Shown here: in pieces, positions 1 to 64,000 of the stretch
Layout of the letters: each line of letters begins with the position of its first letter
Position numbering within the stretch: position 1 is the first letter of the stretch
Source of the DNA: Entomortierella parvispora E1425
Lineage: Eukaryota; Fungi; Mortierellomycota
Assembly (NCBI GenBank): GCA_020891255.1
Contig: BQFW01000012.1
Coordinates: forward strand, 2,046,001 to 2,110,000
DNA length: 64,000 nt
Direction of reading: 5' to 3'
Position numbers and translations under genes: made by a program
The notes under the pieces: generated by a model
The model's database searches: none
What the model was told of the DNA's origin: nothing
Seen by the model: the letters and a program-made list of their open reading frames with translations, nothing else

Positions 1-525
1 TGAAGTCGTTTGAGTCCATTTTTTTTTCATTTATTTGTCAAAGCGTGTTGGATAACTTTTTAAGTGGCGTTTCGCATGATATTCGAAGGACGAAGAAAGG
101 GGCATTGAGAGTATGTAAGATATTTCTTGAGGAAATGAAAAAGGGCATTAGATAAGACGAAGAATGGGCCAGAGAAGATGGAGACCAAATGACGAGTAGG
201 GTGAAGGGGAGAGGGGGCTAGTGGAAATAAAGTGGCACTCTCTATCTATTGCGCGATGAACAAGGGGATTATGGTGGAGGGGGATGAAGGTATCATGGCA
301 GCTCATGAGCTTTAGTAGCCAGAAAGTGGACGGTACGAAACCAAAGGAGAATGATGCGAAGAAATGAAAAGGAAGGCGCGAACGGGGATGGAGAGACAGA
401 ATAGAACAGGAAAGAGAGATTGATGTTAATCGCAGTGTTTTTTTGCTTGTCAGCGCTGTCATTGTCCTCCCTCTGCCTCACTCCTCTCGCATCGATCCCT
501 CGATTGGGGGTGCCCGTCCAACAAT

Positions 526-3500
526 TTAACCAATAGTGCTTCGTGCTGCTTCATCATACAATGCTTCATACTCTGATCCGCCGGTATGTTGGACCTGCAA
601 CCGCTGCAAAGGAGGAGAGGTTCCAAGGCGGCCACCATTTTGATGCTGGTGGCCCATCATGCCGTTGCCGTTGCCGTTGCTCCGTGCTGCAATGGGCGAT
701 GACTGTTGACCAGCTGCAGGCGGGGCATCGTGAGGGAAACGAACGCGAATGCTCTCGAACATTTGAACAATCTTGGCCTCGTTTCCGTTGAAGATGTCCT
801 TGACCGTGTATCCGTCTGTAGAAACTCCGACGCGTTCCATGAACTTGAAGGCAGTCAACAAGTTCTCGAGCATTTGAAGGGTATACGTGGCATTAGGGAT
901 CCTCTTGTCAACCTGTTCGCCAGACAGGGTCTCGATCAGTCGCACGAGAACAACACCAGAGCGAAGAGACTGGGTCATGTCGCTCACAGGGCCGACTGAA
1001 TCGGGTAGGTTGCGGTTCATCCAACGGACCCACTGCTCGTGAGTCCAAGGGCCGGCTCCGCCACCATTGTGGTTCGATTGCTCATCTCCGTGCTGATGGA
1101 AAGAGTCGAGTTCGCTATCTGGCCGGAAAGACTTGCCACTGTTGTTGTGTTGTTGCTGATGGTGTTGTTGCTTCTGAGCTCCATAGCTCTCACCATCCTC
1201 ATCCCTCCAAGGATCGTCATCATTTCCATGGCCGTTTCCTCCATCAGAGTTGATAAGGCTGTGTCGCTGCTGAGAAGGTTGGACGTTCAAGTGTTGAAGG
1301 ACAGGACTTTCAGGAAGGTTTCCGTTCTGGTTATGGTAGCTTCCGTTCATTCCGTTCGTGTGGTGGTTGTTGCCATGGTTTCCATTTTGAGGCCCCTGGC
1401 GTCCATACTCGTTTTGGAGATACTCCTCTCCTTCTGAATCCTGGTCGTCATAGTCCAGAAGCTGCTGCTGTTGTTGTTGTTGTTGTTGCTGTTGCTGTTG
1501 TTGATGCTGTTGCTGTTGTGGTGGCGGCTGCTGTCTCTGGTGCTGTTGCTGCTGCTGATACTTTTGGTCGTATTGCTGCTGTTGTTGTTGCTGTTGAGGA
1601 TGCATGGGCTGTCCGTTTGGCCCCAAACCACGGTTTCTCCTGGAAGGCGAAGGAGGACGAGGAGCCATCCGTCTAGCGACGTGAAGGGGAATCGTAGGGA
1701 TATTGCTTGAGGAAATAACAGGAGCCGAGGGGTCACGACCAATTGTGACCTTCATAAGTGCCTTCAACCATCCCTTCATGTCGTGTTCGCTTTCAGTGTA
1801 GAAGTAAAAGTTTCGAAGGTCCTCATGCACCGCCTTGAAGCAGTACTTGCCAGCATAGATGTTCTCATCTTGGATAATCTTGTAGCCCACCAAATTGATG
1901 TAATCTTTGCTGGCGTTCTCCTTGGGTGAGTTCATGTAGTAGAGCGTGACACCCTTGAGCATAAACCAGCGGCTCTTCCAAGTCCGGTAAGTGTCACCTC
2001 TCTTCTTCAACCATCCTGCGTAATCGGGCTTGCCGATCATTTCCAAGGTCACCACCTTGTCGCTTGGATCTGCCTTGCCGTTCTGCTGGCGGTTAGCATC
2101 GGATGGCACGTGGGTCTTACGCTTCTGGGGCTGAGCCTGTTGTTGGTAATCATCCTCAGGGAACTGGTCCTGGTGCATCATTTCGGGACTGGTAGGTCCG
2201 TTCATCGACCGTGGGTACTGGTCCATGGGTGGTACTCCATACTGCTCCTCCTGAATAGGTCCACGCTGCTGTTGCATCTGCTGTTGTTGCTGAATACTAG
2301 GGCTGGGCATCTGAGGGGGGCGAGGGGCATTGCGTTCCCACTGGCCACGCTGTGGGTTGGAGGTGGATGAGTAGGCGGACGCAATACTCTGGCGCTGAGC
2401 TCCACGGGCAGCATGGTTATCTCCCATACTTCCTCCACTGATTGATCCCATGGTGTCAGAGCGACTCAGAGCAGCATTGCGGGCATGCATGTCATAGTCG
2501 GAATGTTGCGCCTGGTGACGCATGTTGGGAGACTGAACCGACGCCGGTGGAGACATTGGGGCAATGCGAGGGTCTTGGTGACGAGGATCGTGTCCGTATT
2601 CGCCGCCTCGAGGGTCAAAGGATGATCTAGGGCTTGGTCCTCCAGCGGAAGCCATGCGGGGGGGAATGTTGGGCCCACCTCCAAACATTGAGTTGACAGA
2701 GTTGGAGTTGGAGAGACTTCCGTATTTAGATCCATTGTCGCTCTTTGTAGAACGCTTCAAGGTGGTGATAGCATTCATGATGTTGAAACGCTTTCCAAAC
2801 GAGTTGATGTCCAGTTCCTTCAAGTTGTTCAGATTGAGTTCCAGCAGAATGGCTCCCGAAATCTCGTTGTCTGTCGCAGTAGAGGATAGTTGAATTCTTT
2901 AGCTCTTCAGGTCATGATTGAACAGAAACATATTGTAAAAAGTAGCGCTGTTTCCACTCCTTACCGACAAAGCTGGGCACTACATTGCCAAATCCACAGT
3001 AGCGGAGCCAAAATGCGACTTGGTCAATAGACCAGCTTGTGGGATGGCCGCTAAGCTGGGGCTCGGTCAAGCTGTCCTCGACAGTTTGGGCAATGACCTT
3101 GCTGTTGGAGGAGCCACCGTTCTGAGATGGTGAAGAGGCAACCCCAAAGGCTCCACGGTTTCCCCCCATAGGCGGGCTTGCAATGGTCGGGTTCTGATTA
3201 ATGTGCATGTTGCTTACGCTGTTGGCAAGAGCGTTGGCACTAAACTGGGCACCAGAGCCGTTCATGCCGTTATTGTGGTTGTTATGGTTGCCATTGTTGC
3301 CATGGAAAGGCTGGTGATCATTTGAGGTGGGTGAGTCGGGTTGGTGCTGTTGACTTTGCTGGATAGGGGAGTCTATGGTGATGCAGTAAAAGAGAGCAAA
3401 TGGGGATGGGGTTAACTAAGGTCAGGCTCTCGAGTTACGCTCTCGATGCTTTGCATGGTGCAAAAAGAGTGCTCTCAATCTTGCATGGGACGTTGGGTGG

Positions 3501-4235
3501 GTTGATGGGGTGTATGTGTATCTCCGTAGTCTGGGTGCCGTATGGTGGGATACAGGTGGTGCACGCTCACACTCAGTATCTTTATGATGCCTGTTGCTCC
3601 TTCTCCAGCGGGCACTACGTTCCTGGGACCCTGACTTGCGGCGTTTCATTCTCTGCCAACGACCAAACAATCTTTCATTCAGGGCAGCAGCGCCGTTCAG
3701 CTGTCAGCAACTAGTGCATCTGCTCCCTTTGGTCTAGAGTCTAACGCGGTGCGGACGTTGTAGAGAATCGAGCCAGGGCGAGAGCACCGAGCAAGAACCT
3801 GGGTCCTTGGCTAGTTGCAAACTAGCTCAAGACCCCGATCAGCGTTGAGCGCTCCACAGGTGAAGAGAGTCCGCTCGAATCCCTTATTCCTCATTGTTTT
3901 GCGCCGGATGAATTGTCAGTCAAAGAGAGGGTGGTTTTCTTACCAGGCACGGTGTAGTTCATGGGGAACAGGCCGGTCTGGCCACGCACGTTGGTGCCCT
4001 GTTAGCAAAAGATGGCAAGGAAGAGCGTCAATAAACATCCGAGCCAGGTGCTTTGCGCCAAGACGACCACAGGCCTCTGCTGCCTTCTTTTTTTTTTTTT
4101 TTTTCTTACCTCCCACCAGCCATCTTGGTAGAGCTCATCCTTTTGGTTGATGACAATGGGCTCGCCAATGTGGAAAGAGATTTCATCCTCGGCCTCGGCC
4201 TCGAAGTTGTGAATGGCCCAGACTGTCTCGGGCAT
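526..4235 (-). CDS. Boi1/Boi2/Pob1-like polarity scaffold (SH3-SAM-PH) with an extra C-terminal calponin-homology-like domain
   Basis: Exons 4235-4110, 3998-3944, 3372-2965, 2870-526, all GT-AG with consistent phases. SH3: VWAIHNFEAEAEDEISF...DGWWE|GTNVRGQTGLFPMNY. SAM: WSIDQVAFWL...DNEISGAILLELNLNNLKELDINSFGKRF. PH: DYAGWLKKRGDTYRTWKSRWFMLKG...MKGWLKAL. CH-like: WVRWMNRNL...DMTQSLRSGVVLVRLIETLSG...ENLLTAFKFM. Contains polyQ tracts. Confidence 0.88.
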
Positions 4236-5027
4236 GGTGCACTGTCCTTGTTTACTCTGTCAACGGGCGAGATAAGCAGGTGGGATCTGAAGACGTGATT
4301 GGGGAGGGTCAGAGCAGAGAAAACAACAGGACAACGGTTAGTCCACAGGAACAATTATGAGATCGCCCGATTGGGCAGAGGAAAGCACCAACGGTAGCAG
4401 CCACTGGACAAGGAGAAGGAGAAGGAAGAGGAGGCTTGAGGATGTTGAGGAGAAAGAGAGAGAGACGCATCCAATACGGGGATTCGTATGTTCTTTCGGG
4501 CCGAGGAAGGAAGGGAGGAAGGGAATAACGGGGGGGAATAGGAGGAATGTGTGTCTGTCTGCGTGTCTCTCTGTTCCTGAAAATGCATGCGGGGAGGAAA
4601 CTGGTTTCAATGGTGACCATGGACATGGGAGGGATCAGGGTCCATAGAGGAGTCAGGAACAAGGAGAAAAGGGAGGAATGACGCTCTGTTCAGGACAGGA
4701 CTAGGACTAGGACCAGCGAATAGCAAAGGCAAGGTCGAAAGTGAGGGTGTCCTCGGGGGAGAAACGTACTTCTGTAATAATGTAGGATAAAAGAAGAGAT
4801 AAAAACGTGCGCTCTAGGGAGATGGGAGAATGAGGCTAGGGCACAGCAGGGGAAGGGTCATCAAGATGAGGGGAAGGAGAGGAGGATGGAGGCGGATCGT
4901 AACGGAGGGAGGAAAGGTGGAGAAGGAGGGGAGGTGGGGGGGATGGAAATGAAGGAGGGGAGAAGGAAAGAAGAGAGAGAGAGGATGAGGATGAGCCAAG
5001 GGGACAGATGATGAGGTGTGCGGTGGA

Positions 5028-5115
5028 CCACTGCACACTTGAACTGCACACTGGCACACTGGCACACTTTGACTGCACACTTTGACTGCACACATACACA
5101 CACATACACACACAC
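5028..5115. repeat. Imperfect tandem repeat of TGCACAC/GGCACAC units running into a (CA)n microsatellite
   Basis: ACTGCACACTTGAACTGCACACTGGCACACTGGCACACTTTGACTGCACACTTTGACTGCACACATACACACACATACACA, read directly, upstream of the Boi-like gene. Confidence 0.8.
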
Positions 5116-5980
5116 ACAACCAACAAGAATCTCCCTTCTCTCCTAATGCAAAATGACACTCCGTCCCTGTTGTCCCACCGACTTTGTTAATCTGTTGTGG
5201 GCGTGTGGTGCGCTCTGTTCTCTCTCTCTGTCTCCCAGAGTCTGTTGTCCTCCCTCGTCCTGTTTTGACTTTCCCTCGAGGTTGTTTTCGCTCTCAGTCT
5301 TCCGGCTCCCCTCTCGCTGTCTGCTTTCTCGGCCAAGTCAGGTCTGGTGGTCTCTCTTTGATCTTCCCTTGCTCTTCCTCGGCTGTGGTCCTCTTCCCCA
5401 CCGTCTGCTGCCACTCACTTACGGCACTCTCCCTCGTTCCTTCCACCCTCCTGGTGTCCTGTAACCCCTGCTCTGGCCGGAGGGAACCGTAAATTGAACT
5501 CCATCAAAATGATAAAAAATCAAATTCGTCCTAAATCTACTTGGACCGGACCCAAATTAACGCTGTTTTCATTTCTCTTCTTGCGATAGCCTGGAAAACT
5601 TTTTGGTCGAGGGACCCCTGGACTGGAACTAATTCAATCGTCCCATCGCCCTTCTCTGTTTGGCTGGTCCATGTGAAAAGAATTTAAAAAAGCGTTATCG
5701 AATACACAAGCGTGAGCCCCACCCTCCCCTACTCTTGGTTTCCTTTGACCCATTAACCTTTCATAGGGCTAGATCGTCCTTCCTTTTGGTATGAAGAGAG
5801 TCGCGCAGCTCTCTCTTGAATGCGCGCACGCACACATGCCCAAACGAAACACATAGAGAGAGGAAGCCGCCCTGTTCACCTGTTCACGAGACACCTCAAG
5901 AGAGGACCGTGGAGAGGAGCACACTCATCTTGATATTTCTCTATCGAGGTGTGTGGTTCCAATTGCTCGCTTGGATCTCA

Positions 5981-6012
<32 letters not shown>

Positions 6013-6142
6013 CATTGTTGAACTGACAACAGACACAAGGAGGATTGCTCTCGTATCCTCGCACAAGTTTTTAATTGTCAAGGTGGCACAAAGAAGGCTG
6101 AGAGTTGGGCGAGAGCAAGGTTGAGGATTCGTCACATGATCA

Positions 6143-7130
6143 CTAAGCGCGGAGCGCACGATCGCGCTCACTGACAATGGCCGTTCGGATGCAGTCCTCC
6201 AAGCCCACCAACGAGATTTGAGCACAGTGATGAGGAGTCTCTGCACAAGTGCCATTGATCATCGATTTCATGTGGTGGATATCCTTATGTTGTATGTACA
6301 TGACAAACTTGGTACCGTCGGCTGAAGTGCAACCAAGAGACACAAAGCCCAGTCGAGCCATCAACAACATATGGATGGCGTCCTCCGGGAAATCACAATA
6401 AGTGTAATTGGGACAAGAACACTGACTGTTTTCCCTGGTACACGAGCCTAACATGTCATCAGCAACAACAACAACAACAAAAATCAGCACCGTAAGTTTA
6501 CCAAACAGTTTTACTGACCAGTGCCCTCATCAGGTTCAAAGTGCTCGTCGGCCTCGCCAATCTCTTTGTTTTTGTCAACTCCAGAGTGGCCGGAAGGAGT
6601 TCCTTCTGTGGTGGAGATACTCGAATCTCGCAGGAAAGGAATCTTTGAGACTTTTTTGAAAAAAGAAAAAGAATATTAGCATAGATAGGGTGGCAAACAT
6701 GATTTCATTCTGACAAATATTTGCACATACACTGCTTGCATCTTTTCTCGCTGTCGTACTGGATATGGGTGCCTGCAAAAACAGTTCGACTGCTGAGAAA
6801 CTCGTGGCAGTGGGTGCACCTCATCATATACACCATCCTGCCCTGCACCCTTCTCATCACAGCGAGAGCGGAAGCAGATCGTTGATCTCCGTCTGGATCC
6901 GAAAGGGTGATGACAACGTCTGTGTGTTTGTTGGTCTTGTGGTTGGCAAGGCGAGCCTCGGAGAGAAAAGTTGCTGGGCACGCATAGAGGTCGCAAGAAA
7001 AGCGCTCCACCCCTCTCTTGGAGCAAGAATCCTTGGAAGAGTCCTTGGAGGCGCCTTCACTCATCTTTTGTCTCTTCCTGCCGGTCGGGATCAATGTTGC
7101 CCGAGTGTCGCCTTCTGGAGGTAGAGCCAT
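6143..7130 (-). CDS. Uncharacterised C2H2 zinc-finger protein (~278 aa) with a further Cys/His-rich C-terminal region
   Basis: Exons 7130-6731, 6650-6519, 6447-6143 (donors GTATGT and GTCAGT; phases 1/1 join into one open frame of 837 nt). C2H2 motif FSCDLYACPATFLSEARLANHKTNKH (C-x4-C-x12-H-x4-H), a second CxxC...H (RCTHCHEFLSSRTVFAGTH), and C-terminal CSCPNYTYC...H. Confidence 0.7.
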
Positions 7131-7753
7131 CGACCTATCCTTTTTGGCTTTTGTTGACGTGAAAGAGGTGAGGTGGATTTGAGAGAGACTGGATGGGAAT
7201 GGTGGGGAGAAAGGAAAGGTATTGTAGACTTTTTTTTATTTCATGCGGTGTGATTATGCTTTTGAACTGACCAACTCCCGCGCCACCTGACAACGAATGG
7301 CACAGCTTCTCAATGAAGTGCAGCATAAAAGAAAAATGTGGACTCTCTCCGCCGCGTGTCCTTTGATCGACGGATATGTGCGTGTAATCATATAGCGAGA
7401 ATCGAGAAACACCTGGGGATCGGACGTGGACCAACGCACCCAGTGCAAACTTGGCAGATCGCTGGTGATGGTTTTGACAACTTTCTTCAGTTCCATGAGT
7501 TTTCTAATGCATAGATTTATTCGAATTGCTTGCCAGTGGCGAGTTCGCTTCGCCTAGAGGATGCATGGCTCTTGTAAAACGCGGCAAGAAAAGGTTTCCT
7601 TTTACGCGAGTTGGAGCATCTTGGAACGAAAAACCCTTGGACATTGTCAAGGGGGGGGGGGGCAGGCTTTTTGATCCGAGAGTTTGCATTCCTTCTTCTC
7701 TCCTGACTATTTTTCAACCTCTTCTCACTGTCTCCCCTCCACCATCCATAATA

Positions 7754-8182
7754 ATGATCCCAAAGGCCCTTTCGATTCTCACTGTAGCAGTGACCACACT
7801 CTTCACAGTCTCGGACGCCAGACGATTCTCACAGCGTAAAAAACAAAGAACGACTGGCACTGCATGATACAATTTGCCAAAAAATCCTTTGCCCAGCACC
7901 CCTGACTTTACTTGTTGATCTGCTCCTCCCCGCTCCTTTTCTCACGTAGCGTACGACTGCTATGTCATCTTTGGAAGCATCCAACGCTGTTACGACGGTC
8001 GTTCGAACGACCTAACGAGGTGCACCATTTCCAGTCGACTGCCCTCTGATCAGACCACGTATGAACCTCGTTCAATCGGAGGACAATCCTATGCCTTTGG
8101 CACCTCCATTGTTACTCTACAGACGGTCGAAGGAGACCCCGCCAGGATCCTTGTAGCCACCTTCCCAGGCGTGTGCGAGTAA
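7754..8182 (+). CDS. Small secreted protein, 104 aa, 4 Cys
   Basis: Exons 7754-7835 and 7950-8182 (GTAAAA...CACGTAG, phase 1). Protein MIPKALSILTVAVTTLFTVSDARRFSQPYDCYVIFGSIQRCYDGRSNDLTRCTISSRLPSDQTTYEPRSIGGQSYAFGTSIVTLQTVEGDPARILVATFPGVCE*. The N-terminus looks like a signal peptide, and exon 2 is stop-free in exactly the spliced frame. Confidence 0.65.
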
Positions 8183-8378
8183 TGACAGGGCGCCTCAAAT
8201 TACACCCACAACATGACGACAATAAAGAATAAAAAAACGCGTCCTTCTGCACAGACACGCCTTCAAGAGCACAAACAGGATCGCATTCATTCATGTTTCT
8301 TTGTGCATCAGTCCCTCATCCGTTCCATTCATCTATTCATCCTTCCATCCATTTGCAGCACCCTTGATCATTCAAACA

Positions 8379-9342
8379 ATGCTCGGCTTGTATACGCGCG
8401 CTCTTGCCAATTACCCCATTGCCACCCAGGCGTTGAGCACAGGCAAGTCAGGCCAACTCGCTATTCTCCCTTAGACCATGTTCGACCTCCGTTGCCTTTG
8501 CAGTAGCTCCAGAGGAGATGGCGTCCTAACAAAGTCCCTGCTTCTGTCGCCCTCCCTCTTCCTCCTCCATGTCCACAGGTGTTCTTTTTGGTAGCGGAGA
8601 CCTCATTGCTCAATTCTTGATCGAAGACAAGTCAAAGTCAAAGTCGTCCTGGGACATAGCCAGGACAGGTCGGATGGCGATTTTCGGTACCTGCTTTGCA
8701 GGCCCTGTTCTGCACCATTGGTACAAATTCCTGGACAAGAGGATCCGACTCTCGACACCGGGACGATCATTGTTGGGTCGTGTGGCTGTGGATCAGTTCT
8801 TGTTCGCGCCTTGCTTCATCGCCTCGTTCTTTATCGGTCAAGGACTTCTTGCTGGCCAAGATATGAAGACGATCCATGGACGGTTAGAGAAGGTAGAGTG
8901 AGGGAGTGGAGAAAATAGAGGGGAAAAAATGTCAAAACTTGAACAGACTGGAAGGTAGAAAGAACAAAAAGAAAAAGTTCAATTGGCCCAGGCATGTTGT
9001 TGTTGACCCATGGATCGCCCTTCCATTTCTCTCTTAAACACAACAGGGCTACCCAGGTGCATTGAAAAGCAACTACATGGTCTGGCCAGCAGTTCAGTGC
9101 CTGAACTTTTGGTTTGTGCCACTTCAGCATCGCCTTATGGTCGTCAACACATTTGCACTCGGTAAGAGCTCAAGGATTACGAGTTGACCGATTGAGATCC
9201 ACACAACTGCAGTATCGTTTGATGACTACCTCATACTAAACCGACCTACCGACCTCGATGACCTCTTTCAATAGGATGGAACACCTACTTGTCGCATGTC
9301 AACCAAACCTCATCCGCTAAAACAGAACCCATCAAGCAATAA
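8379..9342 (+). CDS. SYM1: Mpv17/PMP22 family protein (Sym1-like)
   Basis: Exons 8379-8442, 8579-8892, 9047-9161, 9275-9342; first intron is GC-AG. Motifs YPIATQALSTGVLFGSGDLIAQ, RTGRMAIFG...GPVLHHWY, RVAVDQFLFAP, NYMVWPAVQCLNFWFVPLQHR, GWNTYLS. Confidence 0.9.
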
Positions 9343-9560
9343 AGCAACATTTTTGTATGAATTATGAAAAAAATGTGCTTTAATAATGGGGTGGAATGGG
9401 TGTTTGGATGATTCTCATCCTTTTTTCGTCTTTCCTCAGACGCTTCTAACTTCTACTTGTGTACATGTACAAAAAAACATTTGGAGTGGGAGGTGCATTC
9501 TCCAAGTAATGAACTTCCTCCTTCCTCCCTCAGATCCTCAAGATACTAAAAAAAATTGAT

Positions 9561-11851
9561 TTAGTACTTGTAGATCTCCTCGGGCTCGCGTCCACGGAGG
9601 AAAGGAACCTCAGTTCCCTTCTGGTAGACGTGGGTGAAGAACTCGCTCATGTCGGGCTCGGGGCTGGCCTTGGACTCCTCGACGGCCAAGTCAACCTCAA
9701 CACGGGCAGCCTTGTCAATAGCCTTCATCTCGTCCTCGGTGATGATGTTGAACTCCAAGAGACGCTGCTTCAATCCAGTGATGGGGTCGTTGTTGGAACG
9801 CATGTGCTGAATCTCCTCACGGGTACGGTAAGTGGTACCGGGGTCAGACATGGAGTGACCACCATAACGGTAGGTCTCCATCTCCAACAGAAGGGGTCCC
9901 TTGCCAGAGACAGTCCACTCCTTGGCGTAGGCAACAGCCTGGTGAACAGCCAAGACATCCATGCCGTTGACCTGAAAAGAAGGGGAAAAAAGGAGAAAGA
10001 GTCAGTTGATAAGGTTCAAAAAAGTAAAAGATGGCTTCAAGATCAAAACAAAGTCGATCCAACATACCTTCAAACCGGGGATATAGTCACCACGCTTGAA
10101 GTAGCTGGTGTTGGCAGAGGAGCGGTTGGCAGCAGTTCCCATTCCGTAGCGGTTGTTCTCGCAAACAAAGACGGCGGGCAAGTCCCAGAGCTTGGCCATG
10201 TTGTAGGCCTCGAAGACCTGACCCTGGTTAGAGGCACCATCACCATAGAGGGAGAAGGTAGCGGCCTTGTGGCCGAGGTACTTCTGGGCAAAGGCAATAC
10301 CGGCGCCCAAGGGGACCTGAGCTCCGACAATACCGTTTCCTCCGAAGAAGTTGGGGGTGAACATGTGCATGGAACCTCCCTTTCCTCCAGAGATACCGGC
10401 CTTGCGTCCGAGAAGCTCGGCAAGGATGGAGGTGATGGAACCACCGCGCATGTAGGTGAATCCGTGGCAGCGGTAGGCGGTGATGATCTTGTCCTCGGCG
10501 GTCAAGGCAGTCTCCATACCGACAGCGACGGCTTCCTGTAGAGGCAAGATGCCATTGTCATCCAAGAGAAGGCGCAGGGTGAGTACGAGTGCAGACGGAG
10601 ACAGATCAGACACAGCGAGGGGCGGGCAGAGTCAAAAGCAGTGGCAACGGCCATCTCCCCTTTGTCGAAACCAAGGAAATAGAATTCACTCCCTGTCCAC
10701 ACACACAGATCACCCGCGGGAAGTTCCGCTTGGCCGCTCCACGCTGTCGAGCAGATCGGAGACCCGCCCAGTGAGCGCTGATTTGAGTTTTGTTGGGATC
10801 CTCATAATTATCGTGGCCCTTTTCTTTCCCTCTACTCTTCTCCACGCCCTCTGTCCGTGTCTTCACCCACGCCCTTGGCTGCGCGCGCCACCGCGGCGGG
10901 GCGGTGCGGTGCGGGCTAGAGGAGCCACAGACAAGGTTCTCTTTTCTCATCAATACCCTCTTCCTCACCCCCTCTTGTCGCTTCCGTGTCTTTCCTTCTT
11001 CTTTGTCCATCTTTCTATCTCTCTCTGTTGCAGCCGTCTGTTCATTACCTGACCAGTGCACAAGTGGCAGAAACCGCGGATAAGCTTGGCCTTGTAAAGA
11101 CCATCCGAGGCCATCTCCATACGTCTCATGGTGACCATGGACTTGTACATGCGGATAAGCTCCTCCTTGGAGACGTCAACCTGGAGAGAGGGGGCATCGC
11201 AGTTGTAGGACTCGAAAGAGTTCTTGTGGAGGTCAATGCTGACGTTGCGAGCGGCCGAGGTGGCGAAGGTGCGAACGGTCTAAAGAAAAAGAAAAAGTCA
11301 AGATAGACAGGAATGCACGCACGTTAGACGTTTGGATCCCAACATCTGCAGAGATCGGCTGCAAAAAAAGGAGTTTGCAGCCGTGAAGATCTATCATCCG
11401 TCTCGGAAGTTGAAAGCACGGAAAGGGAGGATAGCGGATCAAGGAACAAGACGGCAGAGCGATAATCGAGCTGGGCGGTGGCTGGACTTGAAGTATATCT
11501 CTATCGCCCTCACTCCGTTTGAAAAATAATAACAAAACGAAGACGGTCTGACGATGGGCCTGATCATTCCTGTAGGTCGATCAGCACAACAAGAGTCCAT
11601 TGACGTGTGTCCAGGAGCGTGAATCCTATGTCGTCGACTCCATTGAGACTGATTGACCTTGACAAAAGGTCAATGTTGGTTGTTGGGGGCGGGTGCACTG
11701 TGTTTGTTGGGTGGGTCGAGCGGTGCCAAAAAAAGAGAGCAGGACGCAAATTGGACAAGAGGAGCAGTGCAGGTGCAGGGGTTATTACCAAGGGGGAGAT
11801 GAAGGCCTTGGCGGCAACCTTGGCGAGGCTGATCTTCTGGGAGGACAACAT
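9561..11851 (-). CDS. PDA1: Pyruvate dehydrogenase E1 alpha subunit, mitochondrial
   Basis: Exons 11851-11789, 11279-11049, 10535-10068, 9971-9561. Motifs [11 protein letters not shown]|[38 protein letters not shown] (TPP-binding), [27 protein letters not shown] (phospho-loop). Basic/hydroxylated presequence. Confidence 0.97.
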
Positions 11852-12328
11852 GACAGGAGAGTGGAATGTGATGAAGAGAGAGAGAAGAGAAAGGGAAAAG
11901 AGAGATGCGGAGCAGGCGGGAGAAGAAGGGCAGGGGAGAGTAGGAGGGGGGGTCGTGGAAAGAAAAAAAAATTCAGGAAAACAGAGCTGAGTTTGACGAA
12001 AAAAGATTGCGATAAGATTGGCGCTCCTTGTGGAGCGAGCGTACCCTCTTCGCTCTCTCTGGGCAGGGCGGGCAGGTCTTTCTGTGCCTGCCGCTGGCCA
12101 GATACGCAGATACGCAGACAGCAGGGTGTGTTGTGGCTCTTTACTTATTATTTTTTTCATTCCTCTTTTGATAGCCATATGCCCTTTCTTTATCACCATG
12201 AACACCCACATCGGCCTTGCATACAGACATTGTCTTCACATATCATTGATCTATTCATTGTCAAGTGCTTTGATATGTATATTTTATTATGCAAAACAAC
12301 ACTGGTTGAATCAATCGTTGGGTGTTTT

Positions 12329-15300
12329 CTAATTCTGTTGCACTTCCGAATGCTCGGCTCCAGCAGCCTCGTTGTTGACCTCGCTCGATTCGCCTGTGGG
12401 GAATTCGTCCGACTTCAGGGCACTGAGGAGCTGCCGGGTCGCCTGCGCCTGTTGCTTTTTCTGATGGGCAGAATTGGAGGCAGCAGCAGCAGCAGCAGCC
12501 GAGGTATTGTTCATGTCCGAATTGGTAAAAGCCACGTTCAGCATTCTCTCGGCCAACGCTCTGTTTTGGGATTGCAGCTCGAATTCCGCAGGGGTCAGCT
12601 TGGGGATCGAGGACGTCGACGACGATGAGTGGGCAGGGTAGACCAAAGTCTCTGTGCCGTCCTCGGCAACACTCAAGTGAATGCCATGGTCATGGGGGCC
12701 GCGTTCGCGATTATGGAACTCATCATTGTACTGTTGCTGAAGGAACGAGTACTGGGCTGACAGGGCCTCAATAGCCGCCTGCTGGGCGGCATCGTTGATC
12801 TCTTGTTGTTGAAGCATCGCTCCAGTAGTCGTAGTGGACGAGTGTGGGTATGTTGACGAGGAAGACGAAGCACTAGCGCCCTCGTCCGACTCTGCCTGCT
12901 GAGACGCGCTCAGTTGAGATCCTGAGGATCCACGACGGCGTTGCTGGATTCTTCTCTCAACGTCTTCCATCATAATCTTGACAACTTGCTTCAATGTCAT
13001 CGAACGGTAACCCTCAGTCTTACAGCGCGAGGACATGAACGTGCGTGCAATTTGGTTGGCAGCTGGGATTCTCTGCAAACTGGCCACAGCCTCTGCTTGA
13101 GCAGCGGCGACAGCGGCAGCCATGGCAGCGGTTGCGGCAGCAGCAGCGGCAGCATTGGTATCACCATCCTGGATCTGCTGCTGCTTCTTGGAATCGAGCT
13201 GGTCGTGTGTCTGGATGATCTTTGCTAACTGAATCGCGTTACTCTCCTGAACATCGTCGCGAAGGCGCTGTGCAATATCGCTCCAGTTAATGTCGACATG
13301 ATCCGTGTATCCATACTCTTGGATCAAGCGGAGAACATCCAGCTGTTGTTGTAATCCACCACGTCGACGAATAGGACCCTTGGGAGCCTTTGGAACAAAG
13401 GAAGGAAGGGGCAGGGATGCCGCCGCTGCAAGAGCAGCTGCTGTGAAAGGATCGTTGTTGCTTAATGGGCCAGGGTGCAGATCACCATGAAGGTGATCAC
13501 CACCAGCCTCTCCCATGCGGTTCATCGCCTGTGACCACAAATTGTTACTGTCAGGAGTCTCTGGCAAAACGCCTTGAAGGGCAGCCGCCAAAAGGATGAC
13601 ATCTTGCGCGGATGCAGTCTTGTTCTCGTCAGAACGATGTGGTGAGGTAGAGCCGCTCTGGTGGTGATGTTGCTGATGTTGTTGTTGCTGCTGATGCTGG
13701 AGCTGCTGTTGCTGTTGCTTGACAGCGGCGGCTGCAGAAGACGCGTTGGCAGCTACAGCGGCTGCAGCGGCTGCAGCGGCCGAACTGGGGCCAGTCCACT
13801 CTCCACGTTCCAGGCGAGGCTGCAAAGTTTGAGAGAATCGGTGACGGCACTGATGTCTTGTGCGCGTGCCCCCCATCCGTTCAGAAATTTGGGTCCACAT
13901 AGGGTTCGAGTCAAGAATCGATGCTTTCCCTTGTTTAAGGGCCAGCTCTTGCATGATCCTCAACAGCTGTTCGTCTTCTTGGGGCTGCCACGGTCCCGTC
14001 ACCATGGTGCTCAGGTCCTTAAGATGGTTACGGTACCGATCACGGCAACTGTCAGCCATACGTCCCAACTCTTGCCCAATCGTGGTCCACTGGCCCTTGT
14101 GCTTGGCATGAAGCTCGACCAATTTCTGATCGTCTTCTTTACTCCAGGCTCCGACATTGTTCTGAGGATGGAACATGCGCCGCACATGCAGATAGATGTT
14201 AAGGAGTGGCCGAGTTTGCAATCGAACAGCTGTTGTGGACATATGGTTGATATTATAGTTAATACACGTTCGCTGCAACAATGAGATTCGCATTTTCAAG
14301 AAAGCCCTCTTACCAATTTCAACCCAGAGAGCCTTCAGATCGTTCTTCTCCAATCGTCCACGTCCAGAACTTCCATTGTTGAACCAACGCTGAATAGCAT
14401 CCTCGGGCATCTTGTTTCGAATGACGTATTCTTTGATGGTTCTTCTGATAATATCGTCCTCGTTTGTACTGAAGGTTCCCGTCTTGTAAGCGATACCTAG
14501 GTGCAATAGTCATTTCTCACTGGTTAGCTCCTGTAGAAAGACGTCCTTCCTCTGTCCTCTACCCACTCTGTTGGTATACCTTTGTCCTTCAAGGCTGTGG
14601 CCATCAGCCACTTTGTATGCAGGGGGTTTGTGCTCGTTCTGACCGCGAGATCAATCTCCAATTGTTGCTCCAGTGTCCTTGCAAGAGCCTCCGGATCTGT
14701 AGTAGGGAGCTCCGGACTTTCAAATCGTCGCCTGATACCAGGACCGCTTGACTTCCTGTTGCTAATAATAGGGGGGAGGGCCTCCTCCTCGCCCTGGGTC
14801 TGGTCGTGCTCGGCCTCTTGTCCATTGAATTCCTCTGGAGTATCATGTCGACTGCCGTGGTGGATGTCTTGTCTGTCGGAGGGCTGCTCTGATTCCGGCA
14901 AATGAAGACTAGGTTTTAGACTAGCCAAGATGGCGGAGGCATCCCCAAGGTTCATCAAAACCGAAGTTGCTTCTGCGGTAGCAGCTGCATGAGCATCCAT
15001 TTGGCGCATGTGAGCTCTGTCTTCTTCACTGCCATTTTGCTCCTGACGCTGAAAGTCATTGTCAATGATCTGGCGCATAGTTGGAATACCAGTCATGGAT
15101 TCCATGATTTGCTCTCGAGTGAGACGACTGTTGGCTTCCGGCTCGATTTGCTGCTGAAGTTGTTGTTGCATGCGAAGCACATCTGCGCTAACGCCGCCGC
15201 TGCTGTTACTGCCATTGTCATGTTCGTGGTGCTGTCGCTGCTGTTCTTGGTGATGGTGGTCAGAGATATGGGCATCTTGTGAAGGAGCGGCGCTCGCCAG

Positions 15301-15546
15301 AAGGTCGGCCATGGTAGTCAGGGCAGCAGCAGTCTCGGAATTGCTCGCGTGCATCGCTGAATCGGCGGCACTCTGCTCCGTTCGAGAAGTGTGGGCTTGA
15401 ACATCGTCCATGGTATGACCGTGATGATCAGTCCCTTCGTCTTCTGGTCCGGAATAGCCATCGGCAGATGTGAGAGTCTTCTTGAAGCTGGTTTCCGACT
15501 CTTCTTCCTCGGCGTTCTTTCTTTTTCGGCCTCTGTTTCTGTCCAT
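12329..15546 (-). CDS. Reb1/TTF1/DMTF1-like Myb-domain DNA-binding protein
   Basis: Exons 15546-14580, 14496-14314, 14229-12329. Myb repeats VGAWSKEDDQKLVELHAKHKGQWTTIGQELGRMADSCRDRYRN and TGPWQPQEDEQLL...MWTQISERMGGTRTRHQCRHRF; YKTGTFSTNEDDIIRRTIKEY pseudo-repeat; polyA/polyQ tracts. Confidence 0.88.
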
Positions 15547-16102
15547 CGTACTGTGACTCTAGCCTTTTTGTGTTTGTTGGGGAAGGAGGGGAATGGATAT
15601 ACAGGACCAATTGCACTGACTTCTGGTGTGTTTTGGTGTTGTTTCTCTGACGGAGGAGCAAAAAAACCCTCGTCGATACGAGCTTTACTATAGTCATTTT
15701 CAGGCAAAACAGGCACTGATTAGTTGCTGCAACGGCTGCTCCATAGAGATGTCCGAACGGCACACTACTCGCACATGCCACGACATTAATCAGCGAGCAT
15801 GGATATTGCAAGCTGCGCAGATGATAGCCATCGGAATCAAGGCCGATGAACAAATAAACACATGAAGTGTCTGATGTGCGCAATGTCGCGTTTGCTCGCG
15901 CTGGACCATTGGGTTTACTCCATTTCCGGCCGACAATGATCGCCATACCTTGGTATTAAGGGTCGAGGTGGGAGTGGAGTGGGTTAAGGGTTGGGAGTTT
16001 TTTTTTTGTGGGTCCGAAGAGAAGAATGAAGGAAAAAAAAAGGCCGCATGATGATGGTGGCTTATATATATCACATGATGAGCACATGATTTATTGGTGG
16101 CG

Positions 16103-17581
16103 CTAGATATCCAAAGGCTTGTCAAAATTGTAGAAGTTCAGGCCGCCGTCGTCTTGGTCATCCATGATCTTGTGCATCGTTACTAGTGATAAAGGAATCA
16201 AGTTAGTTGTTTCATTAAGACCTGTTTACAGACAAACGGAGATCCATCAAAAACAAAGAAAAAAAAATAAAAAAAACAAACGGAACTTACGGATAATGTT
16301 GGCGGCAAATGCCAGGAACAATGACGCAAAAAGAATGGTAGGCCCAATACGATCATAAAACTTGACATCAACCCGCATCTGCTTCATCCACCGATGCCTC
16401 AGATGAAAAGTCGTCGTTGCATAGACCAAGGTCGACATGGTCACCAGTACCAAGAATAAGCCGACCTGCATCCCGACATCCTTGCCAAAACTCAAGAGTG
16501 TAAGAGCCATGGATCCCAGCAAGAGTCCAAACTTGATCCAGTGCATGAATGTACGCTCATTGGAGAAATACGCCTTCGCGTCCGGCTTCTTGGGCCCTTT
16601 TTTACCACCGACTAAAGCTTTACCGTTCATTACCGGGAGTCCTCCTGAAGTTGGAGGAGTGTCTTTCCTGTAATACCTAGTTGACCTTTTTGAAAGTTCC
16701 TTCAATGTAGGCCTGTGTGATTCTCCTTGACTTCCGCCCATGGTCATGACAGGTGGGGTGGTGGGTGAAAACTCAATTGTTGTCTCCACCTGGGTCATAT
16801 CACAACGACCCTGTCCAAGATCGGAAGCCATGCTTCGGGCCCAAAGGATATAACGCCTTACACCTCTTGGCCTCCTGGGTGCAGATGCCACGGACTCTGC
16901 TGTTGTTGAGTGGCAGAGCGTGGAAGCAACTGATGATCCTGTGCGTGAGTGATATGAGGTCTTGTAGGAACCTGTGACTTGAGAAGAAGCACCTAAATTC
17001 TCTGACCTGAGTGACCTCTTGGTTGCTGTCGTTGATTCTGTATGGTAGCCTGAGGTACCAGTGCTGCGAGAGGTTGATGAGAGTGCAGGCGATAGAGAAG
17101 ATATCGTTGTCGAATCCTGTGATGAACGCTTAGGGCCCCTCAGTTGACGTGATCGTTGTGAAAGTCGCGTCTGTCGATCTACTAGATAGTTTGACTGTTG
17201 ATCGGACTCGATCAGCCCATGCATATTCCGACAGGTGTTCTCTATGGTATCCTTGCTACTTGGCCGAGTAGCTGGGGTTCGGAGAGACTGGATTACAACA
17301 CACTGAAGCTGATTGGGGCTCGCAGGAGCAGAAGTGCAATCCGTTGATTCGGAAAGTGTTCGAGTTGGGTGAGGGATCTCCACTGTCAATGTTCGAGATC
17401 CTCTGACAATGGTCTCTTGAACCAGCTCCATCTCAGGCGTGACTGGTGATGAGGCGAGAGTTGGCCTATGGTCTGGTTCTTGCTCACTGAAGGTGAAAGC
17501 AGTGGTTGTTGCGGGAGTCGACAGTTGAATCGATGGGCTAGATTGCTGTTGGCTGACTCTGGTCATATTGGATTGTGACAA
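16103..17581 (-). CDS. Vtc1-like DUF202 membrane protein with a long Ser/Thr-rich N-terminal region
   Basis: Exons 17581-16291 and 16182-16103. C-terminal KPDAKAYFSNERTFMHWIKFGLLLGSMAL...YATTTFHLRH...FYDRIGPTIL matches the VTC/DUF202 three-TM domain. Confidence 0.82.
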
Positions 17582-18261
17582 GGTCCCCTCATTGTTGACA
17601 GCACTATGGTCTATAGAATGAGATACTTAGTATTTTCATCTAAACAATAAAGCATCGGCTACAAGCACTCCATTCTCACCTCGAGCAAGAGTATTGAGGG
17701 ACGTTGACGATATCGAAGGCGCGCGACTGGAGGAAGATTGAAAAGGATCTTGACAGATGCGCATGTTGAGGATTGAGCTCAGCGACCAAAGGCAATCAAA
17801 AGGGCAAAAAGGACGTGGACGGCGATGTCAAAGTGAAGAAGCAAAAGGGCGAAAGGAGGTCGATCATGGGCTAGGACCATGTTTCCTCCTGGGCTGCTGC
17901 TGATAACAAGTGTTGAGGGACAACGGTTGTTGTCATTCAGGCCAACAACAGACAGGTCACGATCGTAATGTCAGAGCGGTTTGAACGGAATGTGGAATCC
18001 CAATGGCACCTGTAGAGCAAAAAAAAAGTGTTTTACTCCCAACATGTGTGCCACGTGGAGAAGAGAGCGTGTCTCTGTTCCTGAGCCAGTGAAGCATGCA
18101 CGCCATGGCAAGGTGGAGAAGAAGTGAAAGTGTTGCCCTGTGCGGAGCATTAAAGGGACCTTTGAAAGGGCGACTGGTGGGAATTAAGGGTCCACGATGG
18201 TTTTTCCATAAATTGAAGGTGGATCGCAGAACAGTCTGGTTTCCTCCTCTAACAATATTCG

Positions 18262-18676
18262 GTAAATTTTTGCCTAAAGCATGCAGGACAAATCCATCCA
18301 TCCATCTATCCGTTGTCGGTGCTTCGATCCATCCGTCCCATCCGCCATCCGTCTGTCAACAACTACTCGATTCGATTGCGACCTGTTGCCTGATGTATGG
18401 ATGAAGAGAATCATCGGGATCCAAGGATAACTCAGTTGGTTCATTGCTCATTTGCTTCAGATTCAAGATCAAGACTTTCAAACTGGCTCTGCTTTGTTTG
18501 ATCATCTTGTTCTTTGCAAACTTGTATGAACCAGCTGGAGTAGACGACTGCAGTGAATTGACAACAACAACAACGACGGCTGGATCATCTTGAACAATGG
18601 AAAGCAAATCTGTTTTTTTTCTTTGGATCTCACTTTTTCTGACAATCAACCCACTTTCTCTCTTTTCATAATACAG
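18262..18676 (+). other. Probable 5'-UTR intron of RPS5
   Basis: Donor-like CG|GTAAAT at 18262, branch-like TTCTGAC near 18637, pyrimidine tract and ATACAG acceptor ending 2 nt before the ATG at 18679. Confidence 0.5.
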
Positions 18677-18678
18677 AA

Positions 18679-19641
<963 letters not shown>

Positions 19642-19938
19642 AGCGTTTTCCCTTTTCGGTCACTTGCAATCACTTTTTTTGTGTTATTTTCGCTGTAAAG
19701 TTGAAATAAAATAGCATGGAATCAGCATGTCTAGTCCACATAGTCTATATTGTAACTTGTCAGATGAGAATCATAGCAGAAGAGAGAGGGAGTCCTTCGT
19801 TAACAGGCAACAAACCCTGTACCTGCGAGGGACCCTTTGACAAGAAGAGAGAAAAAAAAAAAGGAGAGGGAGTACTTCGTTGGTCCGACATTTTTGGGCA
19901 GATTATATTTTGGTGTGGGAATAAGGGGTCATTTTTGT

Positions 19939-21805
19939 CTAAAATTGAAAGTTGAACTGGAATCCTCCGCCACCAGCCTGGCCAAAGGGGCTTCCGCCTC
20001 CTTGTTGGAACTGGAAGAAGGGGTTGCCGGCGAATCCCTGACCGAAGGGGTTCTGTTGCGACTGAGGGTCGTTGGGGTCATCACCGTTGTCGAACCGTGC
20101 CTTGAGCTCTGGATCGCTCAAAACCTCATAGGCCTCGTTCAATCCAGCCATCTTCTTCTCTACCTCTTCGGGCGTCAAATCACCGCGGTAGGTGTCAGGG
20201 TGCCAGAGCAAGGCCTGCTTGCGGAACGCCTTCTTGATCTCGCGCTCGGACGCACTCCGGGAGACGCCCAAGATCTTGTAATAGTCCTTTTGTTGAGATT
20301 GCTTCAGCAGCCGTTGGGCTCTTGTCAGCTTCTCATGAATCTGACGATCTTGACCACCCGCCAACTCTTGTGCCTTTGTGAAATCCTTGATTGCCTCCTC
20401 GAACTTGTCGTCCAGCATGAAAGCCATACCGCGACCGACCAGGCCATCAACATTGGATTCGTCCAGCGACAGTGTTGACGTGCACCATTTAAGAGCGTTC
20501 GCAGAGTCCTTGTTCTAGATGAGAGAAATGAGGACAAGGAAAGAGGGCCAAGTTAGACACTGTTGATAATCCTCTTGTCTGGTACATTCAATCTTGATCT
20601 TGACTTTTTTGTTTTTCTTACCTCAGTATATGCTTTGCAGGCTGCAGAGTAAATCTTCAACAACAGGCGCTTGGGCATCTTGCCCACGGCATTGTTTTCA
20701 GTCTCCATAGCGGCAGTCTCGGCTTCAACATTCTTTGCCAACGACTTCTCGCCTCCGACAGCCTTGTTGATCACACCGGCCCATCGCTTGTTTTCGATAT
20801 CAGCCGTCAACTTTGCCACATCCTTCTCGGTCGCCTTCAACTTCCTGAACAATCCCTTGCACAACTTGTTTTCTGGGTCAAACGAGATACACTGCTTGAT
20901 TTGTGCCAGAGCCTGCTCAGGCATATACAAGGAATAGTAGCTCATAGATGAAAGACGATGCATCAGTTGAGGGTTGGTGGCTGCGTTGTGAGTAGCACGT
21001 CTAGAAAAGAAAAAAGGAGAGAGGATCAATATCGACAGGTTCAATAAAAATAAACATACGATGGTGTCGTCTGTTTTGCTTCATCCAAAGTAGGTAGAGT
21101 TTCCTTACGCAAAGTCGTTCACGGCCTCTTCAACCTCTCCTCTGGCCAAATGACATTCGGCGCGCTGCATCCTGAAAGGGACATAAAGGGGCGAGACCAA
21201 AATAGCCGATCCCAAAATATGAACACACTCCTCTGTCTGACCCTTGGCCACGGCGTCCTGGGCCAGGCGGTAGGCATGCGAGGCAGCCTCGATACTCTCA
21301 ATGAGCGCTGGAATCTCCTGAGCCTGGGCGTCGCCCTTGTGGGTCTCATAAAAGGCCAAGAGATCTTCCTTCGCCTTTGAGAACTCGCCGGATTTGGTGT
21401 AGATCTTTCCACGCTGCAGCAGGGCCTGTCCGAAATCGGGCTTTAATTTGAGAATAGTCGTAAAGTCGGCCAAAGCCTGGTTGTTGCGTCCCAAGGTAAG
21501 GTAGGTGGCGGCACGCTTGAAGTAGGACAGATAGTTGGAAGGGTCCCGATCTAGAGTCGAACAAAAGACAAGAGTTGGATTAGCGGCCATCGAGAAGGGG
21601 GTAAGAATGCGTGCCTCCAGCCCTTTTTTTTGTCGTTCTTTTCGTTACCGATGGCATCACTGTAGCTCTGGAGGGCCATGTTGAACTCTCCCTTTCCGAG
21701 GTAGAGGTTGGCCTGGTCCAAATACTGCTGGGTGGTCTGGGGCTCGGCGGCAGCCTGGTGCAATGCCAAGAGAGCGGGCAGCAAGAGGAGATGATGGAGT
21801 CTCAT
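19939..21805 (-). CDS. ER-lumenal TPR plus J-domain co-chaperone (DNAJC3/P58IPK/Jem1-like)
   Basis: Exons 21805-21649, 21550-21109, 21000-20622, 20514-19939. Signal peptide MRLHHLLLLPALLALHQAAA, TPR repeats (YFKRAATYLTLGRNNQALADF), J domain DYYKILGVSRSASEREIKKAFRKQALLWHPD with HPD, G/F-rich tail. Confidence 0.93.
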
Positions 21806-22289
21806 CCTGAGTTTAGATGATTAGACGAAAGGTAGATGTGCTTTGCGCGCTATGCGAGGATGGGTCAAGTTGGATGGGGTGAGAGTGCGGAGCAGAGCAA
21901 AGGAAAGAGAGGGTAGAGTGGAGTGGAGTGAAGTGAAGGAGAGTGAAAAGAAGAATGAATGAATGAACAGAGTAGAGCAGATGGACCTTGAGAGAGAGTG
22001 AGTGAGTGAGAGAGAGTGCTCTCTGCTGTGGCGGGCGGTGATAGGCCCATTTCCACAGTCACCTTTGTTCCTTCTCTTTCTGTGCTATGTGCTGTCTCCC
22101 TGTGAATGTCCAAATGTACCAGCAGCAGGGGCAAGGGGACGGGACTCAGCGAAATGCAATCAACCACTTCAGCCATCAACGTGTCCACTCAACACAAACC
22201 GTTGGAGTATTCAATTGTGTTTTTGTATTGTTTTTGGTGCGTTTTATTGCTATTTTTTCTTTTTTTTTTCTTTCTATTATTTTGGGATC

Positions 22290-24354
22290 TCACCGTCCCT
22301 CGTAGCCGTAGCCAGCCGTATGCGAAGGCGTGACTGGAGACCGCGTCGAGAGAGTGTGGATGGGAGGGAGTTGCACCTTCTCGCTCGAGGGGCCAGAGGA
22401 CCCACGCGAGAGCGAGGGCAAGATCGATGGCAACGAGCTCTGCTGTTGCTGGGGCGAATGGTGACCATGGGACATCATCGACTCGGGAGGCGAGAAGGGG
22501 TGAGGAGGCGAGACATTGCCACCCTCGCTGTGCTGAGATGACATGGATGGGGTCCGGCTATGGTGCTCCTGAGGACCACGGCTGTGGTACGGCGTTGGAA
22601 CGTAATCCATCTCACGCTCGTTCAGAAGCGAAGAGGGAAACCCATGACGACCAGCGTTCACAGGAGGATGACTTGAATGTACAGGCGAAGGAGGGGAGGA
22701 AGACAAATGAGCAGCGCCCATTGGATGCGACGGAGGATAGCCATACGAAGGAGATCCTTCGCGGTAGTGGCCATGCTCTTGGGAAGTGTAAGACATGCGA
22801 CGATGCTCTGGTGGTGAGCGAGGGCGGTCTTGGGGACCTCTGGAATAGTGCCCAGGGTAGGAGGGGTGATGAGGAGGGGAGCCAGGACCGTAGGGGTGGT
22901 AATGGTAAGGGTGGCTTGGGTACGGAGGGTAACCATGGTCATGTCGGTAGGGGTGACCCTCATACCGAGAGTAGTAAGAGGGGTGCACATCCGGGCGATA
23001 ATGACTAGGATAGGGTTGTGCAGAACGATGGTGCTCGTACCGCCTTGACTCCTCCAGGTAAGGGTTATGGTGGGGTCTGGAAGGAATTGGGTCTTGGCGG
23101 AGGAAAGCACCAGGAGATGAGGGAGGGGTTCTATCCATTGGTTCGGCTGAAGAGTGGCGGTCGTGGCGCTGCTTTGGGCGAACAGCAATAGGACGAGCAT
23201 GTGAATAGCCGGCGGGGGGATAAGTTGGTGATGCCTTTACCCGCTTGACAGATTTGCGGGAACCCACATCACTGTCGCTATGTTCGCCTTCGTGGCCGGA
23301 TGGAGGAGGGCTGTGCATCGAGTCCTCAGCATCGTTCTCCTCGGACAAGGCCTTCTTGGGCTTGACATGATGATCCTTGCGGATACGAATGCGGACACCT
23401 TGGTCAGAAAAGCTGCGGGACAAGAATGTGGACTCGGACATGCCTGGGAAGGTCTTGCTGGGGTAAACCATGAGCGCGTTGGAGAGGCTGGTCATGACAT
23501 GGACAACCTGACCCTCAATCAACTCGAAGAGTGAGAATCGAAGGCGGAAATGGCCCTCAATTCGTACAGAGATATCACCAAACACAAAGAAACCACCATC
23601 CGAGTTGTCAACATCCTTGAGTCTGTTGAGAGAGGAAACCACTGTACCAGCCAGGGCGCGATGTGCAGGCGCGACAATCTCGCCGTTGGGGTCATCGGCG
23701 TGGACCAAATTACAGCACATGAAGAGATATGGACTTTGGAGGTAATCCCTGGAGAAGAAGAAAAGAGACAGACGAATGAGCAAGGAGGCACTAGTAAGAA
23801 AGGTGTGCTATTTTCGTTTCATAGCATGCTATCCAAGGAGTCAACCCAGCCATTGCTCTACTTACTTGTTTCTATCAGAGGCAGGATCGGCGAGTTTGAT
23901 CTGAACAATTGGAGGGGGGTCGATGGGGCGGCGGTCGCGCTCCTTGAGACCGCAGACCTTGGCCCGTTGTGGTTGTTGACGAATGGTCAATACGTATTTT
24001 GATCTAAGGACGAGGAAGGCCAGTGACCAAGGTGGGTGGGGTGAGCACAACCGAAATCAGACAATCTCGCACAAATATGGACAAGAAGGACGACTCCAGC
24101 GGAAAGGGCGAGTTACACGGCACTGAAGCCGAAACTCAAAGTGAGAGGGGCATTTATCCGGGGAAACACACTTGAAAAATTCTTTTGTGCAGGAAAACAG
24201 GCTGTGTGGAGCAAGCAATCTTGGGGGGTGTTTCTGAGCGCCCGTATTGCGGGGAGTCATCGAGGGCGTAGGATACTTACGAAGAGGCAATATTGGAGAT
24301 CTCAGTTTGGCCACTGACAAAGCAGTATGGGGCCGAAGATGATGATTTAACCAT
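22290..24354 (-). CDS. Velvet-domain transcription regulator (VosA-like architecture, N-terminal velvet domain)
   Basis: Exons 24354-24281, 24003-23866, 23748-22290. YVLTIRQQPQRAKVCGLKERDRRPIDPPPIVQI, DYLQSPYLFM, LAGTVVSSLNRLKD, GGFFVFGDISVRIEGHFRLRFSLFE, FPGMSESTFLSRSFSDQGVRIRIRK; H/P/Y-rich C-terminus. Confidence 0.93.
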
Positions 24355-27300
24355 CTTGTGTATGTGAGTATGTGGAGGTGGAGGTGAAGGGGGCAGCGAG
24401 GCTATTGTCCGAGGAAGAGAGTGATGCGGACAGGCACGGTGCAGTGGGGGTGTATTGGACAAGTGAGACAGCGGAGAGAGGAAAGTACGAAAGAGAGATG
24501 TACGCAGAGATGAGAGGGTGCAATGAGGGAGTGGGTGTGTGCGTCAAAGATGAAGACGAGGCGAGCGAAGCACAGAGGAGAAAGAGATGAGAGAGTCGGT
24601 AAGAGTGAAGAAGAAGAGAAGAAAAGAAGAAAGAAAAGGAGAAACTGAAGAGAAGAAGGGAAAGAAAAAGGAAGGAAAGGGTCTGCTGCCAAGGAACTGC
24701 GTGAACCAAGCAACAGCGCCGAGATTGGACAGGGCCAGTGAGGAGCTGCCTTTTTCCGACAAGTTGGCTGTAATTTCGGGCCGGGCGTTGATTTTGCTGG
24801 CAGACAATGGACAACTGGGCTGGGGGCTGGGCCTCCGATTAGGAGTCCATCTGTGATTGCACAGGGCGAAACCAGACCACCCAGCAGCCCTGCTCCTCTG
24901 TCCACTGGGCCTCTTTTTTTGTCCAGCTGGCCCAACAGACCTCGATATATTTCCAGCTGCGATTTTTACCGAGGATTCGAGCGACTGAGGGGCAATGGGT
25001 AAATTATGGGATTGGATTTGGGAATCGAGAGCACTTTTTTTTCTTGCCCGCCGCTCTTCGTTCAATTCAATCCGTGCCTTACTCTTTAACTCACCTGCCT
25101 ATCTTTGGTTGGTTGTTTTTCCCCCACCCTGCCACACTTGTTTGCCACCCCCTCCTTCGTCACAGCTGCACCAACTGCGCGGCCTCCTACTGACTATGAA
25201 CAGATATCGAGGAGGAAACTGCAATCTGTAGTAGCGTCGCTGTCTTTTTCCACAAAAAAAAAAAAAATGGAATAAAGGTCTTTGTTATCGATAGCCGGTA
25301 ACAACGCCATTGTCTTCAACTCGGTCTCTACAATTTATTTTGCGGTCTGCTCACACACCGCGCATGCACACTCTAGAAGCAGTATCGAGAATGTAGTTCG
25401 CAACAGCCAGCTTTCCACCAGAAGGTAGACTATTATTGCCTGAACTTCTTCTCCCCCCTGCCCACAATTGTCGGGTGGATCGGCAGTGGAGGGAAAGGAA
25501 GGGAAAGGAATGAAGATGGTCCGTCTCCTCCCTCGGAATTGGACACACCACATGGATTACACTTGGTCAGCAATATAACCCCCCTCGAAATAGAACGAAA
25601 AAATGCCTCAGTGCTAAACAAAAAGAAAAAATTGGAATCACAACCCAGCACCCTCGTCGTGCTTCCTTGGGTTAGAACTTTCAACTGAGAGCACCCACCG
25701 CAGGGCATCAAAAAGGAAAACAAACACGGCCCAGGGCTTGAATACGGTTCAATTGGACCAGCCTTGGCTCAAAAGAGAAAACGACACAGGTTGGGTCGTT
25801 TACATTTCTCCGTTTTGGGTTTGTTTGGCACCAACAGAGCGCTCCGACAACGACACCAATCCCCAGCCAGCCAGTCGATTTGCTCTCCCCGTCTGGAGCT
25901 CAAAAAAAATGCAAGAAATCGCAACTGTCCAACTGCCACTTTTTTTTTTCCAACTCTTTTTTGCGTTTTACTGGTGGGACAAAGAAGACCCTACACCCCC
26001 TTCCACTCAGTTCGGTCATCTGTCCACGAGGACAAACCATTCAAAGCACCCCTGATGTTTACCCAGGACCCAAGCTTTTTCCACTTGCATGGCTCAAAAC
26101 GATTCGATGAACGTTTGACAACTGTGTCCCAGTGGACAACGTTTTGTGATACTTTTCCTCGGGTCCTCCGGAAAAAAGGGTAAAAAAAAGTCGACACAAT
26201 TCTTCTTCCGCATCCATAGAGTGACACGCAAATGACCCAAAAGTCCCAAACTCTCTCTCGGTTCACCTGCACCCTTCTTGGCATAGTCTGGTTTCCTTTT
26301 GAAACATCCTTCCCTCGTTTTGCCCGCCTCCATCATTTCACCGTCATGGCTAGGGAAATATTTGCTGGCTCATCACTGCGCTAGGGGTTTAGTATAAAAA
26401 ATGTCATAAAGGGGAGAAGGGGAAGGGTCAGAGCAGAGCGTCCCAGAAGACCAGACCGTGCATTGACTACATGTACATTGAAAATAGAGTCAAAATAGTA
26501 TTCGACAAACCCTCGGATATTCCTTGATCCCCCTCTTTCCTGATGCAGGAACGCACGCCACAGAAGACAGGTTAACCCTCTATTTTACTTCGCCCCACAT
26601 GTTCTCCAGGACGTAGTCAACATACCCAGTCGACAAAAAAAAATCGGATTTACCCATGAGTGTACGAGTTCGTTCGGCTTTTTTTTTTTTCTAAACAAAA
26701 AAAAAATTTATTTTGTGGGCTGTGAACGACGACAAATCATTTTTGTCCAATGAGCCGCCACCCTATCAAAAATTGCAGACGGCGGAGCCCCCCGCACAGA
26801 GAGATAGGCATTTACCCGAGAGATTGTGTGCTCACCGGCAATATAGATGCTGTTTTGTTGATTTCTGTGCGCACACGCATGTAGAGAGGGCGTTTGCAAA
26901 AAGCAAAAAAGAACCCGGTAAAAATTCTGGTTGGGATGACCTTGCCCTGCATGTTGGCAAGTTCAAACAAGGAAGGTCTTGTCCATGCGCCTAAATTGGT
27001 GGCGTTCTGATGGGAGGTTTTTTTGGTGGCGAGGCTCACATCTTGTACGGAGCACGTGTGGAAAGAGGCCTGCTTGTCAGGTCAATATCATCTGAAAAGA
27101 GTGAATAAACACGACAGATCCATATTCACAGCGTAGACATGATAGGTCTGCCAATGCTTGTGCCATTTAATGCCTTCAACAAGGCAAAACAGTCCAGGCG
27201 TGTTACTTCATCAGGGCCGCTTTGACCTGTATGATAAAGAGCGACGATGGAACCATTTTGGTGGTGACGACCATTTCCGTGACCTTGACAACATCAAGAA

Positions 27301-30300
27301 AGGAGACAAAATCAATGCCAGAGTTGAGGAGAAGGATAATTTGGGATGCTGCTCGGTTCTCCGAGGCATGGTGAGCGTACCTTGCACCTTGCTTTTCAGA
27401 GACAAGAGGTGGATGCAGCCCTCTTCTTTCTGTTCTCGCACTCAGCTCGTGGAAGGAGGGGGTCGATTGTCCCGACAAAGCGACAAACGCACAGTCCCTC
27501 TTCCCGTGATAATGACCAAAGACTGCTGCAATTTGGAGCTAATCTCAAAGTTGAAAACTTGCCTTTGTTGCCTGTTGCTTCTTTAGTCGTATCTGAAAGT
27601 AGTGGCGAATATCGAGAATTGCGGCACATGTGGGTTGTTCTTGTGGCATTTATTCGAATCGTAGTCTTCTGGATTCTCTTTGTTTCGTGGATCCTGATTA
27701 ACCTCGAAGCTTGAAGGTGCCATTAAACGTCGTGAGATCGATAACATGAGCAAGAGAATAAGAAGAGGAAGAAATGAGCAAGAGGAGGGAAAACCTGAGG
27801 AAGTTCTTGGATGGAAGTAGATCAGAAGTGGTACTCCCTCTTAAAGGGAAAAAAAAAAACTTTGATCGCGACCTGGCTCGTCCCCCTGAGTCTCTTTCCC
27901 GGATCTGGCAAGAGTTTATTGACGCGCCATCAGATCATCCTCCGAATCCCAATGAACATCCCGTCATCTTCATCTTTGGCAAGCAGTTCAGGTCAAGCAA
28001 TCGTCTTTTGTACCATTGCTGCACGTCATAGACTTTTCATTCTTACCCTGTTCTTCGAAGAACGTGCTCCGACCCTCATGAATTGACTTGATTCTTCCCC
28101 TCCGATGCTTCCATTGTCTGTATCAATAGCCGGCCTTCCACAGTCTTGGTTTGCTCAAGCCTCGATATTACTTCTTTGCCTTGCCAGTCATTTACTTTCC
28201 TGAACATGACACATACGATCGTTGGAAAAGAGCAGATGGTTTCTCAATGGAGAGGAGACTTTGGTTCCAGAATAACGGGTTCGAGACTTTCCCCACAGGA
28301 AATCTCTTCACATAGCCCAATGATGAATCTTGATTACCTTCTTTTTTTCCACAGGAGTTTACTCTGTTTCTCTTTTCTTTTTACTGACCAGAAGCCTCCA
28401 TTTGTTCAAGCCGACTCTCAAGTTACAAGTGAGGTCACAAACTAGACGACGCTGAAACAATTGCAATCCCCTTGACCGCGAAGATGTCGGACCATCAACT
28501 CAACGCTACCCTGACAGCAAGAGGCAGTGTGGACGGTTCTGATGTCCTCCGACACCTTTGAATGATTAATCGAGAACGTAAAACCATCCTGCTCAGTTTG
28601 TTCGTGTTGACCGGCGAGGAGATATGAGATCTGAAGGTGTAACTGACGCGAAGTCATTGAGCCGGGCTAAAAGTCCAAATGTTCAATTCAAGAAGAGCCT
28701 CACTGAATCCGAGCGACGGGATTTTGCCATCTGCAAGATCTTTGATTAAGCAATCTCAGTTCAACTTGAACCCTCGCATGGGCGTGGAGGTTGTTGCAAC
28801 TGATTCCTCGGCCCCCAGTTTTGCGACATGCCATTTGATAACCAATGGGCAGAGCTGCTGGTACACCGTGCATTGTTTGTTTACCACAGCATGCCGTGCG
28901 CAGACTGATGCCCCAATGGAGCTATGGATCAGGAAGGAAGAAAAGGGTTGTTTGGATGCATATTTGTCGCACAAAACACATGCAAAATTGTGGTTGCTCT
29001 GTGGCGCCAATGGAGGGAATAGCTCCGAGGGATGGGTGCTTGTCTTTCCCATAACGCTAGGAAAAAAAAACGAAAGTTGTTCTCAGTGTCAAGACGTATC
29101 AATGGCAAGGTGTATCAATGGTAGGAGGAAAGGTCTGCTGTCGATTTGGACGTTGGATAGAAGATGCAAAGAGCTAGAAATAGAACCATGTTACACATGC
29201 CCTAACCATTTTTGACCAGAGGAATGCAGCGCGTAGCTCTCGTGAGGTTTTATCTCCACAATGAATGCTGTCTGTGTCGGTGCGTCAGTAAGCGCGTTTC
29301 TGACCAATTGCTTCGTGAGGCGCGCCTCAGTACCATTTGTCCCCAAAGATCTGACATTGCACCCAGGGAAGCGCTCCTGTTGCATAGAGCAAGCCGCATC
29401 GCTGGTCATTGCTATGGATAAATTGTAGCTTCCTCTCGTCCTGGTTCAGCCGCGATCCAGCAGCACTGCAAGAGTTGACGGACTTGGCGGTACTTGTGGG
29501 CGGTGAGTAGATTTGCTCGCTTCTGCAACTGGGGTGACCCCTCTCCTCTCCTCGAAGGCAGGCGCAATTGGTCTTCCGCATTGGCAAGTCCTTAAATTAT
29601 CAGCCCATGCAATGGCGTTAATGCAACTGTTGCTGCTGGAGGCATTACAAGTACCGGAATGTTGACTCTGGACCACCTTGAAGTATTGGCGCGATGGGTA
29701 CCTGTTTAATTATACCCTCGCGGTAATGTCCTTTTCGATGAGCGACATCCCACTCCCTGCATGTGGCTCAAGTTGGTTGGACTCCTCTGAACAACATGCG
29801 GTATTTTGTATGCTTTTAGTTCCTTTTCTCTCGTGTTCCCTCTCTCTCGTGTTCTCTTTCTCGTGTTCCCTCTCAGGGCAGGAGTTGCGACTGGGTGCTG
29901 TCCTTTCATCTGTGACGCCTCAATTGAGCACCACCCTTCTGCTTTCGTTCCCTTGGTTCCCTTTTTTTCACCCTTCGATCCAATGTGACGGGTCTACCGA
30001 AAGGGACATTTGATTTTTTTTTTTTTTTTTTGCTCAGAGAACTGGACTCAGGACTGAAGTTCAAAAAGAATTTTTTCATGTCAATACGAAAAGGGCTGTC
30101 AAATCCTCAAAAGAAAAAAAAACCTTGTGCGAAAATGGACCGAGGACCGGTCTGCGCGGATATTCTCTTTGTACTGTTTCTCAGGGCTCGAACCTCAAAA
30201 AAGGCCAAAAAAAAAAAAAAAACGCAAATCGTAAAAATAATAATCTCCACGAGCACGACAACAACAGCACGCCTTGTCTCAATCTCAATCGCACGATGAT

Positions 30301-31204
30301 GGACCTTTCTCAGTTTCGCTCAATCGAATTCCGGCCCTGTTTGTTCCTGACCTAGTGGGGTGGCCACATTGCAAGCGCTATCGTAGCAATTGTGCTTTTG
30401 GCGTGCACCCTTTTTTTTTTATTCCTTTGGACTTGTTGGATTTGCCCGTCTTTGAGATCGACTCCCCCCATCCCCGAACTCACCCCACCTCAATGATCTT
30501 CGAATGCTTCATTGTTATTGTCTTCTGTTTATTCGTTTTGTGTGCGCGCCACAATGGGATGGGAATGAGACACGAGTCAAGAATTGATCAAGAATTGCCT
30601 CAACTCTGGAGGACCGATGGGTGGGTGAACCAACCACTGGGCGCTCCTCCACGTCCCCTCTTGCCACGCCTTGCCCATTCCCTTGCGAGCCCGTAGACTG
30701 CTCACTTTGTATCTCGTCTTTCGGCTTCCCAATTGGCAGATGCAGTTGTTTTTATTTTTTTTTCTTGTGTCCTTCATGTCCATGTTGAACTTCCTCCCCT
30801 TATCCCATTCTCAGCAGCAGGTGGGTGTTTGGTAGAACAACCAAAGTTCACATACGTGAAATCGGATCAGAAAACTGCGAAGGGACGAGCAATTGGATTG
30901 CATCCAGAACCAAAACAATAGAAAAAAAAATTGTGCAAAATCGGACCCGGCAACCCTAAGCCGACGGAGCATCGAGATCTTCCCAGACAGCCAAGGAGAA
31001 GGGCAGGAAGGCCGCTTTTGTTCTCTTCCACACGCCACATCTCCGACCTGTTCTCATGTGCCGCACCGTGTGGTGTCGTGTCTTTGGAAGGGCAGAAACA
31101 AAGCAGAAAGGGGTGCGAGAGCTATCAGATACTGTCGGGGCAAGGTTCATTTGTGCGTGCGGGGTTATGTTGTTATCTGCAAGTCCATTCGTCCATCAAG
31201 ACGC

Positions 31205-31210
31205 TATAAA
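31205..31210 (+). promoter_or_regulatory. Candidate TATA box of the ODC gene
   Basis: TATAAA directly before a long pyrimidine-rich, AUG-free leader. Confidence 0.4.
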
Positions 31211-31469
31211 ACCGCTCTGTGTCCCCTTCCGTCGTTTCTCTTTTTCTTTTCTTCTTTTCTCCTCACAGTTTTCTGTACATCCCACTTCCCACCATCTGCC
31301 CACCCAGCATCAACAGCTTCATCCCTGTTTCCAAAACACACACTTCCTTCCCCCCCTTCTTCTATTCCCAACAACCAACCCCAGCATCCTCCACCAGGGA
31401 TCCTCAGCTCTCCAACTGTTACTTTCTCTAGTCAGTTCCCCCCGTCGCCACTTTCAAATCTGCTAGACA

Positions 31470-31703
31470 GTGCACAACCTTTCTGTTGTCTATTTTCTTC
31501 TTCGTTTTTTCTTTAAAAAACACCCCCAACCTCCACCTTTCTCCCTGAAAAGAGATCCCCGGGCTTCCACCCATTTCCCATCTAGGCAGGCCGTTCACCT
31601 TCGGTTTGCTATTAACATCACGGCGCTACGCAACAGTAAAATCAGTTCCATTCTCTTTCGGCGATCGCCTCCCTGGCTTCCCGAGAACCAAGGTCTTGTC
31701 TGA
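31470..31703 (+). promoter_or_regulatory. Non-AUG upstream ORF with PPW motif (uCC-like) in the ODC leader
   Basis: Stop-free frame 31467-31703 with no ATG, ending ...LFRRSPPWLPENQGLV*. PPW codons at 31668-31676. In-frame near-cognate starts are GTG 31470, CTG 31545, ATT 31611 and ACG 31620 (context aacatcACGg). The stop lies 292 nt upstream of the ODC ATG. Confidence 0.75.
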
Positions 31704-31995
31704 ATTACTCTTTGTCTTCAGGCACACCTTTTCAAAAAAACGAACCTCGTTTTCCACTCTACTTCTATTATCGCACATCCTATTGGGAAGCTTTACTTCC
31801 GTCTTTTAGTCCCCCGTCCGTCCCTTTTGTGTCCTCCCTCCCTTCAACTCGTCTCGAAGCCCTGTCCAGGCCCACCCGAGAGAGTCCTCCCCTTCCCCTA
31901 AAACAAAGAAAAAACAACCCGCAGTAGTCCTGCTCCTCCTCCCCCGCGCTTTTTTTTCTATTACTTTTCCCCTACCCCTTGTCGTTTATTAAGCC

Positions 31996-33625
31996 ATGAT
32001 CGACATTTCGCTCCAGCAAGACCAGTTCGAGGTCGTCCCCACCTTGGTCCAGCCCACCTTGGTCGAGGTTCTCAAGTCCCGTGTCAAGGCCGACATGGCA
32101 CGCGAGGCTCAATTGCCCCAGGTCCACACCCTGCCCATCGATCAGATGTTGAACGCCCGTCTCGCCTCCTTTGATCCCGAGAGCGAGGACGCCGAGGCCG
32201 AGAATGCTTTTTACGTTGCCGATCTGGGCGAGGTTTACCGCCAGCACTTGCGCTGGAAGGCTCTTTTGCCCCGAATTGAGCCCTTCTTTGGTAAGTAAAA
32301 TCAAAGCCAATTGCTCTCTTTTGCAGGAATGGAAAAGGAACAACAACAATGGGTGGTTTCAGTGTTGTGGCTTTCCAGGGACGACCAGTTACGTCCTTTT
32401 GGGTTGCGCGCAGTCTCTCCAAAAGATTTTTTTTCCCTTTTCTTTCACGGACCCTGACCCAGGTCATTCCGACGGGGACCAATCTGACTTGTGTCGGTGT
32501 TTATCAGCGGAATAATAACACCGATCCCCTCCACCTCTCGTCAAACTAGCCATGAAGTGCAACCCTGACCCTATGGTGATGCGCCTTCTGGCCTCGCTCG
32601 GTGCCGGTTTCGACTGTGCTTCCAAGAACGAGATCCAGTCTGTGCTTGAGATGGGCGTCGACCCCAGCCGCATCATCTACGCCAACCCTTGCAAGCAGAA
32701 CTCGTTTGTCAAATATGCCCGCACCAACAATGTTCATATGATGACCTTTGACAACGCGGAGGAGCTGCACAAGATCAAGCGCTTCCACCCCGATGCTCAA
32801 TTGGTTCTTCGCATCTTGACCGACGACTCCAAGTCTCTCTGCAAGCTTGGACTCAAGTTTGGCGCACCTTTGGACACCACTGGATTCTTGCTGGCCACCG
32901 CCAGGGAGCTGAACCTGAACGTCATCGGAATCAGTTTCCACGTTGGCAGTGGATGCTTCGATGCCAATGCCTTTGGCGAAGCTGTCATCCGTGCCCGCCG
33001 TGTGTTTGATCAGGCCAAGGACTATGGCTTCGAGTTCAACTTTTTGGACGTTGGAGGTGGATTCCCATCGGCTCATGTGACTGAAGGGATCACATTTGAG
33101 AAGGTGGCTTCCATCTTGGGGTCGACCGTCGACTCTTTGTTCGGCCCTGAGGTTCGTGTCATTGCCGAGCCCGGTCGTTACTACGTGGGTTCGGCTTTCA
33201 CCCTCGCGACCCAGGTCATTGCCCGCCGTACCATTGCCCGCGACCTCGGCGAGATCTTGTCGACTGAGCAGAGCCAGAACCCCTCGCACATGTACTACAT
33301 TAACGACGGCATGTACGGTTCTTTCAACTGCATCATGTTTGACCACCAGGTCTGCGAGCCCAAGGTGCTCCTCAAGGACGGAGGATTTGCCTACAAGACC
33401 GCTGTGAACGAGCCCCATGGCTACGCTTCGGTCTGGGGCCCCACCTGTGACAGCATTGATTGCATCTCAGCCAAGTCGAGCTTGCCTCTTTTGGAGACGG
33501 GCGATTGGCTCTACTTTGAGAACATGGGTGCATATACCATTACCGCTGCCAGTCAGTTCAACGGATTCCGCAAGAGCGAGATTATGTACACTACCACAGA
33601 GCAGGAGGTTACCTTTCACTTCTAG
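31996..33625 (+). CDS. SPE1: Ornithine decarboxylase (PLP-dependent)
   Basis: Exons 31996-32290 and 32550-33625. AFYVADLGEV, PFF|AMKCNPD (PLP lysine), GFDCASKNEI, IIYANPCK, GISFHVGSG, LDVGGGF, IAEPGRYY, WGPTCDSID (catalytic Cys), MGAYT...FNGF. The catalytic residues are intact, so this is an enzyme and not an antizyme inhibitor. Confidence 0.97.
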
Positions 33626-34162
33626 GGAAGAAATGAAAGAAACTGAGGAACTCTGAGGAGTTGTTTTCTTTTTCCTACCAAAAAAAAAAAAAAAAAAAGA
33701 AACAAAGTGGTGTAATTGATGATAACAAGGACAGTTATCGTCTACAGAAGTCTTGACTCGAGTTGACGACCTTTTTGCCCTGACTTAAAGCGAATTAGTT
33801 CTGCTTTGTTCTCTTTTTTTTTCTTCGATCTTCAAAATGAGAATAAAAACTGGATTCGTTTATACAACTCCTTTTCTCCGGCATGTACCGTATGTTTGTC
33901 GATCGGGCCACCTAGACTATAAATGCTGAATACCAGGCAACCGAGAGGTTGTTGCACTTTGTGGGAAGAACAACTGGATGCTGCTGCGACCCAAAACCCG
34001 CCCTGAAATGAACCCCTCTGTGGTGGGCCATTGGATGTTGTGATTTTGCCACCAAAATATTTTGCCTTCAGCCACACGCGCAACGCGTCGACGCTCTTTG
34101 CCCCTTGCCCTCTTGTTTTTATTCTCCCCTTCCGCCTTTTCTGCAGACACCCAACAGCAACG

Positions 34163-37100
34163 ATGCAACCGCGGGAGCCAGTCGAGGACTTGGGCCATGT
34201 GCTCACTCAATCCGCTACCAGAAATGCCGTGGATGGAGCAAGGGCCTCAGGTCCATCAGGGCAGACCATGCAACAGCAGCAACCACAGGCACAGCAGCGT
34301 TCTGCGACCAAGACAAAGGAGCCGAGATCCCGTCCACCTGGAGATTCAAACCAGCCCCAGCCCCAGCGACCACCAACTCCTACAATGTCAATCTCGGCTG
34401 CCACTTCTACCAGTGACAACAACATCACCCCTCCTTCCACCAAACAATGGGCACGTCCTCAGGCACCAGCGCAACGTCCAAACATACCGGATTCGACTCC
34501 ATCTACGTTTCCTCAATGGGGTGCCTTGGAGGCGGCGATGAACACTGTGAGGCAGGTTCAGCAGATGGAGCGGAAGACGCAAGGTGACTCATTATGCCCC
34601 TCATTGTCGTTGCCAGTTGACAGGGTGATGGTGAACATGACGCTAACCATATTTCCGCCCTCAAATTACAGCACTTGAAGAAGAAAACCAAAAGCTCAAG
34701 GGTCAACTGGCAGAGATGAAAACCAATGCTATCAACTGGTGCATGCTAGCAAAATCCTACCAGCAGGACCGGAACTACATTGGCGTTCAACTCTCGGAAC
34801 TGGAGGTCAAGCTCGCGCAGGCTCAAAGGCGCCCCGGTTCCAGTTCAGATACGGTGCCAGCAAAAGGAGCGGCTACAACAGCAACAGCAGCGCGGACCGC
34901 GGCTGAGAAAGGCGCCTCTGGAGCAATTGTATCTATGGATGATGTTGTGAGTCAATCCATTTCTCAACTCTTGGATACAGTGTAAGAAGCCTTTCTGACA
35001 TGGGCGGAGGTGCTATCACTAGTCTGTCTATTAGGATTTTTTTGTTGAACCACGGTGTCTTCTTTTTTTCATATAGGGCCAATACCAACAATGGAGTCGA
35101 GCCAAGGTTACCACCTCTCAGCAAAGGGCATTATTCGATGGAAAAAAAAATGCCCAAGGATGGTCCAGACGGAGCTTCTAAATCTCGACAAACCGGACCT
35201 CTTCGTTCGGTCCTCAAAACATCATCTTCCGTTAGCTCATGTGCCTGTGGATGCCAGGAGGAGCTGCGTGCGTGGAAATTGCGGAGTGCCTTCGCAGAGA
35301 ACCAAATTCCGATCCTAGAAATGCGTTGTGAAAAGCAGAACATTATCTTGGAAGGCTACAAGGCAAAGTGGAGTCAATGGAAGGAAGGTCTTCTTCGAGC
35401 ACAGTATGAGCGTCGACTCAAAGCGGCTATGCCCCATCATATTGCTCGACTCGAGGCAACATCTGATTTACAGCCTGCATCGCTCACCCAAGGATCATTG
35501 AAGAGAACGAGGTTTGCAGCCAACGGCGGTATATTCGACAGTTCTCAACAAAGGAGCACGACTACACAGCAGAACACGCTTTTCAATCAGTTCAGTGCAG
35601 GACTGCCCCTTCGCTCGGTCAGCCCCGTTGGTGTCTCAGTCTCCAGCAAACCTGGGGTTCGCTTTGGAAGCGGGTCGGCCACGGAGCCTCACATTCTCTT
35701 GGACGACAATGACTCTGACGAACGCGACAAAGCGGTGCAGGATCAAGGAAGCAGTATCTCCAGGACATATGTGCTTGATTCCGATGATGACGGATACTCT
35801 GGACCAGAATATGTATCTCAGCCAAAGTCTCTCACGTTTCCCTCGGATTTAGCTCTCCGTCGGCGTCGGCTCTTGTCAGAGGAGGATGAGGAAGAGGAAG
35901 AAGATGGTGAAGCCGAGGGCCACATCGGAAGTATTTCGCCCTCGAAACGGTCCTTGCAGAGAAGAAGTCTTAAGCGGCCGGTCCCCCGAGTGCCTCGAGA
36001 CCAATTACCAGAGGAGGAGGATCATTCCTCTGGGAGACATAGATCAAGTCGAGGAATGCAGTCTTTGGAGTCAGACCGATCATCGCCACCGATGTTTGAG
36101 TACAGTCGTCCTCACATCAAAATTATCGAACATCTAGCTGATCCTGCTGTGACCGAGAACGAGGGAGACGAGTTATCTGAAGCCATGGAGATATCGGTAC
36201 AGGGACCATCAGAAAACAATGGCCAGGCAACAGAGGGTCAATCGGAACCGAATGGTGCCATACCATCCTCAACGCTGGCTCCCAACCCACCTGCAGACAG
36301 CACAAGAGTTAACGAGTCGTCAGGCAGAGGTATCGTGCACAGAACGACACCTGAGAAAGCACAACCCCGAGTATACGTCCCGGAAACGCCGCTGGAATTC
36401 CAAGGAATTACCCCGAGGAAGGATGATGGCCCTCATAGTGTAGTCTCTGGTATGGTAACCTCCAAGCCTCAACAAGATGTCATCCCTCTAGACGATTTCG
36501 ATGCAACGACTGAAAGACCGTCGGCGCGTACTTTGCAAGGTCAAGAACAGGGACAAGGACATGAGCATGATCAAGGCCGAGTTGCTCATGAGCAAGACGG
36601 CTGGCCAGGCCTAGAGGATGACGAGGATCCTAGGTGTGATGGCGATGATAGAGACGCGCTTATGACCGAGGGGCAGGGCACCTCGCGTAGCGCACAGAAG
36701 CAACCGGCGGGAACTGGCGATGAGCGTATCTATAACTTTACAGAGAGACGCAAGGACAAACGAAAGCAGATGCATGCCCACGACTGTGCGTGCTGCCAAA
36801 AGGTAAGAAAAGACGGAATGGATGATCTAAAGAACTGCTTTGACATTATTTGTCCGGAGTTTCCAATGTGGATCTGAACTAAACCTTTCGTCACGCTCAC
36901 ACTCGTTTTTGACGAATGGGTTCTAGTTTTACAAGATAACTGGCGCGTTGCCGCTGCCGGACGGCTATAATGCCTTCTTCACTCCCGCGCCTCGACCCGG
37001 GCAGAAAGAGGTTTGGGAGCAAACCCCGGAAGAGCGACTGCAAGACCGTATTCAGCAGGTATCTCGCCATCGCGTTCAACACGAGGTGCCGCTGACACCT

Positions 37101-37259
37101 CCAGGGTTCTGGGATACGGACTTTCCTCTTACGCCCGAAAGACTTGAATGGGACAGGATTGCAGAAGAAAGGAAGGCACGCAAGAAACAGAGATTGGCTC
37201 ATGAAGAAGCGGTGCGTGATCAGGCGCGTCGTTATGGGCAAGGCCGTAACCGTGATTGA
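34163..37259 (+). CDS. Ctp1/Sae2/CtIP-like DNA end-resection factor
   Basis: Exons 34163-34583, 34672-34981, 35077-36802, 36927-37259. N-terminal coiled coil (ALEEENQKLKGQLAEMK) and the C-terminal SAE2 signature RRKDKRKQMHAHDCACCQK|FY ... VSRHR ... TPPGFWDTDFP. Confidence 0.9.
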
Positions 37260-38153
37260 AGTTCGATTGCAGGGCATTGTGGCTTCAGCCCATGGCCCGC
37301 AGTGTTAGAGAGACATGTTCCATTAAAACAAATACCCACTCTCAATATACGCACAATGTGGACAACGGCACAGTTTTCTGTGCTCAGGTCATTTAGTGAA
37401 TAAATCAGGTCTGCATGTGTGGGTCCAAATACGCCTCCAAACTGGCGAAAGCTGCACTCATCTTCTGATCCACCGATCTTGATGTGATTCGCAAGGAGCT
37501 TTCTCTCTCTTTCTCTTGCGCCACCCACGGACAAGCTGTCGCATCTCTGCACTTGATTGTAGCAGAAGTCAAAGGAACCCAATCATTTTTATAGATACTT
37601 TCAACGCATCGCAGGCCACCCTATCCCATCATTGTCAAGACGCTCTCTTCTCTTTGCCAGACTCATATGACTTCAAATACAAAAAAAAAAAAAAAAAAAG
37701 GAAAAAAAAAGAGGAAAACCATGACGGTATTCTTTGATGAATCACAAGTTTGGCCTCGCCATCATACAACCAGGTTGCCTGTGGATGCATACCCCAAAGT
37801 GCTGGGATGGCGGTGCGCGAACATGATTTCGTCCACACGTCTGTGAAGAGGGATCGTCAAAACCTGTGGCGCAACAAGGACGACACACGGGCCACATGAT
37901 TTTGGTGCCCCCAGGACCTCATTTTGACAACTGCGCCCAAAATGTAGTTTAGGAGCACTGTGCGTTGCATCCTGAAGACAACAACAGGAAGAGATCAATC
38001 TTTCTGTCAACAAAGTGCAGGCCCTATCCTCTCCTGTATCATCATGTGAGGCTTATAGGTGCTTGTCGATGCCAATCTCGCTGGACCTCTCTTGAACGGG
38101 GTTCCATGAGTGAAAGGTAGATTTAATTGTCTAAATGTCTAGAAGTCTAGATT

Positions 38154-41100
38154 CTATGATTTAAGAACGTAAATACGATCCTCACTCTTTAGAAGAATCC
38201 CTGGCAACGGGTTTGTGAAGATGAAGGAATAAGAATTGTTCAGTTCCACATCGGGGGCACGGTACAATCCAAGAGGGACGATTCCGAATCGAAGTGCAAA
38301 GGCCTGGAAGAGCTTTCCAAAACTTTTGCCCACAAATTCCTCGGGCGTGTGCATCAAACAAATGTTCGAAGAGTCTATTCCCAGCATCTGATCCAGCTCA
38401 ATGGCCTGCTTGAAGCGAACCCCACAACACAGCTTGATCAAGTCCAGGATATGAGTTTTGGAGTAGGCTTGGAAAAGCACATTGTCGAGCAAGGAGCTGA
38501 CCAGGACTTGTCCGCTGGCAAAGATGGGTGTCATGACGAATGTGCTCCCGCTTCCTTGGTTAGAACGAGCCACGATACCGTGATGCGACTTTTCAGAGGC
38601 GAGATTGTTCATGTTCAGGAAGCGAATATTACTTCGCTCAGCTATGGTATTGAAACTGCGGTTAATACGGACCTCATGGAGCGCACCAAAAAAAAAAAAA
38701 GAAAAAAAAAGAGCACCATGACTTACAAATTTCGACAATTATGTGTTGACGACGGAGAAGGTCACGCTGTTTCAAGGTCTGGTAAATCATATGGTGGGCC
38801 ATAATCGCAGTACTGTCTGCAAACTCGTCACGATCCAATCCAGCAGCTCTATGAGCCATCACCACGATGCTGGACGCCCCCAAGATTCCAGCTCGGACAA
38901 GATCCCGTTGATGGCGACAGTTGCCCTAAAAAAAAGAAAAAAAAAGCTAAGAATCCTTCCGCTCGATAGCATAAAAAACACATGTACTCGCCGTTGATCT
39001 TCCATTTGACTTGTTGTTCTTACCGAGACCCAGAACACTCGAGGGAAGGACAGGATCGCATCCCAGCTGCCTCCACTACATCCACCATCTTCAACGTCTA
39101 AAGCGTCGTCACCCTCCAAGTCCAAGATGCCGCTGTCGGACGTAAAAGTCTCCAATGGGTTCCTGGTGAGCACAACGATGGTTTTCAAATCATCCTTGCC
39201 AATTTGCGCCAATCTCAAAGTCGTCAAGAAACGATACAAGTTCTCGCCCGCATTCGCACAGACCACGATATGGTTCATCAAACTCGATAGGTCCTCCTTG
39301 ATCAAAGGCTTAACCGTCTCTGGCGGATTGATCAACAAATGACAGAGGGGCAAATCCTTGGTTTCCGATCTTGTAACTGAAGTTTGGCCAATGTACGTCA
39401 AGTCGTCCAGTGTCTGGAAAGATCCCTGGACAGAACCGCGACTCGGTGGCGTACCTCCTGTAGCGCTACCACGACAGGGTGGGTTGGGTGAGATTGACAC
39501 AACCGGGGGTGCCTGTGTCCCATTTTTAGGAGTATTCGCTTCCAGGAACTCAGAGACAACGGTCCTGGGGATCGGCGCTTGTAAGGGGGATAGTGACGAC
39601 GATGCGCCTCCTTGGACCGCGGAAGTGTCGGGTGTTGTCAAAGACAGGCTGGTGGTGTTATTGTCGTTGCTGGGGCCTAAGATCATTGGCGACCCATGTC
39701 TATGGCTTGGACTTGACTTTAATCCGCTTTGGAGTCGTGCTTCAGCCATCGCAGCAGCGGCTGCATTCCTCTCAAAGTTGGATGGATACAACTCTGAGCT
39801 CTCGAATGCGCTGCTAGAAGACATTGGAGAACCGTGCGCTGCCAGAGGACTCGCTCCTTGTCGACTGCTCCATAATTTCGTCTCAGATAACGGGATCATC
39901 TCTCCGGTTCCTTGAGCCTGCGTGCGAGAAGGTGATTTTGCCAAAGAGCTACTCTGCGACCTTTCTTCACGTTCCAGCGCACCGCCCATCAGCATGTCCT
40001 TGTCGCCCTGGCCTATACCCCACGCCTGCTTTCCTCTTGAGATTGTCCTTTGAATATTCTTCTGACTCTGGCCACTCAGGCGGCTTCGATTGCTCTGACC
40101 CGACTTGATCCTTTGTAAGCTGCTGCTGTCGCTCAACGAGTCGTCGTCATCGTCGTCATAAAGCGCCACATTCCAAGCGGGGCGTGCCTTCTTGGGAGCA
40201 TGGTGCTTCATTCGGAAGCTGCTGGATCTAGATCCCATATTATGGGAAGATTGAGAGCCCTGGTAGTCCTGTTCGTTCCATCTATCGTTGGAGAGCAAGG
40301 TTTCCATTCCATGGGTTCCAGATGCAATGCTGTTGTGGATGTTGTGGATGTTGTGAACGTCGTTATTTTTGTCGAAATGGCTCGAATTGTGCGTAGTAGG
40401 CACCTTTAAAAACGAACCAGTAGAGCCAGTAGCAGCATCTTGGCCTGTACGAGGCTTCTTGTCCTTCCTGTGCTCAGCGCGTCTCCTAGCTGCCGCCCTA
40501 GCAGCAGCTCTCGATTCCCGAAGAGTATTGTACATATCCATGGCGGCGGCGAAATCCAGCCGTGATTCATTCAGATTTCCTTTCTCATCATTTAAAATCT
40601 TTTCGTATTGTTCGATTGTGAAATCCTCAATGGTGTCGACATCGGTGGGTGATTGAGCGATATAGATCAGCTGGTCGAATTTCCCAAGTTGATAACTGTT
40701 GCCGGGATTGAGGGTGAGGTGATATTGTCCGGCGGGACACTTTTCCTCCGCATCATACAGTCCTCGGAAAGCGGAAGAAGACCTCGATTTTGTGCGATGA
40801 AGATCGTGTGAGGCGCGGCAATAAGATCCATCCCCTTGTCGATCCGCGAAAGCGTTCTCGGCTCTCAAAAAGATGTCCACGCCAATGAGGATGCATTGAA
40901 ACTCTTGAAAGATAAACCAGGCCGCTTGAGCAAACGTCCAGCCAATAAAGACATCGGCTATTGGACCGACATAGAGTTCATTACCAGTGCCATCTCCGTA
41001 TTGTGCTTGCCATCCATCTTCGTAGCTGTTGGCGGGCTCAGAAGGATGCAGGAGGTTGAGAATCAGAGTGGCAGTACCGCGATGTCGACAGTTGTACGCC

Positions 41101-43434
41101 AAGAGGAGTTGTTTCACGTCGGCGATACACATCGATTGCTCCACAACTCCCCATTGAAAGGTCTCGGTCTCTGGTAAAAGGTTAAAAGTGAAGATTCGAG
41201 TACAGGGAGCATAGATGTGAAGAGACCAGGCAAGAAGTGTAGTCATAGTATCTTGGGATTCAAGATCCGAGGCAGGTCGATCTGAAAAAAAAAGGCAAAC
41301 GTGGTTGGTTAGAAAGTGTTTTGCGAACCCAGTATAGAGCTGTCTAGAGAGTGATGGTGACTGTACCAGGGATAATGAAAACTCCGGCTGCATCTCGAGC
41401 CTGGCATCGCTTCAAATCAATCTCATCCAGTCCATTTCCGACCAGCATTGTCACTCTGCTTTTGTGCGTGGGCATTTCCAAAAGCGTCTTGACATCCTTG
41501 GAGGGTTTGTTCCTGGACAAGAACACGACACGCACATCCGTGTCTGAGAACTCCTTGTTGAAGAATCCACTCAACATGTCGGCGACACGTTTCGAACTTT
41601 GGAAATCTCCAATCATGACCAAGTACTCTTTCGCCACGCCGTTCGCTCCTCTGCTTTGGATATAGGATCCTCCCCCGGATCTCGCAGATTTCAATGCATC
41701 GATCATTCCAGCAATCAAGCCTGGCACCACCGAGAGCGCCACAATAATGAAGACCATGACCACGACCTTGGCTTCCACAGACGTTGGCGTGATATCTCCA
41801 TATCCGACTGTGGAAGCCGTAATCAGAATAAAGTAGAATGCATTCAAGATGGTGTGGGGTGGGTAGTCGGTCGTTGAAAAATTAGCTTCGCAGTACAGGA
41901 ATGCGGCCATGCCATTGTAGATAATCGCGGCAAAGTACGCCACCAATGCAATCAGCTTGGCCTTGACAGGATCAAAAGGTTGGTCTATGGACATCAACAT
42001 AGCCGAGTCAGTTGTAATTCCCTCGTTAACTTTGTTGCTATTTCTGCCTCTTCATCAAAGGGAAAATAGAGCTTACCTGATATTCCAATGTCCACGCCAA
42101 TGCTCAGTGCTCGTTGTAAACGTGAAATGACACTCCAACTCCGAAGGAAATAAGGAACATAAATGTACTGGCCATTGGGCAAGAATGCTCCCGATATCAG
42201 AAAGGGCAGAGCAGTGACCGCGTCCAGCAGGGTCTGCATCGAAAAAATAAACCGCCACCTAAATGGATTTAGAAGAGAAATGACGATCGTTAGCCGAACC
42301 TTCTCCTTCTGGTGGGCCCTTTTCTCAAATTGACTGTTTCTTTCAAGTGAATGAGGATAGTGACCATGGTCCCATCACGGGGAACAACATGAACAATAAA
42401 AAAAAACCACATCGTCATCCTGTCTTTTCGGGCACTTTTGTCAAACCGTACTTGTTGTCTGCAAAGATGAAGCGAATCAGCGCCGACATGAGATTCCAAC
42501 TACTCATAGCCACAGCAATCAACCAGATCGATCTCGGTCGAGGAACAAAGAGCCACTTGGGGTTCGGGTAATCTGAGTTGTCTTTGGAGGAGAGATACTG
42601 AGCCTCGACCAGGTACAACACACAAAATAGGACGTCAACCACCAAGTCCATCATGATCTAAAACATACAAGGTCGGGCATTCTTTAGTTTTTTTAGTCCG
42701 AAACGGAGGCTGAACTCCCTGTGTTGTGTTAATTTCAGGTGCGCACGACTTTACAAAAAAGATGACCCGGGCCTTGGAGTTGAGCAGGGCCATAGCTCGT
42801 GCCTTGTAAAGATCATAATCCAAACTGAGCCGGATCGAGCTCACGACGTTGCGAAGGTCGCTTTTTCGCTTTTCAGCATAATGAAGGCGAAGAGTAGATC
42901 GGACACTGTTATATGATGTATCTTTGCTTTTGGTGAGCAATCGAATGGCACCATTCTTGCGCATCTTTCTGGCTTCCTGGACCTCTACCATACTAAAAAA
43001 CAATCGATACCAAGGGAGGCGAAATCAGATCCATCGTTTCTCTCTTCTATCGTTATCTATCTGATCGTAACGAATCAGATCCTTCTTTACGTGTTGTCAA
43101 GCGAGTCCCAGATGAATCCCTGAGACTGACTCCTACGGATATTATGCAAACGTTGGGTCCAGGTAGGGGATGCATGGGGCAGAGTGTCAAAGTCTTGGCT
43201 GTTGGATCGACTGTGGAGGGTGCCAAACCTCGAGAGCTGGGTGGAAGCACGCCTTGACCATGATACAGGTCGAGTTGGTGGCGGGGGCTGTGCTGGTGCT
43301 GGTGCTGATTGGGCTATGGCGTCGTTCGAGAGATGCGGTGGCGGTTGGAGGTTGTCTTGGTTCTGGATGGAGTGCTGCTGTTGCTGTTGGTATGAAGGAG
43401 GTGGTGGCGCCAGCGTTTGTGTTGAGGAAGACAT
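38154..43434 (-). CDS. Slo-family (Slo2/KCNT-like) 6-TM potassium channel with two RCK domains
   Basis: Exons 43434-43091, 42992-42755, 42657-42452, 42258-42077, 41984-41367, 41281-39024, 38925-38727, 38641-38154, phases consistent. Pore AFYFILITASTVGYGDITP, S4-like YFLRSWSVISRLQRAL, RCK1 (YLVMIGD; LVGNGLDEIDLKRCQARDAAGVFI), RCK2 (HIVVC; VFWVSGNCRHQRDLVRAGI; PIFASGQVL; PLGLYR). Confidence 0.92.
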
Positions 43435-43973
43435 GGTCGAGAAGAGTGCGACACAAAGACGCTAAAATAGGAATGAAAGAAAGACAATGGCAGAGACGGA
43501 GAAAGAATGAGAGGAGTAAGAAAAGGAAAGATCAGCAATGCAGGAAAGAAGAGAGGGAATGAGTGAATGAGTCAATGAGTGAATGAATGAATGAATGGAG
43601 AAGAAGGAGGGAAGGAGGGCGGGCAGCAAGGGAGCAGGGCACACACGCGAAGGTGACGATCCTTCGGGTGATTGGGTGATAAGCAGGTGGCCGTCGCGTG
43701 GGAGGAGGGAGGCAAAGGAGAAAAAGAGTGACAAGGGATCAAAAAGAGCACGGTCTCCCGGGGAAGGACGTTCGTTTCTGTCCTCTTTCTCTCTCGTCCT
43801 CTCTTTATCTTTTGTCTGCTGCAGCAACAAACAACAATGGGGCTTGACAGGGATCTTCGCTGCTTCGCTTTCTCTCCCTCTCAACTCTCTCTGCGGACTA
43901 CAGATTTGTCTTCGGTGTTTCGTTCGCTCCAAATTGGTTTCAGGACGTGAATCATCATCCCAGTTCATTCTGA

Positions 43974-44789
43974 CTATAGACCAACGGTGATCGTTGCAGC
44001 CTTTTTTTTTTTTTTTTCTTCTTCTTCCCAGGACGAGGGGGAACATCGACGATCTTTTTTTATGGTGCTTGAGAATGCAGTGAGGAGGGACAAGGGTCCA
44101 TCTCGACTCCTACACTTGCACGTATAAGGGTCAGTTGACCCAGGGACCTGCTGCAGGTCCTCATCGTGCTGATGCTTAACCTCGCTCTTATAACGACTTG
44201 CCACCCATCCGCACAGGGACATGACCAGCACCTGAATCGTCAACACGATCCCACCCGTTATCAACACTGTTCTATAGCACGACTCCACGTCGTCGCTCTA
44301 CTGGCTTGCACTCACGTCCCTACCAGAGTTGTAATTGTCTGTCGACAGTAAATCTTGTTGACAGACCGATCAGATGTAATTTTTAGACGAAACCCCTACA
44401 AAGACCGGGTTGCAAATCGCCACCAGAGTCACTGCGATCGTCACAACCCACACAGGGTTGAAAAGTTCTTGGCCAGACTGTACGTCTTGAAAATCCCAGG
44501 ATCCCATAGACGTCGAGGCGTAGGCTGTGATCTTGGAGGACAGGTCTTCGAGTTGTCAATTGATCCAATGACGAAAAGACACAAAGGACAAAGGGTGGCC
44601 AAACCGATAAGTTAATAGAGTGACCAGAAGTAGCGGGTCTCCATGCCTTGAAAATGATGAAGCAAGACTTGCCATCTTTGCTGGAGTAGATTCCATTCCA
44701 CAAGCTGAGCGCACCGAGTGCAGTTGCGATGACAGAAATGATGAAAACAGGGAACCGCAATGGAATGCAAAAGCAGCAGTAGTCGCCAT
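43974..44789 (-). pseudogene. Disrupted tandem paralog of the adjacent 4-TM gene
   Basis: Homologous blocks YCCFCIPLRFPVFIISVIATALGALSLW; GIFKTYSLAKNFSTL; WVVTIAVTLVAICNPVF; SVCQQDL; DDVESCYRTVLITGGIVLTIQVLVMSLCGWVASRYKSEVKH. These lie in shifting frames. The ATG at 44789 is out of frame, and there are in-frame stops TGA 44372-44370 and TAG 44300-44298. Confidence 0.7.
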
Positions 44790-45403
44790 AGTATTATTAA
44801 GACTGAAAATGTATTTTTTTTTTATGGCTGTTACCGGTATTAAATAAACTGGACTGAAGCAGTAGGGATGCACATCACCTTCATCGAAACAACAATAAAG
44901 TTGATAGAGAGAGCATCATGAAGTCTTTGGGGTTTACACATTTTCTTGCGCATGGTCTTCTGTGAGACAACATCGGTGTACATCTCGTGCGCATCTGTGG
45001 CGGGAGCCATTTTCTTCCCATTTAAGGCTCCATGCTGCAGGCACAACCGCAAGGGATGAGAGCAGTGCATCATCAAACACCGCCACATGCAGGTATGGGG
45101 GGCTGAGGGCGGAGACTTTTTACAGGCAATAGTCCACAAACGCTTCAAGAACACAAGAACCAATGTAGGCTGAGGGAGATTTTTTTTTTTTTTTTTTTTT
45201 TTTGAGCAATTGTCATGCAACAGGTATATAGGTCCTAGCTGCAAGTATTAGGGATTCATATCAAAGTAAATCAGGTAAGGTATGGTGCGACATGGTGCGG
45301 AGCGTTCGGTTGATATTAGATAAGGTGTGTGCGCATCGACAACGTCCAAAGGGGACCAACGTAGACGCCAAAGAAGCATGCGTCCCCGGTATTCGTATCT
45401 CCT

Positions 45404-46074
45404 TTAGACTTCGCCGTCATCTACGGCCTTCAAAGCAGCATCGATGGCGGCGTCCTGTTCGACCTCGGTCAGGAACCTTTGGTTGACCCATCCAATCAAG
45501 ACCATGATCACGAATTGGAGTCCCAACACCACGGCCGATACAATCACGGAGGTCCTGTAGCAATTGTTCACCATGTCGTCAGTGACCACGTTCCCATTCA
45601 AAGGTGCCAGGTCCTTGATGCACTCTTGTTCAATGGCCTCCTTGTCATTCTTGATAATCAGATAGAGACTACCGATCGAGAGTGCCAGGACTGCAAACGT
45701 CAAGGCCCACCAAAGCGTCGCATACACCCGAGTGATCGTTACGGATTTTGTCAAAGCGGCGAAAAGTCCAAGAACTGCAATAAGGATCTGAAGTGCGCAG
45801 CTCACAAAGATCACAGTCGTTGCGGTGCTATCGTCTATGTATACAAGGCACGAAAGATAATGAGTTAGTCGTTGGTACTGAGCAGGAATGAGACTTGTCC
45901 GCTTAATAGAGGAAGGTAATCCGAGAAAAAAAACGAACCAGTGTTGTTGGCGGAATATTTCTGATAAGTTGAAGCGCCAGTGAGAATCAGGTAGATGAAG
46001 CAAATAGCCGTAACAGCCGATCGTAACCGAATGCAACAGCAGCACAGATCTCTATCCTTGGTATCAGTGGCCAT
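45404..46074 (-). CDS. Four-TM tetraspanin/LAPTM-like membrane protein (188 aa)
   Basis: Exons 46074-45939 and 45834-45404. N-terminal CCCCIRLR palmitoylation-like cluster, four hydrophobic segments, and a Cys pair (ECIKDL...NNCYR) in the loop before TM4. Confidence 0.8.
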
Positions 46075-46688
46075 GGCGAGCTTTTGTTGAGGTTGTTCGT
46101 TTCAAATAAAATGGGGAACACTGCGATCGAAAGTAGTGGGTCGTAAAAGGTGGGCTGGTCAACTGAAGGAGAAGAGGTCTATGAATTGGTGGTGGTCGGG
46201 AGCAACAGAGAGTTCCGAAGGTTGTCTCTTTGCTTGCTTTTTATGGCTGGTCAAAAGGGTGGCATGAGGGACGTCGAAGAAAGGGGCTAAGGCCCACCAC
46301 CGTTGATCTGTTCACGACATAAACACAACAACAAGACAACGATCTGATGATCAAGGGGGAAAAGGGTGCAACCAGGGGGATTGAGAATGGGTCAGGGCTC
46401 CTTTCGTGTCGCTGCATTTGTGCGCGTGGAGGACGAAAATGTGAGGTGTGATCTGTGCCCCTATCCATCCATCCCTGTAACTTTAAAGCACTTTGGCGCT
46501 TGCCACCTTCACTTTTGACGTTTGAGTGCTGTTCCTTGCTTTTTTTTTTCTATTTATTATAGCTGTATTGTACATGGTTGATCCTATTGAGAAACTAGCC
46601 TAGGAGTCCTATATGCCCACAATGGGTTAGATTCTCTTCAGAATACTACACTGCCATTTTGAGTCACGGTGTCCGAGTACTGTCAGCA

Positions 46689-47976
46689 CTACATGTCGTG
46701 TCGTCCTTGAGGGCACCTATTGGCGTAATGCCCTTTTTGTTGACACTAGATTAAAAAAAAACAAGGACGGTGAGCAACTGATCACAACGGCTGCACAAAC
46801 ATTATTAGGAGTAGAGGTCCTTCATACCTTGAAGCAAGTAACGTCCTCAACGTTCCTGTATGTTGGCACGTCGCCGTCTCCACGAGGGACTTGTGGCTAT
46901 AGAGATATTGGAGTTTTTGGTGTTAATAGACCACTCGTTAATGTTCTCAACGTCCAGCTGGTCGATGAAATCGTATTAGCTGTTGTGGATATTCTCCTTA
47001 CCTCTCCTCGGTCTCCACTGCGGTCCTGTGGCATTGGTCGAGCTCCGGTTCCGTCATCCCAGTTTGGTGGCGGCAACTCGTATTTGGGACTAAGAGCGGT
47101 GAAGATGTAGTTCGAAAAATGTCTTGTAAGGGCTATCATCACAATATTCCTGCAATCCTCCAAGCTATGCAACTTACTGTCCGTTCGGGCAATTGGGTCC
47201 TTGTGGACACCATCCTGTGACGTAGTTTTGACAGATCACTTTTCGAGTATGTTTGTGCCTGCAGTTCGGTCCATGCTTGCAGAATCCTCTTGCGTACCAT
47301 GGACAATCCTTGATCTTGCTCTCAGGGTCGATGTGAAGATACTAGTATCCATGAAATGCAATATAGACCGTGTTAGAGTCGTCCATATTTGCCAGGCAGT
47401 CTATCCTCATCCGATCTGTTGAGCCGAAAACTTACGATACATTCCGCGCCGTTGTTACACTCTCCGAATTTGCTGTAGAACCAACACTCTGGCATCTTTC
47501 TGAGGTTGTATTCGTGCAAGAACTCGCAGTTGTCGCCCTTCTTGCACAGTCCACGAAGCCAATGTTTACAGACGACCGCTTTTGAAGGGTCTGTCCTGAC
47601 ATGCCGGAACTGACAGTTGTTTCCTTTTGAGCAGTGTCCTTTGAGGAAGAATCTGCAAATATTATCTCCAGTTTCTGTACAACAAGAATGAAAAAGGGGG
47701 GTTAGAACGCATCCTCTCGAAGCATCGTAACATGGAGTAACGCCACCAGCCCCTTTCCCATATGGTCGTCAAAAATCTCGTGTTGTCATGTTGGCATGGG
47801 AGGCTAGGACTAGGGTGATGGTGAACATGTGAGCTTTTTATTGGTAAATTACCTCCATTCTTCTTCGCGCTAGAGATGATATCGAGGCCCATCTCATTTT
47901 TGACATATTCTTCAAAGTCAAACGAATACTCCTGGAAGTCGATTTCCGAGGGGAGGATCGAGTATGCCATCGTCAT
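46689..47976 (-). CDS. YTH1: mRNA 3'-processing factor Yth1/CPSF30 (5 CCCH fingers plus CCHC zinc knuckle)
   Basis: Exons 47976-47853, 47674-47436, 47341-47178, 47089-47002, 46896-46828, 46745-46689. ICRFFLKGHCSKGNNCQFRH, VVCKHWLRGLCKKGDNCEFLHEYNLRKMPECWFY, DCPWYARGFCKHGPNCRHKH, knuckle DVTCFK|CQQKGHYANRCP. Confidence 0.95.
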
Positions 47977-48296
47977 GGTGGGCGGAAATGAGGGTATAAA
48001 AATTGAAATCAGTCAATCAGAGCAAGCGAATCGGGTCGGTCCTGAGATGTGCTGTCCGAGTAAGTTCCAAGTAAAGCAAGGGGGCAGGAGAAGGAGAGAA
48101 GGAGAGAAGGAGAAGAAAGAGTGAATGCAAAGAAAGGAGAAAGAAACACGAAGAAGCATGCATGTTTCGAGAGTGGCTTAGTCATCCGCGAAAGGGAAGG
48201 CGAGGAAAGAAGGGCACACGTGACCCACGCAGCACCGCCTCACAAACGAACCCCGAAAGGGCGATTTGCCAGGCAAACAGCCCAAACAGCGACCCC

Positions 48297-48347
48297 CTGT
48301 CTGTCTGTCTGTCTGTCTGTTCTGTCTGTTCTGTCTGTCTGTCTGTC
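48297..48347. repeat. (CTGT)n microsatellite
   Basis: CTGTCTGTCTGTCTGTCTGTCTGTTCTGTCTGTTCTGTCTGTCTGTCTGTC between the divergent YTH1 and NCLX-like genes. Confidence 0.9.
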
Positions 48348-48526
48348 CTTCTCCTCGTCGTTTCGCTCGTTTCCCTGGAGTATCTCGACTGGCATTATTG
48401 TATTGTTGTTGTCGAACGGCCGTTCTGTTGGAAACCCTGTTCTCTGTTTTCTCTCTCTCGTTCTCTCTTTCTCTCTCTTTCTCTTTGGAGAGCGCGCCCA
48501 CTCCCGACACATGCTCGTCATTCTTT

Positions 48527-48560
48527 ATTCATTCATTCATTCATTCATTCATTCATTCAT
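48527..48560. repeat. (ATTC)n microsatellite
   Basis: ATTCATTCATTCATTCATTCATTCATTCATTCAT in the leader of the exchanger gene. Confidence 0.9.
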
Positions 48561-48743
48561 TGTCGTCCCTTCATTCATCTCCGCTTGCAACTGTCCCCCT
48601 TTGTCCGTCTCTGCCCCTTCTCGCGCGCACTCTTACTCACTCTCTCTCTCTCTTCCCCTTGTTGCACATCCCTCTCTTCTCCCTTCATCCCCTTCATCCC
48701 CTTCATCCCTCCATTCCCACACCTCCACACCATTTTCTTCTTG

Positions 48744-51700
48744 ATGGCTGGCTCACGGCCCTTCTACCTGGTCCTGACCCTGTTCCTCTTTGTTCAGACT
48801 GCCACCTCCCTGTGGCCTCGCCAGTTCCTTCGCTCAAACACAGCCTCGGTCCCTTCACACCTCTGGAAACGAGACCTCCTGGAGGACGACCCACAGGTAG
48901 ACAGACACACCTGTGCACCCATTTCACCCTTCGCGTCTTGGCGCTTCCTCGTATTTTTTTGGCTGCAAAAGCCACAAATGAATCTAACGGACAACCAACC
49001 AACGGTGCTTTGTTCTCTTTTCTCCTCCCTCCTGACCTCCGCCACATCCAGTGCCAGGATGTGTGGTCGCACCCTGACCAATGCGCCTATGTGCAACTGT
49101 ACTGCAGCGATTATCCAGCAGGACTGATCAATTATCTACACTTTTACTTCTGCGACCTTCGCTCTGCGCCTGTTGTGGCTGTGATCATCCTGGTAATTTC
49201 ACTTTCGCCCCCCTCGTGCTTGCAAAAAAAAAAAAAAAAGCGCGGTTTCCCGGTACTCTTCCCATTCAACTATTTTTTCTTCTCTTGTTTGTTTCTTTTG
49301 CTTCTACTAGGCCGTCTGGATGGTCTTCTTGTTTGGGTTCGTTGGCGTGGCAGCATCTGATTTCTTTTGTAGGTTGCATCATCGACATGCAGGACAGACT
49401 CTATGACACAGGGCCCTTTCGTGACCGATCCAGCAAACTGACACTTACCTGGCTTTGCAAAAACATGCACCCCTAGGCCCAAACCTGAACACAATTGCCA
49501 AGAAGCTGCATTTGTCCGAGAGCATGGTTCGTAATTGATATTACAGTCGTTGTTACAGTCGCGTTATTTTTGTCCGCAGCAATCCGTGATTACCACTCGT
49601 GTCTAACAGTCCATATGGCATCTATTCTTCCTTGTTTTTCTTCTCCTCAGACTGGTGTTACCTTTTTGGCCTTTGGAAATGGGTCCCCAGATGTATTCAG
49701 CACTTTTTCCGCCATGGGTGCTGGAAGTGCCTCTTTGGCGATTGGAGAACTTGTCGGTGCAGCCTCGTTCATCACGTCTGTAGTCGTGGGGTCCATGGCC
49801 ATTATCAAGCCCTTCAAAGTTAGCCGGGCTCCCTTCCTGCGCGACGTGATTTTTTTCACAGGATGTGTTTTGTTCACTCTTTTTGCGGTCATTGACGGAA
49901 AGATCACGTTGGCGGAAAGTCTTTTTCTAATTCTCTATTACTTGATCTATGTGTCCTTTGTCGTCGTCGGCAATTGGTGGCACCAAAGAGCAAAGTCTGA
50001 ACGGGAGCTGGAAGAGAGAGCTCGGAACCTCTATGAAGACGAAGATGACGACAATACAGGAGGCAGCGGGGACGAATCGTTGGTACCAGACGAGGAGCAG
50101 GCTCTCCTTAGTGCTGGTGACCCAAGGAAGCGAAGTACGTTTTCTGGGATAATGTCCTTTGTCTACCCCTTTTTCTGGTGTCATATTGACTTTTTTTGTC
50201 TCCTCCACTATTGTAATCTATAGAACCTCTCAGGATTAACACTCAGTTTTTGGGGCCGTATGACTCATACGAAGACGAGGAGCATGATGATGGGTACATA
50301 TCTCCCACTAGGAGCATGTCTGAAATTGAACAGTTTGGTTCGGATCAAACCCTAGTTGGCTCGTATGGCAGCGGTTATGTTAACCATCCACGGTCTCCTA
50401 TTTCTCCCAGCAGAGATGGCGCCGAGGATTCAATCTCGCTGCGGCCTCCCGGTACACCTAACGCAATGCGTCATAGACCCTCGCTCCTCTCTGCAGTTGA
50501 GGTAAGACTTGTAAATTGGACGCAAATGATCTCGCTTCATGTGCCTATCGATTGACGTTTCTCCGTTTTTTTTTTTTTTTTTTTTTTTTTTTTTCTTCCT
50601 TCTTGGAATAGTTCCACGATGTTGTTCGTTCATTGACACTTTCGGGATCAAGAGGTCGAGTTGCCTCCTATGACCCAAGTTATTATGGTCCTAGGTCCTC
50701 CGGACCGAGGACACCGGGTCTCCACAGGCAGTATTCTGCTAGATCTGCAGTATCCGCAGGGGTTTCTCAGATCCCTTCTCCTATCGTAAGACCCGTATTA
50801 TACCCTGGCAGCTCCTCAGAATCTCAACATTCTCCCAATCGTGATCTCTCCTCTTCACCATTACCCATGGACCTCGAGGATTCTGATCATGAGCAGCGAT
50901 CTTCGATGGAAAGACTGGCACATCTGGAGGAAAATGCCGCCGTTCACCATTCTTTGATCCTGCCAGACCCCCATGACCGTGCCAACCAGCATCTCGGCCA
51001 TATCCACAATGCCCAAGAGTTCTCCTCTAGAATGGCTGTAACATCAGAACCACCGCGATCGATACCCCAAAAGTTGATTCATGGTTTCAAGACCGTCCAA
51101 CCCATTTATTTCCCAACCCTTCTGCACTGGGACCAAAAGTCGCACTTTGTAAAGTTCTTGGCTATCACTTCGGTTCCCATGGTTCTCCTCCTTACGTTGA
51201 CACTCCCCGTAGTGGAGCTCCATGAGGAAGAGGAGGATGACGAGTCTATTAACAATCAAGAATCAGACCTTGTGCCTCGGATCGTTATTGAGGGCGCCGA
51301 GCCCGAGCCCGAGCCCGAGCAAAAATATGATGGCTGGAGTCGAACGGCGACAACGACCCAGATGCTTCTTGCGCCCATTTTCGTCGCCACTGTGATCAGC
51401 AGTAAGTCTAGATGTTTCTTGTTGTGAATCTCTTCTAGAATTTCACAGTGGTTTCTCTAATCAATTAATCTCCCTCAATTCAGGTGCGGCCCAAGAGGGA
51501 TACTTTTCTATCCTTGGTGCACTTGGCATTGGTGCAGTTGGTTCCTATGTTGTGCACCGATTCAGCAATGAAGAGCAACCTCCTCGGTACTATGGAAGTC
51601 TTTGCTTCGTCGGCTTTTTCGTGGCCATCACATGGATTTTCTTGGTCGCAAATGAGGTAGTTGGCATTTTGCAAGCTTTTGGTATGATCTTTGGTCTGAG

Positions 51701-52303
51701 CGACGCTATCTTGGGCTTGACTATTTTCGCAATGGTAAGAAAAGCAAAGAGAAAATATCTGACGTGACTATGAGTGATTCTGAGAGCTTTTTTTTTCTTG
51801 GCTAACTCCTAACTCCATTCATAGGGCAACAGCTTGGGCGATCTGGTTGCCAACATCACGATTGCCAAGATGGGCTTTCCTCGGATGGCGTTTTCTGCCT
51901 GCTTTGGCGGTCCTCTTCTAAGTAGGTGCTTCTGTGTTCAACTGCGGACCTTGATTTATTCCGCCTCGTGAAATATGAATCTAACAGACCAACTCCCATA
52001 TCTTCATATTGTGTTCTGTACAATTCTTTCATAGACATGCTTTTGGGAGTTGGCATCAGCGGAACTTACCAGACGCTGAGAACAGGGGAACCGATCCCCC
52101 TCAAGGTTTCACCCACGCTTTTCGTGTCACTTATTGGCGTACTGCTGACTCTTTTGACTGCAGTCGTCTTTGTGCCAAGAAACGGATACAAGATGTCTCG
52201 AGCCTGGGGCTGGTACCTCCTCATAGTTTACCTGGTCTGCACTGTCACCAATGTGGTCGTCGAAATCTTGTCTACCAACAAGGATCGTCAAGCCTCCCTT
52301 TAA
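48744..52303 (+). CDS. Cation/Ca2+ exchanger, NCLX/CCX (YDL206W-like) family
   Basis: Ten exons: 48744-48896, 49052-49192, 49311-49368, 49477-49526, 49651-50134, 50224-50501, 50612-51401, 51484-51734, 51825-51921, 52035-52303. Alpha-1 repeat GVTFLAFGNGSPDVFST...GELVGAASF; alpha-2 repeat GLTIFAM|GNSLGDLVAN...MAFSACFGGPLLNMLLG; N-terminal AASDFFCPNL. Confidence 0.93.
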
Positions 52304-52386
52304 AAATAAATGCAATGACAGACGGTCAACAGAATCCAACTCGGTTTTTTTTTATTGATATTACTATGCATCATTTTTGGTTTTTT

Positions 52387-54263
52387 TTACTCGAGCTTGG
52401 TACGCTTTGAAGATGGCTCTTTTGAGTCTTCTTCTTGAACAATCGTGGTTGTCGTAGTGGTTGTAGTCGTCTCTCCTGTAGTAGCGTCTGTAGCATCTGT
52501 TGAGGTGGTCTCGACGACAATTGTTGAAGACGAGGCAATGGCCACAGGGGCGGCAGAACCCTCACGGCTGGCGTCGTTACTGCTGTTGGCTAATTCCTCG
52601 CGCTCACGCTTCAGCTTCTTTGCCTCTGCATTCTTCTTTTCCATGGCCAGTCTTTCCCGCTTGGTCATGGCAGCCTGGACAGGAAAGTCAATGATCTTGG
52701 TCGCGGTCAACAAACATCCTCCACCTCCCCAAGTCGACATCTCTGGATGTGTACGACCGGGCAACACCTGCGATTTCCTCAACCAGCTCTCTGTCAATTG
52801 GGGTGCCAATAACTCGGGGCATTTCCGCATCCACGTGCTCGTGTCCAGCAGAGCCTCCTTGGCAGTGTGATAGACGACCACAGGGCGCGATCCACGGATG
52901 AAGGGCAACAACTTTTCAAGGATCGACTCTGGCTGGTACTGGGAGGCAATCACCAATCCGTCGAAATCGCCAGCGTGCAAAATCTTGCGAGATTCTTCCA
53001 CAATCTTGTAGGCCTTGGATCGGCGGTGGTATCCCTCCAGATCCTTGCCAGTCAACTGTGTCACATCCTGAAGCTCATCTGGTGTCTCTATTGTAGGAGA
53101 AGGGGGAAGGGGGCGAAAAAAATAGAGTCGAAAAGGTCAGCTTTCTGTTGGTTTTTTTTCCGTGTTTTGCTCAAAAGGTCCAGAGATCGATTTTCTTACT
53201 CTCATCCACGCCTCTGTACATCCTCAACCAAGACAGGACCTTGATGGTCTCCTGGATCTTGTCGTTAAAGTTCATGTACTTGAGAATATCATAGTTGGGA
53301 GAATCGCCGTCGTACATTCCCAAGATGGTGCCATTGCCGCCCATGCGCTCTGCCAATGCCGAAACAACCAATCCCTGGGTATCGTCCACGACCAAAAGTT
53401 TGCAGCCAGAGTGGACGTTGGAGTAGGAGAGCAACTGAGAGAGTGTATCCATGCGCATGCCCCTGATCTTGTCTGGGTTCTTGATATAAAAGTACTCGTT
53501 CACAGAGTAAGCTGTGGGCTTGATGGGCGTAAAGACCTTGTGGAACTTCTTGCCCTTCTTTTGCAAGTACTTTGCTTGCGAGTATGCCGTCTTCTTGTCA
53601 AATGTTGCGTGACTCTCCTTTAACTTGTTGACGATTTCCTAAATTTATGCCATGAGAGTTTTCCGCATAAAAGAGAATATGTCCAAGGTCTTAGAAAGCG
53701 TATGGATGAAAAATAACCTGTCGATCCGTGTAGCGAGACTCCATGAGCTTCCAAAAAAAAAAAAAAATTGAACATCGATTGTAATACCTGTCCAGTCAAT
53801 TCTCCCTTGAGACCCTCGTTCTTGAGAGCCTTGATATCCTCCAAAGTCAACTTTTGAGAAGAGGCATCGTCGACAATTTCCCTGTTGTTGTTCTCGGTCT
53901 CCTCAATCTCGTTGATCTCGTCCAAATGATAGACACGCGTCTTGTTGTCCCGATCATAAATTTCATAACTGTTGCCCCAAGCATGGCCGATAATGTCGTT
54001 CGCCTTGAAGGATCCAAACTTTCCCAAAGCCACAGTGCTATCAAATAAGAAGGGTAGCCAGAGTGAGTACTGAGTGAAGCTGGTGGTCGTAGAATATTGA
54101 ATGCTGATCTGCATTGCTTCGTCCCCCAAAAAGAAAGGCGGAGGCGTAGTGTTCTTGAAATGTACCTGCCGGGCTTGAGGACGATGCACTTGACATTGTC
54201 ACTGGGCATCTTGATGAAGACATGCTCTCCGGCATTGATGGTATCAGAGGGGTTGGTCGCCAT
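52387..54263 (-). CDS. TRM6: tRNA m1A58 methyltransferase non-catalytic subunit Trm6/Gcd10
   Basis: Exons 54263-54166, 54037-53788, 53638-53200, 53087-52387. ALGKFGSFKANDIIG, ENNNREIVDDASSQKLT, HATFDKKTAYSQAKY, KIRGMRMDTLSQLLSYSNV, WLRKSQVLPGRTHPEM. Confidence 0.93.
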
Positions 54264-54478
54264 GGTAAAAGTGATTGCGCTGATCAACAAGGTGGATGAG
54301 AACAATGGAAAGAAAGCAAGCTCATGCGCGCTCTTCTCACTTTGCCACAGAAAAAAGAAAAGAAAAAAAGACAATATTTGCTCATGACTGCGTTTTTCAT
54401 TCTCGATCACGTGCAGGCCCTTGAATATCTCCGGCAGAAACGTCGCTTTATCGCTCCTCTCTTTGCACTCTCCTCACC

Positions 54479-56540
54479 ATGCCTCTCCATCACCATCCGC
54501 GGGCCATTGCTGCCCGGGTCGTCCAAGGCTCAAGTCAGACTCTCACAGGACAATTCGCCCTCACTCGGACACAACCACAGAGGAATGCACTCATCGCTGA
54601 GAAGGCATTGCGCTGCCAAACTCAGCAGCCTTTTTGCAACAGAACGCGCGTCTTTGGTCGCGCAATGGGTCCCGTCGTACACCTCGCAGGTCCCAAGAAG
54701 GCATTGCCCCTACCATCGCAGTATCAACAGCAGAGTTATAGAGGCTTCAGCATCTCCGTAGCAAGCCGATCAAGTGACAAGGGGGAAGATTCTACACCGT
54801 ATCTTCCTAGATCAGAAACGAAACACAGCGGCCTTTCCGGTGGAACGCGTCGGTACACGAGCGAGTTGCCGACCAAAGTCAAAATGCTCTTGGATACTCC
54901 AGGTAGGATAGGGGATGAGAGGAGCCCTCTATGACCGAGTGTCTGCTTGGATCAACTGTTGTTCACCTTGTCTTGCAACATGATCTTCTATAGGCGTCTA
55001 TCCGAAAGATCTCGCACCAGAAACAATCAAGGAAGCCAGTAGGGAGATTAGACAGTCTTTTGGAACGACCTATGGGTATGTCAGAGCTATATTCTCTATT
55101 GTCGCTGGATGATCTTCTCTCGATGGAGTTATGTGAGTGTATCATACTTATCAACTCTCTTATATTCCGTGGATTTTTCGCTGTAGAGGAAACTACAAGC
55201 TACAGTGGGAGGATGGAGGCCCAAAGACGATCTTGATCATCAAGAAGCCGTTTGATGAAAAGACCGATAAGACTCTAATCGAAGTTGCAAAGTAAGTTTC
55301 CATGCCAGCCGAAGATACGATCTAAACCATCAATTGTGACTCAGCACCCTTACTGCTCGTGATTTTTCGCGTTCTCAGCTGGATCCACAAAACCTATCCT
55401 AAAGCCAACATTGTCGTGGAGCCAGATGTTGCAGACGAGTTTGCAGAGCAATTGCCATTTGCCTATGTCATCCCAGGTATGCATGTTTGTATCATAGACG
55501 AGGAGCGTATAAAAGGGGGACCTTGTTGAAAGAGTCGATAAATCTAACCACTTTCCAAACTCAGACGGTAAACGCGAAGAGTACACACGAGTGACGGATC
55601 TAGTCATTACTCTTGGAGGAGATGGCACTATTCTTCATACATCTTCTCTCTTCAACTCTGCGGTACCTCCTGTAATATCCTTTTCAATGGGAACTCTTGG
55701 ATTTCTTCTACCCTATCGTAAGATATCCTGATCAGGGCCTCATTTTCAGATTTTGCAGTGTGGTTACTTCATAGTTTTACTGACCACACCATCCTATAAT
55801 CACAGACATCAACAACTACAAGAGTGCGATCCACAAGCTTATGGATAACAGCCACGCCTCGCTTCTACTCAGGATGCGTCTAAAGTGTACACTTCATGGA
55901 GCAGATGGGCGACGTCTTCAGGCTAAGGATGGATCGGGGCGGATCAATGACTTGACTGTTATGAATGAAGTCAACCTGCACCGAGGACGATACCCACATC
56001 TGACCTCCATTGGATGTTTTGTTGACGGACATTTGATCACGGAAGCAGTGGCCGATGGGTTGATTGTCGCGTCACCAACAGGATCAACGGCGTATTCATT
56101 GTCTGCGGGTGGGTCCATTGTCCACCCTTCTATCCAGTCCCTACTTTTGACGCCCATTTGTCCCAGATCGCTGTCATTCCGCCCTGTCCTGTTACCACCC
56201 AACGCTACAATCCAGTTGAAGGTAACTCATATTTCGATTTGATACCCAACTACTCTTGACCTCTGCTCTCCCACTCTTGCTATATTCAAAAACTGACTTC
56301 CTATCGCCCACATAGATTGGAGGCAAATCCAGAGGACCTGCCGAGGTGTCCTTGGATGGCAAGGAAACATTCTTTTTGGACAAGAACGAGTTCCTTCAAG
56401 TCTGCATGTCCCCTTTCCCAATGCCGTGCGTTAACCGTGTCCATGCCGGTGAAGATTGGATCAAAGATATCAATGACCTGTTGAAGTGGAATCAAGGATT
56501 TGACAACAAGCAGGCCATGAGGCATTACATGTCGGAATAA
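54479..56540 (+). CDS. POS5: NAD(H) kinase with mitochondrial-type presequence (Pos5-like)
   Basis: Exons 54479-54902, 54994-55075, 55187-55291, 55379-55476, 55565-55717, 55806-56221, 56316-56540. [74 protein letters not shown]. The start codon is less certain. Confidence 0.92.
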
Positions 56541-56638
56541 ACCCTTCCTTCTTGCTAGAAATTTGCATATCACCCTTCTAGCCTAAAGTCACCACGGAGA
56601 TTGCTGTGTGTTCCTGTGAAGTTTCGAGTATATTTTTG

Positions 56639-58009
56639 TCAAGATGAGGCTGCTCTAGCGTAGATATCATCCTCTTCCGGTTCAAAGAATCCTGGCACCC
56701 AGTACTCGTATGGTTCTGCCTGTTGATCGATCCACATTAGACTGTCCTCCAACAGAGTATTCTAAAAACGCAGAGCAAGGAAGACTTGTTAGTCAATATA
56801 CACTGCTCCGATGCCTTGTTCAAACAGAGAAGGTAAAAAGAAAAAGGTGAAAAAACAAAAGAAAAAGAAAAAGGTACAATACCAAAGCTGTTGTCGTCCG
56901 TCCTGTTTCCCATCCAAGTTTTTCGCGCACAATATTGACATTGACATGTCCATTCGTTTTCTAGAGAAAATTATATAAAAAATTAAAAAAAAAACCCCCC
57001 CCAGCTCGGGTTAGTATCCACATTCGGACGCACTTTAGTGGCGCAGAAACTCCTCATCACAAAGAGCCCAGAGTCCAAAAGAGAAGGTTGGATATACCTG
57101 AACAAGGCCAAGAATCACGGACTGATCCCGATTCAGCTCGCGAGGAACAGAACTAATCATCTTTTTGTCGCCAATTTGCAAGACCTGGAACCCACTTCCC
57201 AACGGCGCCAACGTCTTGACCGACCGCAGAACATCGTCTTCTGTGATCTCCATATTCGTATTCTCTTTGCTTTGGCTGTTGGAGGACGTTGCTGCAGAGA
57301 AAGCATTGGCCCATTTGCTGCCACTGTTGCCATGATTTTGTGTCGGGGATGGATTCCTAACGCCTCTCATCCGTTCCACCCGTCGCTTCACCTCGGACAG
57401 TTCCATCAATCCGCCATTCAAGGCCCTTGTCGAAAGACAGACGTCGATGATCTGAATCCCCAATTCGTAGTAAAAGTCTCCCACCCCAAGAAGTTCTCCC
57501 CAGTATCCTTTGCTGGCTAAATATGATAAAAAGGACGACCGCAAATGTCCACGTTAGCTCAAAGGCTTCAAATGCCAGATGCGTTCTCTCTTTCGTTTCC
57601 ATCTTTTCTTGATTAAGCGAAGCGTTCCAGAATCATAAAAAGATATCCTTACAGGCAAGAGGATCGACGCCAATGTTACCGCACATCTTTTGAAAGTGCA
57701 TTCGAAAGACGGGATCCTTTTGGATATCCTTTCGATGCAGGCGAGCAAAGGTCTCGAGGTTGGCCCTGAATGTCTCCATTTGCTTCTGCAACTGCTCCAT
57801 CTGGTTGTCAGATATCGTTTGGCCGACGCGCTGGTAAGACTCCTGTAATGAGCACACCCAACAAAGCGAATGGTTCGGTCAGTAACATTGCATGTCTATA
57901 TGCTTTCTCATGTCCATCCATGATTGCAGCCAATCCTTTCGCCACTTGCATTCGTTGCCTGCAGGCGCTCTGCGTAGGCGCGACCACCGACTGGACGTCT
58001 CCGGTTCAT
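56639..58009 (-). CDS. SNF8: ESCRT-II subunit Snf8/Vps22
   Basis: Exons 58009-57950 (GC donor), 57842-57652, 57516-57098, a short exon about 56961-56883, and a last exon about 56761-56639. FRANLETFARLHRKDIQKDPVFRMHFQKMCGNIGVDPLA|SSKGYWGELLGVGDFYYELGIQIIDVC, VPRELNRDQ, LMWIDQQ...YWVP. Confidence 0.93.
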
Positions 58010-58228
58010 GGTGTATTGAGATTTTGATTCGAGAGCTGGATGAAAGAGATGTAGGTTCCAGCATGCATGCAAAGCTCTCGAAAATAACTTTCGTGTCACG
58101 GGGTTTTTTTATTTCGAGGTGCTTTTTTTTTCTGTTTTTTCTGGACCAAAGATCATGTTCCTGACGACTGCAAACGCGTTTTTCGCAAAAAGGGTGGCCA
58201 GCCCTGAAAGTCCCTTGGCACTGTCGGA

Positions 58229-60267
58229 TTAGACTGGAAGATCAGCCGTGTTGGACGAAATCTCGGTGAATTTCAGTCCGAGAGGGTCCAAACCTTTCAA
58301 GGTGAGGTCGTTTGCGATTCTGGTGATAATATCGCAATTCTGACCAACATCCATGTACGATGCCAACCTAAAGTAGGAGGAGGTTTGGGCTGTCATTCAT
58401 ATGCTGAAGTGAACAGAATAAATGATCAAGAGTTCTCACAACTTACATTTCCAGATACATGTCTGGGTTCAGCGACATTCCAGAGAGATTCAAAATCATT
58501 CGAACGCTTGTGTGGCCTTTGTTCTGAAGAGCTCTGCTTGAAATTTGGGGGGTCACCAAGAGCCCACGAACTGCCTCGGACGACTCTGCCAAGCTGACAA
58601 CGGTGAGCTAGAGAAAATTCATGGAAAAGGGCATTCAGCCTCGACTGTTGGTAGACCAAGCCATACATAAACAATCGAATGTGAGTGATCACTTACGACT
58701 TTGGCCTTCTTCTCCAGTGTGTCCTTCAAGTGAGCCGTCTCTGTCACGTCGCGGCAGATGACGACAACGGCATGGTTCTCGCTCAACGCAATAGCTCGCA
58801 AGAGAAGTGATTCCGTCAGAGACTCATCCGCGAAGCAAAAATGATTTGCCGACGTCAAGTTCATGTGGTCGAGACTGAACACGGCCTTTCGGTCATCAAA
58901 ATCAAACGCTTCTGATGCCTTTTCAATCTCCTTGGTGCCAACATGGCAAGCAAGGATGACCTGGCAAATTGACAGCCGATCAAGAGTCGCCGCAATACGT
59001 CCCTCCGTTCTTGCGTTTCGGAACACGTATTCGGCCTCGTACACCAGCAGGATACAGACGTCTCTGATCCTGATGACTTGTTGGTCAATCAAAGAGGGGT
59101 AGATCTCAGGCGTGGTAATGATCACCGAGGGCTTGTCGAATGTGTTCTTTAGATCTGCAGCGTCTTCGAGGATCCGGACAAAGTGGACATCGACGCGAAC
59201 CTCTGAGATCTCGATGAACTTTTGGAGCGACTCGATCATTAATCGTGTGCTTTGGTTATCCCAGCGGTTCACCAGGATCACAATCTGAGTCTCTTTTGCC
59301 TCACCGTCGACCATGTCAATGATAGAGTAGTTTGCATACTCTGCCAATCTCTGCCCTCTCACCTGAAGGATCGTGTCAGAGCCTATAAATGAATCGTTGG
59401 GGCAGTCAGTATGATGACCGTGTTGTTGATCTGAACCCAGTGTCATATACCACAAACCTACCGTCGACGAGCGGCCGCAAAATGCATGTCTCCAAGTAGC
59501 CTGTGCCAGTCGCACTACATTCCAATAATGATGGTGCTCCATTTTAGTACATGAGTCTAGAGCCTCAAGTCTGCTATAAAGAAACGTGTTTTCATCGTGA
59601 TAATTACCCATTTGCTTGAAGGCATTTCAATGTGCCATCTTTGAGCTCCAATGCATTTGGTGGACCAAGAGGTTCCTGGGGAACAGAATCAAAGACCTGG
59701 CCAACATTTCCCGTTTTCAAGACCGGTTAGTACGCGTGATACTTGCCAAGGAAGACATCAGTCCAATAAAAAGCTTACCACAAGATCCCATTGATGCCTG
59801 ATGAAAGGCGGCGGGCCTCGCCTCCCAGCCCTGCTCTTCCGCGCATTTCGCAAAAAGTGGGGGTCGTGTCTACGAAGAGGCTGAGCTTGACCCTGGAGAC
59901 CAGAGTCCTGCTTTTCCGTATGTGGCGCAGCGGCGTTCACGTTGGAGATCAGGTTCTCTTCCACGAGTCGTTTCTCGAAACGCTCAACGTTCAGGACGAG
60001 CCGGCGCAAGCCTTCTTTGAATGCAAAAAACTCGCTCGCGATGCTCTTTCTCGGAGCTTGGGATGCAGAGACCACTGCTGCAGCACCAGAAGTCTGGTCG
60101 AGCGCAGTCGTTTCTTGAAAGGGCTTTGGGAGTGAATCTGTTGCCAAAGGCGCGCCGCTGGTGCTGGGTTCTCCGGTGCCTGTAGTGGCGGCATCCTGGG
60201 GGATCTGGTCGGGCAGAGGCACTCCCTGTGTCTGTTGGAGATGGGTGGATCTTTCAGTACCGAGCAT
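58229..60267 (-). CDS. eIF4A-like DEAD-box pseudo-helicase (538 aa; catalytic motifs degenerate) with an N-terminal extension
   Basis: Exons 60267-59779, 59696-59608, 59514-59462, 59382-58697, 58607-58447, 58367-58229; all GT-AG, 1617 nt in one frame. Colinear with eIF4A from HQWDLVVFDS (eIF4A SNWNEIVDS) to NTADLPV* (eIF4A NVADLI*). Confidence 0.78.
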
Positions 60268-60484
60268 GCCGTGGACAGAGATGATGCAGTCGATATAGAG
60301 TCAGAGTGATGATCGCGTGAAGGAGAAATAGAAGAGAAACAGAGAAACAAAACAAAAAAAAAAAAAAAAAAAAAAAAAAAAGGAAGGGAAGGAAAAAAAA
60401 AAGAACTGAATCATCCTGACATTTAAAGGCTTGATGCTGTAGATATTAAATGTATGAGCTTTTATTGTGTAAGGGTATCGAGTT

Positions 60485-63413
60485 CTATGTCGACCAGAAG
60501 TTCAAGAGCCAGATGATGCCAAAGAAAATGCCGACCTTCCATGTTGGCTGGGCCCACAGGGACTTGAAAGTCACAGGTACTGCATCGGAATCGCGTGAAT
60601 GGTCTCTTTCCCTGCTAGTGTCGTGGTTGTTGGTACTACTGCCATTGTTGTTGGACTCGATCAAAAGCGACACAGACTCTTGCTGTCGTGCCGACTGTTT
60701 GCTCTCGCCTTGCGTCGGCGACTTGTCGAGAGAATTACTCAAGTCAATGTCTCCTGATGATCCAGACTCGGATAGTTCGTTACTTGTGGCTGTCTCCAAG
60801 CGAAGGCTGGCGTCCATTAGCTTGTTCAGGGCATCCGGTCCAGGAGGTCCAACGGCTCCTGCAGAAATGGCAATGGGCGAGAGCATGACAGACTGTCGCT
60901 TGACAGGTACCGGCGTTCCTTGTGCCGACACTGGTCTTTGCCGTGGGGTGGTGTTGACTAGTGGAAGTGCTGGTGGAGGAGCGGGAAGGCCCTTGACTTT
61001 AGGTTCCCGTCCTGTAATCAGCCAATCCGTCAATTCTCCTGTGGCTCCACTGAGCTGGTTGGAAATGACGATGAAAAGAATTGTAGACAAAATCAGGTTG
61101 AAGCTCCATGATCCTGCGCCTTCGAGCCAAGGTGAAACCATCAGCAAACCCTTTGTATCCGCTGCAAGCCACATGTGGAATTGGCAAATAAACGTTTCAA
61201 GAGAACACCGGCCAATGTAGGCATAGAAGGTCGAAGTCGTGTTGCGTAGATCGGCTGTACTGTTGCGGAGGACCACAAAGCTGAGAATAGGGATCCAAGA
61301 GATGTAAGGGTGGTGAAGGTTGTACTCGCGCTTCTCCATCGTACTCTCAAAAAGGAAGAATCCGAGCAATCCAATAACTGACGAAATAATGGCGACCGTC
61401 CTGGCCTTTGCCCAGTGGGGATGAGCGGTAATCGACAGCTCCTGCGCCATGATGAAGCCGTAGGAAAAGAGTGAGCCCACAAATACGATCCAGACGTCAA
61501 GTTTCAGACGGAAACGCCATTCTGCTGCTGACCAAGTGATGCCAAAGAAGAACTTTAGGACTGCAAAGGTAGTGTCGAGAACAATAGGCGTATATATCAT
61601 TGACGCACTGAGAATGGCGGTGGCGACAATTTTCCCTATCATGAACACTGGCTTGTGGTTGTGAGTATGTCCCAAGTACATCATCCCGTAGATGACCAAG
61701 TAAAAGAACGAGACCAATGGCGCAAAGTAGTAGGAGATGTAGGTCGTGTCCATCGTGTACGCGAGCAGGACTGTAAGCAAGTTCAGTCTCGTCAGGATCA
61801 TGGCCACTCGCCGGAAGCCAAAATCAGCCTTTTTGTAGTAAAACACGAAATGGCCGAACCCAGTCATGAACAAGTAGCTAGCTACAAAAACACGGACAGG
61901 GTTGTAGATGACTGACACGCTCGACGCTCCCATGTAGTGATAGATCAGAATCGCAATCTGCATCCATCCTTTCCATTCGTCCGTTTGGTCCCTGCTCAAA
62001 AATGGCTGATCCTTCTCTGCTCTCTTCAACGTTGCGAGTCCAGCAACAAGACTGAGGAAGCAAAGGAACATAAAAGTGGGAGTCGAGTACGCCTTCCCGA
62101 TTTTGGCAAAAAGTGTCGTTCGATCCGAATAGTACATGTAGAGGATTGATCCTGCCATGACCGCCATTGCTCGCAAGACTCCAATGCCCGGGAAGAAAGC
62201 TGCGAGAGGGTGTTCATTATAACCTATAATGGCATCATATGTGAAGAGAAAGGGATGTGAGAATGACGTTTGGGTATACACCTGGCAATGGCGAGCATTG
62301 GCAGCATCCAGCAAGCAGACGTACGGGTTTGGACGATGAAGCCAATGGGGAGCCAGATCATGAGGAGCGCTAGCATCAAGCTTTGAACGCCGCTGTTCGC
62401 CGGGTATTCGTAGCAGCAGGTTGCTGCCATAGGAGCGACTTTAGGCAACTGGTTATTGCAGACAAAATTGAGCATAACATCAGCCTCGGCAGACATGACC
62501 CTCTCAGCAAAGTGAAGTCCATCCCTGGTGGCGTCCATTGCAGTCTCTGTCATCTTGTTCCAAACGAATGGTACGGTAACAACAGTATTCCGTGTAATGC
62601 TCTTCAAATAGATATTCATCTCCTCAATGTCCTTGAGTCGAAGCGTCTCATATCGAACATCGGATAGCTTGTCAGGGTTGACAGATTGAATTGAGGAGAT
62701 AAAGAGATGTTTTCCAGGTGACGCCGAATCGGGGTCGTTCATGACTTTGACAACATTGGCCATGGTCTTTTTCCACTCTTCCAGGCCTCCGGACCATTCT
62801 CGGTACCGAAGGAACCACATCCCACTTCCGACAAGGAAAATTGTTGGAGTCTGTGCAACTGGCGCATTTTGATATTGTCCAGAAAGCAGTTCTTGAGCAG
62901 TTGTCGTGTTCAAAACGGGATCCCAGTAGAATTCAAAGGTCGTTCCTGACGTTGGGTCCGTGTGAATGATGTTTGCGTGTTTATCCCGATCTGTGGCAAA
63001 GTCAGGGATGAATTTCTTGACAACCGAATAAAAGAGCTGGCGAACAACAGAGTCGCCGATCATGACAACCCTTGACTTGCCTAAGCAAGAGGTCGCAGAC
63101 GTGGGTTCATAGTTTTTCAACATGCATCCCTTGGGTTGCCACTGTGTCCGCTGGGTGTCAATCCAAGATCCTCCGTGGTTCAGGAGACTCTCGCAGTGGG
63201 TCTTGTCTGCTGGGTCTATTTTGACAAAGGTGAGGGGTTAGCGATTTGAGCGGTTAATCCCTTTTACCTCGGTGTTGTGCCTGTGCAGTGCCTGAGCTTA
63301 CCAACGATGGGCCTGACGGCAGCCAGAGCCAATAGAGCAGCAGCCAAGGCCCAGAATAGTGCCTGAATACCCTTCTGGTATGATGACGATGTGAAGGAAG
63401 GAGCTGCGTGCAT
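60485..63413 (-). CDS. CAS1: Cas1/CASD1-like O-acetyltransferase (SGNH-like lumenal domain plus multi-TM domain)
   Basis: Exons 63413-63302, 63215-62325, 62223-60485. WQPKGCMLKNY, MIGDSVVRQLF (GDS), RDGLHF (DxxH), FLSRDQTDEWKGWMQIAILIYHY, YLFMTGFGHF, YYFAPLVSF, EWRFRLKLD, GRCSLETFICQFHMWL. Confidence 0.93.
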
Positions 63414-63852
63414 GATTCTGATGACCTGAGACCGTTGTGCCCCAGATGGAGGAGTTGGCAAATGTCAAGTGATTTGTCCAGCTCAGCCCGAAGTTGGAGG
63501 GAGAGGACCTGAGGGCAGGAGGAAAGTAGGTGAGGATGCGCGGCAAATGACTGTGAGTGAGGGGAATGAGGATGAGGCTATGCCCTATGAATGGATGGGG
63601 GTTCAAGGGGAGAGCGATGCAAGGCGGGAATGGTGGATGAGAAAGGACAAAGGAAACAAAGAGAGAATGGAGAAGAAAGCGCGCCTGTCTGTGGGTGAAC
63701 GAGAAAGTGCTCTCAAGTCGTCCAAGTCCGGGTGGAGAAAAAACACAAAATTGCAGGGCCAGTTTCGCCCTTGCCCATGGCTGGCGGCTATTGTCCAGAT
63801 CTCCCTCGGAAGTGCTTTTCGGCACCTCCACTTGTCCCTTGCCCTTGATTGA

Positions 63853-64000
63853 CTAGCACCACTTCATCATAGAGTTGCGCCGTGGAGGACTGGCAAGAAC
63901 TTGTGGTGGTGGCGACGAGGTGAACCCTGCAAGTGCAGTTCTGGGTAAGATGGTCGATGATGAGATAGGGGCTTTCTTCAGGGCATCGGGGCCACGGCCC
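63853..64000 (-). CDS. Possible 3' end of a gene truncated by the window edge
   Basis: Open minus-strand frame GRGPDALKKAPISSSTILPRTALAGFTSSPPPQVLASPPRRNSMMKWC* (a second frame is also open, to 63788). No identifiable motif. Confidence 0.3.
   Translation of the reverse strand, partial: GRGPDALKKAPISSSTILPRTALAGFTSSPPPQVLASPPRRNSMMKWC

Follow-up and report, generated by a model that had tools for sequence, protein, structure and literature searches.

A putative ACG-started upstream coding region with a PPW motif, preceded by a predicted hairpin, in the ornithine decarboxylase leader of Entomortierella parvispora

The ornithine decarboxylase (ODC) gene of Entomortierella parvispora E1425 appears to carry in its 5' leader a translated upstream conserved coding region (uCC) that is homologous to the short uCC known from "Zygomycota" and that may work by an AZIN1-type mechanism, a reading to which we assign a probability of roughly 0.8. 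The gene lies within the window, by which we mean the whole stretch of 64,000 nucleotides that was analyzed (contig BQFW01000012.1, positions 2,046,001 to 2,110,000), and positions below are counted from its first letter. The features discussed in the text are as follows.

31205..31211, + strand: TATAAAA, likely the TATA box of the ODC promoter, read directly from the letters and kept in Gryganskiella cystojenkinii
31245..31995, + strand: ODC 5' leader of about 750 nt with an approximate 5' end, C/U-rich, with no ATG and no intron
31585..31610, + strand: predicted hairpin HP1 of 9 bp, with 5' arm GGCAGGCCG (31585-31593), loop UUCACCUU and 3' arm CGGUUUGCU (31602-31610)
31611..31619, + strand: spacer of 9 nt, AUUAACAUC, from HP1 to ACG, which includes the A at -3 (31617)
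31620..31703, + strand: putative uCC, with ACG start, 27 sense codons TALRNSKISSILFRRSPPWLPENQGLV and TGA stop at 31701-31703
31668..31676, + strand: PPW codons CCU CCC UGG, the presumed eIF5A-dependent stall site, with the first Pro codon 48 nt from ACG
31704..31995, + strand: spacer of 292 nt from the uCC stop to the ODC AUG, with conserved blocks at 31704-31735 and 31776-31801 in the conservation profile
31996..32290, + strand: ODC exon 1, ATG at 31996, placed from the open reading frame and the splice junction
32291..32549, + strand: ODC intron, GT..AG, 259 nt, absent from transcript contig X1
32550..33625, + strand: ODC exon 2 including the stop codon, catalytic residues intact

The original prediction described an ATG-less frame with PPW near its end and four in-frame near-cognate codons, and its coordinates all check out. 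The open reading frame list gives an open frame at 31470..31703 on the + strand that contains no ATG and ends in FAINITALRNSKISSILFRRSPPWLPENQGLV and a stop, and GTG 31470, CTG 31545, ATT 31611, and ACG 31620 are all in frame with PPW. The ACG has an A at -3 (31617) and a G at +4 (31623), and the peptide after PPW reads LPENQGLV before the stop. Downstream, the encoded protein is 96% identical to the ODC of G. cystojenkinii, and all of its best matches in the protein search were from Mortierellomycota. Residues K69, H197, GGGFP, EPGRY (E274 and R277), D332, and C360 all align to mouse ODC (7odc), against which the protein scores 383 bits, versus 271 bits against the antizyme inhibitor AZIN1. 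Judged by these residues and scores, the gene product is of the catalytically intact enzyme type, as opposed to an antizyme inhibitor, and the earlier description of it as intact stands.

Transcript evidence was drawn from a relative that is 90-95% identical and from metatranscriptome contigs, all of them from sources other than strain E1425. Contig X1, from an RNA-type run of the relative, aligns unbroken over 31268-32289 and then skips 32291-32549, placing the exon joint at 32289/32549; it also extends 23 letters upstream of 31268, its first aligned position. Because X1 skips a GT..AG intron and is otherwise unbroken, we take it to be a spliced transcript that contains both the hairpin and the uCC, with an intronless leader. 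Contig L013 belongs to a Mortierellomycota species that is less closely related; in it, too, the ODC intron is absent, and the uCC lies within a leader of at least 548 nt. The spliced contig of the close relative and transcript contig L013 together place the uORF region in the mature mRNA, in line with the original prediction.

The TATAAAA at 31205-31211 is compatible with a transcription start near 31245. On neither strand does the window contain a longer ATG-free stretch than the one that includes the leader (31170-31995, 826 nt), but 101 of 2,000 dinucleotide shuffles were also free of ATG, so that the absence of ATG is by itself a marginal observation. Full-length Mortierellomycota leaders are likewise ATG-free over 434-880 nt, most of them over at least 699 nt. 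The leader is mostly unstructured, with a median fold energy of -2.8 kcal/mol in 40-nt windows. Possible further hairpins and a possible long-range helix (31561-31568 with 31786-31793) are predicted within it and are weakly supported, the helix being broken in two of seven sequences and showing almost no covariation.

Conservation of the frame was examined in the ODC loci of G. cystojenkinii (both paralogs, L001 and L005), Podila verticillata, Mortierella alpina, Benniella, and Lobosporangium, together with further loci obtained by scanning metagenome contigs without bias for matches to the ODC exon-1 peptide; the set includes three contigs of metagenome or transcript origin. All 10 of the 10 Mortierellomycota loci, covering both ODC paralogs, have the same frame, stop, and PPW ahead of ODC, at 275-388 nt before the ODC ATG, with the consensus TALRNS..(I/L)(L)FRR(S/P)PPW(L/H)P(E/G)xxGLV followed by a stop. 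The frame is 27 codons long, and the only length change is found in Gryganskiella B, which has 26, exactly one codon fewer. Amino acid conservation is concentrated toward the C terminus, where the two adjacent prolines lie, in the form FRR(S/P)PPW(L/H)P...GLV, and the PENQGLV tail of the window uCC is itself conserved at the amino acid level. Every Mucoromycota uCC examined has PPW, as does the putative spliced chytrid uCC, the exception being the unplaced L015, which has VPW; synonymous CCC/CCU changes occur within the motif. Elsewhere in the uCC, too, residues are kept through synonymous codons (Arg as CGC, AGA, and CGA; Pro as CCC, CCU, and CCG; Glu as GAG and GAA; Gly as GGU, GGA, and GGC; Leu as CUU, CUC, and CUA; Val as GUC and GUG). 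These patterns are the signature expected of a uCC under purifying selection at the peptide level, strongest in the C-terminal half FRRSPPWLPENQGLV. Codon-level conservation of the PPW frame and its start codon in relatives, which the original prediction proposed to look for, was thus found in these ten loci, and that of the start codon also in an alignment of 31 sequences described below.

Could the block instead be a conserved non-coding element of the leader, such as an RNA structure or a protein- or DNA-binding site, that is open by chance and never translated? Nucleotide conservation does reach beyond any possible coding, to about 60 nt ahead of ACG and about 30 nt after the stop, and local hairpins are predicted within the frame and across the stop codon. 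The third-position bias and the low pN/pS are, however, confined to the uCC frame. Variable columns in the last 15 codons number 4, 3, and 10 at codon positions 1, 2, and 3, and Nei-Gojobori pN/pS in pairs of divergent A paralogs and L013 is 0.30-0.44 in the uCC frame versus 0.98-3.46 in the other two frames, where it reaches about 1 or more with a single exception. An Arg is preserved through a CGC to AGA double change, the sole change in length is a whole codon, the position of the stop is conserved, the introns proposed for Gigaspora and Spizellomyces would preserve the frame, and the Kozak positions around ACG show no variation (-3) or almost none (+4). Taken against this record, a non-coding element is very improbable. 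Given a translated uCC, its start might still lie at AUU 31611, AUC 31617, CUG 31545, or GUG 31470. Each of these four shares the frame in the window, animal uCCs usually start at AUU (PMC2811004), and the residues AINI are kept in most A paralogs of Mortierellomycota. Yet upstream of ACG 31620 the nucleotides are still conserved while the reading frame is not. Comparison of the window with G. cystojenkinii shows two single-base indels in this part of the leader, and a TAA stands in place of the CTG 31545 region; GTG 31470 and CTG 31545 were rejected as starts because both lie upstream of the frame-shifting indels and because of this stop. The stretch GATCCCCGGGCTTCCACCCATTTCCC falls in three different reading frames in different species, and the distance from GGTTTGCT to ATCACGG is 6, 7, or 8 nt among species, so that the interval between hairpin and ACG varies by 1-2 nt and the frame is not kept there. 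ATT 31611 was also rejected, being GTT in Lobosporangium and absent in L013, Mucorales, and Glomeromycota, and in Pezizomycotina the codon that precedes ACG varies widely. On the other hand, none of the 31 distinct fungal sequences in the alignment departs from ACG or from A at -3, and at least 90% of them have G at +4 and C at +5. A start at any of the other codons is accordingly improbable; with the frame broken upstream and ACG and its A at -3 invariant, we take ACG 31620 as the start of a uCC of 27 sense codons. Among the four candidates named by the original prediction it is the only credible one, and GTG 31470, CTG 31545, and ATT 31611 fall away for want of conservation.

ODC is the rate-limiting enzyme of polyamine synthesis, and PP-W and PPP are classic eIF5A-dependent motifs. 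Both facts speak against a reading in which the uCC is translated but represses ODC either constitutively or through some other signal, such as initiation stringency or the levels of eIF1 and eIF5, with no sensing of polyamines. That reading can draw on the general response of near-cognate uORFs to start-codon stringency, and our literature search returned no polyamine experiment on any Mucoromycota uCC. The AZIN1 uCC, however, has the identical PPW and is polyamine-responsive (PMC2811004, PMC9082881, PMC11550727), and we consider regulation free of polyamine sensing to be unlikely. By analogy with AZIN1, we infer translation of the frame, stalling at PPW, and dependence on polyamines in E. 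parvispora.

An AZIN1-type mechanism would operate at this locus as follows. When polyamines are low, most scanning 43S complexes would leak past the weak ACG and initiate at the ODC AUG. When polyamines are high, eIF5A would be impaired and the few ribosomes translating the uCC would stall at PPW; ribosomes queuing behind the stall would dwell longer over the ACG and more initiation would occur there, which would shield the ODC AUG, lower ODC translation, and close a negative feedback loop on polyamine synthesis. From a P site on the second Pro codon, the distance back to ACG is 51 nt in the window, 54 nt in Mucorales, and about 81 nt in the Pezizomycotina type. These are approximately two or three ribosome lengths and are compatible with a queue, although they are no proof of one. 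Because the tail LPENQGLV is unlike the LS of Mucorales or the PS-stop of vertebrates, the stall could be at termination or elsewhere. The hairpin may re-form at the mRNA exit of the 40S subunit when ACG is in the P site, and we speculate that it would then act as a backstop, preventing the scanning complex from sliding backward and keeping it over the weak codon. Direct stabilization of the hairpin by polyamines is an alternative role, which is also speculative.

This hairpin, HP1, came to light when we asked why conservation of the nucleotides ahead of ACG disregards the reading frame. No other local fold predicted in the leader is as stable; its minimum free energy is -13.5 kcal/mol (z = -3.4), and none of 200 shuffles folds as well. 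Because three of its nine pairs are G.U, pairing is predicted only for sense-strand RNA. HP1 is kept in seven Mortierellomycota sequences, among which only pair-preserving changes are seen. Beyond this group, a hairpin of 7-10 bp ends 8-12 nt before ACG (16 nt in L029) in every lineage examined, namely Mortierello-, Mucoro-, and Glomeromycotina, one chytrid, and Pezizomycotina. Each lineage has a stem sequence of its own, with the two arms complementary throughout:

Mortierellomycota: GGCAG(G/A)CCG / CGGUUUGCU
Mucorales and Umbelopsis: CGGACUG / CAGUCCG
Glomeromycota: GCACUUUUC / GAAAGGUGC
Unplaced Mucoromycota-like transcript L015: GCUCUAAAAC / GUUUUAGAGC
Pezizomycotina-type loci (more than 40): (U)GCCUUUGG / (U/C)CAAAGGC(A)

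Among the loci of Pezizomycotina type are those of the Dothideomycete Saccharata proteae, of lichen-fungus contigs with 85-87% identity to Teloschistales ODCs, and of many soil contigs. The chytrid Spizellomyces has a hairpin GCACUUC...GAAGUGC with ACC ACG U 9-10 nt beyond it, and the frame reads TYFPSRLNIRLLPGILPEPPWAGAEGA and then a stop once a putative GTTTGT...TTTTTAG intron is removed; this case was spotted by eye after the pattern was known and carries lower evidential weight for that reason. When the 60 nt upstream of ACG were dinucleotide-shuffled, the probability of an equally good stem at that position was 0.0003-0.03 per lineage, and fold z-scores across lineages ranged from -1.8 to -6.0. 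Within a clade, stems vary by pair-preserving single changes (G.U to A-U or G-C) and loops vary freely. RNAalifold found no double compensatory changes in the stems within clades, which means that the stems are conserved as sequence too and that the covariation argument rests on the comparison between clades. Many Pezizomycotina loci read TAFGLLKG through the hairpin region, and we considered whether it might be coding there; its frame relative to ACG varies, which marks it as non-coding, and stops occur as near as 7 codons upstream of ACG in Pezizomycotina. To our knowledge, hairpins upstream of a start are not known to enhance near-cognate initiation. No Rfam family matches, and full-text literature searches, in a body of literature that lies outside the primary Ivanov papers of 2008 and 2018, returned no mention of the hairpin. 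Hairpins, stems, and RNA structure also go unmentioned in the 2010 review (PMC2811004). If indeed unreported, a conserved hairpin ahead of the ODC uCC start would be new, as far as the literature covered allows.

The position of the hairpin and the A..ACG GC start that is shared across fungal phyla suggest a single ancient origin. We tentatively propose, at somewhat less than even odds, that the ODC uCCs of fungi may all go back to a single ancient module made up of a sense-strand hairpin, a spacer of 8-12 nt, A..ACG G, Thr-Ala, and a polyproline motif (PPW in the chytrid and Mucoromycota, PPP in Pezizomycotina), with the hairpin as an integral and so far undescribed part of the sensor. A single origin, if true, would contradict the separate rise of Zygomycota and Pezizomycotina uCCs that has been published (PMC2811004), and the hairpin, if it is part of the sensor, would add an RNA-structure component to the ribosome-queuing model. 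It is the more interesting by-product of this analysis, as a structural element that may aid the selection of a near-cognate codon, and it is relevant to the coupling between ribosome queuing and start-site selection. For the uCC itself, the comparisons add two groups to the family: Mortierellomycota, where both ODC paralogs have it, and Glomeromycota, where an intron splits the frame. They also fix the candidate start at ACG 31620 and yield a clear annotation rule for a feature that gene callers miss.

Ivanov, Loughran and Atkins reportedly described ODC uCCs in 2008, zygomycete fungi among their carriers, and with such uCCs known since then, one in a Mortierellaceae genome is unsurprising. 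According to the 2010 review by Ivanov, Atkins and Michael, uCCs occur in the ODC homologs of animals, Pezizomycotina, Basidiomycota, and Zygomycota, are as short as 22 codons in Zygomycota, have in nearly all cases two adjacent prolines near the C terminus, and putatively start at AUU, UUG, or ACG (PMC2811004). Upstream of ODC in Mucor, Rhizopus, and Umbelopsis we found a frame that runs from ACG GCC to LFDRRGFPPWLS and a stop, that is, TA(S/T)ETRLVDSLFDRRGFPPWLS and a stop, with the motif LFxRRGFPPWLS before the stop. Written with the preceding residues it is (P)I TA(S/T)ETRLVDSLFDRRGFPPWL(S/A) and a stop, exactly 22 codons from ACG, and we equate it with the Zygomycota uCC through the description in the review (PMC2811004) as opposed to the original alignment of 2008. 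The window frame is found in the same gene and at the same position in an AUG-free leader. Both begin AUC ACG GCN with A at -3 and G at +4, both have a hairpin 9-12 nt before the start, and a codon-by-codon comparison shows that they share (L/I)(F/L)xRR...PPW(L), with 48 nt from ACG to the first Pro codon in the window and 51 nt in the Mucorales form. The shared start, (L/I)(F/L)xRR, PPWL, and ACG-to-Pro distance indicate that the window frame belongs to the Zygomycota uCC family, and the original claim of a non-AUG PPW uCC of the Ivanov type on an intact ODC is upheld by the conserved frame and start and by this alignment to the 22-codon frame. The two differ in length (27 codons in the window versus 22), in the residues before PPW (RRS versus RRGF), and after PPWL, where the window has PENQGLV and the Zygomycota uCC a single S or A, so that the window tail is 7 residues longer. 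Their stems are unrelated (GGCAGGCCG/CGGUUUGCU versus CGGACUG/CAGUCCG), and Mortierellomycota bear the uCC on two ODC paralogs, unlike the Zygomycota system as described. In Glomeromycota, the frame of Gigaspora (L009) is split by a GTAAAG...TTGCAG intron at 1925-2428 of that contig, and the transcript-type contig L014 has the frame contiguous as TALQKQVIKLIVFRGHQRSPPWQPCNFNVA and a stop, together with an uninterrupted ODC open reading frame of 472 aa.

The vertebrate AZIN1 uCC, reported by Ivanov and colleagues in 2008 and 2018 and summarized in later reviews (PMC9082881, PMC11550727), likewise starts without AUG, lies in the leader of an ODC-family mRNA, and has PPW near its C terminus, and the logic of polyamines, eIF5A, stalling, and queuing is presumed for the window by analogy with it. 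It differs in starting at AUU, as opposed to the ACG of the window, where AUU 31611 is not conserved; in having about 30 codons from start to PPW, versus about 16; in its PS-stop after PPW, which is absent from the window (LPENQGLV and a stop); and in belonging to an antizyme inhibitor, whereas the window uCC is found on an ODC that is predicted to be catalytically active. The differences from the vertebrate form in start codon and post-PPW residues had been anticipated by the original prediction and hold. As the closest relative of the window uCC the AZIN1 form was set aside, the fungal "Zygomycota" uCC being closer.

The "Pezizomycota" uCC has been described as about 100 codons long and treated as independent in origin from that of Zygomycota (PMC2811004). 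In our Pezizomycotina-type loci, the frame after ACG begins TA and runs for 31-62 codons with h(I/F/L)NxhPPP near its end, in the form TA...h(I/F/L)NxhPPP(A)... and a stop. Like the window frame, it is preceded by a hairpin and an 8-12 nt spacer (16 nt in one locus), has A..ACG G, Thr-Ala, and a late polyproline motif, and lies in an AUG-free leader, 300-700 nt before the ODC AUG. Unlike the window frame, it has PPP for PPW, a length of 31-62 codons, and the stem UGCCUUUGG/UCAAAGGCA. More remote are the AdoMetDC uORFs, which are short conserved-peptide uORFs in a polyamine-pathway mRNA of another gene, those of plants being AUG-started (PMC2811004), and the HOL1 uORF of Saccharomyces cerevisiae, listed as polyamine-responsive and also on another gene (reference list of PMC11550727). 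Both would resemble the window uCC as short conserved-peptide uORFs of polyamine-pathway mRNAs and, by analogy only, would repress a main open reading frame through polyamine-dependent stalling. Set among these systems, the window uCC is a further member of the known class of likely polyamine-sensing translational switches.

Mortierellomycota carry two paralogs of ODC, A and B, which differ in their gene neighbourhood, with paralog A adjoining an SAE2-domain gene and paralog B (L005 in Gryganskiella and L006 in Lobosporangium) adjoining an SPX/Na-sulphate symporter gene. The hairpin (31585-31610) and the upstream conserved coding frame (uCC, 31620-31703) are common to both paralogs, and the uCC of paralog B has diverged far more in its middle than at its ends. 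Both the hairpin and the ACG are also present at positions 156-242 of the transcript-type contig L015, which encodes an ODC sharing 89% identity with the Mucoromycota-like protein P0113. The uCC of this contig ends in PSNPRGVPWRPYTLGLR followed by the stop codon, with VPW replacing PPW.

Conservation in the leader is not confined to the hairpin and the coding frame. The conservation profile shows that Mortierellomycota retain the block CCCCGGGCUUCCACCCAUUUCCC (31557-31584), 5' of the hairpin, without keeping it in frame, and that the 30 noncoding nucleotides 3' of the uCC stop are conserved as well. Structure prediction placed the following elements in this region:

31656-31686, + strand: predicted local fold with the PPW codons within its apical part
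31691-31729, + strand: predicted local fold, stem GUCUGAA/UUCAGGC, containing the uCC stop codon
31561-31568 with 31786-31793, + strand: long-range helix of GGGCUUCC with GGAAGCUU, predicted by RNAalifold

The two local folds rank next after the hairpin in predicted stability among the local folds of the leader, and the stop-codon stem is changed on both sides (GUGUG/CGCAC) in L013, a transcript contig from a more distant species of Mortierellomycota. The long-range helix would surround both the hairpin and the uCC, but its covariation in the RNAalifold alignment is almost nil and it is disrupted in two of the seven sequences. Alternatively, GGAAG/CUUCC at 31786-31800, in the region of its 3' strand (31784-31799), can form a small local hairpin.

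Farther downstream, in the genomic flank 3' of the ODC stop codon, a run of about 20 A (33668-33690) was passed over as a repeat in transcript mapping.

In other fungi, the uCC can be split by an intron. A phase 0 intron interrupts it in Gigaspora margarita (1925-2428 of locus L009), as apparently does a phase 1 intron in the chytrid Spizellomyces (2284-2353 of locus L091). The site in the glomeromycete, and apparently also in the chytrid, lies one or two codons 5' of PPW, and the frame runs uninterrupted in the Glomeromycota transcript-type contig L014.

Follow-up and report, generated by a model that had tools for sequence, protein, structure and literature searches.

Can a gene that follows the translation helicase eIF4A along its whole length but retains none of its catalytic motifs still encode a working protein, and if so, what could such a protein do? 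This question is raised by EMPS_09027 of Entomortierella parvispora, a gene on the reverse strand of the window of 64,000 nucleotides that forms the whole stretch of DNA analysed here.

The original prediction had joined six exons with consensus splice sites into a single frame of 538 amino acids, and this gene model held up well: our rebuilt product is identical to the protein deposited at NCBI as EMPS_09027 ("hypothetical protein"), all five introns have GT..AG boundaries (Table 1), and an ortholog of 70% identity retains the open frame together with 5/5 splice-site pairs. An alternative model of 540 amino acids, with an intron 2 of 34 nt and intron 3 retained, was dropped: 34 nt is too short for an intron, and orthologs conserve the exon 3 peptide (GY.E..IL.PL..G), which is spliced in this way in Mortierella sp. 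GBA43. The gene lies between a Cas1-like acyltransferase gene and snf8, in this order, and snf8 also adjoins downstream in the five other taxa that show either the surrounding genes or a fused gene model, an arrangement that points to no function.

Table 1. Features of the EMPS_09027 locus, with positions counted from the first letter of the window.
Feature	Position	Strand	Remarks
Whole coding region	58229-60267	(-)	split by five introns into six exons; 538 codons and a stop codon; identical to NCBI EMPS_09027
Exons 1-6	60267-59779, 59696-59608, 59514-59462, 59382-58697, 58607-58447, 58367-58232	(-)	stop codon at 58231-58229
Exon 1, codons 1-163	59779-60267	(-)	N-terminal extension, not in eIF4A, mostly disordered; pLDDT <50 for 1-73 and 107-149
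Amphipathic helix, residues 76-103 (SEFFAFKEGLRRLVLNVERFEKRLVEEN)	59959-60042	(-)	AF2 pLDDT ~85; hydrophobic pattern seen family-wide
Basic Pro/Arg-rich disordered segment, residues 113-163	59779-59931	(-)	pI 11.8 over 113-165
Intron 1, 82 nt	59697-59778	(-)	GTAAGC..CAG, TACTAAC branch point; 2-nt and 8-nt insertions in second strain
RecA1-like lobe (predicted), residues 164-375	58889-59696	(-)	exons 2, 3 and most of 4, with introns 2 and 3
Intron 2, 93 nt	59515-59607	(-)	phase 2 in Gly193, 'ANG|AT'
Intron 3, 79 nt	59383-59461	(-)	GTAGGT..ATAG, ACTGAC branch point
Motif I (Walker A) remnant, residues 216-223, LQVRGQRL	59345-59368	(-)	Q217, R219 and L223 family-invariant
Former DEAD box, residues 325-329, YEAEY	59027-59041	(-)	from motif table
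RecA2-like lobe (predicted), residues 376-538 and stop	58229-58888	(-)	exons 5, 6 and the last part of 4, with introns 4 and 5; no ~11-residue QxxR helix
Intron 4, 89 nt	58608-58696	(-)	1-nt insertion and dense substitutions in second strain
Intron 5, 79 nt	58368-58446	(-)	phase 2 in Met493
Former motif VI, residues 493-504, MLASYMDVGQNC	58334-58367	(-)	family motif (S/T)YMD(V/I)G(E/Q)xC in place of HRIGRGGRFGRKG

Single-sequence searches do not disclose what this protein is. Neither Pfam with the exon pieces nor phmmer against the PDB returned a match, and the Pfam gathering score for DEAD (PF00270) or Helicase_C (PF00271) was passed by 0/24 family members, among which there was one faint DEAD match (E=0.02) and none to Helicase_C. 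Since no single sequence matches significantly, profiles and structure were needed as evidence for the likeness to eIF4A. When a family profile built from 24 orthologs was searched against the PDB, the 12 best matches were all eIF4A-I/II (E 6.9e-7 to 8e-6, 28-31.5 bits), compared with 19.5 bits for Sub2 (E 3e-3), 15.7 for eIF4A-III (E 0.04) and 15 for Has1 in the same search. Using hhalign, the family was paired with 14 fungal eIF4A sequences at 96% probability (E=4e-9, residues 171-438), and MAFFT aligned it colinearly with fungal eIF4A between the ESNW region and the C-terminus, at ~17% identity between EMPS_09027 and eIF4A. Furthermore, the codon and phase of intron 2 equal those of the phase-2 intron in Gly41 ('AYG|FE') of the Rhizomucor and Dissophora eIF4A genes, a coincidence for which we roughly estimate a chance of ~2% (not computed by a tool), whereas the remaining four of the five introns are not shared with eIF4A genes. 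Out of 29 family-invariant positions, 13 carry the eIF4A residue. As judged by profile scores and one shared intron, eIF4A is the nearest DEAD-box subfamily.

A predicted structure points to a DEAD-box fold. An AF2 model computed from 24 sequences (an earlier one from five sequences was poor, with pLDDT 49) has a core pLDDT of ~90 and a pTM of 0.68. Its best Foldseek match in the PDB has E=3.9e-15, and among the matches with E <= 0.001, which number at least 500, the 50 listed are without exception DEAD-box helicases whose alignment spans both lobes. VIA-align gave Z 22-26 over ~345 residues, reaching Z=26 with the whole model, and superposed the RecA1-like lobe on the DEAD domain of human eIF4A1 at 2.7 A over 212/218 residues (Z=24). 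The top matches of the whole model are open structures, either partner-bound or apo (DDX39A apo, Dbp5-Gle1 and DDX6-CNOT1 MIF4G; Z 25-26), and eIF4A-III in the EJC is also among the top ones. Searches of AFDB clusters and the ESM Atlas by fold returned generic DEAD-box helicases only and no annotated pseudohelicase look-alike. According to the model, the tandem RecA1-RecA2 DEAD-box fold is retained, with a putative relative orientation of the two lobes. The claim that the frame follows eIF4A end to end, initially made by eye, is thus borne out by colinear alignment, the PDB profile search, hhalign and Foldseek.

Catalytic equipment is completely missing from this fold. Alignment of 20 orthologs to fungal eIF4A revealed that motifs Q, I, Ia, GG, Ib, III, QxxR, V, and VI are absent in 20/20. 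In EMPS_09027, the Q motif has changed from GFERPSAIQQ to GATGTGYLET, motif I from AQSGTGKT to VR-GQRLA with one residue deleted (GK[ST] is found in 0/20 members), motif Ia from PTRELA to NRWDN, motif Ib from TPGR to TPEI, and motif V from ARGID to SRALQ, while DEAD has turned into YEAE, with (Y/F)EAE in 20/20 orthologs. All replacements of the original motif table were reproduced by the alignment except for a register error of one position at SAT, which had been read as ACH and is CHV in EMPS_09027 (CHV, AHD, CQH and similar across members). In motif VI, HRIGRGGR is replaced by EMLASYMD; EMLASYMDVGQNC stands where eIF4A has HRIGRGGRFGRKG, and the replacement of HRIGRGGRFGRKG by the family motif (S/T)YMD(V/I)G(E/Q)xC therefore leaves no arginine fingers. 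Compared with eIF4A, one residue is deleted from the P-loop, two from the GG loop, and ~11 from the QxxR helix; motif Ib lacks its Arg, and motifs IV and V are lost. With a pI of 4.9, the core is acidic.

Upstream of this core, a coiled-coil-like segment had been proposed for the N-terminal extension, and helix 76-103 is indeed present in the AF2 model, with its hydrophobic pattern repeated in orthologs; coiled-coil structures in the PDB matched the family profile weakly. The basic segment behind this helix ends in a conserved Trp and aligns near the 'ESNW' segment of eIF4A.

We then consider whether such a protein is maintained. The family comprises 29 representative clusters with named members from 13 genera of Mortierellaceae, and no member outside Mortierellaceae was found when 1.84 billion representatives were scanned exhaustively with phmmer and a 5.8-billion-protein set was searched with a profile. 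In the tree, the family is monophyletic with genus clades recovered, and its branches exceed those of eIF4A in length ~5-10-fold. Against the 70%-identical ortholog, dN/dS (NG86) is 0.26 overall and 0.195 in the core, well away from the value near 1 expected of a recent pseudogene in the original prediction, and identity is 67-88% in exons and 44-64% in introns. In DNA contigs of a second strain with ~6% divergence, 7/7 indels fall into introns or past the stop codon, and the 14 exon changes among the 40 of ~130 substitutions that were listed split into 9 synonymous and 5 nonsynonymous ones. With dN/dS of 0.2-0.4 and long branches, this is a loosely constrained protein. The ortholog of Mortierella sp. 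GBA43 is transcribed, as evident from intron-less transcript contigs of two runs, whose blocks match the genome at 99-100% and are separated there by GT..AG gaps. These gaps map to EMPS_09027 codons 163, 193, 211, 439, and 493, so the splicing of all five homologous introns is seen in that relative; for E. parvispora itself, no RNA runs turned up. Because of purifying selection and of expression in an ortholog, a selected non-catalytic role, as originally suggested for this eIF4A paralog, is the right frame for its interpretation.

Within this frame, EMPS_09027 is probably a gene kept by selection that descends from an eIF4A duplicate predating the divergence of Mortierellaceae and that encodes a catalytically dead pseudohelicase acting as a binding scaffold. 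An eIF4A gene would have been duplicated before the living Mortierellaceae diverged. The protein keeps the two-RecA fold but has lost the adenine-reading Q motif, the P-loop, the Mg/catalytic DEAD, SAT, and motif VI with its arginine fingers, together with most contacts to the RNA backbone (by deletion of GG and QxxR and loss of the motif Ib Arg). It carries a new N-terminal extension with one conserved amphipathic helix and a strongly basic disordered segment, which probably serve partner recruitment or localisation. Neither canonical ATP binding and hydrolysis nor RNA clamping in the manner of eIF4A or eIF4A-III should be possible for such a protein, which may instead work through binding, serving as a nucleotide-independent scaffold or adaptor. 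Its old ATP cleft appears to have been rebuilt with the family-invariant elements LQxRG, (Y/F)EAEY, CQVILAC, and SYMDxG, which probably hold the two lobes in a fixed geometry. Judging from the features lost and by analogy, a binding-scaffold role seems the most likely one.

The kinship to eIF4A as closest relative also invites the reading that the protein is an eIF4A mimic or decoy, which would occupy the eIF4A site on the HEAT1/MIF4G domain of eIF4G or on another MIF4G/MA3 protein and tune translation or mRNP assembly without ATP; we regard this as unlikely for eIF4G and equally so for other candidate partners (Pdcd4-like, CWC22, Gle1, or Not1). The open, partner-bound or apo state of the best whole-model matches would suit a mimic, as would two positions of the eIF4G interface, since the counterpart of human eIF4A1 R45, which contacts eIF4G D982 (PMC7470955), is basic (K/R) in 16/19 members and that of D265 is acidic in 13/20 (E in 12/20). 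However, Lys with its reversed charge takes the E268 position in 13/20, the D296 position is A/T/V in 19/20 and acidic in 0/20, and the T298 position is hydrophobic (V/I/L/A/M) in 19/20, so that 3/5 of these contact residues are altered. Lobe 2 is aligned with less certainty than lobe 1 in this comparison, and a partner might have co-evolved. Given that E268R or D296K alone lowers eIF4G binding in human eIF4A1 (PMC7470955), the eIF4G/MIF4G decoy of the original prediction is disfavoured at the canonical interface. The same holds for its RNA-clamp or EJC-like scaffold, in which both lobes, possibly helped by the basic tail at the N-terminus, would hold RNA permanently as an ATP-independent clamp or mRNP mark. 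Though the basicity of segment 113-165, an Arg at the motif Ia position (NR) in most members, the retained TP of motif Ib, and the EJC form of eIF4A-III among the top matches would all fit, the elements that contact RNA are deleted or lost as described above and the core is acidic. DEAD-box proteins moreover require bound ATP to close their RNA-binding cleft and no ATP site is left here, which makes this reading improbable.

Complete motif loss, fast evolution, the absence of any Pfam match, and the uniform name "hypothetical protein" could alternatively mark a functionless relic, that is, a decaying eIF4A duplicate called by gene predictors. This is very improbable and already largely refuted by the open frame and splice sites kept across 13 genera, dN/dS of ~0.2-0.26, exons free of indels between strains, the 29 family-invariant positions including newly fixed motifs, and the spliced and expressed ortholog. 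It is just as hard to believe in an unorthodox enzyme whose rebuilt cleft ((Y/F)EAEY, LQxRG, SYMDxG) binds a nucleotide or small ligand for chemistry or ligand sensing: the most invariant residues of the family do line the former ATP cleft and the Glu and Ala of DEAD are kept in all members, but P-loop, Q motif, and arginine finger are missing and core packing alone would give such conservation. A rather doubtful extension of the mimic idea is that a spare eIF4A became a nucleotide-independent, conformationally fixed look-alike that binds a co-evolved MIF4G/MA3-type or other eIF4A partner or, more speculatively, serves as a sponge that soaks up an eIF4A-targeting factor. Burkholderia-related endobacteria have been reported in Mortierellaceae including E. 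parvispora, and the Burkholderia toxin BLF1 targets eIF4A; PDB 7pq0, cited alongside this toxin, is among the structural matches of our model. If true, either variant would make the protein a regulator or guard of translation initiation that is specific to this lineage.

With eIF4A, which is Tif1/Tif2 in yeast and eIF4A1/2 in human and provides eIF4F with a minimal DEAD-box helicase, the family shares fold, colinearity, acidic core, and the lack of a C-terminal extension, but it differs by the loss of all nine helicase motifs, the 160-aa N-terminal extension, and its faster evolution. The original prediction knew of no characterised fungal protein like this, which overlooked a validated DEAD-box-fold pseudohelicase of yeast: Utp25/Def is a component of the SSU processome in which accessory sequence at the N-terminus precedes a two-lobe fold of DEAD-box type; its helicase motifs are dispensable or degenerate, and its role is structural (PMC9539457). 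These features are common to both proteins, but Utp25 is a universal and essential ribosome-biogenesis factor of eukaryotes with a Pfam family of its own, whereas the present family is restricted to Mortierellaceae and of independent, eIF4A-derived origin; membership in the Utp25 family was rejected in view of Pfam matches of 24 members at E<=10 that include no Utp25 model. A second precedent is MUT-15 of the CPUG complex in Caenorhabditis elegans, a tandem RecA1-RecA2 pseudohelicase without ATPase activity that acts as a scaffold (bioRxiv 10.64898/2026.09.04.749402). It similarly has a DEAD-box fold without Q motif and with DEAD replaced (NNAE in MUT-15, YEAE here), but is a nematode protein of small-RNA amplification that retains a RecA2 partner surface for eLOTUS binding, and no sequence relationship between the two was found.

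The family is new and lineage-specific in being eIF4A-derived, while DEAD-box pseudohelicases as such are already known. The literature, searched for a pseudohelicase of eIF4A type or for an eIF4A paralog in Mortierella, yielded nothing specific. DEAD-box-fold pseudoenzymes have been recognised recently (Utp25 in 2022, MUT-15 in 2026), in both cases as the organising scaffold of an RNA-processing machine, and the present family is an independent third example, marked by a clear parent in eIF4A, complete motif loss, several new motifs fixed in the old ATP cleft, and retention across a whole fungal family. It can be seen as a natural experiment on the capabilities of the eIF4A fold without ATP, and the partner or pathway behind its selection is experimentally tractable in Mortierella alpina, which has working genetics. 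Since all databases list its members as "hypothetical protein" without domain, annotation as eIF4A-derived pseudohelicase is now possible at least.

The first matches of EMPS_09027 beyond its own family are partly eroded eIF4A paralogs from a tandem array of Dissophora globulifera, from Crepidotus variabilis, and from one metagenomic source. Like the family, they are eIF4A duplicates with damaged motifs (e.g., AYRSEETT, DDAD, SGT, DPSID), but their identity to eIF4A is still 28-68%, and Pfam recognises them. The tree places them in the clade of canonical eIF4A and not in the family (support 94/87, just below the star threshold, with the inside of the clade unresolved). The arrays of eroded paralogs in Dissophora hint that eIF4A duplicates are a recurrent raw material.

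By descent, P0001 (the product of the gene under study, NCBI EMPS_09027) is a DEAD-box protein of the eIF4A type, and profile searches together with a predicted structure identify the family that it forms with its orthologs as eIF4A homologs with a DEAD-box fold. Pfam searches of the exon pieces and 24 family members gave no match except a single faint one to DEAD (E = 0.02), and phmmer with the single sequence found none in the PDB. With a family profile of five sequences, the best 12 PDB matches were all eIF4A-I/II (lowest E = 1.2e-3); with 24 sequences these reached E = 6.9e-7 to 8.4e-6, followed by Sub2 (3e-3) and eIF4A-III (0.04). Profile-profile comparison with 14 fungal eIF4A sequences aligned residues 171–438 to eIF4A 19–287 (96% probability, E = 4e-9), and in a joint MAFFT alignment, the family is colinear with eIF4A at ~17% identity from an "ESNW" segment that precedes the Q motif through the C-terminal residues of eIF4A.

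An AlphaFold model based on the 24-sequence alignment has a core pLDDT of ~90 (pTM 0.68) and predicts a disordered N-terminus save for a helix at residues 76–103. All 50 Foldseek matches listed, among at least 500 reaching E <= 0.001, were DEAD-box helicases whose alignment covered both lobes. The best of those listed was eIF4A-III in the EJC (E = 3.9e-15). The eIF4A likeness originally read by eye is borne out at the level of profiles and fold. Searches of Swiss-Prot, AFDB-cluster, and ESM-Atlas structures were concordant with this fold. By VIA-align, whole chains scored Z = 22–26, and lobe 1 superposed on the human eIF4A1 DEAD domain with Z = 24 (rmsd 2.7 Å, 212/218 residues). The best whole-chain matches (DDX39A apo, Dbp5-Gle1, and DDX6-CNOT1) are open, apo, or partner-bound rather than closed RNA-bound states, which we take as no more than a hint. 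In the gene itself, intron 2 is in phase 2 and interrupts the glycine codon of "ANG|AT", and the "AYG|FE" intron has the identical codon and phase in the eIF4A gene of Rhizomucor pusillus and eIF4A copies of Dissophora globulifera; by a rough estimate that was not tool-computed, the chance of one such coincidence is ~2%.

Motif comparison across 20 orthologs.
Motif	eIF4A	Family
Q	GFERPSAIQQ	G(I/V)T..GY(L/I)EK
I	AQSGTGKT	(L/V/I)R-G.(K/R)L, one residue deleted, without GKT
Ia	PTRELA	NR(L/V)..
GG loop	GG	deleted
Ib	TPGR	TPE(M/I)
II	DEAD	(Y/F)EAE, invariant
III	SAT	CH., AH. or CQ.
QxxR helix	present	deleted (~11 residues)
V	ARGID	lost
VI	HRIGRGGRFGRKG	(E)M(L/M)A(S/T)YMD(V/I)G(E/Q)xC

The motif loss is common to all 20 orthologs and is therefore older than the diversification of the family. 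The motif replacements listed in the original prediction stand except at motif III, which had been read one register off. Conservation in 17 or more of 19 members holds for 29 positions. Of these, 13 keep the eIF4A residue, including G.D..Q before motif I, the P of TPGR, the E and A of DEAD, the Q before SAT, the C of motif IV, the T of motif V, and the Y before motif VI. The remaining 16 represent new fixations specific to the family and are clustered where the ATP cleft used to be. The core of P0001 is acidic (pI 4.9), and its N-terminal extension combines a single conserved amphipathic helix with a disordered, very basic stretch (pI 11.8).

Rebuilding the gene model from raw sequence gave the six exons and 538-aa frame with consensus splice sites that had been predicted, identical to EMPS_09027 (NCBI name "hypothetical protein"). 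The five introns (82, 93, 79, 89, and 79 nt) are all GT..AG, several with TACTAAC-like branch points. An alternative model with a 34-nt intron 2 and intron 3 retained was rejected because that intron is too short and the exon 3 peptide is conserved in orthologs.

Features of the pseudohelicase locus (window coordinates).
Feature	Position	Strand	Remark
P0001 gene exon 1	60267-59779	minus	
P0001 gene exon 2	59696-59608	minus	
P0001 gene exon 3	59514-59462	minus	53 nt
P0001 gene exon 4	59382-58697	minus	
P0001 gene exon 5	58607-58447	minus	
P0001 gene exon 6	58367-58232	minus	stop codon 58231-58229
snf8/EAP30 (ESCRT-II) gene	57035-58011	minus	start (read by eye) ~218 nt downstream of P0001 stop
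Cas1-type acyltransferase ORF	60485-62314	minus	217-nt spacer to P0001 start codon
A/G-rich stretch	60338-60382		45 nt in that spacer, with ~25-A run (plus strand)

An open frame devoid of catalytic motifs might be a pseudogene, and we reject this reading on the comparisons that follow. A metagenomic contig (L001) carries an ortholog with an open frame of 541 aa at 70% protein identity. All 10 splice sites are kept, exon length differences are multiples of three, intron indels are odd-length, and the gene order is that of the window (Cas1-type acyltransferase, pseudohelicase, snf8/EAP30, Gcd10). The dN/dS ratio proposed as a check was, against L001, 0.26 by NG86 (core 0.195, lobe 2 0.155, N-terminal extension 0.38) and 0.37 by YN00 (core 0.31, N-terminal extension 0.59); these sequence comparisons indicate a gene under purifying selection whose protein is loosely constrained. 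DNA contigs of a second, ~6% diverged strain place 7/7 indels in intron 1, intron 4, or past the stop, and the 14 exon differences listed comprise 9 synonymous and 5 nonsynonymous ones. A search for RNA runs listed none for E. parvispora; splicing of the five junctions could be followed in Mortierella sp. GBA43, where Logan contigs of SRR6256838 and SRR6256837 match the genome at 99–100% identity in blocks split by 78–183-nt GT..AG genomic gaps and are therefore spliced transcripts. Five of the junctions fall exactly at P0001 codons 163, 193, 211, 439, and 493, the positions of introns 1–5, so the ortholog is transcribed and spliced as predicted.

An exhaustive phmmer search of 1.84 billion representatives returned 29 matches at E < 1e-3, 24 of them clear family members. 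Members with a named source belong to Entomortierella, Gryganskiella, Mortierella, Dissophora, Linnemannia, Gamsiella, Podila, Lunasporangiospora, Actinomortierella, Modicella, Lobosporangium, and Haplosporangium; no member was found beyond Mortierellaceae, also with the family profile. All of these are called "hypothetical protein" except one snf8-fused model bearing the neighboring gene's name. The family is monophyletic (100/100), and Linnemannia, Podila, and Actinomortierella each form strongly supported clades, as expected under vertical descent. Its tip branches measure 0.2–1.3 changes per site versus 0.02–0.16 for canonical eIF4A. Two assemblies labelled Actinomortierella ambigua carry members in different 50%-identity clusters (P0020 and P0022; tip branches 0.35 and 0.44), reflecting either mislabelled or very divergent strains or unusually fast evolution of this gene in A. 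ambigua.

The two-RecA fold of P0001 lacks the P-loop, Q motif, catalytic acid pair, and arginine fingers, and the GG and QxxR RNA contacts are deleted. We infer that P0001 would be unable to hydrolyse ATP or to close on RNA in the manner of eIF4A or eIF4A-III, and would therefore act through binding. Lobe geometry is probably locked or defined by the new invariant residues of the cleft, and the N-terminal extension probably brings partners or localization. Such a role would be analogous to that of two DEAD-box-fold pseudohelicases working as scaffolds, yeast Utp25 (PMC9539457) and C. elegans MUT-15 (bioRxiv 10.64898/2026.09.04.749402). The original prediction had included a decoy for eIF4G. 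Human eIF4A1 touches eIF4G with R45, D265, E268, D296, and T298; a single E268R or D296K substitution is enough to lower binding (PMC7470955). In the family, the R45 position is K/R in 16/19 members and the D265 position has E in 12/20; at the E268 position, K occurs in 13/20, the D296 position has A/T/V in 19/20 and Pro in the other (acidic in 0/20), and the T298 position is hydrophobic in 19/20. Judged by these changes at E268, D296, and T298, the canonical interface is not preserved, which argues against a decoy acting through it; binding of a co-evolved partner is possible.

P0001 fails every defining catalytic feature and is therefore not to be filed as a helicase. Identity with Utp25 was ruled out, since the family does not match the Utp25 family model and is confined to Mortierellaceae. 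A literature search for an eIF4A-type pseudohelicase or a Mortierella eIF4A paralog found no description of it. The family is thus an independently evolved DEAD-box pseudohelicase, of a known kind but itself new. It offers a clean case of an old, completely eroded eIF4A derivative whose cleft motifs are newly fixed.

The best non-family matches of P0001 are stand-alone, partly eroded eIF4A paralogs from outside Mortierellaceae, one from Crepidotus variabilis (P0029, KAF9532711.1; DRAGTAKT, TAT, LRLCPGGSFG) and one metagenomic (P0033, JGI; AY--SDKT, DEVD, FTK). A Dissophora globulifera contig (JAAAIO010000704.1, 1-8573) holds a tandem array of at least 4 same-strand eIF4A-like genes with open frames, 25–68% identical to eIF4A by piece (genes 2–4, 38–68%). 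The damaged motif subset differs per gene (e.g., AYRSEETT, DDAD, SGT, DPSID, AKPEVAKT, ENAD), and none looks to be the canonical eIF4A. Together, these sequences suggest that eIF4A duplicates have repeatedly been kept and eroded in this fungal group.

At the locus, snf8 also lies directly downstream of the pseudohelicase gene in L001, GBA43, Lunasporangiospora, and Haplosporangium, and gene predictors merged the two in the latter two genera (P0018, P0057). We read the A run upstream as a probable poly(dA:dT) promoter or terminator spacer. Both GBA43 contigs (L004:1-5581 and L005:1-5139) run unbroken from the pseudohelicase ORF across ~205 nt to the snf8 ORF, continuing into the convergent NAD-kinase gene and implying overlapping UTRs or read-through. 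Splicing at the 5' end differs between SRR6256838 and SRR6256837, giving 547-aa and 517-aa N-terminal isoforms.
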